64,000 nucleotides of DNA, taken from the NCBI GenBank assembly GCA_965113315.1, contig OZ220378.1. The stretch is one strand, 5' to 3'. The translations under genes were made by a program, and so were the position numbers. This document shows, piece after piece, positions 1 through 64,000 of the stretch; position 1 is the stretch's first letter; each line of letters opens with the position of its first letter. The stretch is from Podarcis vaucheri. Lineage: Eukaryota. The notes below the pieces were generated by a model. It did no database searches. It saw nothing but the letters and a program-made list of their open reading frames with translations, and was not told where the DNA came from.

Positions 1-1023
1 ATGTTCTGAGCCAACGTGTATCTAAACCCAGTACTGCCGATTGGTGTGCTTTGAAAAGGCTTATCAGATATCTAAAGGGGACATTAAATGTATGTTTGAA
101 GATCTCTAGTACACAAGATGAAAAACTAGAAGTATTTGTTGATGCGGACTGGGGAAGCTGTGTAGCTACTAGAAAATCTACAGGTGGAATGGTTATGATG
201 TTTGCCAATTCCATAATTGGATGGAGGTCAAAGAAACAAGGATTTGTTGTGACCTCATCCTGTGAGGCAGAATATGGGAGCCTGTCGCTAGCATGCAATG
301 ACATCATATGATTTATACAGATACTAAAAGATCTAGATTGTAAAGTAGATTTGCCTATCCAAGTGTATGAAGATAGCCAATCGTGCATTGCATTAGCAGG
401 CTCGGAAATAATGAAATCCGCATCAAAACATATTGCTATCCGTCATGCGAATGTGAGAGATTGTGTACAGAATGGGGTAATCAAACTGGAGTACTGTCAA
501 TCACAAGATAATATTGCTGATTTGTTTACCAAGCCTTTGCCAGCAACATGCCATAATGAATTGATGACAAAACTGGTTTTATGTATATAATGTATTGTTG
601 TATTGTTGTAATGTATTGTTTCTGTTGGGGTTTTTCGCATTTAAGAAACAGAAGGGGTGTCACGGCTAAAATGGCCGCTGTTTCTTTAATGCGAATAAAG
701 CTGGGTCAGCATGACTCAGCGGTCTGCACCAAGTTGTATATATAAGTGAGAAATGTTAGTTTGGGCTGTGGCTGGTGGTTGGGTTGGTTGGTGCTGGTGT
801 GTATAGTTATTCAGTCATGTTTTGCACAAGGACTTTTAAGAATAAAACTCTGCAAGGACTTTTCTCGTGGACTCTTTTGTGCCGACAAGGGTCCGAGGAC
901 CAGGCTGAGGAGACAAAGGGAGGTCAGAACCCTTTCCATCTTTTTTTTGCTTTTTACAAACACTGACATATTCAACTATATGGCAATTTATTGCACAGCC
1001 CTCCTCAGGAGCCGTCTGTTACA
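1..1023 (+). mobile_element. Ty1/Copia LTR retrotransposon 3' end (RT C-terminus, RNase H, PPT, 3' LTR 658-1023)
   Basis: Peptide ...LKRLIRYLKGT...DADWG...RKSTGG...WRSKKQ...SSCEAEY...SKHIAIRH...ADLFTKPL is Copia RNase H. ORFs 51..311 and 351..590 are one frame split by TGA at 309-311. PPT aagaaacagaagggg precedes TGT at 658; TATATAA at about 739; AATAAA at 841; ...TACA end. Confidence 0.9.
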
Positions 1024-1049
1024 CTGTGACTCAGAGTAGCTCCCTGGTT

Positions 1050-1430
1050 GTTGTTGTTGTTTATTAGATTCATATGCCTCGCTTTATCCCAAGATCTCAG
1101 GGCAGTTCACAAGATAAAAATACACGGTGAAAGCATAAATAAATAGTTAAAACAAAAACAACAAAATAATACCCCCCTTTGCACAGACATATTTAAAAGG
1201 CTGTAGTATGTTAATCAGCCAAAGGTGTGATTGAGGAGGAACATTTTTGCCTAAAGATGCAGGCACCAGATGAACCTCCACAAGTAGGGGGCCACTGCAG
1301 AAATGGCCCACTCTTGTGTTTGTCACCCTCCAGATCTCACATGGAGGAGGCACATGAAGAAAGACCTCAGATGATTAATGGGTAGATTTATATGGGGAGA
1401 GGCAGTCCTTGAGGTACTGCTGTCCTGAGC
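1050..1430 (-). mobile_element. Degenerate L2-like LINE 3' fragment
   Basis: Resembles the 3' end of the L2 copy at 15826-16420 (agacctcag...ggagaggcagtccttgaggta) with a simple-repeat tail. Confidence 0.45.
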
Positions 1431-1801
1431 CCTATTGCTGGTTGTAGAATACCTTCCCCTTTGAGGTATAGCTTGTGCAGACTCTCTTGTTTCTGCATTT
1501 GGTTGTTGATGCACTTTTGGAAATGTTTAGACATTAAAGATGGCTATTAGCTGGTGTTAAAAGAGAAGATAGTATGTATGTCAGGTGCTACTTGTGAATT
1601 TCCCAGGGTGTTTGACTTGTCAGTGTTGGAAGCAATGTACTGACCTAGATGAGCCTTTGGTCTGATACCAGCAAGACCAGTTTGTTTTTAAAACCGAAAT
1701 CAAATGGACCTGTTGGTGGATGGAGTTGGTGGCTTTTGTGTGATAATGAATCCTCTGAGCAGTTGTTCCTAAACTCCATCCCCTCCCCTCCATATGAACT
1801 A

Positions 1802-2115
1802 CAGTGGTACCTCTGGTTATGTCCGCTTCATGTTACTGTTGTAAACAAAAATTGCCCTTTTCCCTTCTTAGGGAAAAGGGCAATTTTTGTTTACAACATT
1901 ACGTTCTTTCAGGTTATGTCCGGCGGCGACCCTGAGGTACCGGAAAGGGTTACTTCTTGGTTTCGCCGCGTGCACAGATGCACAAAATGACGTCATGCGC
2001 AGAAGCGGCAAATTGCGACCCACAAGTGCGCAGATGCGCCGCTGCGGGTTGCACTATTTTCATGTTGCCAACGGGCCTCCAGAATGGATTCTGTTCGCAA
2101 GCAGAGGTACCACTG
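1802..2115. mobile_element. Tc1/mariner (Tigger-like) MITE
   Basis: TIRs CAGTGGTACCTCTG...CAGAGGTACCACTG, TA on left flank. Confidence 0.8.
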
Positions 2116-2490
2116 CACTTAAAAATTGTTGGTCTCTTGATGGACCACTTAGGGCTGGATTCAGCTTCCCTGTTCTGCTAGAAGCAGCCAATTTTTAGTG
2201 CTTCTTTTTTATTCTATTTTATCGTATTACAATTTTCATTCCATAAAATTAAACTTATAGTTCAATAAAAGACAATATAATTAATTGAAAACAATAAAAA
2301 TGCAATTAAAAATCAATATGAATATTTACTGTGGACACACTGTGGACCATTTGAATGAAGCTCACGGACCACATTTTGGTAACCCTGCTTTAGAGCAGAA
2401 GGTGGGTTATTGTAACACAATCAATTATACGTTCTGCTCATCTTGCTACATAGCTAGTTCTTCTATTGTTTTATTTTGTTTGTTTCATAG

Positions 2491-2634
2491 GAAAATGCAA
2501 ATAGGACTGTGTTTCGTATGCTTGATAAAGTACTTGCAGCAGAACTCATTCCAGCTACCTTAGAGAAGTATATTGAACCATACATGCACCATCATAATCT
2601 GGAGAAAGATGAAATTCTATTGCAGTACATAAAG
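2491..2634 (+). CDS. KNTC1: KNTC1 exon w1
   Basis: tag|[48 protein letters not shown]|gtatgc. Confidence 0.93.
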
Positions 2635-5600
2635 GTATGCTCTTTTCTCTATTCAAGATCAATACAAAATCTTTTCTGAGTATTAAATAACTAAAGACTT
2701 TATTTCCCTCTACAGGGAGCCAGGTGCTTCTTTTCTTAGGTAGAAAAGTATGAATTTACAAAGAACTAGGCTAATTTGCATAATATTCAGCATTTAAATA
2801 CTTGATTTTTTTCTCACCAGTTTGATGTATTCTAAATTTTCTGTTTGGGACAATGCTGTTTGGATTCAAGGAAGAGTAGCTTCTTGGTATGGGCAAGCAC
2901 TCCAAGACTTCTCTTTAGAGTGATCTCCTGTGATTTATTCCACTTGTGTAGCCCTGGGAGTTCCATGGGTGTAGGTTGCTGGGTTGAGACAGTGTGATAA
3001 TGGAAAAGGATTTGTTGTCTACTCTGGAGTTCACCTGGGCAAGTCTTGCCTGTTACGGAAGGGGGGGGGCATGTCTTCTTCACTACAATATATTTGCTCA
3101 ATTTCTCTAGGACTCCATCACCCCTCCCCTGTCCTCCATAATCTCTCAAGTAATCCTGTCAAAATCACTCTGCCAAACCTTTCCTCGGGCAATGCCAGGT
3201 GACAGACTATGCGTACATGGACCATTGTCTTCTCAGGATGTGCTTATCTGCGCTTATCTCCAGCTCTGCATATTCCCCCCTCCCTCCTCCATATGTTAAT
3301 CCAGTGTAACCCAACCTCTCCTTAATGTATTCATGATGTAATCTGTGTAACCCAACCTTTCCTTAATGTATTCGTGATGTAACTGGGAGGTATTTTGCAC
3401 TGTATTCTGGGACATGGAGGGAAATTTCAAAAGTTCATGTCACCCCCTTTCTCGCTGTTCAATCTCGCCTTGAACCTGTTGCGCAATAAACTTGGACCTT
3501 CTGCAGTTGCTCCTGTGTCCGGCTGAGCTCATTTTCTTCCGCAGGGACCCACGGACTTCGTCCGATGAGCTGGGTGGCAGAGTAACCCCACACCCAGATT
3601 TTAGCCGTAACATGCCGAAATACCTGCTTGACTGTGCAGCTTAAAGCAAATGGAGAAAAATATAAAGAGATTGAATGAGATTGCCACAGTGAAGAATCCT
3701 CATGGCTTGGTGTGCAGGAGGCAACAGAGTAGTGGCAGGAAGAGGAGGAAGTCCCCTATTTGGAAGCCTCCTTCTGTTGTCAGCAAAAATCTGCCCTTTC
3801 CCCCCTTATGGGGTATCCAAGAGCCCATATAGAGTCCTTACGTAGGTTTCCTATTGGTAGGAGAAAATAACAGAGGCCAACCAGAGAATATTGAGAAGCA
3901 AAGCAGCTAGTAAGCCTGATCTTTATTGATCTGTTGCAACAGGGTGCTCCCCTCACACGCAGGAAAGGAGGAGGACCCAGAAAAATGGTGTGCCAGGCCT
4001 TATAAAGACTTTTGAAATTGCCCTCCTGTAGATTAAGACCACCCCCAGAAACATCATACATACATCATAGAAAAGGTGGTCTAAACAGAAATTTAAATGT
4101 TGTTTATCTCTTGTCCTTGTTTATCTCCTGTCTGGCAGGTTACTTGATCGGATTTCCTGGGCAGCCTGGCTAGTCTTTTGTAGTGATAAATACTTAGTTC
4201 CTGGGCCAGGTCACAGGCTCACACCCTATTCAAACACAGACAGAATTTGTGAAGGAAAAGACAATGGGGAGGCTTTTCCATTTTGACCTTGCAGAGAAAA
4301 GATTTGGTCAGTTTAGGAATCAAAATGGTTCCAGGTTGGCCTTCCTGTGCTGATCTATGTATGTGCTTGGTTGGTACACTTATGAACATTACCATATATC
4401 TAAGACCATAAAATTCCTATTACACCACCAGCACAACACATTTCACTCTTGCCTGCTTGTCTGCCTGCCTGCGGAGCCATGTATTGCCAGCACAAACTGC
4501 TTGCTCTCTTATCTGCCTGGCTGGCTGGCTGGCTGGCTGCATGTTTGTCTCCATGTGAGCAAATGGGGTGGGTGGCTGGTCTCTTTCCTCCCCAGCGATC
4601 CACAGGGAGGAAAGAGATCAGCTATCTCGCTTGTGAGAAGGCAAACAGGCAGCCTGGCAGGCAACCAGAGCTGCCTAAACAGTTGGTCTTGCACAGCTGT
4701 GAGCCTTCCTGCCTCCCAGCTGAGCTGTTTAAGGAAGCCCCAGCAACCCTACCCCCTTGGCTTCCATGAGCTGGAGAGGTATGGCAAGGGGGCTTGCTCA
4801 TCTGAAGGGCTGGGCAATTTATCTGGCTGCTTCTTCCTCCCCTAAGGTGGGGAGGAAGAAGCAGCCAAATACATTTCAGACATTGGGATATATCAGTATA
4901 CCGTGGTATTTAGCTGCTGATGTATCATGATGCTGAAAACCATCCATCGCCCGGCCCTAGTACAGTCTTCAACAAATACACAGCTGTATGTTTAGTACTT
5001 GGTTTCTTTTTAAATTTGTTTTGTAATAATTGCATTGTTTAAATCCTTGTATTGTAAACTGTGGTGGCATTTTACTTACAGTGGAAAGTGTTGGTTCTAG
5101 GAAAAATAGGTATAAAGGAGATCCAAGCTGAGGGCAAGTACTCTTTGGTGAGAGAACCCCAGCAGAGAGTCAAAATCACAAAATATGCAGCAAAGTAAAA
5201 TTGTGGGAATTTAGGCTCTTAGACCTTTAAAATACGCCCTTCCAAGTTCTTTCCGGAGTTTCCCTCTTCCTTACCTTGGTCTTCTTCCCTCCCCTTTTTG
5301 AAAATGGTGTTGTCAACAAAAATCTGCCCTTTTCCCCCTTATGGGGTATCCAAGAGCCCATATAGTGTCCTTACGTAGGTTTTCTATTGGTAGGAGAAAA
5401 TAACAGAGGCCAACCAGAGACTATTGAGAAGCAAAGCAGCTAGTAAGCTTGATCTTTATTGATCTGTTGCAACAGGGTCCTCTCTCACCACACGCAGGAA
5501 AAGAGGAGGACCCAGAAAAATGGTGTGCAAGGGCTTATAAAGACTTTTGAAATTCCCATCCTGTAGATCAAGACCACTCCCAGAAACATTATGCATACAT

Positions 5601-8600
5601 CACAGAACGGGTGTAACCTAAGACCACCCCTCAGATACATTCCCCAACATCACAGAAATTTAAATGTTGTTTTTCTCTTGTCCTTGTTTATCTCCTGTCT
5701 GGCAAGTTACTTGATTGGATTGCCTGGGGAGCCTGGCCATTCTTTTGTAGTGGTAAAATACTTATCTCCTGGGCCAGGTCACAGGCTCACACCCTATTCA
5801 TATCTTAAATGTGTCCTTAAGACAGGATTTGTGAGGAAAGAGATACAGTGGTGCCTCGCAAGACGAAAAGAATACGTTCCGCGAGTCTCTTCATCTTGTG
5901 GTTTTTTCGTCTTGCGAAGCAAGCCCATTAGCGGCTTAGCGCTATTAGCGGGCTTAGCGGATCAGCAGATAAGCGGCTTAGCGGATCAGCTGATTAGCGG
6001 CTTAGCGGATCTGCTGTTAAGCGGCTTAGCGGCTTTGGATCAGCTGATAAGCGCCTTAGCGGCTTGGGAAAAAGGGGGGGGGGAGGAAAAAAAAACCCGT
6101 CTTGCGAAGCAAGCCCATAGGAAATTCGTTTTGCGAAGCACCTCCAAAACGGAAAACCCTTTAGTCTAGCGGGTTTTCCGTCTTGCGAGGCATTCGTCTT
6201 GCGGGGCACCACTGTAATGGGGAGACTTTTCCAGTTTGACCTTGCAGAGAAAACATTTGGTCAGTTTAGGAATCAAAATGGTTCCAGGTTGGCCTTCCTG
6301 TGCTGATCCATGTATGTGTGGTCCATGTATGTGCGGTTATGAACATTACCATATATCTAAGACTATAAATAAGACCATAAAATTCCTATCACAATGGGGA
6401 CAAGACTTGCCCGCCTCCAGTCTGCAGGGACCTCACCTGTTCTCCAATAATTCTCAAAGATTATAGACAGAGGCTCTAAGAGTACATCAGCAAGCTCCTT
6501 TAGCATCCTTGGGTGCAGCTCATCAGGCCCTGGAGATCTGAGTTCATTTAAAGTAGCCAGGTGTTCCCTTACTACTTCTTTTCTTATTTTGGGCTGCAGC
6601 TCCCTCCTTGCATTGTTTATTCTGTTACCACCAGGTTGGGCACTGCTTTCCTTTGGGGTAAAGACAGAGGCAAAGTCTGTGTTAAGCATTTCCACTTTCT
6701 CTCTGTCACCCAGTAGTATTTCTCTATCTTCTCTCAAGAGGCATACTACTTGCATGTTCTTCCTCTTGCTTGGAAATAGCCAAAGAAACCTTTCATTATT
6801 ATTTTTAATCTCTCTTTCAAGCCTGATTTCATTCTGAGGTTTTGCCCACCTGACATTCTCCCTGCAACAGTTGACAACTGATTTCTCCTTTCTTCCATTT
6901 CTATAAATGCCCATTCTTACATACTCAGCTCATCTGTAAGTTCCTTATGCAGACACACTGGTTTCTTTAGGTGCCTCCCACTTTTCTTTCTTGTTGGAAT
7001 TGTCTGACTTTGTGCTTTCAATATTTCACCTTTAAGAAGCTTCCGTTCACCTTGGAATCCCTTCACTTTGAGAATTTCTAACCGTGGGACTTCAACCAGT
7101 AGTTCCTTAAGCATTTTGAAATTATCCTTCCTAAAGTCCAGAGTGCATGTCTGGCTATACTCAGCTTTCCCTTGCCTTTGCCTTTGTATCATGAAACCCA
7201 AGAGGACATGATCACTTCCTCTCAAGATTCCCTGTAGTTCTACGTTGTCAATCACTTCCTCCCTGTGGTGAGGAACAGGTCCAGGAGAGATGACCCCCTT
7301 GTTGCTACTTCCATGAAATGAAATTGTCATTGATGCAATTGAAAAATTTATTGGACCTTACAGTTCCAAGAGATATTGGGGTAGTTTATGTCTCCCATGA
7401 CTACTATAGCTCTCCTTTTTGAATGTTTGTTAATCTGCTGTAGGAAGGCATCATTCAAGTCCTCAGTCTGGCTTGGAGGTCTGTAGCAGCACCCACAGCA
7501 AGGCCACTTGCTGTTTCCCTATTCTACAGTTTTTACCCATATACTCTCAATCTTCTATGTTCCAAGTCCTGGATCTCTTCACAAGTGTACATTTTCTCCT
7601 TCTCCTTCTTTCCTGCTTGATCTATTTCTTTTGAGCAGGTTGTATCCCTCAATTTCTTCCTGTCTTCTTACCAGATTTCAGTAACACCTTTTCCGAGGTA
7701 AGTGTGTGTAGGACTCTAGTCTAAAAACTGCATAGGAATTATACTAATGAATGACATCTATTTTTAAAAAGGTTGATTTTTAATACTTTTGAAATACTTT
7801 TGCCACAACATTTTCAAAACTTTCTTAAAATACTCTTTAGGACTTACTGGAGCGGTATTGTAAACAGTCGACCTCTGTCTTTGACACTACGTGGGAAGCA
7901 AAGGCCATCGCTGTCTTGAGCTGCATGTCCAACATAGATGTGAGTAGGACAAGTGTGCCAATGTTCCAATGATCCCTCTTTTCATATTGAAATGCATGCG
8001 GGATAAGAAACGCCTCTGGTTTGGAAAGAAGAGGCCAGTGGGACATAAGTCATAGAAATTTTCTTTTATAGTTGATCTTTGAAGGCGTGCTAGCAGTAAC
8101 ATACAGTGCTGTGGTTCCTTGGAATCCAGGAGTGGAACAGCTGGTTCAACAGTACCTGGACATGGAGCATGACAAGTAAGAGAACAAACCCATATGTACC
8201 TCTTAGCCTTTAAACACAAGGGGTAGCAAACATGATGCCCTCTGCAACTCCCATCGTCCTTTGGTCTTCACCAAGCTGGATGGGGCTGGTGAGAGTTGTG
8301 TAGTCCACAAGATCTGAAGACCACCAAGTTGGCTACTTCTACTGTACCACTTAGGGACTTCAGGAATTGTTCCTTGTTTGTTTGACTTAACTGCTCACTT
8401 TTCTCTTTGTTAAAGTCTAAAGACTGTATAACATTAAAATAATGACTTGCTGTGGTTGGATAGTCAGTGGGCCAGCATTGATGGTTTGGGCCTCTTGAAG
8501 CCTCTCATAGCATTGGACTGCCAGATACCCAACTGGGTCATTATATTAAATTTCACTCAGTGCCCCCTTTGGGTAAACAGTATTATAGTGCTGTTTAAAA

Positions 8601-11600
8601 CACCTGCAAATGCATAAGAATCTTTCACGCATGAGGTGTCTTTCGTGGTGAGAATGGCATTGTGATTGGCTAGCCCTGTGTGTCAAGGGGCCCTACTAAT
8701 CTACACATGGGGAGTTTCTTAAGGGGATTCCTGGGATCAGTCAGGAGCCCCCCCTCATAAGGAGGAGCACTACATTCATACATCAGTAAACAGGCAATAT
8801 CTTTTTTCTGTTGTCAGTCCATTAGTCCATCCAGCTAGTATTGTCTCCACTTACTAGCTGAGTTCTCTCCAAGCCCTGATGCCATTAGGGATACACTAGG
8901 GATGCCATGCCCAAATGTGGGGCCTCCTGCATGCAAAACATGTACTCTCTCACTAAGCTGTGGGCCCTCACTGAATAGCTCACATACTCTTCTTGCTCTC
9001 AGCTGCCCAACCGGTTTAGTATCTTCATGCTTGCTCTCCCAGGACTGAACCTTTAATTGGGTGGGGAGGGAATTGAATTTAAATCCTGTCCCTGAATGTT
9101 GGTAGAACAGAAGCCATTTGGACTTATTTTTTTCCATGTCTTACACAGCTTAGCTGTGCAAAGACAGGAGTGAGAGGCTGCTAGAACAGCCTTAGGTTTT
9201 AGCTGTAATTCATATGGGTAATTTTGTACCATTATACAGGGGTGTTGAAGTTCAGGACAAGAGAACAAATGTGGTCTACCAGGCCTTGTGGTTCTCTCCA
9301 GACTATACACTCACGAACGTTTGCCTAGTGGAAATGAGAGATGGCCACAGGGAGAGTGCAGAAGCCCCCAACTTTTGCATGGCTAGTACATAGCTAATTG
9401 TCATTGCAGGCATTTGCTCTGTCCTGGCCCTGCCCATTGGTGGCATATGGTCTCATGAAGTATGCCCATGAGAAATGGTTCCCTGTCCTGGCACTGTTGT
9501 GAATCATTTATTTGTGAGAGGTGGAGGGAAGATGGCTTAAGCTGCGAGTGGGACAGAAATATATGGGGTTGGCCCCCTTTGGGGAATGTTCTAGCTGCTT
9601 TGGCACAAACTTTTGTTTGTGGTATTTCTGCAACTGAAACAGCTTATTAGATTAGTCTGCCAATTTGTCAGAAGCTGAAATGTAAGTGCAGGCACACTTT
9701 ATCTGCAGGGTGAAGCTTCTGCAAGAAGGTTATAGGCTAATGGAAATGAAGAAACTTTTGCGGAATTATGGTATAAGAGACACCAATCTTTTAAATGATA
9801 AACAAGTGATGATGGTAAGTGGGGCCCCTTTTTTGGTAAAATGTACAGAAATAAGTCCCAATCATTTGAGTTGAAGAATGCTGTCATTGTTTGCAAGATT
9901 ACAGCCTTTGTTCATATGCCAATTTTGGTTTATGCATATTAAAATTTAACTTTATATGCAAGAGACTATGTTCTGTGATGAATATATTATGTCAGGCTTC
10001 CTCAACCTTGGCCCTCCAGATGTTTTTGAAACTACAATTCCTATCATCCCTGACCACTAGTCCTGCTAGCTAGGGATCATGGGAGTTGTAGGCCAAAAGC
10101 ATCTGGAGGGCCGAGGTTGCGGAAGCCTGTATTATGCATTATAGTGTACTGATTTGTGTCTTTTTCCAGATGCTGGTAAAGTATATTCTACAACAAGACT
10201 CAAATACTTCTTTAGAAGATGCTTTGAAAATAGTAAATGCATATATGTTGCCCACTGCAGATGTCTATGTCTGGAGGATTGTGGAACTTATTGATAAAGA
10301 AAAGGTGTGAACCATACTCATTCTTTACATTTTTTTTCTTTAAATATCCAAACTGTCCATTAGAAATACTTCATATTTAATTAAATTAGGTTACGTGCTC
10401 TACAGCAGCTAGCTGTTCTACAACTAGCAACTATTGTAGAAATAATTCACATAATTAACACAATCTTACTTAGTGGTCCATAGCTCAGTGGTAGAGCACA
10501 GGTTTGATCCCTGATATCTCCAAGTAGGATCTAAACCCCCATATTGCCAATCAGTAGAGACAGTACTGAAGCAGATAGACCAAAGAGCTGACTTAATATA
10601 AGGCAGCTGCCAATGTATCTGGATCTAACTTAACTAGAATTTAACTAGTGCCACATTGCCAAAGGGGTCTCCAGATGTGTTTTTTGAACAGTAGATCTCT
10701 GTGCCCCACGGCAAGCTGTTTGTGAACTGAACATAGAATTAATACACTTTATGTATGCTTTCAGGGGGATGATATTATAAGTTTATTAAAAGCACTGCCT
10801 CCTGCTGAAGCTGTGGAAATTGCAGATAAAATGTTGATATGGGGAAGACTGACATTAGAGAAAGAAACAGATGACTCTGAAGAAAAGGTAACTTCCATGA
10901 AACTGACTGCTGCTGATAATGTGTAAGTTATTATCCCCCAAGAGAGGTCAAACAAACATGTTCTCTGTTAAAAGGACAATGCTGTTCTCAAATGTAAACA
11001 GTAAAATCTTGCTCTTTGAGGTTGATGGGAGTATTCTCACATTTTCTTTTTCCTGTCCCCTTTCCACTGTCAACAGAAAATGCAGCTGTATATTAAAAAA
11101 ATTCTTGGGGAGATCCTTGAATTCCTACTTGGTTGTTGTCAGAAAGGTAAATCTTGCATTTATTGTGTTTTAGGTTTTGTAATAAACCATCCAGTAACCA
11201 CTCTTATTCACTCCAACCCACTCTTTTTTTTTTTTGGACAGAAAATATTTTGAAAAAAGAGGAATATGAAACAAACTTTAAATTGTTTAAAACTCTTGCA
11301 GCCTTACAGGTAAGGATCATAAGGCATTGAATTTTTTTAATGTGCTTTCTAGGTTGAGGTGAATGTAATTATTTAGAGGGGAAATGTAATCATGTATGTG
11401 TATTTCTTTAAAATACTCACATTCATCATTCACATATATGTGAATTCATCATTTTCATATATATGTATATGATCAGTGCTTTTTTTCTAGAAAAATAGGT
11501 GCTGATACTCACCATGAAGTTTTTCCAGTAAGTGCCACACTTTTAACAGCCAAAAAAAGAGGTGGTGGTACTGCGTACCCTTGAGTCCCCCCTTGGGGAA

Positions 11601-14600
11601 AATCACTGAATATGATTGAACCAAACCTCTTCACTTTCTAACCTGAGGGGTTTGGGGAATGGCATTGCTCAGTAGTAAGATTGCAAGCTTCCATGGACAT
11701 GGTTCCGGGTTCAACCTCCAGTACTTCACTAAAGCAGGGATGAGGAACCTGTGGCCCTCCAGATGTTGCTGGACTACAGTTCCCATCTTCCCTGACCATT
11801 GAACATCTTGGGTGGGGCTGGAAGAAATTGGTGTCCTACCACATCTGCAGTGCCACAGGCTCCTCATCAAGGAGTCAAAGCATCTCTGATAGCAGGGCTT
11901 GGGGGGGGGGCATACTTGGAGAATCACTGCTAGTTCCATAAGAGTCAGAACTGGATTTGATGGAGCTCTATTCTGCACACTATGAGGTGGCTCATTTATT
12001 TTCTCAGTGGAGTGTGTACATTTCATCACCTATGAATGAACTTGAGCGCAAGTATGTGTTTAGCACTGTAAATAAACACAGTTTCCATGGGGGCGAAGCT
12101 GGACGTGAAGCTACGCAATTCTATTATTCTATTATTTTCATATTTTTCCTTTCACCCTCTTATTTTATCTTTTTGTTTAGGAGAATTTTAATACCTGTAC
12201 TTTGGTCGGAGGTCATTGGAATCAATTATTAGTAGCTCAGCTCCTTGAGAAAACTGAAGGAAAAGAGTCCAGTTCACAAGATATCAGCATGAAGAAACAG
12301 TTGTCCCATGTGAAGCTTGACAAACTGGCTTTGCTTCTGCAGAGGAGCAAGCATGAGATGGCCTTAGAACTGGTTCTGAGAGCATTAGATGCTGGAAAAG
12401 TTGAAGAGGCACTAAATATATGCAGGTTTAAAAAATACATTTGGGCTTAGCCATTACCAGTCACTGTGCAATCTGGAGTTTTGCATGCTGTATTAACTAA
12501 CTATATTTATTTGAGGTTATTTTTTGACATCTTGCGTCTGTTTGTACTCACCTTAATCCTTTCCTTTAAAATTTTGTCCTTAAAGAGATTTTCATGAAGA
12601 TCATCCTAATGAACAAACAGGACAGTTGCTGTTCTTAGCATGTCAAAAACTTTGTCATATGCTGGGTTCTAGTACTCTGATGGTTATGCCAAAAGGATTA
12701 AATCTTCCAGCTGTGGTCAATGAAATGGCATGTCAAGCAGTTACTATTTGCAGTCCAGGTAATGAATAACTTCACATGTTGCTATCTTCTGAAAAAAATA
12801 TGGTTTCTTCCATTCATTTTTACATTAAATGAGTAAGAGTTCTTAAAAATTGTTTGAGCTCTTGTATTTTTTTTAAAGGTAAAATATATTTAAAACATTC
12901 ACACTCTCTTCACAGATCTGATCTTAGATGCATTGGAGCTTTGCAAATATACCTCATTTGCCCTTGAAATTTATGGAAAGTGCCAAATTGAGGACTATGG
13001 ATTTATATCAAAAGTGGTAATGCAGAATAAAGTATTTGCTGTTCATGGTATCTTGCTCTTCAGTTTAATAATCAAAGTTGTCCCTGTTGTACTAAAATAA
13101 AAGCAGTAAGGATGTGTTTGGATGCTTTGTATGGCAATATTTGAATACATGACATTTCACACAACTTTCCCCTTTTCTTGCGAGGAATCCTATTTGGAAT
13201 AAGGGAATTTCCCTTAAGAAAAGGGAAACGTTGACAGCTATGCATAGGACAGGGTCTTACCCCCAAGGACTTTCAGTAGAAACAACAGACGCAGGGGTAA
13301 ACAGGAGGAGAATATGGATTCCCACTTAACCATTTTCAGCTGTGTGTTTGTGTGCTCAGAGCCCCACCCATTTACAACCTTATGAACAAGAGCCCAAGCG
13401 CAGGTGTTTTCACACACTAGTCTGATTCCTTTTTGTCTGTTCCCCCTTCCACCTTGGGAGGGACAGTTAAGGACCCAGCAAGATATCTGTGCCCTCCCTA
13501 CTTCATTCATCTTGCTTTTCTTGTGGAGCTTTGACAAAAATGATAGCTAATTCTTTTTGTTTAGACAACCTATTTTGGAGCTGATAAAGACTCTTATGTA
13601 GAGTGGATGTTCAATGACTTTTTCACTGAAGATGGAGCACTTCTGGACCTGCCCTCTGTGCTGCCTTCTGCATATGAAATGGCTACATCTCTAGTGACCC
13701 AAGCAGGTAACCTTTGGTGGCTTAAACTTAATTTCCACAATCTTTTCTCATATGAACTACTGTTTTAGGGAATTCTGGCACTTTATCCCCCCCTTCCCTG
13801 TCTCTCCAATGCCTGATCTCACTCTGTGTTATTCTTTTTTTGTGCTAGCTAAATTGGTAATACTCAAACCCTTTAGATCCCTACAGTTCACCTTTACGCT
13901 ATTCAGGGTTAAAATATCGGACATGTTAGTCAATAGTCGTGACTGAATAGTGACACAAGCATTTGGTTAGTTAACTGGAGGAGATGCTTCGTTGAGCTTG
14001 TGGAGCTGTGTTCTTTATTTATTGTTGTGGCTTTATTTAGTGTGTGGAGTGCTTGTGTGTCTGTCTATATGTTGCACCCTGCCTCGGTTATGGAGATGGT
14101 ACACAGTTGCCATTAGTGGTAGCCATTGATGGCCTTGTGATGTGCAAATGCAGAAGCGCTTTCTCTCCCTCCCCACTTGAAGAAAGGAAGGGTGGTAGGG
14201 CAGCAAGGAGTCGTCAAGTGTGGAAGACTGGGGAAAGGAGGTGTCGGAAGTTGAAGAGGGAACATGGCTTCGTGAGCAGGGAGAGGCTGGCAGAGAGGTT
14301 CAGAATTGGGGGCAGAAAATGAAGCAGGGGAGAAGAGACCAAGAGGCAGAGATGAGGCTGGCTGATGACAGGTGTCTTCCCCTCCACCCTTGTCTCCCAG
14401 AAGCAGAAGAGGCAGAAAAAGGGTGGAGGTGAGGTTGGCGACACACAGATGTAGTCTCTGATTCCTTGGGGGGGGGGACCCTGGAGAGGAGGGGACTTTG
14501 ACAGCTGTGGAGAGGCAGGGATCTTCAATCTCTGCAACTGGTTCATAGGGACAGGACCTGCCGGAGATGTGTTGCTGTGCTCATTAGGCCCGGCACTCTT

Positions 14601-15824
14601 GTGCACATCTGGTTTTGCTAATAAAGAGTTAACTCCAACTTGCACAATGTGATTTGCTGATATTTCTCATCTATTTCCACTCATCCTGTAAATAGTTTCT
14701 GTATGAATAAAGCCTTTGAACTCCATAAACTGTAAGTGATGGTTCCAATCTAATTCATCCAAGCTTCAGGGTTTGCTAACATGGTTACAGTGGTACCTTG
14801 GTTTGCAAACTGTCTGGTTTCCATACGTTTTGGATTACAAACACATCAAACTCGGAAGTGCGTGTCCTGGTATGCGAACTTTTTTTGGATTACAACCCAT
14901 TTTTTGGGATTATGAACTTTTTTTTTGGAGGCCCCATTGGCAAAAGTGCGCCTTGGGTTACAACCTGTTTTGGTTTACGAACGAACCTCCGGTAAGGATT
15001 ATAGTTGTAAACCAACATACCACTGTAGTCATATCTCGGGTTACAGAGGCTTCAGGTTGCGTTTTTTCAGGTTGCGGACCACTGAAACCTGAAAGTACTG
15101 AAACGGGTTACTTCCAGGTTTTGGTGGTCGCGCATGCGCAGAAGCACCAAATTGCAACCCACGCGTGCACAGGCGCACCGCTGTGGGTTGTGAATGTGCA
15201 TCCCGCACAGATCACGTTCCCAACCTGAGCGTCCACTGTATTTGGAGAAGGAGGATTATTATCTAAACTGCTGACAGTGTACCAAAGTATTTGGATACAG
15301 TTGCTACCTTTCTTTTGCAGACTGGAAGATGTATCCTCTGGACTCAGACAGTTTGGCATATTGTCCATTCAAACAAGGTATTACATGAACAAATGGTTAC
15401 AGCTGTAGGGACAAAAGTATATATTTAAATCCTTAGTAGTCCAGAAGTAGAAAGGCATAGTGTTGCTTAACTAGTTTTGACTAGTTATTTGACTCACACA
15501 ATCTGTTCAAGAATAAATGATTAGGTTACAATTCAAATAGTTACTTTAGATATGCTCAGGGGCTTCAATATGACCTGTAGGGTTTTTAAACCCCTTTTTA
15601 GCACAGATTGCCCTAGCCCCTACAACCTGTTTTAAAGCTGGTAGAGCTTTAGAAAAGTGTTCCTTTCTGCATTATAACAAAATGTCTGTGCAAATGTCAT
15701 TTCTAAGGCCTTTTCTTATATTTGCCTATGGATTAAAATACAAGTCCAGAGTGCCCTTGCATATGGGGAGATAGTTGCTCAGTTACTTGAATCCTGGCAT
15801 GGATGCTTGTTAGTAGTAGTAGTA

Positions 15825-15877
<53 letters not shown>

Positions 15878-18800
15878 TTATTATTTATTTCCCACCCATC
15901 TGGCTGGGTTTCCCCAGCCACTCTGGGCGGCTTCCAACAAAATATTAAAAATACAATAAAACACCAGACATTAAAAACGTCCTTAAACAGGGCTGCCTTC
16001 AGATGTCTTTTAAAAGTCAGATAGTTGTTTGTTTCCTTGACATCTCATGGGAGGGTGTTCCACAGGGCAGACATCACTACCGAGAAGGCCCTCTGCCTGG
16101 TTCCCTGTAACTTCACTTCTCACAGTGAGGGAACTGCCAGAAGTCCCTCAGAGCTGGACCTCAGTGTCTGGGCTGAACGATGGGGGTGGAGACGCTCCTT
16201 CAGGTATACTGGACTGAGGCCGTTTAGGGCTTTAAAGGTCAGCACCAACACTTTGAATTGTGCTCGGAAACATACTGGGCGCCAATTTAGGTGTTTTAAT
16301 TCTGCTGTTACGTGGTTTTGGCGGCCACTCCCAGTCACCAGTCTAGCTGCCGCATTCTGGATTAGTTGTAGTCACCTTCAAAGGTAGCTCCACGTAGAGC
16401 GCATTGAAGTAGTCCAGGTGGGAGTAGCTTTAGACCACAATCCTGCACACACATACCTGTGTGTATGCTCAGCGGGCTGGACCTCTGGGAAGACATTGAT
16501 CAGAGTGTGCCTACTGGTTGATTGCTGTTTGCACTTTATTTCCTCTGCCTTTTGGTTCTGGTTTCAGATCCGCTGAAGTCAATCAGGAGTGTTACCACTG
16601 ACTGACACCCCCCCCCCCGTTTTTTCTTCAGTGGGTACCTTGCCAAGTTAGCTCCCTACAGTGTGCCCTACAAATCCATAATTTCCAATCTAAGCCCAGT
16701 TGTCATTCTTACAACATTCTGTAACTTTCCCCTCTAGGAATGGATGTTTGCCTATCATGCAGGAATCCCATCTTTGTTCTGCTCAGCAGCTTACAAGAAT
16801 TTGGCCAATTAGAGTTGGCTTTGGGGCTAATTGCCTCTGCTTTTGGGTCGTTCTTGCAGCATATGACATCAAACAGCATGGAAATTAGTCTGTGTGAAAA
16901 GGTATGTGCCGGATCTGCAAGGAACCTACTCTAGTGAGGTCTACTTTAGGCTTGTGCCTAAGGCCAAACTGGATAGGTCACCATTTACTCGATTGTGTGA
17001 ATATACATAGCAGGTGGGGGACGGTGACAGTAGTGAGGCTTGGACTCTGTGCCCCGGCTGTAGTCTTGGATCAAGCACCTGGCAATATCCTATTTGCATG
17101 GGAAGTAAGGTTTGCATTCTTCCCATGCAAATAGCAGACATGGGGTGTTCTATCTGGATCAATACTGCAGAGGAGGCAAAAGATGAAAAGCAGCCACCAT
17201 GGTCTTTATCTATATCAAGACCGCTTCCCCTACACTTGCTATTTACATCATAGAAATGACATTAATGTAATTGCTGAGTGTGTGAGTGGGGTTATGTCTG
17301 GTTTTACTCCTCCTAGTTCCCTGCCTATGAAGGTGTTTGCAGAGTGTGTGAGTGGAGGGCAAGATATTACTTAAAGCAGCTGGGTGCAGTGATCTGACTG
17401 GGCTGCTGTCCAATTGCACTACAGCTCAGGCTCTGCTCCTAAGAGCCAAACAGCTTTGCCATGTTTGGCTCTTGTTTGTGATGCTTGTAATGTATATGAC
17501 ACATGTTTTCATAGCAACAAAATCGTTCCAATATATTATTCTCTGTCCATCAGCTGTATGACCGGAAGACACTGGATGATGCCAGAACATTCTTCTTAAC
17601 ACTGATTCAAAGATCTGCTTCACTAATTAAAAGCATCATTATGGGCCTATTGCACAAGGTGAGAATATAAGCATGTATTGTGAGGACGAAATGGCTTTGC
17701 AGGGCACCCGAATTCCTCTCCTTAGCTCTTTTGCGGTTCCCGTTCATTTGTTGATGCTTGTGCAGGAGAACTTTCTTGGGGGGTGGTGCCCTTTGTTTGC
17801 CAAGTGCCATATCCTTTCCTGATTTACAGAAAATTTAAATTAAGGCAGACTATTTTTAAAAAGAGCTTACTTTAAAGTATTTTTACTCCCAAAGGTTTTC
17901 AACAGCCACCTGATAGACCACAACCTTGCACTGGGTTACTGCACTTTGTTGTCCAAAGATGATGTATTTAAAAAGCTCTGGGACGTCATAAATAACATGT
18001 CACAGAATTACAGCAAGATTCTGGTAAGTTGTTTAAAGCATTTTTCAGTTAGTTATGCCTTGTTTCTAGGCTCCCCATAAGTGTCTGGCTGGCCACTGTG
18101 AGAACAGGATTCCTCTGGCCACATGCAGGAGGCGGTTCTTGTGTTCTTGTGCTTCCCTGCCCTTCTCCAGCACAGTTGCAAAGATGAGATCTGAAGAATC
18201 TGCTTCCATTTGTAAATAATGATTTGTTTGGCCAAGATCATAAATGACTGTTTAAATCAGGGTTCCCCTGAGAATGGATGTAAAGAGGAATTCTGGTTAA
18301 TTTTAATGAACCAGCGTTCCCCAAGTTTAAACGTACTGGGCAACATCACTTCAAAGCGAAAACATATGCTTCTTATCACCGCCCAGTGGTCATGCTATGG
18401 TTTAGTGGGCTTTGTGTGCTCTGTTGGTGACCAAAAGGCTGGCGTCATGACCCTGGAAGGAACTTACATCTCCCCCAATTGTTCATTTGTTGGAAGACTT
18501 ATCTACTCTTGCAGCATATGATACTGCACTACAGATTGATGTGATCTGTTGCAGAGATATATTTTTCCTCTTTTTTGTTTTTATTCATTGATTAGATAGT
18601 TAAGGAAAAATAAAAACCAATATAATATGAGAAAAGTCTAATTGAATGATAGCATAAGCAATAAGATACAAAAGCATGAGGAGGCTCCTTTTTAAAAATA
18701 CCTGAAGGGTTTGTGAATGATTGCAAGTATACTTGTGTTCTTCATTACTATTTCTTTCCCCCACAAACAGGCAGTTGGTTTTGTTGGAGTGCAGCTAGCC

Positions 18801-20811
18801 AGTCACTATGAAGAGACAAACGAAAAACAAGCATTTGAAGAATTAATCACAGATGCTGAATGGGGTATTCAGCTTGGTAAACTTGGTGTGAGTGCTTTTT
18901 TGCGTTTAAATTTGGATCAAATGGTTTATTTACATTTCCTGGGAGCTGATTCTTAAATTGGCTCTTTGATCAGAGAATATTTGCACATATATATGATGAT
19001 AAATATTCCTCCAAACCTTGCTGCTGCACATTTTCTATTGAGGTTTGGTGACTTTTTGTAATCTGCTCATGACATAAAATGAGTGACAGGACCACCCACT
19101 GCTGCACAAACGCCAGAAACATGTAACATTTACTTTACCCTTCAGTACACTTACTTTAGAGTTGTTTTGCTTAAGTCCTTGTGCATGCTCCAGAGTAAAT
19201 GAGTTGCAGCATTTGCTGCTGATATAATTTTAAATTGGAGAGATAGGGCCGCTTAGAACGGAGCCCCCACTTCCAGGTGCCAAATTTGGCTAAAACCCAC
19301 CTGATTCCTAAGACGCCCTCTGCCTAAAGGCATGTCCATAACAGCATTCCGCTCCAGACAAGGAAGCTTAGATCAATTCTTTGTGCCAAAAGAGAAGTGG
19401 ATGTGTGAAGCTCAAACAAGTAGTGGAGAAGGAGCTGCTCCAGAGGAAGAACTTGAGGGGAGAGAGACATTCTGTTCTTCATCAGGCAATGGTGTTTCCA
19501 CCACTTCCATTTTCTTAAATTTGGCATTTTGTTTATAGATCTCTTTCCAGGATTTATTTAGAATGCCCTCAGTAAGGAAGAAAGAGCTTCTAAGAACTTT
19601 GGTACAGCATCCAAATGTGGATACAGATCTCATACTAAAATACTGCAGGTAAGAAAGCTAAATATCATTCTTGCTATAAAAACACCATTTTATTCCATAA
19701 ACGTTTGTTAAAATAATTTAGAAATATCATTTGTAAACTGCTCTGAGGTATGTGTATTTTACAATCAAGTGGTATATAAATTTTATGAAATAAAATAAAT
19801 AAAATGTCTGCCTAATAGGCCCTCTGAACTGGTTTTTTTTAAAGAGATGTGTTCTGTAACACATCATTAGCGCAATAATATTTCATGGTAGCTGAGGTTA
19901 TCCATGGCTCCTGGCCCCGGTCGAAGGCAGTCCTGCTTCTGAATACCAATTGCTGGATAGCACAGGAGGAGGAGGAGAGAGTGCTCCGATTTCCCTTCCC
20001 ACAGGGAGAAGAGGATGCTGCTGGACTAGAGGGACCCCTGGCCTGATCCAGCTGGGCTATTCTTAGGCTCTTGTGTCTCTTCATTAGTGCTGGATTTATA
20101 TTAGACTGTCCACACATCCTTCCATGTTACTATTTGCTCTGCAAAGCTTCCTCAGTGTTACTGTCATCTGGAGGGGCCACTCTTGCACTTTAGCACAACA
20201 AAAGCAGCACAACCCCCCCCCCCAATTTAAAAAAATGATTTGTTGTTAAAAAAAATGACAGGATTTCAGCAGGAAGTTACAGGTCATGAAAAGAGCAAGA
20301 ATCAAGAAATGGAACACCCCATAGGCTCTACTCTTAAGTATGAAGGCCTAGGTGGAAAAAAAACATGGACCCTGTTGGGCCGGAGCTTCTCCAAGATTTG
20401 GTGTTTAATATCAAGGTCTATCAAAAAGACCGGCAGAGAGGAACTGAGAGACAATTAAGAGCCTCGGATGTGAGATCTCCAGGCTGATAGTAGATTAAGA
20501 CTGATGGACATTGTTGGGGGCTGAAACCGGGAAAGGGGGGGTGGAGTTTGGGAATCCAAAGGGTTCATAATTACAATTTATTTCGTTTTTTACTTCGTTT
20601 GTTATTGTTATATAAATTGGGAAATTCGTGGAAGGGAATCTTGGTCAACCTTAGAAAAAATGTTTTAAGAATAAGAACTGGTGTATAAGTTCGATGATAA
20701 GGTTATCAAAAATAAATTGAAGGAAGGGCTGAGAAATACTGTAAAAGTAATGAATGTTAGAATGATGACGGTTTAGAAACTAAGTGGTTTACAGCAGTAA
20801 TGTTTAAGTTA

Positions 20812-20854
<43 letters not shown>

Positions 20855-23800
20855 TTTATTTATATCCCGCCCTCCCCAGCCGAAGCCGGGCTCAGGGCGG
20901 CTAACAACAATCAAATAATCAGTCAAATAATCACATAATCTAAAAATATTTCATTATAAAAATTAATTAAATCAAATTGATGGCAACCAATTAAGCAAAA
21001 TTCTGTGCAGGTTGCCAGAGGAGGGAGTCAGGCTGCGCCCTGACCAAAGGCCTGGCGGAACAACTCTGTCTTGCAGGCCCTGCGGAAAGATGTCAGGTCC
21101 CGCAGGGCCCTAGTCTCTTGTGACAGAGCATTCCACCAGTTTGGAGCCGCAGCCGAGAAGGCCCTGGCTCTAGTTGAGGCCAGCCTAACCTCTCTTGAGG
21201 ATGTTATTATTTGCAGACCGTAGGTTTCTCTGTGGGGCATACCAGGAGAGGCGGTCCCGTAGGTACGAGGGTCCTAGGCCATATAGGGCTTTAAAGGTTA
21301 AAACCAGCACCTTAAACCTGATCCTGTACTCCACCGGGAGCCAGTGCAGCTGGTATAATACTGGATGAATGTGCTCTCGCAGCGAAGACCCCATAAGGAG
21401 TCTCGCCGCGGCATTCTGCACCCGCTGGAGTTTCTGGGTCAGTCTCAAGGGCAGCCCCACATAGAGCGAGTTACAATAATCCAGTCTGGAGGTGACCGTC
21501 GCATGGATCACAGTGGCTAGGTCAGGACGAGAGAGATAAGGGGCCAACTGCTTAGCTTGGCGGAGATGAAAAAATGCCGCCTTTGTTATAGCTGTAATCT
21601 GCGCCTCCATAGAGAGGGAGGTATCGAAGATTACACCCAAACTCTTAACGGCCGGTGCTGGCACTAATTGCACCCCCGCAAGGGATGGGAGTTGCCCCCT
21701 CGATCCCATATCGTCCCGCCCCAGCCAGAGGACCTCTGTCTTCGAAGGATTTAACTTCAACTGGCTCCCACGTAACCATCCAGCCACAGCTTCCAGACAT
21801 CTGGTCAGTGTGTCTGGGGCCGAGTCAGGATGGCCATCCATCAACAGATAGAGTTGGGTGTCATCAGCATACTGATGGCAGCCCAGCCCAAAACTCCGGA
21901 CAAGCTGGGCGAGGGGGCGCATAAAGATGTTAAAAAGCATCGGGGAGAGAATCGCACCCTGAGGCACTCCACACACCAAGGAGTGGCGCGATGACAATTC
22001 CCCCCCAAGCGCCACCCTCTGTCCCCGACCAGAGAGAAACGAGCGCAGCCATTGAAGGACTGTGCCCTGGATCCCCACGTCGGCAAGGCGGTGGTCCAGG
22101 AGTTCGTGATCGACCATGTCAAAGGCTGCTGACAGATCTAGAAGAATCAGCAGTCCCGACCCGCCTCGATCCAGCTGCCTGCGGAGATCATCTGTTAGGG
22201 CGACCAGAGCCGTCTCGGTCCCATGACCAGCGCGGAAGCCGGACTGGAATGGATCCAGAGCAGATGTTTCATCCAGAAACCTACCAAGCTGTTCAGCAAC
22301 CGCTCTCTCAATCACCTTACCCAGGAATGGAAGATTCGAGACCGGGCGGTAATTGGATAGATCTGAGGGATCTAATGATGTTTTCTTTAAGAGCGGACGC
22401 ACCACTGCCTCCTTCAGTTCCCCTGGGAATATCCCGGTGCCAAGGGACAAATTGATGATATCCCCCAGGGGGCCCCGCACCTCGTCTGGACACGCTCTAA
22501 TCAGCCATGACGGGCACGGGTCAAGAGGACAGGTGGTGGGCTTTCCAGCTTGGAGGAATCTGTCCACATCGGCTGGAGATATCCGGTCAAAGTGGTCCAA
22601 TACTGGACCCGAGGACAGTCGAGGGGCCTCCAGTTCCTTTATTGTATCCAAATTGGCAGGGAGGTCATGGCGGAGCAACAGGACCTTCTCCGCAAAAAAG
22701 CTCGCAAATGCCTCACAGCTGTGTGTCAGATTGTTATTTAAATTTGGCTGTCCTTCAAGGGACATTAAAGACCGAATTATACTAAATAATTGCGCCGGGC
22801 GAGAGCTAGCGGATGCAATGGAGGCCGAGAAGTAAGACTTCTTAGCGGCCTTCACTGCCATCTCATAGGTTTTCATAAAAACCCTATAAGATGTTCTTGA
22901 GGCTCCGTCACGGGCACCCCGCCATACTCGCTCTAGCCGTCTGAGGTCCCGCTTCATTTTCCGAAGCTCCTCGGTAAACCAGGGAGCCCGGTTTCTGCGG
23001 GGTCGCAGAGGGCGCTTAGGTGCGATCTCATCGATGGCTGCCAGGAGCTGGGTATTCCAGCCCTCAACAAGCTCAGTCAATGAGTCGCCAGGGGGAGTAA
23101 GGTCCCGCAAGGCTTGACGGAATCTATCCGGGTCCATCAGCCTCTGCGGGCGAGCCCAAATCGGCTCGCCACCTAAGCAGGGTGGGGGTGGAAAGTCAAT
23201 CCTGGCTTTCAGAGCGTAGTGATCAGACCATGGCACCTTCATCGAAGGAGACATGATCACATCTATACCGGCGCCAAAGATCAAATCCAGCGTGTGGCCT
23301 GCTTGATGTGTGGGGCCCGAAACAAACTGGGAGAGCCCTAGTGTCGCCATGGAAGACACCAGGTCCAGAGCCTGTGAGGAGGGAGTGGCATCAGCATGGA
23401 AGTTGAAGTCTCCCAATACCAATAGGTTAGGGAACTCCAAGGCCCAGCCGGCCACCGCCTCCAGCAGGCCTGACAGGGTGGCTGCTGGTGCGCTAGGTGG
23501 CCGGTACACCAGCCAGACAGCCAAGCTCTCCTCAGAGCCCCACACTAGGCCAACACATTCAATGCCGGGGATCGATGGTGATGGTAGAGCCCTGAAAGAA
23601 CAATCTTCCCGGATTAATACTGCCACCCCTCCCCCCCGGCCCACAGTCCGTGACTGGTGGAGGACGGAGAAACTCGGGGGTGCCATCTCTCGTAAGGTAA
23701 CAGTTTCCCCTTTGCGCACCCAGGTCTCCGTCACACAAGCCAGGTCAACCCCCTGCGAGGTGAAGAAATCTCGCAGGGTGGCGGTTTTGTTGCCTATAGA

Positions 23801-26800
23801 CCTGGCATTGCACAACACCAGTGAAGGAGGTGAGTAATCCTTGCTCACCCTACCCTCGTCCCTTGGGATGGGGCGCAGATTGGAAGGGGTACGAGCATAT
23901 CCGGATCTCGATCCCCTTCGCCTATGACATCTGCCCCCACCGCCATACCTCCCTCGCCCCTTAAATGAAATTAAGGGAGAGGACTTGCTGAATAAATAAT
24001 TTGAAATTGGAATACAGAAAGGGGAGGTAGGAGGAGGTCAGCGAAGTAAGGTATAAGAAAATAAGGGATCAAAATTATACTTGTTTTTTCTCTGTGTTTT
24101 GTTTGTTTTCTTTATATAATTTCTGAAACTTCAATAAATATCTATTAAAAAAAAAGGAAAAAAAGGAAGTTACAGGTCATGCAGTGATAAATGAAGCAAT
24201 ATGCCCACCCTGAAACTTTTGCAGGCGCAAAAGTTATTGAAAATGGAACTTCATTACTATCATAATTTCTCTGGAATTGCTGTACAGTCGTACCTCGGGT
24301 TAGATGTGCTTCAGGTTGAGCGCTTTTGGGTTGCGCGTCGCAGCAACCCGGAAGTAATGGAACACGTTACTTTCGGGTTTTGCCGCTCGCGCATACGCAG
24401 ACGGTCAAAATGACGTCATGCGCATGCGCGGAATCGCGACCCGCACAGACGCGGGTTACGTTCGCTTCAGGATGTGAACGGGGATCCGGATTGGATCCCT
24501 TTTGTATCCAGACGTACCACTGTAATGCTGCTTACAAATTAGATACAGCCTTTTGACCATGAGTTGTATGATGATCTGATATCACCTGAGTTTCTCTTTC
24601 AGTTTGACTACTTCACCAGAAACATGATTAAAGTTAAAACAGACTAGTAATTTTTGAAAATGCAAAATTTGGACTGCGCCAATTCTCCATGAGACGCAAG
24701 TGGTGCTGTGGTCTAAACCACAGAGCCTAGGACTTGCTGATCAGAAGGTTGGCGGTTTGTATCCCCGCGACGGGGTGAGCTCCCATTGCTCGGTCCCTGC
24801 TCCTACCAACCTAGCAGTTCGAAAGCACGTCAAAGTGCAAGTAGATAAATAGGTATCACTCTGGCGGGAAGGTAAACAGTGTTTCCGTGCGCTGCTCTGG
24901 TTCACCAGAAGCGGCTTAGTCATGCTGGCCACATGACCCGGAAGCTGTCTGCGGACAAACGCCGGCTCCCTCGGCCAGTAAAGCAAGATGAGCGCCACAA
25001 CCCCAGAGTTGGCTGTGCCTGGACTTATCAGTCAGGGGTCCCTTTACCTTTACCTAATTCTCCATATTAAATACATCTTTGATAAAATGAACTTTAAGGC
25101 TAGACACCATCTTCCAGATTGTGTATTGACTATTGATTCCATTGTTAACATCCTGCCTCCTTTTTTGTAATTAAGCTTAACGTCCCAGAAGTATTTTTTT
25201 AGTCAATGGAACATTTCTTTGTTCTGTATGCATTGCACTGGAAGTTAAGATTTAATTTATTAATTTTGGATGTGGTTAAATTAATTTGATTTATGTAAGC
25301 TGTTTGTGATTGGCTGTTATTTCTAACTTAATTATTTATATAAGTGAAATTCACTTTTTAATAATAAATAAATAGAATTGTGTATAACTGCTCTGATACC
25401 AAATCATCATGAATGTACAATAGAAAAGATGCTCAGAAAAATATTCCCAACTCTTACTGTATTCAGAACATACTCCCTGACTGAATCTTTGGTTTTAGGA
25501 ATAAAGATACATATTTTTTGTTGTTGTATCCCTCCAGTTCCATGTGCTTTTTTCTTTTCTTTTCAGCACTTTCCAGTTGGATACTGATTCAGCTTTGCAG
25601 CTTTGCATTGAAACACACCTCCAGAATGCTAGCATGAGTCATGCTGAAGGGTATTTGGGGGGGCATTCTGGGAAGCAGACTCATGCATTGGTAGTGGCCA
25701 GAGCTGCAGAAACAATCCCTCTTCTGAAAAGCACTACTGACTTGGTTACAAGCCTCAGTGTAATGTTGCACAAGGTAAAACTTACAGGCTATGTTTATCC
25801 CCCAAACCTAAATTCCACAGTTTCTATTCCATTGTATGGAATAGGGCAGTATTAATTAGAAGGATGGACTGATTAAGCCTAACAGTTTTTTGCAAATAAT
25901 TTTTCATACTAATTAGAAGTAAGAGGCCGAAACTGTCTAGTTTCAACCCCACCGCTTTTAAGATGAGGCCACCCGCAGACCAACCTGCTCTTAACTAGAT
26001 TATGACAGCCCGCTAGACCCATCTCAGGAAAGTACCTCCAGAGCAACTAACTTTTATTTAATACTTCATTACAGAAGATAGATGCCCAACATTACAGTCT
26101 CCAAGAGTCACAAGTTGTGCTCAATTTACTGTCCCTGCCACATGTGATCATTGCATGCACTTAATAGCTGCATGTGAATTTGACCTTGGAATGGTTAGTA
26201 TTTAACTTTGTTCTATCTAAACCAGGGTTTGAATCTGGTTAGCAAACCTTGGTTATGAGAGAACCTGGTTATCACTATCCATGGTGAAGGTCAGCAGGGG
26301 AAGAGCAAGGGGCATTCATGTTTGTGACAGCAGAGTCACTGAGTGGAGGCAGCATGAGCTTTGTTTCTGTCCTCAGCAGCCTGACGTGTATTTGTTTTTA
26401 TGAGCTTTATCTTCTGGGATTTATCCATTCCTTTTGGTTTGTTCTGTGTTTTTGTTTCCTGTTTGCTTCTAATCCCTGGAACAGTTTGAGCCATATGACT
26501 ATGAAAGGATTGAAAGTCTTCTGACAATCATAGAAAAGGCTGGTGTGGAAGCAGCAGGCATCTCTCTGAATCAGGTAAGATAATGAACTGAGCCAATTAA
26601 CTTACGGAATTGCAATCTGGCTTTTAGATAGGGGATCTGTTTGATGAACTATGGATTACTCTAACCCAGTGCTGCATATATAATCCATTTTGAAGAGAAC
26701 CTCTAGAATCACCTAGAAGTTTCAAGTAATACTTGTTACCAGAAACAAGTCGTACTGCTAGTCCATTTGAAAAGTTTGTACTTTACAGGCATTCTTCTTA

Positions 26801-29800
26801 AATAATTTGTTAAGTAACGACATTTGTTCAGTCGCCCTGCCTGAATCTTAATCCAGGGTGTGTATATTTATCTTTTAAAAGCCAGCTCTGGAATGAGCAT
26901 TTTGTCTTTGTCCCTCTAGGCCCTGAAGCTCATAAAACTCCTGAAATCCTATAAAAGAACTTCCACTCCTGGAGATCTGGAACATCAGTATGCCTTTGAA
27001 CAGGCTATTCCTTTATCACCAGCTGCTCAAACCAGGCTGCCTTTCCACTTGATCTTCTTTAGAACATTGCAGTGTTTCTGGAAAATCATTTGTAAGTTTG
27101 CAAAAAACACACACAACAAAGCACCACTTTTTAAACCTCAAATGAAGAGAGATGCATTTAAAGTATTTTCCCTGCTTTCCTCAGCTGAAAAAAGCTCCCA
27201 GAACAGCTGGCAGCAATCATTAACTTAAAAGTAGCTTGCCCTCAGCCTTACAGTCTTACAAGACACAAGAGGAAAGGGAGTAGGAAGGAATGTGGGGCAG
27301 GGAGAAGTGAACTCAAGCACTCTGTTCATGGAACATAAGAAGAGCCTCCTGGATCAGGCCACTGGTCCATCCAGTCCAACATCCTGTTCTCACTGGGCAA
27401 ACCCACAAACAGGACCCCTCTCCCTCCTTGGAGTTCCCAGCAACTGGTATTCAGAAGCATTACTGCGTCCAAGTGGGGAGGCAGAGCATGGCCCTCCTGG
27501 CTAATGGCCAACATGAAATTGTCTAGTTGTCTTTTCAAGCCCTCATGCTGGTGGTCCTCGTTGCCTCCTGTGGGAGCAAGTTTCATAGTTTAACTATGCA
27601 CTGCATGGGAAAGTCCTGAATCTTCAAACATTCAGCTTCATTTGAACATTCACAAGTTCTAGTGTTATGAGAGAGGGAGAAAAACTTTTCTTTACCCACT
27701 TTCTCTGTGCCATGCATAATTTTATAACCTATCATGCTACTTCTTATTCTCCTTTTCTGTCAAGTCCCCGGTGCTGCAACCTTTCCTTATAGGAGAGTTG
27801 GTCCATCCCCTTGATAATTGTGGTTGCAATTTCCTGTACTTTTTCCAATTCTACTTTTTTAAGGTGAGACATGCAGAACTGCGCACAGTATGTTTGCAAG
27901 TCTTCTTTCTGGCAGGAAAGCAAGCTCCCTGCAGCTGCTCATTCTTAGGCTGATGGTAAAGGTACATTTGCAGGTGTGGACGAGAGGATATTTGATTGAC
28001 AGGATTACTCCTCCCACTGACTCAGATAGGCAGGGTTCTTTGATGTGTTCTGTCTCCCCACCCCATGCCCCCCCCGGGGGTACTCAGGTACAGGGTACTG
28101 GCACTCTAGGGGGGGTGGTTTAAAATGTGGCACTTCTGTAACAACTTAATGGTGAGTACCAGCACCTTTTTTTCTAAAAAAAAGCACTGCACTGGCAAGC
28201 CTATGGGGCCCTGCGGAAAGTTCCCCCAACTCCAGCGGGTGCAGAATGCCACGGCGAGACTCCTTATGGGGTCCTCGCTGCGAGATCACATTCACCCGGT
28301 GCTATACCAGCTGCACTGGCTCCCGGTGGGGTACAGGATCAGGTTTAAGGTGCTGGTTTTAACCTTTAAAGCCCTATATGGCCTAGGACCCTCGTACCTA
28401 CAGGACCGCCTCTCCTGGTATGTCCCACAGAGGAACTTACGGTCTTCAAATAAAAACATCTTGAAGGTCCCAGGCCACAGAGAGGTTAGGCTGGCCTCAA
28501 CTAGAGCCAGGGCTTTTTCGGCTGTGGCTCCAATCTGGTGGAACGCTCTGTCACAAGAGACCAGGGCCCTGCGGGACTTGACATCTTTCCGCAGGGCCTG
28601 CAAGACGGAGCTGTTCTGCCAGGCCTTTGGTCGGGGTTCAGTCTGACTCCCTCTCCCCTTTCATAAGAACTTGCATGAAAGTGGCCTCCCAATTTTTCTC
28701 ACAGGCCCATATAAGTTCAGCACAAACAGTTGGGGCTGGGGAGCATTTAAGGTCCCCAACCCTAATCTGCGGGTTGCCATCCGATTGGATTTTATTCTGA
28801 TCCTCATCTGATTTGAGGATGTATTTTAATTGATTGTCTGATTTTATGTTAATGTGTTAAACATTTGATGTTAGCCACTCTGAGCCCGGCTTTGGATGGG
28901 GAGGGTGGGATATAAATAAAAATTATTATTATTATTATTATACTTTTTTGAATAATTGGCCTGGCTCTGTGGTGCTGTGCCATAAAAATGTTAGTGTTGA
29001 GGGGTCATCTGTAGCTCTGCCAGTTGATCTGGAGGCAAGATCACTTCTCTCCCTGGTTGGGGAGACGAAACGTGTGAAAGAGCTCAGCCTGTCTCAGTCA
29101 GTGGGAGGAGGAGTCGTCCTGTCAATTGAAAATCCTTGAGTCTGCTTCTCAAACCTTCTCAAAATCCATGGTAAGAGCCATTTTCTGTTTACTGATAGCA
29201 TTTGGAAAATCATTTATGGCTTTTCTTTTTATAGATCCAGAGCTCAGTGAGGAATCATTCCCAAAAATTCTCTTGATCTCCAAACTTTTGAAGGTAATGA
29301 TGAGCATACTTTTGATCTTGTTTTAACTTGTGGAATTAGCTTATTGCAAGATGAGATGAACGCAACACAAACTTAGGGGGCATCTTTCTAAAAGCAGATT
29401 AGGTAAATTCATGAAAGGCAGGCATATCAGCAGCTTTTAAAGGTGGCTCATAATTGGTAAATGGACCCTCCATGCACAGTGGCAATTTACCTCTAAACAC
29501 CAGGTGCTGGGGCAGACTTACTCCTTCCCCACAGGAGAGAGTGGCAAGGGCATTCAGGGATGCCATTCAGATGGGGTCTAAACCAATGGTATCCCCAGAC
29601 ACTCAAGCCAGCCCCTTCATCAGTATGGTCTGAGTTTTATTCCTTGGCTACATTAGAATATGACCAAATGGTGAGAGAGTGAGGTGGAAAGTATAGAACT
29701 GACATATCTAGAAGATCCTTTTTTCACATCATCTCCCCAATTCAAGGTGTTTAGTATTAGTGCACTAAGCCATAAACCGCTTGGAAGCCAAAGCCTGCAA

Positions 29801-32800
29801 TTTACACTCAATTTACTTAACACAATTGTAATCTTACGTGCATGTCTGAAAAACAAACAAATAGAAAAGAATGGAAAAAATAGGGGGGAAACAGAAGAAA
29901 AATGTCAAAAGGGGGCGGAAGAGCAGGAAAAATGATTGGCAAGCCTATCAGCCATTGCATTCACCCCAGGTGAGTGTTTGAGTGTGGTCAGACAGAGAGT
30001 GGGCCGAGCGAGAGCACGGAGAGCAATGGGGAGGTAGTTGGAGAGCACTTGCAGATGGTCAGTAAGCATGGAGAAGGTGGTTGGAAAGTAAGCAGAGGTT
30101 CAGTCTGAGAGCCTGGTCCCCAAACATAAGGCAGCTTCCTCCTCAATGGATGGGAAACCTAAACAGCAGAGACGTGTTCCCACACTGGAAGAGAAAGCGG
30201 CTGTGCTGGACTTCTTGAGGGATGGCATGTCTGCCTGCAGTGTGGCATGCAAATATGGCTGTAATGAATCCAGCATCTGTGCCATCAAGATCTGAGAGGA
30301 GGAAACGCACAGGGCTGTGGCAGCGGTGAACCAGGTGTGTGACAAGGCCTTAGTCAAGACTAGAATGGCATTAAGCTTGTGGTTGGAAGATGTGAACCAG
30401 AAATATGTGCCTGTTGATGGCCAAAAGCAGGGGGGCCAACTTGAATAAAACATTGGGGGGCCCAGGTAAGCCCCTCCCTGCATAATGAATCACAAGATGT
30501 GACACCCTCCCCATTTGAATGACAATGCCTATTAACTTTGGAGGGGGCAGCCCCCTCAAATATTTTATTGGGGGGAACTGAAGGGACTCCAGCCCCTAGG
30601 AGTTGGCTGCTATGGCCAAAAGGCTTTTACCTCCGCAGACTTGAAACCTTCCGCAGGATGCACAACCAACCTGTGAAGGAATTCAAAGGCAGCGCTTGTT
30701 GGCTTCACAGGTTTAGGAGCCATTTCAACCTCAAATATGTGCACATGACTGGGGAGGCTGTAACTGTGGACAGAGAGGCAGCAAAACTATTCCCTTGGCA
30801 ATTAAAAGAGCTGCTTGGTTGGCATTAACCTGTGAGAGGGTCTTCTCGGTCGTCTACCCTCCCTGTTGTCTGCTCCCTTCTTTATAACTTTTTAGAGGAA
30901 TTTTAAAATGTTCCCATTTACCCAGGCATTTGATTTCTATTCCTGGTAATCTTGTGATTGTTCTTAGATATGTTTTATTTTTGTTCTATTGTTTTAAGGC
31001 TGGTGGGTTTGCCACCCTGGACTCCTTTAGGAGGAAGGGTGGGATAGATAATTATTTTTATTATTTGTAGCCAGCATCTGCTTGTAAGAGTTTGGGAGGT
31101 ATCTGCATATTTGGAGGGGGGGCCCAAGACTCGCAGGAGGTAGGTAGGTAGATAAATGGAGGAATACCAAAACAGCCAAAGGAGGACTGGGTGTGTTCAG
31201 TAGCTGTGAAATGCTAGCTGACAGGGGGAGGGAGAAGTAGAAAAGGGGACAGGGAGAATGGAATGTAGTGTTGGAAATCTGAGCAAGGGAACCCCACACT
31301 TAAGCATTTTGTTGCGCATCCCACTTGTAATACCCTTAAGTTTGTTGGGTAGAAAGATCTCACACTGCCCTGTCAGTTTTTGTGCTCTTTTTTCAAGGTT
31401 TCACTGGATACCCTCTACACATCCGCAGCTAACCACCTGTTTCAAGAAAAATTGAAGCCGAAAATGCTGGAACTGGCAAGAAGAGGATATTTGCTGACAT
31501 CTAACAAGGAAATTGCCAAGACCATGCAGACCATTCAGTCTTACTTGTTGTCTATAGCTAATCCAGAATGGGCTACAGCGCTCGCCTACAAGATCTTGCA
31601 AGAACTTCCAGCAGGTTAGCGGGGAGTATAGTCTTTTTAAAAGGGCATTTTGCACATCAGTTACAGTGGTACCTCGGGTTACAAACACTTCAGGTTACAG
31701 ACTCCGCTAACCCAGAAGTAGTACCTTGGGTTAAGAACTTTGCCCCAGGATGAGAACAGAAATTGCACGCTGGCGGCAGCGGGAGGCCCCGTTAGCTAAA
31801 GTGGTACCTCAGGTTAAGAATGGTTTCAGGTTAAGAACATACCTCCGGAACAAATTAAGTTCGTAACCAGAGGTACCACTGTACTTGAATTGATGCCCAT
31901 ATGGATAAAGGAAGCTGCCTTATTGTGGACCATGTGAGTTGTCTAGCCTAGCATTGTCTACTCTGATAGCAGTTCTCCAGGATCCCAGGCAGATGAGGCT
32001 GTTTTGCTCTGCAAGAAGATGCTGGGGGTTGAAACTGGGACCTTCTACATGCAAAGGAGATGGTCTTCCTCTCAGATATGCCACTTCCCAATATGCCTTC
32101 TAGTTCTGATTTATTCAGAATGTGAAATGCACTCCGTATTTTCTTTAAGGGAGCCTGTTGATTATTTATGCACCGGCAGACGAGTGATTCCTACACTCCT
32201 GCCTCTTCAAACCCCCACCTGTTTGCCCTTCTGAAGTGAATATTGTTTCCTGAAAGTTATTGACACTCTTGCATTGCTCCAGTCCTTGCTCTTTTTGAAC
32301 TGTGGGGACTCCATTGGTTGCTAAGGGTTGTATCCAATGTGTTATTTAGTGGTACACTGTTTTCTGCTGGAAAAATGTTTTGCGCCTACTGAACTTTGTT
32401 GCACAACAGATTCCACAATCTGCTGTACGGTGGCACCTCGGGTTAAGAACTTAATTCGTTCTGGAGGTTTGTTCTTAACGTGAAACTGTTCTTAACCTGA
32501 AGCACCACTTTAGCTATTGGGGCCTCCTGCTGCTGCTGCACTGCCGGAGCATGATTTCTGTTCTCATCCTGAAGCAAAGTTCTTAACCCAAGGTAATATT
32601 TCTGGGTTAGCGGAGTCTGTAACCTAAAGCATGCGTAACCCGAGGTACCACTGTACAACTTTTGCAATGGATTCTTTGTTGCACAGCGTTAAAACTCGCC
32701 CATCCACTTGAGCAAAAGCCTTTGCACTATTGGACAGAGAACAGGTCTTACACAGGAATATGGTGGAGCAGCCAGGCCTCTTGTCTTGAGTGACTTCTTT

Positions 32801-35800
32801 ATCTCATGGTCCCTTGTTACTTTCCACATTCCAGAGTTAAGCTTTGCCATTGCAACCAGACTTTTGCTGATGAATGCCATCTCAAACAGTTTTGAGATCT
32901 AAGCAGGGAGGAAGGGGAAAGTGACTGAGAGGGTGCTTTAATGTCTTCTTTCTTTTCTTTTTTCCCTTCAGGATCCACCAAGGCCCAGACTTTGAAATTC
33001 TGTTGCAGTTTAGCTGAAACGTGGCTGAAGAATACAAATGTGACGGTATTAACTCTTGCACTACAAGCCTGTTATCAATATTTAGAGAACAAGTTTGAAT
33101 TACACACACATGTCATAGAATCATAGAATCATAGAGTTGGAAGAGACCACAAGGGCCATCGAGTCCAACCCCCTGCCAAGCAGGAAACACCATCAGAGCA
33201 CTCCTGACATATGGTTGTCAAGCCTCTGCTTAAAGACCTCCAAAGTAGGAGACTCCACCACACTCCTTGGTAGCAAATTCCACTGTCGAACAGCCCTTAC
33301 TGTCAGGAAGTTCTTCCTAATGTTTAGGTGGAATCTTCTTTCTTGTAGTTTGGATCCATTGCTCCGTGTCCGCTTCTCTGGAGCAGCAGAAAACAACCTT
33401 TCTCCCTCCTCTATGTGACATCCTTTTATATATTTGAACATGGCTATCATATCACCCCTTAACCTCCTCTTCTCCAGGCTAAACATGCCCAGCTCCCTTA
33501 GCCGTTCCTCATAAGGCATTGTTTCCAGGCCTTTGACCATTTTGGTTGCCCTCCTCTGGACACGTTCCAGTTTGTCAGTGTCCTTCTTGAATTGTGGTGC
33601 CCAGAACTGGACGCAGTACTCCAGGTGTGGTCTGACCAGAGCAGAATACAGTGGCACTATTACTTCCCTTGATCTAGATGCTATACTCCTATTGATGCAG
33701 CCCAGAATTGCATTGGCTTTTTTAGCTGCCGCGTCACACTGTTGGCTCATGTCAAGTTTGTGGTCAACCAAGACTCCTAGATCCTTTTCACATGTACTGC
33801 TCTCAAGCCAGGTGTCACCCATCTTGTATTTGTGCCTCTCATTTTTTTTGCCCAAGTGCAATACTTTACATTTCTCCCTGTTAAAATTCATCTTGTTTGT
33901 TTTTGCCCAGTTCTCTAATCTGTCATACATGTGTGTATAAGTAAAATAACATGCCATTTCTCAGATTCTGCTCCACTGGTGAGACCAGGAAACAGAACCA
34001 GGGGCTGTGGCTATGCAGATAAGAGGAGGCTTGATTCCAAGTGGTTGGGATCACTGGAGACAGGGAGTGCACTTTACTTTCTCTCCCCATTTGCTCCTAT
34101 GGTCAGACGTCGAGTACGGTACTGGTGGGTATTGGTGCCATAGGGCACAAACCCTTCCCTTCATTACTGACGCTGAGTTGCCTTATCCACACTGACAGGG
34201 ACTTTGCAGAGATGTACAGTCTGTCTTCCAGCAGAGTATGCATGTGTCTCTTCACACAAATGCTGCCTTTCATAATGACAGACAGTGTTCTAGCTTTTTG
34301 GTTTGGTTGGTTGGTTTTCCCCCCCTTACAAAGCACATAAAGCTGTGTGCTGTACAACCATTTTTAAGTGTTATAATTTATTAAAATCTTCAATAAAAAT
34401 GATATTAAAACAAAACATTTAGAAAGAACCCCACAGAGCAGCCCACACCCACAGATGTGATACAAAGGAAAAAGGTACCTGGAGGGAAAAGAGAGATAGA
34501 GAAAGTTCCAGGAGAAGAGAAGCCATGGGGTATTTTGGCCCAGCTGAGGCAGTGAAGTGGGGTTGTGCCTTCTTGCCTCTGCAGCATTCAGGGAGTTCAG
34601 GAAGAGAGGAACATATGTAATAACCTGAAATAAGCTGTCACAGTAAGATGCAAGCTTTGCATGCAGCAGTTGAACTTAAAGGTTTTACTGGCAATCCATT
34701 CTTATTAGCTTATTGTTTTCGTTTTTCCATTTGTTTGTTGATGTTAGCTCTGCTTGTAAATGAAATGTTCTGTCTTCCGATAAAGGATGACTCTCGTGAA
34801 AAGGCCCGAGTGCATCTGAAGAAGCTGCAGATGCAACGCCAGAGATCTGCTACTGAGGCTGTACTTGCAGAGCACAAGCTGCACTCTGAGAGCCATCAGA
34901 AGCTCATTGGAAAACCTGCAAATCTGGTTGTTTTGCTTTATCAGCACAGCAGCATATCCGAAAGATTTCAGAATCCATCTGGCAGAAATTACCCAGGTTA
35001 GGTCACACCTCTCTTGTCTTCTGGGAGAGCCCGCACTTGCCTGGGACCCTTATAAAAGCAGCGCTCCTGCGGACCAGACACTACTGTTCCCACTCTGCTA
35101 CCAAAAAAGGCTAGAGGCAACACAAGGATTCTCTGTTTGCACACCTTTCTTCACAATTCATTGGCTTGACTAAGGTCCTTTGTCAGAAAGGTGGCCTGTT
35201 AATATTTTCATTAATAAATGAAATAATAGTGTTTTGTTTGTAGTCCCCCCTCCCGACTAAAGCTTTTACTACTGGCTCCCTGACAAACTAGTGGTACCTG
35301 GGCAGAGCAATGGCTTAAAAACTGTGCCTGGAAACTTGACTCTCCCCCCCCCCCCTTATTAAATTTCTATACTGCCCTTCATCAGAGGATCACAGGGCAG
35401 TTTACAATATAAAAACACAACAATACGTCACAGTATGAAACAAAAACAATAACTGCCCCCACCCAGTTTAAAAGGCCATAGACTGTTAAATCAGCCAAAG
35501 GCCTGGGAGAAGTCCTCAGCATCTTATCAGGCAAAGCAGCTTCCTTGAAATATGGCTTGCCTGCAACTGCCAATTATCCTCTGCGATGCCTGTTGATAGG
35601 AAGGTGTAAGGCACTTTCTCATTTTATTTATGTTGGGCACTGGTGCATTCTGAACAGTGTGTATACAAGCTGGAATGAGGATTTTGTCATAAAAATACTC
35701 TCTCTCTCTGTGTGTGTGTAGATATCCATGCAATGGCTAAAGAAATAGCTGAAATTAACAACTTGGATATGGAGAAAATACGGAATATGCTATTAGAAAA

Positions 35801-38800
35801 ATGGCTATGTCCAAGTGTGCCACCAACAGACGTAAGAGGACTCAGTCATATTGTATCTCCTGTATTGGTAGCAATCTTCAACTACACTCAGCTTCCCCTT
35901 GTCTGTGTATAACGAAGCCTAAGAGGACATGATAACTTCCTCCCAAATTTCCCAGCGCTTGCACTTTGTTGATCAGTTCCTAACTCTTGGTGAGGACCAG
36001 ATCTAAGATAGATGACCCCCGTGTTGCTTCTACCACCTTCCTTTTCTCTAAACTAAAAGCCCCCAGATGCTTTAGCCTTTCCTCACAGAGAAATATGACT
36101 GGTGCCCAGATCAGTGTGAATGCCATTTTTTTCCCATTTTTTCCCTAGTTTTTAATTATCTTTTTTTAAAAAATCAAAAAAATCAGTTGATATGTTCACA
36201 CCGACACCCTTGGAAAGGGCTCAGTCTTACAAATTACTTGTTGTATTACTGGACCAATGAGGTGGAGAGATGGGGACAAGGCACACACTGCAACTAGATC
36301 CTTAGAAACTGCCTAGATCTCATAAAATCATAGAATCTTAAAGTTGGGGGGACCCAAAGGTCATCTAGTCCAACCCCCAGCAATGTAGAAATCTTAGCTA
36401 AAGCATCCATGACAGATGGACAGTAGTCCAGGTGTGGTCTGACCAAGGCAGAATACAGTAGGACTGTTACTTCCCTTGATCTGGACACTACACTTCTGTT
36501 GATGCAGCCTAGAATAGCACTAGCTTTTCCCCCTGCTGCATCACACTGTTGACTCATGTGAAGCTTGTGGTCCACCCAGACCCCCAGATCCTCTTCACAT
36601 GCACTGCTAGTGAGCCAGGTGTCCCCCATCTTATATTTGTGCATCTGGTTCTTCCTGCCAGAGTGCAGAACCTGACATTTGTCCCTACTGAAGTTCACAT
36701 CGTTAGCTTGGACACAGTTCTCCAATCTGTTAAGGTCATTTTGAATTCTGATTCTGTCTTCTGCAGCATTAGCTACTCCTCTGTTTGGTGTCATCTACAA
36801 ATTTGATAAGCACCCCCTCCATTCCATCATCCAAGTCATTTATAAAGATGTTGAACGACAATGGGCACAGGAGTTTGTTCGTTTAAAGTTTTATAAATCT
36901 CCTTTTAGGATACCTATCCTCACATGGCAGCTTCCATACAGTATTAAAATACAGAAACCCAAATATTACAAAATCCTTAAACCATATTTAAAACAAAACC
37001 AGAAACCAGCACGATAGCATTTAAGAGCCAACCTAGGAGTTCGAAAGCACATCAAAGTGCAAGTAGATAAATAGGTACCGCTCCGGTGGGAAGGTAAACA
37101 GCGTTTTCGTGCGCTGCTCTGGTTCGCTTAGTCATGCTGGCCACATGACCCGGAAGCTGTACACCGGCTCCCTTGGTCAATAAAGCGAGATGAGTGCCGC
37201 AACCCCAGAGTCAGCCACGACTGGACCTAATGGTCAGGGGTCCCTTTACCTTTACCTTTAAGCTTTAAAAACCACATAGTCAATTATATGCAGCTGCAAG
37301 CCCTTTGAGTAAACTGCCCAGGTGTGGTCATGATGTCTTTGAGCTGTGGAAAATGCAAGACATTTGGATTGGAATACTCCTGAGTAACTGTACACACTTT
37401 CCAGGATTATTTGGAAGTTTCCTCTTTCTTTGGTGGAAAGAGCCACAGCTCAGTGGTAGAGTGTCTGCTTTGTAAGCAGAGGTTCTAGGTAGGCCTGGGA
37501 AAAACTTTATTCTTGAAAGCTTGGCGAGCAGCAGCTAGTTTTCCAAAACCACCCTCTTCTACTTTCCATTTACTTTCCCATATCTTTTTAAAAGGTTTTT
37601 GAAAATATCCAAGATGAAGACTTTAAGAGGTAGGACTTTGTTCTGATGCAACCCTCTGATTGGTTGGTTGGTTGGTTGGTTGGTTGGTTGTTGGTTTGGG
37701 CTTCAGGCTTGGGGGAGCCCTTGGGGAATATATCCTAATGTGAGTAGGGGCTTGCCAAGGAAGTGTAACCCCCACTCACTGGACCTCTTCTTTTGTGCCC
37801 AATCTGCACAACTTCCCAGAGGGAGTTGCTGCTATGTCTCCCTCACTCTTGCATGTTGGAGGGGGCAGGTGAACAGCAAGGAAATGGATCTGCAGGAGCA
37901 GGAGGCCTCCGAGGTTGGGAGTGGGCCCTCTGTAGGGCTGTGGGCTTCAGCAAGCACCCCTGGCACTGACTACAGTTTTCTTTTAAAGACTTGTTCTTCA
38001 GTAAGTTATTGATTTCATCATGTACGATGGAATTAAAATGTCAGCTTTACACACAGTAAAACAAACCACTTTAGTGCAATCTGGAGTTGCCATTAAATTT
38101 TTTATTTTTTCCCAGAGTTCTCTATCTCTTACAGCATGGCCCAGTGGATAACCACTTGAGAATCCTTTATGAATGTACAGTATCCACAACTTCAGTAAGT
38201 TATTTGTGTGTGTATTATAGATGCAGTGGCTGGACATTTTATGCTGCGCAAATTCTCTACTTCAGAAATAATTGATGGAGTCCCAAGTCTGAGCTAGAAT
38301 TTGAACACAGTGGCCGGGATCCAAAGAGCTACTGTTAAGCACATCTATGGCCTAAAATAATTCATGACTTCCTCTCTCAAAACCTACAGAACCTACTACC
38401 CCTTGTCATAACACTTATCTGCTCTTGAAACCTCCTTCAAAAAAGGTTTGCCATGCAGCATGTCAGGCTGTTGTTTGAGAAACATAAGCCCTAAATCCCC
38501 TTCAGTGCATGGAATTAAAACTATTCTTGGCCCATAACTACTGGATTCTAGCTTTGAACTATATCTTCAGCTAGAGCATCAGAAGAGACTGCCCGATCAA
38601 GCCAATGGCCCATCAAGCCTAGCAACCTGTTCTCAAATTAGCCAAGCAGATTCCTGTGGGAAACCTGCAAGCAGAACCTGAACACAAGAGCACTCGCCTC
38701 CTGCATTTTCCAGTAACTTGCAAAGAAAGAATATAGACTGCTGCCTTTTACCTGGTCATACTCAGCTCTGACTGGCAGGAGCTTTCGGGGACTGAGCCCA

Positions 38801-41800
38801 GGACCTTAAGTTTACAAAGCCACGGATGGGGAATCCAGCCCTTCAGCTCACATCACCCCTGACCGTTGGCAGGGCTGACTGGGGCAAATAGAAGTTGGAG
38901 TTCAACAGCAGCGGGAAGACCAAATTGTTCCTATCCTTTTACTAAGCTGTGGTCTGGTGCGAAAAACAAATGCTGCTGGCTCCATAACTTTGCCAATTTA
39001 TCAATCCCTAAGTTGTTTTGTTTCAATTGTTTTATTTATTTTTGAAAATTTTAATGCTGTTAGCTTTGGGAGTGAACACTGAAAGTGTATGAAAGAAAAT
39101 TTAAAACAATTTCACAAAATAACATACAAGTTTAGACATTATTTTGATGATTTTAAACTAGCTGCAGCAGCAACTGAAGGTGGTAGTGTAGGTTGAATGA
39201 ATGTAATTTCTAAAAGCACAATGGAGATAAATGGGCATCCTTCAGAAGATCATTTCAGGGCCATGGCAGAAAAGGTCCTGCATCCTGTAGCTGGCAGCCT
39301 GGCCTCTCTAAATCTTGGAACTTGAATCAAGTCCTCGTCTGCTGTGTAATTTGGGGGAGGCATACATGGGCAAAGGCCTCAGTTGGCACCTTAATTGAAC
39401 TCTGAAACCAGTTGGTAGGCAAGTTGCTGGATAGGACAATGCCAGTTTGGGTCTGTGAATCAGGAGCTGGGGGTCTAGTCCACTTGGTATCCTAAACTGT
39501 CTTCAGTGGCATCAATGTGGCAGTTTACTTCAACTGTAATATCCTCTCATTCAGTGAGCAGGTTCTTGCAGGGCTAGTTTCAGCAATATTTTCACTCGGC
39601 AGCTGTCCTTTGGAAGAATGGAACTTTTTTTGCAAATAGTCAGGAATAGCATCTCCCTCCACCCCCAGCACCGTTATATAAAAATAAACTGGGGAAAAGA
39701 TACTGTATAGTTTATTAATAGTTTAGTGCTTTAAAAATAATAATTCTGTATTATTTTCATCCCCCTCCCTATTTTAGCCTATTGGAGTAAACAAGTTGAC
39801 CTTTGCTCACAGAAGCCGGGCTCTCAAGTGTCTGCTCTTCCTGGCGGACCCTTGTGCTATTGAGACCCTCTTCAAAAAGCCCCTAGAGGAAGTGAGGTGA
39901 GCAGAGTCTTGTTTTCCTTCAGACATACAAAATGCCAACCAGTGATGAAGTTTCATTCAATTTCCCCAAACACCTTGTTGGCTCCCATCCACAGCATGTG
40001 CAGTGCTGACAGTGCTGCAGACATGAAAGCCTCCCCCACCCTTCTCCCAAGGAACTCAAGGTGGAATGTGTTGTGAGATGGCAGGCAGATCAATCACCCA
40101 AGGCTGAGCAGGAATTTAAACCAGAGCCACCACATCACACTGGCAGATTTAAGAAGCTAAGATCCAGCCAGTGCATGGACGAAAGCCGGGTCCCGAATTC
40201 CATGCAACAACTCAGTGAAATTCTAGCATTTGAAAAAGGGCCCTGCATGCACAGTTTTGGATCAGGGAAGGAAAACACACCGTTCCTCATCTAGCTCTTT
40301 ATTAGACGTTTGTAGCATTTTGGTTTCCCTGTTGTGAACCTCTACAATAAAGCACATTTCTTTTTAATAGGAATTTCCTGAAATGCTTAATTTTCCTTGC
40401 TCAGTTTGAAATTCTGAATATCCCATACACCTACTCAACGTTTCATAGCACTCCCAAGGAAGGAATGATCAAAGGCTTGTGGAAGAACCATAGCCACGAA
40501 CCCATGGTAATATGGCAGGGGGCTGGAGATTGGAGGGGACAAAACACATATCTTTTCCCTCATGTTGTATCTTTTTTAATGCACAGCGGTGTTCAGGATA
40601 TTATCAGGTACACAGAGAAGAGTACAAAGTGTTTAACTCCTACGTTACTGATGAACAGCAAAAGTTTTCTCTGCTTTGGAATGATTCACAGTAACATGGT
40701 GTTCAATAAAAAATAAAATAATTTACTCATTGGTTTCAGGCAGTGAAACTTGTGGCAGAGCTTAGCTTGGAATATAAAGTGCACGATGCTTTACTCTGGA
40801 ATGGTTTGCTTCAGAAGCTAATTAGTTTCAACAAGGTAAGACTTCTTTGGAGAGGGAAAGGTCCCTCTATGTTTTGGTGTCCTGCGAGAAAAGCTTCCTA
40901 GTGCTAGTGCAGGTTTGGGTTCTAGTTCGTTAAATTTTATAGATTCAGGTACGTAGCTGTGTGTCAGGACTGGTCGTTGTCCTCTTCAGATCACCACACA
41001 AACGCTTCTTGTTCTTTTATAACTTTTTATTGTGTATTAACAAAACAATCTTATAAACGGTTCTTAACGGTTCTTATTCTTCCTCAAAGTCACTTCTTTC
41101 AGCTACCTTTGGAGCTCTGCTTCTCCGTGACCAGCCACTCTCAAAATGGCGAAGGTGCCCTTCCTTTCACTTTCCCGCTCTTTTTCCTACCCTCCTGGCT
41201 AGAGCTGTATCTCCCCTCCTCCGAATCTGAGCTAGAACGGAACCCTTGCCTTTCCTGGGAACAGCCGGTCCCTCCCTCTTCTTCCTCTTGCTCTCTTCTC
41301 TTCAATTCACTGCTCTCCTCCCCCCCTTGGGGAATGCTTTCTCCCTCTGAGAAACTGGAAACTTCTAACTCTTCCCTGACACCGTGTTGGTCTGACACAG
41401 TTGAAATATATATATAAAATTGTCCAGTAGCACCTTAAGGTAAAGGTAAAGGTACCCCTGCCCGAACGGGCCAGTCTTGACAGACTGTGGGGTTTGTGCG
41501 CCCATCTCACATCTATTGGCCGGGGGCCAGCGCTGTCCGGGGACACTTCCGGGTCACGTGGCCAGCGTGACATCGCTGCTCTGGCGAGCCAGAGCCGCAC
41601 ACGGAACGCCGTTTACCTTCCCGCTGGTAAGCGGTACCTATTTATCTACTTGCCCCCGGGGGTGCTTTCGAACTGCTAGGTTGGCAGGCGCTGGGACCGA
41701 GCAGCGGGAGCGCACCCCGCCGCGGGGATTCGAACCGCCGACCTTTCGATCGGCAAGCCCTAGGCGTTGAGGCTTTAGCCCACAGCGCCACCCGCGTCCC

Positions 41801-44800
41801 TAGTAGCACCTTAGAGACCAACTAATTTTGTTCTTGGTATAAGCTTTTGTGTGCATGCACACAAAGTAGTATCTGAAGTATCTGAAGTAGTGTGCATGCA
41901 CATGAAAGCTTATTCCAAAAACAAACTTAGTTGGTCTCTAAGGTGCTACTGGACAATTTATTTATTTTTTTATTTTCAGAAGGGGCTGTCTTCATCATTT
42001 AATTAACCAACTCAAGATGTGGTGATGGTCACCAATTTGGGATGGCTTTGCAAGAGGATTAGACAGATTTACAGAGGATGAGGCTCCCATTAGCTGTGTG
42101 CTGCCTCCAGAATCAGCAGCTGTGTGGCTCTCAGTAACTCCTGCTGAAGCCCAGGAGTTGGGAGAGGCCTGTTGTGCTTGGGTTCCACCTGTGGGCATCC
42201 CAGCATCATCTGGTCGGAATTGTTGTTGCTGTTTTATGTTATAAGACACCTTGTATGTATTAGGAAAGGTGGGATAATTTAAAAAACAATAATGATAAAA
42301 ACAAATCTATTCACTATTCATCCTTTTTTCTATTTAGGTTATTCTCATTTGCCTCATTTCATTTCTCATTTGGTTATTTGTCTCATTCTCAGACCAATTA
42401 ATGGGGGAAGATTGCATTGGGGGACGTCTTGAATTCCATGTCAATGTTTGTTTATTAACTTTTGGGTTTTCATAGACAAGCTAGAAAACTCAAAGGTGCA
42501 TGTTATCCTTTATTGTCTGATAAAGATGGGAGAGAATTAAACAACGCCATGCCCTCCATTAAAGTTGCATCTTAACAGTATCCTCTTGCTGTGCTTATAC
42601 AATCCTTGAAAATGCCTTGTGTATTTCAGGTTCATTATCTGAAGAAGGCTTTGACAGAGGTTACTGGGATCTGTTCCTTATGGCAGGTGCGTGAATTCTC
42701 ACTCCCTCTCAAGCTGGAATATTTGCCCAACTTTAAAAAGAAATGAGTCTAGTAATTTGTTTAGTTGCAGACAATTTAATATTTAATTTAATATTAAAAG
42801 GTCACTGATGTTACCGATTGCCTCCAAAGCCCTGAGTGCCTTTCTACCAGCTGTGGCCCTGCCTGGGCAGGAGGAGCCTGGCTGCCCTTAGGAATCTATG
42901 TGCCTGGACTATGTGTGGGGTTGCCTTTTTAAAACTCTCCAGAAATTGCGGCTAGTCCAAAGTTGTTCCAGTTGGAAGTTAAGGTCACATTGCACTTAAT
43001 GGTTCACCCACTAAAATGGCTCCAAGTTCAATTTCAATGTCCTCATTTTTAAGGTGTAAAATATTTCATTACTGGGACTGTAGTACCTGCAGGGCCACTT
43101 TTCTCCACATGTGTCCCCCTAGACTCTTCAGACCTTCAGCAGAGGCCCTGCCTGGATGCCCTTGCCCTCGGAGGTGCAGCAAAGAGCCCGACTTGGCAGT
43201 GGCAGCATAACTGGGTTGCACTTTGCAGGGAGACTTACTGGGCAGTTAACTCGAAATAATTTGTGCACAAGGCAAAAATACTTTAATTCCCCCCCCCCAG
43301 CTTTTTAATCCACTCTTCATTGCTTTCCTGCAGCTTGATGTTTATTTTTTTATTTCACTGACTGCAGATGGGGTCCCCTGCCCACTGCTGCTACTCAGGG
43401 CACATTCATGGCGCCCTGTCAGCCTAGTATCGCTTTGTGAGACTTGCAAAAATGGCACTGGGCTTGCGGGGCGCTGTGAGCTGTTGTGTCCCTCTCAGCT
43501 GCCCTCCAGCTTGAGGGTGCTGAGAAGGATGCAACAGCTTACAACGTGGCAAGGCGCCGTGATGCGCCCCTCCGCCAAACCATGCCAAGGCCAACGGCCC
43601 CTCAGCCCCACCCACCCCATGCTACACTGCTGAGTGGTGGCAGGTGACTCCCTACTTAAGGGGACAGAGCCGCAGTGGGTGGAGGTAACAGGATGTCCCA
43701 GGAGGTGTGCTGTCTTCCAGGTGCAAAGATTTACTATGTAACAGAGGTTGCCACGTCTTATAAAACCCATTGACCACAACCCCTTCCTTCTGATTCATGT
43801 GGGTACAAACAATACTGACACACACAGCCTTTAATGTATAGAAAAGGACTCTGAGAATCTGAGCAGGACATTGAAGGGCCTTGGGGCATAGGTGGTTTTT
43901 TCATCACTCTTTCCTGTTGAAGGTCATGGCCCAGCAACAGAGAGGAAAACACTGGAAGTAAACCACTGGCTGCACAGTGGGTTTTGTTAGGGAAGATTTG
44001 ACTTCTTTGACTGTGGTCTCCAGTTCCTTGAGGAAGGACTTCTGGCAAGAGTTGGGTTGCACATCACAGCAGTTGGCAAGAATGTTTGCTAAGAGTCTCA
44101 CAAATCTGATCAGGAAAGCGTTAACCTACCGTATATTCTTGACAGGATCCACTAACCAATAGTAGGGCATTCTCTCAGGCATTTGAAGATTTGTTTTAAC
44201 TTTCCGCAGATTCCAAACTTCATCCTAGCTTGGCAGAATGTCATCCTGGCGCCGTGCCTTTCAGGTTAGCTCTGTTTCTTTGCTCTTGAATCATGCCACC
44301 AAATCATCACTCGATGCTTTTGTGCATTTTAGGTAGAGCAAGTAAAGTGAAGGAAAAGCCATCAAAATTTGGAGGGTGGATGTGGAATTCAGCATCTTGG
44401 TAACCTTGGTAGCCTTCAAAGTGTGTGCAAAATAACTGATGAAATCTCAGGCACCAGAAAGTGGGTCAGTGGGATTCCCAGCAACCATGGGGAGGGGCTC
44501 ATAGAAACATAGAACTGTAGAGTTGGAAGGGGCCCCTGCAGTGCAGGATTTGCAACTGAAGCATCCATATAGACTCAATAGTTCAGTGCATTTCCCCTTG
44601 ACCAACAATAATAAATTTTAATAATAAATTTTATTTATATCCTGCCCTCCCCAGCTGAAGCTGAGCTCAGGGTGGCTAACAACAATAAAACAATAAAACA
44701 GTATAAAAGTATAGCATAAACAACACTCTAAAATCATTCATTATAAAATTAATTAATTCATAATAATAATAAATTATTATTATTAAAGCAGAATATGGCT

Positions 44801-47800
44801 GTAGTCTTATATACATTCCTAGGCAAGTCCTACTAAACTTAAGTTTTACTCCTGAATAAACATGCATTGCAAATCATGTGCATTCTTAACTTATAGAGAA
44901 GTTTTTTAAATGTACAATTTGGATTGGAATGAGTGGGCAGCAGAATAGGACAAAGTGTTTATTCATGCAGTGCATAATGAATGTATGGTATTAAAAAGCC
45001 ACAGGATGTGCTCATGGTCACTGGCTTATAGGGGAATCAGACAAAATCATGGAGGAGTGGCCTGTCCAAAGGAGAAGTGATAGATCCATGTACAAAGGCA
45101 GTATGTCTCTGAATTCTAGTTGCTGGGGAGCAACAATTGGGGAGGGCTATTGCTGGCTTTCCTGGAGGCATCTGATTGGCCACTGGAGGAAGGAATATTG
45201 GCTCTTGGTCTGACCCAGCAGAATGCTTCTTAGTTTCTTATAGCACATAATTTTTAATTCACATTTGCATACCCCCCACCCCCAATTTAGCCTTATTTGG
45301 TCTTCTGTTCTTGCTTAAATACTATGTGGTATCTGGCCATCCTACTACAATAGTCACACATTACAAAGATCACTAGTTTTCTATACTGTGCATAGAGAGA
45401 TTTATTTATTTGGAGCATTTGTATCTCGCTCTTCAGCCCACAAGACGACTTACATACCATCAAAGCAAGATGGTCCCTCCCCACAGGCAAAGGGGCAGGG
45501 AGGGAAGAGGAATATCAAATCTCAGTCACAACTCTTTAAACAGTTGTTCCTATATAGACCAGCTGGCACAGTTCAGGGGCTGGAGGTGCCTGAAGGAGCT
45601 GGGCCTCCAGCAAAGCTCTCCCGCTGCTGGCTGCCCCAGATGACAGTTGTGGGGAGAGGGGGCCTGATGGGGCTGGCCTGTCACAGCAGAGCCAGTGGAG
45701 GGAGCTCTGCTTCACAGCTCTCACGGAGGTAGTTTGGATACTATGAGCTCATCTGCAGAGCTGAAAGCAATCGCTCTGTAAATCAAAAATTCAGTGTGTA
45801 GAAATCCTTTCACTATGTGTCTGTTTTGTTTTTAAAGCTTCACAGCCACTGAGTGCTAATCAGCTTGAAGCATGCTATGAGTCTTTCAGAACATTATTGA
45901 GGTAAATAAACATCTCATGTGGGAGAAAGAGACGCAATGTTTCCTTAAGAATTAAAAATTCCAGCACTCTCCATGTGGAGCAGAATGAGGTGGCCAAATG
46001 GACCATACTACCTCAAGCTACAGGTGGGGAATAACACTTCTCCTATGTGTAAAAACAAAAACCTACCTAGCACATCATGGAGAAAGTACTTGCCAATTAA
46101 AAAAGCTAGCCTTTTCCCTGCTTTGCTGGCTTCATAGTTGCAGGGAATTTTAGTGTGTGAAAGCAATTTTCCATTGCTGCTCTTGCAGTTTGACAGCTTC
46201 AGATGGCTTTGTGTGTGGACCAGGTCTGTGATAAGCAGTGCTTTTTTCAGGGGGTCCTCAAGAGTGTTGGCACCTCTTCTGTTGTTGTTAAAAAGTGTGG
46301 CACTTAGTGTAACAACCTCATGGGGAGAAGCAGCACCTATTTTTCTAGGGGGGAAAGCACTGGTGATAAGAGCATGAAAGGAACAACTAAATCATGAAGA
46401 AGTTGAATGATTAAAATATGGAATTAGTGTGTACACTTATGCATCAAGCTGTTAGGCCACTGAAGGAAGGTTGTTACTCTGTTAATTTATAAAATAACTG
46501 CAGCTGCTTACTGTTTCCTCCACTTAATGGCTACTTCCCAAAGGTGTCCTCTCGTGGCTGATCTAGATCTGACTGGGATTGCAAAGCAGTATGCCCAATT
46601 AGACCTGCCAGCTTTGGCCTTGGGGTGTCTGTTGCTGATTCCACAACCTGAGAAAAGAGCTCAGCAGATTCAGGTGAGTGAAAGCAGACACAAATAGTTG
46701 GTGTACTTCACAATCAGTTGGTGAAGCCCCCGAGTTAAAATTCTACAGTATCAATCTAGACTAAAGATGGATTGGGGGACCTGTGGCCCTCCATAAGTTT
46801 AGACTACAACTCCTGTCATCCTTGGCAACTGGCCAGGCTAGCTGGGGCTGATGGGATCATGCGAGTGAGGGCCCATAACACGTACACCCAGGAATTCCTA
46901 CCACAGGCCTTATGTGTTCCACTTCAAGTGTTTATACAATCCTTCGTGCTTTTTTTAAAAAATCACCAGTAGCTCTGGGTTGGGAGGTCGCATCCACCCT
47001 GAGTAGATTTTGTATTTACAGTGGTGCTTCCGGTTGCACACAGGATCCGTTCCGGAGCTCCAGTCGATCCCAAGGTGTGCGTATCCGGAGGTGCCGCTTC
47101 TGCGCATGCGTGCAGCACGGTTTAGCACTTCTGACATGTGCGCATGGCAAAACCCGGAAAAATACTTCTGGGTTTGCCACATATGTATCCCAAAGGATAC
47201 ATAACCGGAGGTGAACCTAAGTAGAGGAGGTACCACTGTATTTGTGTTCTGTACACAAATGAAAACTCTTCTGTTTTCTTTGACTTTGGCCTACTTCTGT
47301 TAAAAAAAAAGTTGCACTCCTTTCTTCCTCTAGTTTTATTTTGTGCCTGTCAATTTAGGATAGCACTCTTGTGACGAAGATGATGTCACGAATCATAGAA
47401 TCTTGGAAGGGACTCCAAGGGTCATCTAGTCCAGCCCTGCAATGCAGGCATCTCAGCTCAAGCATCCTGGCAGACGGCCACCCCACCTCCAGGGAAGGAG
47501 AGGCACAACCTCCTGAGGGGGAGACTGCTCCACTGTCAAAACAACTTTTACTGTCAGAAAGTTTTTCCAAATGTTTAGTCAGAATCTCTTTTAATGTAAC
47601 TTGAAGCCACTGGTTCGAGTCCTGCCTCCCAAAGCTGGAGGGGGAAAAACACATGTTCCCTCTTCCATGTGACAGCCCTTCAGATATTTGAAGATGGCTA
47701 TCATATCTCCTCTCAGTCTCCTCTTTTCCAGGCTAAACATACTCAGCTCCTTCAACTGTTCCTCATAAGGCTTGGTTTCCACACCCTTGATCATCTTGGT

Positions 47801-50464
47801 TGTCCTCTGTTCTCCTCTGTACATGTTCCAGCTTGTCAACATCCTACTTAAATTGTGGTGCCCAGAATTGGACACAGGATTCCAGGTGTGGTCTGACAAA
47901 AGCAGAATATAGTGGGACTATTACTTCCCTTGATCTGGACACTGTACTTCTGTTGATGCAGCCTAGAATGTTAGCTTTTTTTCCTGCTGCATCACACTGT
48001 TGACTCATCTTAAGCTTGTGGTCCACAGACCCCTAGATCCTCTTCACATGTACTGCTAGTAAACCGGGTGTCTCCCATCTTATATTTGTGCATCTGGTTC
48101 TTCCTGCCTAAGTCCAGAGCTTTATATTTGTCCCTATTGAATTTCATTTTGTTAGCTTGCGCCCAGTTCTTCAATCGGTTACGGTCATTTTGAATTCTGA
48201 TTCTGTCTTCTGCAGCATTAGCTTCTCCTCCCAGTTTGGTGTCATCTGCGAATTTGATGAGCATCTTAATTCCTTCGTCCATATCATTTATAAAGACATT
48301 GAACAACAATGGGCCCAGGACAGAACCCTGCAGCACCCCACTTGTAACATTTTTCCAGGATGACGAGGAACCATTAATGGGTTCTCTTTGGGTTTGGTTA
48401 GTCAACCAGCTACAAATCCACCTAACAGTTACCTCGTTCAACCCCCATTTTACCAGCTTCCTCACAAGAATATCATGGGGGACTTTGTCAAAAGCCTTAC
48501 TGAAATTAAGATGCACTATGTCTACAGCATTTCCCTGATCCACCAAGTTTGTGATAGCATTTTTAAAAAATGCCTCTTCTGCATGAAAGCTTCTACTGCA
48601 AAGAATGTCGACTTTAAGACCCTGCAAAACTTTTTGCTGCAATATTCAGTACAGCTCCTATATAGAATTTCATAGTTTGTGAAGCTATTATCCTTTGTAA
48701 CCTTTTTGAACAAAAGTGCTGTAAGAATCAAGAATATTTCTGTAATGTATGTTTGTTCTCAGATGCTTTACAAGATTTGATCCTGTTTTTCCCCACCAGG
48801 GCTTCCTATCCTTATGTCAGCTTGGGACTGTGTTACTGCAAGTAGAGGAGCACATGAACCAGGGTATAGTAGCTGGCTTTGCCATACAGGTACCCCAATT
48901 TCAGCCCTTTGGGATAAAATAGACAAAGACACAGTTGATTCTTTCTCGTAAGCCGTGGACCTAACCAGAATAACTCTTCTACTGCTTTGCAGATTAGATG
49001 TCTGATTTTAGACTACATCATAAATGAGAAGTGTGAAGAGTTTCTAACCTCAGAATACATTCCATTCTTGAAGTTGCAGGAGATTCACCCTGGGAAACTT
49101 AAAAGCTTGGTAGAAAAACTTGTAGAAAAGAATAGGTAAGTGAGTGCAGAATTCTCAAGTTTCATTTTTCTTTGTGCTAGGAGGGCCTAATCCTACACTT
49201 CTCCACAACTGTGCCAAAGGATGTTCCCAAGCCTTTGCTTATACATGGAAGGGAGAGGTCTGGTTCATTTACAGTACCAGTGAGCCACGTGTGCATCCAG
49301 TGTAAACAAGACACTGTAGCTCCTTTGTCGCTTCCTGGGCAAAGCAAGGAAGCAGCAGGCACACAGTGGAGGAGGAGGAAGCTGGTGGGCAGCTTGAGCA
49401 CTCTTTCTCCCGAGGCAGATGATGGTGTGGAGAAGGCCAGGAGCGAAAATAAGCATCAGGGAGCAGAGAGTGTATGCAATGCAGGAGGAGAGCAGGTGGA
49501 GAAGGAGCCAGCAGTGGGTGGATCCACCGCCCCTCCAGAGGTCCAGATCCGCTGCCCCGCCCCCCTGGCATGCTATGCTTCATGCAGTGGTTTGCCATGT
49601 GCGACATATGCAACAAACGCTGCATTGGATTGTTGTCTAAATGAATACATACCTCTTCCCGCACTCCCACTGCAAAAAAACCCCTACAGGTATTGTGATT
49701 TTAGAAAACACTTGCCTCTCTTCTCTCAGTATGCACTTTTTCTTTTTTGCATAGTTCAAAAATATTGATTTGTTTTCTGCTAATGACTGCGCGTATATGT
49801 TTTATGCAGGATGGATGATGCAGCAGCCCTAATAAAAGGGTATCTTAAAACATCTAGAACTCCTCTTCCAGAGGACAGGACATCTTCAGATGTTGTGAAG
49901 GTAATAAAGCTTTTGTTAAAAAAAAGTCAACCCACCATTAGTTCTCCTGAAACGCTTTCTATCTATTGAGTTTTAAATTTGTATCCTGACCTTTGTTTCA
50001 AAGGAGCCAAGAGCATCAACCAAAATGATTGAACAAAGTCTGAGAGCATCTTAGCTGAAACATGTTAGGCCATATTTTGTGTGCATCTGCAGGAAACAAA
50101 ACTGCCAGTCTGAAAATTAAGATTCAGTAACTAATGAATTCTCAACATTTTTATTATTATATCTATTTATAGCCTGCATTTTCTCTAGACCTGGCACAGA
50201 AGGTGGTTTACACAAATTAAAAGAACACAGATAAAAATGCAAAAAGCTAAAAATAGTTAAAAAGCAATTAAACAAATGTCTTTTATAAGCTTTATCTTTT
50301 TGTATTTTATCTGTGGTGTTTTATGTAAGCCGCCTAACAGATGCAAATGTCTAATAGACATAGAATAACATACATACTTAGTACACATTCTGTTTCTTAT
50401 AGAAAACTGAGTGGCTGGTAATTTCTTTTTCTTCCTTCAGATGTACTTCAACGAGCTGGTGTAG
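2491..50464 (+). CDS. KNTC1: Kinetochore-associated protein 1 (Rod, RZZ complex); 3' 39 coding exons, 5' part outside window
   Basis: 39 AG/GT-bounded exons join in frame (4452 nt) to TAG at 50462-50464. The peptide is colinear with recalled vertebrate KNTC1 (e.g. [50 protein letters not shown]). Confidence 0.97.
3051..3612 (+). mobile_element. Solo LTR (562 bp, Gypsy/ERV1-type)
   Basis: Termini TGTTACGG...CCGTAACA; 4-bp TSD TGCC; AATAAA at 3485; internal duplicated motif ccttaatgtattc(a/g)tgatgtaa. Confidence 0.88.
3775..4424 (-). mobile_element. Solo LTR, family shared with 5308-6393
   Basis: End-to-end similarity to 5308-6393; TG...CA termini; minus-strand AATAAA near 3922; flanks (CTTC/CCAC) do not form a TSD. 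Confidence 0.8.
5308..6393 (-). mobile_element. Solo LTR inserted in a CR1, itself interrupted by a MITE
   Basis: 4-bp TSD ATGG (5304-5307 / 6394-6397); splits the CR1 codons VP|IFKKG. Confidence 0.88.
5846..6214. mobile_element. Tc1/mariner-type MITE with internal tandem repeats
   Basis: TIRs CAGTGGTGCCTCGCAAGACGAA...TTCGTCTTGCGGGGCACCACTG; TA TSD; absent at the equivalent position of the sister LTR. Confidence 0.9.
7841..7939 (+). CDS. KNTC1: KNTC1 exon w2
   Basis: tag|[33 protein letters not shown]|gtgagt. Confidence 0.93.
8072..8175 (+). CDS. KNTC1: KNTC1 exon w3
   Basis: tag|[34 protein letters not shown]|gtaaga, phase 2. Confidence 0.93.
9709..9814 (+). CDS. KNTC1: KNTC1 exon w4
   Basis: cag|[35 protein letters not shown]|gtaagt. 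Confidence 0.93.
9993..10129. mobile_element. hAT-type palindromic MITE
   Basis: Long TIRs CAGGCTTCC...GGAAGCCTG; 8-bp TSD TATTATG(T/C). Related decayed copies at about 8220-8340, 11735-11860, 38820-38935 and 46770-46860. Confidence 0.82.
10170..10304 (+). CDS. KNTC1: KNTC1 exon w5
   Basis: cag|[45 protein letters not shown]|gtgtga. Confidence 0.92.
10765..10887 (+). CDS. KNTC1: KNTC1 exon w6
   Basis: cag|[41 protein letters not shown]|gtaact. Confidence 0.92.
11077..11146 (+). CDS. KNTC1: KNTC1 exon w7
   Basis: cag|[23 protein letters not shown]|gtaaat, phase 1; divergent but fits frame. Confidence 0.85.
11242..11309 (+). CDS. KNTC1: KNTC1 exon w8
   Basis: cag|[22 protein letters not shown]|gtaagg. 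Confidence 0.9.
11474..11608. mobile_element. hAT-type MITE (CAGTGCTTTTT family)
   Basis: TIRs CAGTGCTTTT...AAATCACTG; 8-bp TSD (T/A)ATATGAT. Confidence 0.75.
12181..12425 (+). CDS. KNTC1: KNTC1 exon w9
   Basis: tag|ENFNTC...[19 protein letters not shown]|gtttaa, phase 2. Confidence 0.9.
12586..12758 (+). CDS. KNTC1: KNTC1 exon w10
   Basis: aag|[26 protein letters not shown]...CQAVTICSP|gtaatg. Confidence 0.92.
12916..13016 (+). CDS. KNTC1: KNTC1 exon w11
   Basis: cag|[33 protein letters not shown]|gtaatg; alternative donor 3 nt upstream possible. Confidence 0.88.
13565..13706 (+). CDS. KNTC1: KNTC1 exon w12
   Basis: tag|[47 protein letters not shown]|gtaacc. Confidence 0.92.
14190..14690 (+). 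mobile_element. Degenerate purine-rich solo-LTR-like element
   Basis: Glu/Arg-rich pseudo-coding stretch followed by AATAAA at about 14621, same layout as 40962-41381 and 51652-52434; termini not resolved. Confidence 0.45.
14788..15238. mobile_element. Two abutting Tc1/mariner-type MITEs (14788-15025 and about 15026-15238)
   Basis: CAGTGGTACC...ACCACTG termini with TA flanks; the second ends CCACTG-TA. Confidence 0.8.
15321..15377 (+). CDS. KNTC1: KNTC1 exon w13
   Basis: cag|[18 protein letters not shown]|gtatta, phase 1-1. Confidence 0.88.
15826..16420 (-). mobile_element. L2 LINE 3' fragment with (ATT)n tail
   Basis: Peptide [35 protein letters not shown]; (TAA)n run 15826-15875. Confidence 0.85.
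16738..16901 (+). CDS. KNTC1: KNTC1 exon w14
   Basis: tag|[54 protein letters not shown]|gtatgt. Confidence 0.92.
17554..17658 (+). CDS. KNTC1: KNTC1 exon w15
   Basis: cag|[35 protein letters not shown]|gtgaga. Confidence 0.9.
17895..18023 (+). CDS. KNTC1: KNTC1 exon w16
   Basis: aag|[43 protein letters not shown]|gtaagt. Confidence 0.93.
18771..18887 (+). CDS. KNTC1: KNTC1 exon w17
   Basis: cag|[39 protein letters not shown]|gtgagt. Confidence 0.93.
19539..19648 (+). CDS. KNTC1: KNTC1 exon w18
   Basis: tag|[36 protein letters not shown]|gtaaga, phase 2. Confidence 0.92.
20289..24163 (+). mobile_element. Poly(A)-tailed retroposon (L1-like, about 0.72 kb of own sequence), split by the L2 insertion
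   Basis: 18-bp TSD AGGAAGTTACAGGTCATG (20271-20288 / 24164-24181); AATAAA at 24133 followed by an A-tail. Confidence 0.8.
20813..23960 (-). mobile_element. Near-full-length L2-clade LINE (APE endonuclease + RT)
   Basis: 887-aa ORF 21185..23848 with [46 protein letters not shown]; (ATT)n tail; TTAAAT at both junctions; frameshift near the C-terminus. Confidence 0.95.
24285..24522. mobile_element. Tc1/mariner-type MITE
   Basis: CAGTCGTACCTC...GTACCACTG with TA TSD. Confidence 0.82.
24691..25055 (+). mobile_element. Sauria SINE (full length)
   Basis: tRNA-like head, AAGTAGATAAATAGGTA core, (ACCTTT)n tail; 10-bp TSD AATTCTCCAT. Confidence 0.9.
25567..25774 (+). CDS. KNTC1: KNTC1 exon w19
   Basis: cag|[18 protein letters not shown]...[11 protein letters not shown]|gtaaaa. 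Confidence 0.93.
26485..26574 (+). CDS. KNTC1: KNTC1 exon w20
   Basis: cag|[30 protein letters not shown]|gtaaga. Confidence 0.92.
26920..27091 (+). CDS. KNTC1: KNTC1 exon w21
   Basis: tag|[24 protein letters not shown]...[23 protein letters not shown]|gtaagt. Confidence 0.94.
27330..27890 (-). mobile_element. Old CR1-type LINE 3' fragment
   Basis: Typical squamate CR1 3' end gaacataagaagagcc...ggatcaggcc...ccatccagtcc; related relics at about 18090-18180, 19900-20070, 38575-38720 and 45000-45240. Confidence 0.65.
28216..28940 (+). mobile_element. 5'-truncated L2 copy, same family as 20813-23960
   Basis: ORF 28125..28646 C-terminus is near-identical to the long copy (LQRVQNA...[22 protein letters not shown]...CKTELF); same 3' UTR and (ATT)n tail. 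Confidence 0.92.
29235..29293 (+). CDS. KNTC1: KNTC1 exon w22
   Basis: tag|[19 protein letters not shown]|gtaatg. Confidence 0.92.
30110..30830 (+). pseudogene. Tigger/pogo transposase N-terminal relic (CENP-B-type HTH domains)
   Basis: Translates to [40 protein letters not shown]...[18 protein letters not shown]...[28 protein letters not shown], with a stop, a frameshift and an insertion. Confidence 0.8.
30428..30614. mobile_element. hAT-type MITE inserted into the Tigger relic
   Basis: 8-bp TSD GCCAAAAG (30420-30427 / 30615-30622); imperfect TIRs ..GCCAACT / AGTTGGC.. Confidence 0.85.
31398..31614 (+). CDS. KNTC1: KNTC1 exon w23
   Basis: aag|[22 protein letters not shown]...[18 protein letters not shown]|gttagc. 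Confidence 0.93.
31664..31881. mobile_element. Tc1/mariner-type MITE
   Basis: CAGTGGTACCTC...GAGGTACCACTG, TA TSD; same subfamily as 32428-32653 and 51110-51335. Confidence 0.9.
32428..32653. mobile_element. Tc1/mariner-type MITE (inverted relative to 31664-31881)
   Basis: TIRs with TA TSD; internal ttctgggttagcggagtctgtaacct is the reverse complement of the neighbouring copy. Confidence 0.9.
32972..33045 (+). CDS. KNTC1: KNTC1 exon w24
   Basis: cag|[24 protein letters not shown]|gtatta. Confidence 0.9.
33113..33925 (-). mobile_element. Young 5'-truncated CR1 LINE
   Basis: Uninterrupted ORF 33193..33957 ([42 protein letters not shown]); (TTCTATGA)n tail; TGTCATA at both junctions. Confidence 0.93.
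34786..34996 (+). CDS. KNTC1: KNTC1 exon w25
   Basis: aag|[14 protein letters not shown]...[11 protein letters not shown]...NPSGRNYP|gttagg. Confidence 0.93.
35722..35831 (+). CDS. KNTC1: KNTC1 exon w26
   Basis: tag|[36 protein letters not shown]|gtaaga. Confidence 0.93.
36320..36870 (-). mobile_element. CR1 3' fragment with internal deletion
   Basis: ORF 36294..36794 CR1 RT C-terminal motifs fused directly to the CR1 3' UTR/tail. Confidence 0.85.
37028..37258 (+). mobile_element. 5'-truncated Sauria SINE
   Basis: Matches the 3' two-thirds of 24691-25055; (ACCTTT)n tail. Confidence 0.88.
37595..37629 (+). CDS. KNTC1: KNTC1 exon w27 (35 nt)
   Basis: aag|[11 protein letters not shown](R)|gtagga; required to restore phase between flanking exons. 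Confidence 0.82.
37659..37698. repeat. (TTGG)n microsatellite
   Basis: Direct reading. Confidence 0.9.
38116..38194 (+). CDS. KNTC1: KNTC1 exon w28
   Basis: cag|[26 protein letters not shown]|gtaagt. Confidence 0.9.
39778..39896 (+). CDS. KNTC1: KNTC1 exon w29
   Basis: tag|[39 protein letters not shown]|gtgagc. Confidence 0.93.
40371..40506 (+). CDS. KNTC1: KNTC1 exon w30
   Basis: tag|[45 protein letters not shown]|gtaata. Confidence 0.94.
40740..40835 (+). CDS. KNTC1: KNTC1 exon w31
   Basis: cag|[32 protein letters not shown]|gtaaga. Confidence 0.94.
40962..41381 (-). mobile_element. Solo LTR (420 bp)
   Basis: Termini TGTCAGG...CCTGACA; 5-bp TSD CTGTG/CCGTG; minus-strand AATAAA near 41026. 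Confidence 0.82.
41417..41959. mobile_element. Penelope-like (PLE) derived palindromic element, interrupted by a SINE
   Basis: Arms aattgtccagtagcaccttagagaccaact...gtgtgcatgcacac and their reverse complement; typical reptile Penelope terminal repeat. Confidence 0.75.
41438..41801 (-). mobile_element. Sauria SINE (full length, CpG-rich, young)
   Basis: Minus-strand head gggacgcgggtggcgctgtgg...ggttcgaatccc; (ACCTTT)n tail; 12-bp TSD AGTAGCACCTTA. Confidence 0.92.
42630..42686 (+). CDS. KNTC1: KNTC1 exon w32
   Basis: cag|[19 protein letters not shown]|gtgcgt. Confidence 0.9.
42905..43310 (+). mobile_element. Highly degenerate L2 3' fragment
   Basis: Remnant L2 motifs (ctggactat...ggggttgcct...cagaaattgcggctagtccaa). 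Confidence 0.45.
43630..44130 (+). mobile_element. CR1 ORF1 (SGNH/GDSL esterase) relic
   Basis: Translates to [12 protein letters not shown]...[10 protein letters not shown]...[10 protein letters not shown], the CR1 ORF1 esterase signature. Confidence 0.75.
44210..44264 (+). CDS. KNTC1: KNTC1 exon w33
   Basis: cag|[18 protein letters not shown]|gttagc. Confidence 0.9.
44608..44765 (-). mobile_element. L2 3' UTR/tail fragment (family of 20813-23960)
   Basis: Matches 20850-20970 (ttatttatatcc(c/t)gccctccccagc...ctaacaacaa...cattataaaa). Confidence 0.8.
45838..45901 (+). CDS. KNTC1: KNTC1 exon w34
   Basis: aag|[20 protein letters not shown]|gtaaat. Confidence 0.9.
46236..46362. mobile_element. 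hAT-type MITE (CAGTGCTTTTT family)
   Basis: TIRs CAGTGCTTT...AAAGCACTG; perfect 8-bp TSD GTGATAAG. Confidence 0.88.
46544..46673 (+). CDS. KNTC1: KNTC1 exon w35
   Basis: aag|[43 protein letters not shown]|gtgagt. Confidence 0.94.
47019..47238. mobile_element. Tc1/mariner-type MITE
   Basis: CAGTGGTGCTTC...GAGGTACCACTG, TA TSD. Confidence 0.85.
47390..48560 (-). mobile_element. CR1 LINE 3' fragment (RT), frameshifted
   Basis: ORFs 48010..48642 ([25 protein letters not shown]), 47844..48026 and 47591..47899; CR1 tail at about 47390. Confidence 0.9.
48800..48889 (+). CDS. KNTC1: KNTC1 exon w36
   Basis: cag|[30 protein letters not shown]|gtaccc. Confidence 0.92.
48993..49135 (+). CDS. KNTC1: KNTC1 exon w37
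   Basis: cag|[47 protein letters not shown]|gtaagt. Confidence 0.9.
49810..49900 (+). CDS. KNTC1: KNTC1 exon w38
   Basis: cag|[30 protein letters not shown]|gtaata. Confidence 0.9.
50441..50464 (+). CDS. KNTC1: KNTC1 terminal coding exon
   Basis: Strong pyrimidine tract + cag|MYFNELV*; short C-terminus comparable to mammalian MFLSGLS*. Confidence 0.88.
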   Translation: MYFNELV

Positions 50465-51109
50465 AAGTCTTCTCATTCATATATATGCAGAAAGCCGTTT
50501 ATGAGGTCTCATTATCCTGTATAGCTATGCTTTTTGTATTTTACTTTGCTCTGTATTTAATTTGCACCAAAAATTCACTAAAAATAACTGTTACAATTCT
50601 TGTTTGAGATTTCTCTGCTTATGAAGAGAGAAACTTTGCTAAAATCAAGGCAGCCCTAAGTTTCAGGGAATTACTGCATCCTTGTTGCACTTTGAAATTA
50701 TTTGCAAATCCTATGATACTTTGATATCAAGACTGTTTTTAAACTGCTTTTATTCCAGTGCAGATAAATCTGACATTAAACCCCAACATGGCAACCACAG
50801 TGTTTTGTCACGAGCCTGACCCACCCAAGTAATTCCACTGTCATTTCAAGATGGCAGTCAACTTTCCCCAAGCCCTACCCCCCGGCCACTGCTCAACATA
50901 CCACCAGACATCTCTGCAGCAGCAGTTCCAAGCTTCAGGCTGTTGTTTGGTGCAGCAACAGTGCACAAGGCCTTGCGCTGGATGGAATTACAATATGGAC
51001 TTGTACTTTTTCAGGTTTTGTGAGGCTTCTCCCTTAGCTCTTGAAAAAATATAGTTGCCTCTCTTTTCTCCTGGTTTTCAATCCATTGGCTTGAGGAACC
51101 ACTGAAATA

Positions 51110-51335
51110 CAGTGGTACCTCGGGTTACTTATGCTTCAGGTTACAGACTCCGCTAACCCAGAAATAGTACCTCGGGTTAAGAACTTTGCTTCAGGATGAG
51201 AACAGAAATCGTGCGGTGGCAGCACGGCAGCAGCAGGAGGCCCCATTAGCTAAAGTGGTATCTCAGGTTAAGAACAGTTTCAGATTAAGAACGGACCTCC
51301 AGAACAAATTAAGTACGTAACCAGAGGTACCACTG
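51110..51335. mobile_element. Tc1/mariner-type MITE
   Basis: TIRs with TA TSD; near-identical to 31664-31881. Confidence 0.9.
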
Positions 51336-51651
51336 TACACTCAGTAGAATTTAATTTTCTGTCTAATATGTGAGACTTGGTTATTGCCTGCACACGAGGG
51401 TAGATTTGCAGTGGATTTAAGAGCACCTCCACCTTGCTTGGAAAAAGCCTTGCACTTCAAGGACGGCAAGCAAACGAGATGCGCTCTCCACTGCTACAAG
51501 ACACTATGACATATGTGGTCAGGCCTCAGACTTTCAGCTCTTCTAAGCCCCCTTGCTTGGCCAGATCAGCCTGGAAACTTTCAGGCTCAGGTGACGTTTA
51601 TCCCAATATTGCTTTCTACCTGTCCTGTACATTTGCCCCCCAGTATCATGG

Positions 51652-52434
51652 TGTCAGGGCTGCCTCAGGTCTCAGCTCACAAAAGACCAACGCCAAGCTC
51701 TTCTTATATACAAGGATGTTTATTGCAGTTCATTATTGGTTCCACAACCGAGGCGCGCAGCCCCGAGTCTCTAACGTCAGACATTTGAAGTCCCCTCTGA
51801 ATCGGTCCCGCCCCTGCACCAACTTAAGAGGCTTGTGCTAGACCACCTCTTCCTGTCTTTCCTTTTCCGCAGGGTCTTTCTGCCCCCCTGGGTTCCTTCC
51901 CTCCTGCTCTCTCCTGAAGCGGATTCCTGAGATGCCTGTTCCCCCCTCCTTCGTGCTTTGGGGCTGGGCTCCTCCTCCGGGCTTTCTCCATTTCCGCGCG
52001 CCTCCACATTTGAACTTGGCGCGCGCTCGCTACCCCTGACCTTCCTTTTGACACTTACACTACTCCCTGTACTACTCTCCGCCTCTTCCGGCAGGACGTT
52101 CTCCCCAGATCTCCTTCCCCTGTCTCTTTCCTGCTCCGCTCCGTGTGTCACACTGGGAACCCCCCTCTCTTCCCTTCGTTCCTGCTGGGAAGCCGGCCCC
52201 GCTCTCCCACTCCCGCTCGGGATTTCCCTGCTGCTTCCCTGCTCCTGGCAGGTCCCCCCTGTGACCCCCCTTGTCCTGACTAGGGGCGCCCCCTCCTGAG
52301 AATCCTCCGATTCACTTGAGAGACTCATGGAAGATCTCAAGTCATTGTCATCCTCTTCCTCACTGTCCTGGGATTCTTCCTCGTCGCTCTCCGTCTCCTC
52401 CCTCACCTGTGCCTCTGTCTCTGAACCCCTGACA
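51652..52434 (-). mobile_element. Solo LTR (783 bp) carrying a long ORF
   Basis: Termini TGTCAGGG...CCCTGACA; perfect 5-bp TSD CATGG; minus-strand AATAAA at about 51719-51724. Confidence 0.9.
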
Positions 52435-53309
52435 CATGGTTTCTTCAACTAGGATAGAGCGCCACATACGTTATTCTCAGCAAAGGAATCCCAGCCCAAA
52501 ACAGCCCCAACCTCAAGGAAGAAGACAGAAACAGAAAGCTTATGACCAATTCTTATGTTCTTATATTGCTGGACAATGAGCCCATTTGGATGGGGTGAGA
52601 GAGGTCACTTCCAACATCTCTCTGTTCCACACTGAATAAATTTATGTTGCCATTTCTATGCTATTTAACATAATTCTTTCTCTTTTGGAGGGAGACTCAT
52701 GGCCAAGAATAGACTCCAAAATGGCCACATGGCTGAGGTTCCCCCCCCCCCCCCGTGCAATTCAGCATCTGGAAGAGTCGAGAAATTCGTAACATGACCA
52801 GCTCCCTTTCTGGTGCATTCATCCACTGAGTGTAAAAGAAGAGAGGATGGAGACCTCTTTCAAGTTAATGTCATGAGTCCTGCTTCTAGCAGCAATCAGA
52901 CATGGAGCTGCAGTGACATCAGAGGAGAAGCTGGTTCAGGGCTCAGAGCTGCTGCTGGACGTAGGGTGACCCCCCCCCCCACCTGAGCTGTTGGACAGGA
53001 GCCTCCCAGACTACCAGGGGCTATAAGGACCAGAGCCCCTCCCACCACCCATGACCAGTCTGGCAATGCCAGGGCTTTTCAGAAGGGAGGCTGCAGTGTG
53101 CCTGCCTTCAGGCCAGAGGTTGGCTGCCCTTCAAGGTTGAAGGCTCTCAGAGCAGGGGAGCCTGGTGCCAGAGGCATCCAAGGTGTCTGTCTGCCTGCCT
53201 TTCTGCTCCCAACCTTTGCTGCAGCAAGCTGCTCCCTCTGCCCCCCTCAGCCCAGCAACCTTTGGCCAGACGTGCCTCTTTTTCTGTGGGATCCCAGTCT
53301 CGGATCAGA

Positions 53310-56300
53310 ACATGACAAAAACTGTATTTCAGATGTATTTCAAGTTAGACAATAAAACTGTATTGAAGGGAGGGGGTTAAACAGACATTTGTACACTTTG
53401 TTACAAAACTGTAGAGCTACAATTTGTTGTAAAATCACTTTTTGGTCAGCAAACATTGCAAAATCTTTGTGTGCAATTACTGTGTATTTACAGGCTTCCT
53501 GTTAGTGATTTTCAATTATTATTATTATTATTATTATTTAGACAATAACATCACACACTCAACAAAGGACATGGCTTAAGATAAATATATTAGTAAATAA
53601 ATATTCTGAGAACATCTTTCCATAAATGAAATGTGCTGCTATACATATACAGAATGTACACAAGTTGTTTCATAGCCTTAGAAACATTAAAAATAGTAAT
53701 GGAGAAAGAGCCCTTTAACCATATTACAAATCTTTACAGTACATTTTATACAAAACTGTTTTAAGTGCTACAGAAGTTTCATTTTCTTAAAAAAGTTTTT
53801 TTTAAAAAAAATAGTGCCTCATGAGCCCATCAAATTGGCAACAATTAATTAAATAGGAAGGCATTTTGGATTAAAAACATCTATTGTACTGACCATTACA
53901 AAACCTTTGTCATGAAGCTCTAGGACGAGGAAATGAAGACACACAGCAGCCAGAAACTGGAAGCACCCTTGTTACTGGGGGTGAGGAGCAAGCGAGGAGA
54001 GAGACTTTCTAACCCAGCTCTTCAGGTCCAACTGCAAAGTGTCCAAGGCACGCAAACTCCACAGAGGAGCCTGTTCCTGCCTTCTGATCCTGAGACTGAG
54101 CTCAGGGCTGGGAAACCTGCTGTTGGGATTACACCCTCTCCTCGTCCCTGACCTCTGGCTGGGGATGATGGAAGAAGCAGGAGACCCAACATCATCAGCA
54201 GGAGGCCACAAGCGCCCCATAACCGGGGTGCTTACCTGTTGCCACTTTCTGAGTGGTTCCCCGCATTGTCACACTCAGGTGGGATCTTCACCTGTGCAGA
54301 AAGCATTTGGGAAGGGCTTAGAAGAGCTTGCAGCCCCTGCTCTCACGCAGGGAAGCTCCATGGCCACTGCACACCTCTGGCCTCTCCTGCCATTCCTTGG
54401 AGCAAGCCGCAGCCCCGATATAAGAGCCTGGCCTTCATTCAACAGGGAAGGAAAGTGGGTACAGAGGTGCTTGGAGTGGCCACTCCAAAGAGTTCTGGTT
54501 CCTCCCGGAATGAAACTTGGCTGGTTCTGCGGCCTAGTCTCAGGGGTGAGTTCAGAGAGGGTGCGTCCTGTGAAGGGCACATCATATCTGTAGGCAGGCA
54601 TCCTGAGAGGAGATGATGCCCCTGTCACGCAAGTCAGGCGATGGGGCCCTTAGGGAGAGGCTCCACAGACACTAGGTATTGCCATCAACCAGTACCCAAG
54701 TGAAGGCTATAAAGAGAAGGTCGGATTCTGGAGTGAGTCCTGAAGATTGATCTAAAATGAGGATCAACATAGAAGGTTCCAGAAAGGAAAAGGCCACTCC
54801 CGATAAACACCAAGGCAAGACATCAGACCAACCGGTCATTGCTCCAGTGGGGCAGGCAAGCTCACTGGACTTTGCAGCATGCCTTTTGTCCGATGAGGGT
54901 TAGCTTTCAGTTACCTAAAGTTGCCAATGTAGACTTCCCCCACAGAAAAGCAAATCTCAATTACCGGTAGAACATGAGAGACTTAATCTCATGGTCATGT
55001 GTTAGAGGCCCACATTAAGCAAAACATTCCCGCATTGCAGGAGGTTGGACTAGATGAAGAGCAAAAAGTAATCAACTCCCAGGCTCTGGAGGATCTGAAA
55101 TTGGCCTGAATACCCCAGGGGTGTTTTCAAGTTTGTCTCTGAAATGCAAATAAGTGTACTGACCATCAAGGTGGTCCAAACAAGCCTGGAAGGGCTTAAA
55201 CACGCTCAGGTTGGACACTGAGCAGAAAAGATCTGTTCGTTGTCTGGTGCTTTGAGCCTTAATTCTGTGTATCCTTCATAGCTTGGGAGCTGAAACACTG
55301 CTAGAAGACAGATGCCAGATTGTCAGACCTCATGGACAAGATTCTAAGAAAGTGCTAGTGGCAGAAATCAGTGCAAGACAGAAAAGTGGGTAACAACCAC
55401 TGAACCTGTTTAAGGGTAGTAGAAGGCACTCAAAATGGATCTACCCAATGACTGCTAAGGATCAGAGGCAGTGCCTGAGCATTGCTAGCAAACAAAGGGA
55501 AGTGTGAAAAATGGAGGCTAGAGTTTGGCATCAGATGCTGACACCCAGCACATCATTAGCATGCAGACTGTTAAAACTTCTGGTACTAAGCTGCTGGGTA
55601 GTGTGTTATGGTTCTGGACAGTTAAGAGTTAACACTCCAGGAGCGTTCTTATCAACTGGGTGCATTGCCCACATGACCCAGGCATTTTCCTTTGATCTGT
55701 GCTCTGTGGGGGCTGAGCTCTCTCTGGAGAGCAGTCTGTCTGAGAATGTGAGCAAGGTAGTTTCGTTTTTGTTAGAGGCAGAAGCTGCAAGCATGCAGCT
55801 AGATTCTGCAGGTTTTTCTTTTCTGTTTGTTATGTTTCTAAATAGTGTTAGAATAGAAGCACTGGTGTCGAGCTGAGTTATCGAAGACACCACGTCGACA
55901 CAGACAAGCCATTTTACACTGCGAATGAACTCTGCTATTATCTGGCAACTGAGGAGAGTGGCAGTGTGTGGGTGCCACTGGAGTTTGTCGTAGTGGCAAT
56001 AAATCAAATTTATTGCAGGGCCGTTGCAGCAGGCTCAGTGGGTCAAAGGATTAACGACCCACAAACTTTAACATAGTGAAATGAATTCACCCCTCTTCTC
56101 CCATCTCATAGATATTAATCATTCAGAAATGACCCAGGTACCAAGACTGCAGAATTCATTTAAGTTCTAGAGCAGGGACCAGATCTTCTGCTGTTTGCAG
56201 AAGTCCACAAGATTATCTACATAGGTGTGCTGGGTTCCAAGGCCCAGGCTAGATCATTCCCACAAACCAGTAATATTTGCTAGAAACTGCCCTTATGCAA

Positions 56301-58981
56301 GATGCATCTGTATGGTTCCTGGTATGCACTGAGATGCCATCTATAAAGGTACAAGATCCAGACGATGTCCTTTGTGTTAAAGCATCTATACTGCATGTGC
56401 TGTGCACCCAGGGGGTTAGTATACCAAGACCACAAGCAACCTGTAGTGGGAATAAATCTGTATCTCTGCCTGGTACGAAGACTTGGATGAAATGCCAGGA
56501 CTCCATTATCATCCATTCAGAGAGACAAGAAGGTGCCTGCATTTAAACCACATGCCTCAAGTACAAAGAGGAAACCAGAGTGCCCTAGGTAACAAGATTG
56601 TCTGTACTGAGGATGCTCGGTACTGAGGATTGATCAGAGTGTGAGGCTGGCTGCACACGTGTTTCAGCACCAAGCTGAGGAGGGTGAACTGTGGAGCCAT
56701 TGTGGATATGGAAGTCTCAGTCATCACTGGAAATGATGACACACTGGCCCAAAGCACGAGTTGTGAATGTGTCTGAGCATCCAAAAAAAACAAGATTGCT
56801 GGGCTGACTGAGGAAGGCAAAAACAGAGGTTGGAACCGATCATTGTGCAGTTTTGGGGATATGACAGTTCTTGCTATCAGCCTTGTGCCATTTTGAGCTC
56901 AAACACTGTTGGCTCCAGTCGGTATCATCACAAAACTTGGGGATTGACAAACCTGGCAGCACTTGGATGGGATACCAACAGGAGTTGAGGCAACAGCCTT
57001 CAGCAAGATGGTCACCCAACATAGAGAACTGTGGCTGGGCAGGGCCACAAGAGGGTTCAGCCTGAGCGCCATGTTCCCTTCTGAAAAACCTTCCTGAGAT
57101 GGACCTCAGCGGAGCACATTTCTGCCAGGCACAGGGGGTGTTCCCACTTGAAAGTGGCACCCTGTAAAGTGCAGAAGCCACAATTTTGGACATTAAAAAA
57201 ATGAAGGCAAAACTATGGATTCCTGCATTGCAAGGGGGTTGGACTAGATGACCCTGAGGGTCCTTTCCAACTCTATAATTCTATGAAAGCAGATAGAAAC
57301 TGAGGTACTCAAAAAGGAAAGTTTCCAAATTCAGTTCCTTCTCTCCTTTCTCGCTTTGGATGACACACATATATTCAATGACAGGAAATAAAGTGAAATG
57401 AAATATATTTTGAGGATAAATATTTGTAAAGAGAGGGAGGGAGGGAGAGTGTCTTGCTTGAAAAGAAACTGAGGAGAAAGTGGAGCCCCCTGACTTGAGG
57501 AAGTCAGCTGGCACAGGGGTCCCCCCACTCTGGAACAGGGCTGCAAGCTCTTCTAAGCTCCAGAACCTTCTGGAATGCTGCTGTGTGGTTGCAGATCCTG
57601 CCTACGTCACAGCACAGAGATCATAAGAGCATGAGGCGAGGAGGCCCTCACCTTGGCTTTGATCTCATATGCAGAAATCAAAACAGAACCCATTTTCCTT
57701 CCCTGTGCTCTCCTTGCACACACAAACACACGGCTGAGAGGGACTGCAGCTCACCAGGGAACTTCACGTGGTGAGCGTGTACAATGCTGAGTTAATAATT
57801 ACTGACGGGTAAAACACTAGGGTCTGTTCGTTTAACCTATAACAGGTTAAGAGCTCTTTGAAATTTATACTAGTCAAGCTTTCTTTTTATTTTCATGAGC
57901 TGGGCACAAATGGAGATGTTAGGTACCTTTCTAAATCACACAGTGCCATTGGTTTTAGTAAATTAAACTGAGGCTGGGGCAGGGAGAGAGTTCTAGGCAC
58001 ATTCCATTAAGAAAACATTAAACACCCTCCTCCCACAATCCACATTTTGGACACAGTTTAGCAAAATGTCCATCACAGACATCACAGAGAAGATAGAAGC
58101 AGCCCGCATACAGCATGCATCCACAGACCCCAAACAGTGGCATTCCCTGAGGTCCTGCCCACGCAGACCAGGTGCCCTTTGGAATCATGCCTATGGGAGA
58201 CAGAAGCCATTGTTTCCACAGGAAACGATTAACAATTGGAAGCAAGTGACAACATGCATCAACAGAAAAAGAGGGAGGGATCTCTGCCTGCCGGGGCATG
58301 AGTGCAGGCAGGCACAAGGCACAGGCCTCAGAGCAGTGGCAGCAACCATCTCTGCAGCAGCGGACACAAGGCAGGGCTTAGGTCCAGCCTTAACCAACAC
58401 ACCCCTCGGAAGAGCAGCACCAGGCTCCCGCATCATCCCCAAAAGCCCTTTCCTGTTTCAGAAGACCCCTGAGATTACTGCGGCAGGTGTGCTCCTTGGA
58501 AACATTCATTGGTCCCCCGACCCCTCATCTTCTGGGGGCAGGTGAAGCTATCCTGGAAGATGCTATGCTCCAGAACGCTCCTGACTGCTACCCCCAACTC
58601 CTTGACTGGTGCTGGACTGGCTGTGAGGAGGAAGGGGCACTCCGCAGCCAGCCTGCTTTCCCTGCCCCCTCGCAGCCATCCTCATTGCTGCCACTCCTTT
58701 GGACTTCTTTTCCTTCAAGGTGCCGTTTGCTTTCTGAGGCAGGCCCAGATGATCTCTGCAAGCAGCAGGGCTTGATGGCCCTCTCTGGGCTCCTGCCCAG
58801 CTGCAAGAGGTGGCAGAAGTGGCACGGTGGCTTGTTACGAACACTTTGTGGCATAGAGGCTGCAGTGCACACTGCGGAAGGTGCCTTCTCCAGTTGACCA
58901 CTTCAATGGGTGAGCAAAAGCTAGAGACAATTTTGAAGTCCAGCAGAGATCGCGAGGCACAAAGACAGGCTCCTGCTCTCA
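53310..58981 (-). other. ZNRF3: Probable long ZNRF3 3' UTR, with AU-rich terminal segment at about 53310-53900
   Basis: TE-poor stretch downstream of the stop. The terminal block is AU-rich with a Pumilio element TGTAAATA (53485-53492, minus) and variant AATACA signals near 53323-53340. The 3' end position is inferred. Confidence 0.55.
57215..57286 (+). mobile_element. CR1 extreme 3' end inside the ZNRF3 3' region
   Basis: ggattcctgcattg...gggttggactagatgacc...tccaactctataattctatga. Confidence 0.75.
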
Positions 58982-63752
<4,771 letters not shown>

Positions 63753-64000
63753 CTTAGAAGAAAAATCAGGGCGAGGAGGAGGCAAGAGATGGACAAAGAT
63801 CAGCAGGGTTAGCTTTTTTCCAGCTCAATGACATACGCCTTTTGGTTACATTCAAAGCAGGCAGAGATTTTTCAGCTGGCAGCAGCAGCTAACATGTTGA
63901 ACTAAACTGGAACGGTTAAAGTTTGAGGTACGCCACACCCAAAAGACTCCAAAAGGAATCCCGAGGTTTCAGAGTTTGCTGAAAGCTTTCATAAGAAATT

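Follow-up and report, generated by a model that had tools for sequence, protein, structure and literature searches.

Pol of lizard Tf1/sushi-type chromoviruses runs through the PPT into the U3 of its own LTR, likely as an extension of integrase

A solo LTR within a 64,000-nt stretch of the Podarcis vaucheri genome (contig OZ220378.1, referred to below as the window) is open on one strand for most of its length, which raises the question of whether this frame is a by-product of base composition or the end of a protein of the parent elements. The original prediction described a TSD-bounded solo LTR open for about 219 codons in the nnT-GTC-AGG register, with EEEPSPKARRR and RKTLRKRKDRKRW in its peptide. 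Frame reading confirmed this register: the frame starts at base 2, comprises 218 codons and contains both peptide motifs, and the TSD, CCATG, is 5 bp long and perfect. LTR A derives from a young chromovirus of the Tf1/sushi type, of which it is a solo LTR, and it displays the following features.

51652 to 52434, minus strand: solo LTR A, family A1 (Tf1/sushi-type chromovirus), 783 bp, with terminal inverted repeats and TSD
52435 to 52439, minus strand: 5' target-site duplication of LTR A, CCATG
51647 to 51651, minus strand: 3' target-site duplication of LTR A, CCATG
51777 to 52433, minus strand: frame of the pol/integrase C-terminal tail, 218 codons plus stop, coded in the 3' LTR of the parents and spanning the entire predicted U3
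51945 to 51968, minus strand: first basic patch PSPKARRR, part of a candidate NLS, proposed from sequence only
51843 to 51881, minus strand: terminal basic patch RKTLRKRKDRKRW, candidate NLS, proposed on the same basis
51819 to 51830, minus strand: LLSW motif, with the DNA TTAAGTTGG at 51819-51827
51788 to 51798, minus strand: 11-mer complementary to the PBS of the element, predicted self-primer and RNA 5' end (U3/R border)
51719 to 51724, minus strand: predicted AATAAA polyadenylation signal, 53 nt past the pol stop

LTR A starts with TGTCAGGG and ends with CCCTGACA, the inverted ends being 8 bp long. The remaining two sense frames are closed after 24 and 9 codons. Upon shuffling, as had been proposed, a longest frame of at least 218 codons was obtained in 0.7% of the dinucleotide shuffles (n=3000, P = 0.007) and in 1.4-2.2% of the block shuffles (3000 each, P = 0.014-0.022), and the probability of a frame open from the start was 0.003-0.010 (3000 shuffles each). 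Among the genomic copies of family A, the best 40 of 1895 first-look candidates are 99-100% identical to LTR A. With regard to the neighbourhood, the exons at 59351-61207 and 62094-62588 (minus strand) resemble those of ZNRF3, and LTR A follows the long one downstream at a distance of about 7 kb; a Pfam search with these two exon fragments returned no match. A 950-codon frame at 21185-24037 (minus strand), with endonuclease and RT domains, is a young LINE ORF2.

The full-length parents of family A are 6.5 kb long, and four paired copies, flanked by 5-bp TSDs, show 2-5 differences between their own two LTRs. Their Pfam domains are, in order, RVP_2, RVT_1, RT_RNaseH, Integrase_H2C2, rve and SH3_Tf2-1, with a gag of the Retrotrans_gag/Ty3_capsid type, which corresponds to the PR-RT-RH-IN order with GPY/F-SH3 of Tf1/sushi chromoviruses. 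The C-terminal chromodomain of the integrase (PF00385) scores above the Pfam cut-off in family B (47 bits) and family C1 (35 bits); that of family A, with 13 bits, is below the cut-off, yet it aligns with the chromodomains of the other families. The sense strand of the parents encodes gag and pol only. The pol frame is at -1 relative to gag, and the two genes share ~70 nt (L033, around 4917-4989, minus strand), which implies a programmed frameshift.

In full-length A copies, pol runs from the chromodomain via the PPT 218 codons into the 3' LTR. Among the 13 A1 elements with a 3' junction (L034 being out of register and L039 omitted since the start of its 3' LTR was not found), the chromodomain is located 566 nt from the LTR, in register, in eight, and the distance is off by 1-2 nt in five. 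Five of these 13 keep the chromodomain frame open as far as LTR base 658, and in one family A copy the unbroken pol frame comprises 1520 codons. Four of the loci (L041-L044) share one flank and hence are not independent; they represent a single family-A insertion found at four sites with an identical upstream flank, i.e. a segmental duplication. The proposal that pol, or a 3' ORF, crosses the PPT into U3 is thus borne out, pol itself being continuous in family A and, with a 665-codon frame, in family B. The suggested search for stops in an LTR consensus was replaced by a copy-by-copy comparison of genomic copies. We consider it highly probable that this read-through is real and under selection. 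When the 3' 2.2 kb was compared with RNA (three raw runs and one contig set, mostly carrying another organism label), 40-305 mostly partial matches were found, from mixed subfamilies and on both strands, almost none of them across the PPT.

The PBS is complementary to the LTR over 10-11 nt in 13 of the 16 tabulated elements and over 8-9 nt in two B elements, with none found in L122 (family E). The PBS and the LTR 11-mer covary across A1, A2, C1, C2 and D. Complementarity of the PBS to about 11 nt of the LTR is the self-priming arrangement of Tf1/sushi chromoviruses, and the Tf1 mechanism, as given in the accessible text of PMC7175516, is the model for placing the RNA 5' end at the 11-mer; on this basis, the 11-mer is predicted to mark the U3/R border. 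A GTAAGT following the 5' LTR resembles a splice donor, but the PBS begins with these letters, which accounts for them; other families are devoid of GTAAGT.

In each family, the pol stop falls either inside the 11-mer or no more than about 50 nt beyond it. R plus U5 is steady at about 127-160 nt, and the predicted U3, of 220-636 nt, is wholly coding. Only the U3 copy of the 3' LTR would be translated, the copy of the 5' LTR probably acting as promoter only. As U3 is upstream of the predicted start, solo LTR A should not make the peptide from its own promoter. The LTRs of C1 and C2 (L111-L116, L124, L135) and of E (L122) have no AATAAA, unlike those of A, B and D.

The second LTR of the window belongs to the same clade.

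40962 to 41381, minus strand: solo LTR B, family B, 420 bp, older (87-92% identity to other copies), in the clade and register of LTR A
41141 to 41380, minus strand: 79-codon open frame of LTR B, which departs from the family frame owing to a 5-nt deletion private to this copy

The TSD of LTR B is imperfect (CACGG/CACAG). The private deletion is located near LTR position 174 (about window position 41208) and leaves the last third of the 79 codons outside the family-B frame. The statement that LTR B is open in the register of LTR A is right as to the register, but a frame of 79 codons is within chance (shuffle P 0.21-0.34). Likewise, the acidic-then-basic layout claimed for LTR B applies to family B but not to the last third of the window copy, due to the deletion. 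In family B as a whole, 17 of 29 located LTR copies are open for at least 100 codons. Among six stretches examined, one exhibits the 665-codon frame, which ends 316 nt inside the LTR, two are decayed with an in-register junction, and three have no usable 3' end.

The same layout is observed in families A2, B, C1, C2 and D, and E likewise reads through; C1, C2, D and E were recovered by a Pfam SH3 search that is independent of the LTR. The LTRs of the tail-bearing families measure 368-784 bp. A2 is a sister subfamily, with a 757-bp LTR, 209 codons and 64% nucleotide identity in U3; the whole 1.5-kb flank is open in 8 of 11 located loci with an upstream PPT, these loci having been located by protein query and being therefore biased to intact copies. 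For the top 30 SH3_Tf2-1 loci, which were not chosen for ORF length, a PPT-LTR junction could be called in 25, of which 16 are in register. Over 59 SH3 loci, 29 of them picked partly for long open frames and 11 dropped for want of a junction, 34 of 48 junctions are in register and 25 loci are open into the LTR in register. In a midpoint-rooted tree of 17 of 27 integrase rows (family F was among the 10 left out), the tail-bearing integrases form one clade with a support of 100/99, which is separate from fish Tf2-like proteins; the named V-clade reference elements were not part of this tree. A considerable part of the chromovirus integrase matches is found on one 41-Mb contig, many of them in near-identical blocks, and our guess is that this contig is a repeat-rich sex chromosome.

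Family F (L183-L202) of the same genome, whose LTR also begins with TGTCAGG, was used as a control. Its pol ends at the end of the chromodomain in four of five junction copies, and its LTR, read in the nnT-GTC-AGG register, is closed by codon 11 in all 16 copies.

With regard to the integrase, the chromodomain of the tail-bearing families has lost the third cage aromatic in all rows and the first in nearly all, and family A is also devoid of the W, whereas family F and the fish and frog rows retain all three (positions read by eye, with the definition of PMC3059260). The tail-bearing families therefore lack the full set of three cage aromatics that defines the type I, H3K9me-reading, chromodomain. 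Between the chromodomain and the PPT, all of them exhibit one or two F-x(7-12)-F-x-G-F motifs (e.g. L036:5597-5722; L114:1480-1605, minus strand; L079:6665-6790), which are in tandem in families C and D. The residues F, T, F, G and F are invariant in nine aligned motif rows, and the shuffle P of the motif ranges from <0.0001 to 0.019 in six tails.

The layout of these motifs is that of the JPO2 and POGZ motifs fused to the LEDGF IBD (P0177, P0179). According to the accessible text of PMC9987994, a TIM comprises a helix with a hydrophobic anchor, an acidic linker of 8-16 aa and FxGF, is tuned by CK2 and binds LEDGF/HRP2. Families B, C, D and E show all the sequence elements of this definition; family A shows the spacing and FxGF only, its linker being S/T-rich and not acidic, so the match is weaker in the family of LTR A. 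A PDB profile search with the motif alignment gave nothing below E 0.75, the KMT2A peptide being found at E 0.98, under a chance myosin match. Complex prediction for the family-A FxGF peptide and the lacertid LEDGF IBD, run without alignments and with a method unproven on peptides, gave a score of 0.01, which we weigh neither for nor against binding. Judging from the motif, a LEDGF/HRP2 tether is a candidate function, to which we give slightly less than even odds. The FxGF motifs are located upstream of the LTR and leave the coding U3 unexplained.

The LTR-coded tail contains few hydrophobic residues. Its first half is net acidic, with 3-13 S/TxxD/E sites, and its last 35 residues carry a net charge of +5 to +11 in the eight tails examined. 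The counterpart of PSPKARRR in subfamily A2 is PGPKARRK. Alignment between families is poor over most of the tail, and the middle varies strongly in length and sequence. In A1, A2 and C2, the DNA of a terminal LLxW-type motif (LLSW in LTR A) is located 20 nt ahead of the self-primer, and it may serve the core promoter no less than the protein. Pfam contains no family matching the window peptides of LTR A and LTR B or the 416-aa tail. In a protein search, six of the best 150 representatives match past profile position 190 (P0012, P0013, P0018, P0098, P0049 and P0160), and P0005 matches to 191; P0012, P0013 and P0018 have real tails, and P0098, P0049 and P0160 were rejected as relatives, their tails being unrelated. 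Among species-named proteins, the full tail is found in Podarcis muralis only. The UniRef entry P0002 contains the tail, unremarked.

Selection on the U3 frame was examined with natural copies and DNA-only alignments. In all eight pairs, it is the pol frame that gives the lowest dN/dS of U3 (0.37-0.59, the CI excluding 1 in seven), with values of 1.07-2.22 in the other sense frames; these pairs consist of copies chosen for an intact frame, are not all independent, and were counted with stop paths excluded. Between A1 and A2, the pol frame has a dN/dS of 0.49 (0.33-0.67), as against 1.34 and 1.59 in the other sense frames. A ratio near 1 had been named as evidence against a coding role; the ratio found is about 0.5 and is below 1 in the pol frame only. 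For every base, differences are more frequent at third codon positions than at the other two, with a base-stratified odds ratio of 1.99 over four pairs (p 3e-9), and of 1.79 (p 1e-5) once the att site and the final 75 nt are removed. The N/S of variants common to independent insertions is 118/90, versus 244/101 for private variants (p 0.0009), in an analysis from which 2 of 17 C2 and 7 of 8 D copies were dropped because of their excessive divergence from the reference copy; in family B taken by itself, the shift is small (37/16 versus 62/18). In a neutral simulation at the observed divergence, the 218-codon frame survives in 0.2-0.5% of cases. No depletion of shared stop codons was found (3/211 versus 7/352, p 0.75). 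The predicted excess of 3n indels in U3 is thin: it appears when the ORF is compared with the post-stop region (p 0.023, a comparison in which two in-frame events may have entered the count twice), but not when shared indels are compared with private ones (p 0.13). Selection on the tail is weak in comparison with the integrase core, where dN/dS is 0.07-0.11. This weak selection, together with the poor alignment of most of the tail between families, fits a spacer with little specific function.

Based on these observations, our main reading, with a probability of about 0.6, is that pol extends, under purifying selection, through the PPT and all of the predicted U3, and that the tail likely acts as an arm of integrase in nuclear import or chromatin docking. 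Gag-Pol translation would end in R, the U3 of the 3' LTR being translated as the end of Gag-Pol; the U3 of the 5' LTR would be promoter only, and a solo LTR would be a silent relic. The disordered extension after the chromodomain would then form one module on the mature integrase. Its first part, before the PPT, would consist of one or two motifs with a helix ending in F, an acidic linker and FxGF, likely binding the TND of LEDGF/HRP2, and this binding would replace H3K9me reading. An acidic, Ser-rich spacer coded by U3 and carrying CK2-type sites would follow, and the basic patch, likely an NLS or DNA anchor, would come last. A bolder version, which we hold only tentatively, is that this chromovirus clade swapped heterochromatin reading for host-factor mimicry, with FxGF gripping LEDGF/HRP2 and the entire U3 promoter coding for the rest of the arm; its tether would then also be that of HIV, here reached via a linear motif.

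Three other explanations have to be weighed against this reading. The open frame could be a mere by-product of a purine-rich U3, and the original prediction had stressed that purine bias requires chance to be excluded. The purine content of U3 is indeed 62-70%, the frame of window LTR B does not go beyond shuffles, and in family F, where pol stops before the LTR, a different LTR frame, not joined to pol, is open for at least 100 codons in 8 of 16 copies. As these family F frames of ~100 codons show no sign of selection, length alone is no evidence, and it is the register and the selection that count. The family F frame has no codon-position bias, shared changes numbering 18/17/22 at the three positions, and its shared indels are frame-shifting, whereas the frame-specific third-position excess of the tail survives base stratification and the register is tied to pol in all tail-bearing families examined. 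For LTR A, the shuffles and the frame-specific selection make chance improbable; the frame of LTR B, taken alone, is within it. A by-product without any selected role, already largely refuted by the selection tests, is very improbable.

It is also conceivable that translation matters and not the peptide: ribosomes would end near the poly(A) site, to the benefit of RNA stability, escape from decay or cis-delivery of Pol, and the tail would be a tolerated disordered appendage constrained in composition only. This would account for a stop that tracks the U3/R border in every family regardless of U3 length, for the variable middle of the tail and for a dN/dS of only about 0.5. However, stop avoidance alone should give a dN/dS near 1 when stop paths are excluded, and the value stays at about 0.5 without the promoter end; the basic C-terminus is kept in eight of eight tails, and, with the Gag stop about 4.5 kb upstream, a long 3' UTR would in any case follow the point where most ribosomes terminate. 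We thus regard this explanation as unlikely, although less so than a separate accessory protein released by the protease, such as a transactivator, an RNA chaperone or an anti-silencing factor, which we find rather improbable. The acidic and basic disordered composition would suit such roles, and retroviruses are known to have 3' accessory ORFs overlapping U3, namely nef, sag and bel. These have their own start or a spliced mRNA, whereas the lizard frame is a continuation of pol that proceeds seamlessly from the integrase chromodomain, and neither a separate start, nor a splice form, nor a cleavage site was identified. In addition, the LTR-encoded motif of plant CRM elements is an integrase targeting motif (PMC3059260, accessible text).

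An arm on integrase therefore remains the reading that we prefer, and it can be compared with known systems, as far as these are covered by the accessible text of the cited sources. The Tf1/sushi V-clade (Sushi-ichi, Amn-ichi/ni/san; PMC6317226, PMC3601003, PMC7175516) is alike in having gag followed by an overlapping pol in the -1 frame, the PR-RT-RH-IN-SH3-chromo order, an 11-nt self-priming PBS and a 5-bp TSD, and the lizard LTR ends, TGTCAGG...CTGACA, agree with TGTYANR/CNTNACA, the att motifs of Sushi. In contrast to this clade, the lizard pol adds about 200-360 residues past the chromodomain, 74-218 of them in the LTR, and the lizard families exhibit a broken chromodomain cage and acidic-FxGF motifs. 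At the protein level, six fish proteins and two further ones have a GG..TVT/SVR-type junction followed by only 4-49 residues, which likely reflects a short ancestral read-through in the same register.

The closest precedent in layout is group A of the plant CRM elements (Beetle, Bingo), in which the gag-pol ORF continues beyond the PPT and enters the 3' LTR, where it codes for an integrase targeting region, the CR motif, which replaces the normal chromodomain (PMC3059260, PMC3605345, accessible text). The lizard families share the ORF entering the 3' LTR, but they are self-primed instead of tRNA-Met primed, they retain a degenerate chromodomain upstream of the PPT instead of substituting a CR motif for it, and their ORF takes up all of U3 as far as the predicted start site. 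They work like CRM in layout and are not members of it. The host TIMs of JPO2, POGZ, KMT2A and IWS1 resemble the lizard motifs in their helix ending in F, acidic S/T linker of 8-11 residues and FxGF, whereas the candidate motifs in lizards sit on a retrotransposon integrase and the linker of family A is not acidic. In the accessible text of the TIM review (PMC9987994), lentiviral integrases bind the LEDGF domain that TIMs bind, and no transposon case is given among the TIMs. Ty1 integrase likewise has a C-terminal extension for import and targeting, with an NLS, a targeting domain and CK2 substrate sites (PMC9673352, accessible text), but Ty1 is a copia element whose extension is not LTR-encoded, and no homology is claimed.

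Coding that enters U3 had been suggested as possibly undescribed for squamate LTR retrotransposons. In the literature searched, no vertebrate pol entering an LTR is described, although Repbase, subscription papers and supplements may already show such ORFs; within chromoviruses as a whole, plant CRM is a precedent. Nor was an FxGF motif found in any transposon integrase in this literature, which did not extend to subscription papers and Repbase. An ORF entering the 3' LTR is thus known; without a counterpart in the literature searched is a fully coding U3 ending at the self-primer, together with a broken cage and TIM-like motifs.

These results imply that, in these LTRs, the predicted promoter/enhancer region also codes for protein and does so under selection. 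Since U3 is coding, solo LTRs, of which family A has 1895 first-look candidates, are relics of an integrase exon, and their evolution is not purely regulatory. The pol stop marks the U3/R border, which provides a simple structural annotation rule for the clade. If FxGF binds LEDGF/HRP2, a retrotransposon would have reached the lentiviral tether independently, in a young family that lends itself to the mapping of insertion sites, and the replacement of a broken chromodomain in vertebrate chromoviruses would become testable.
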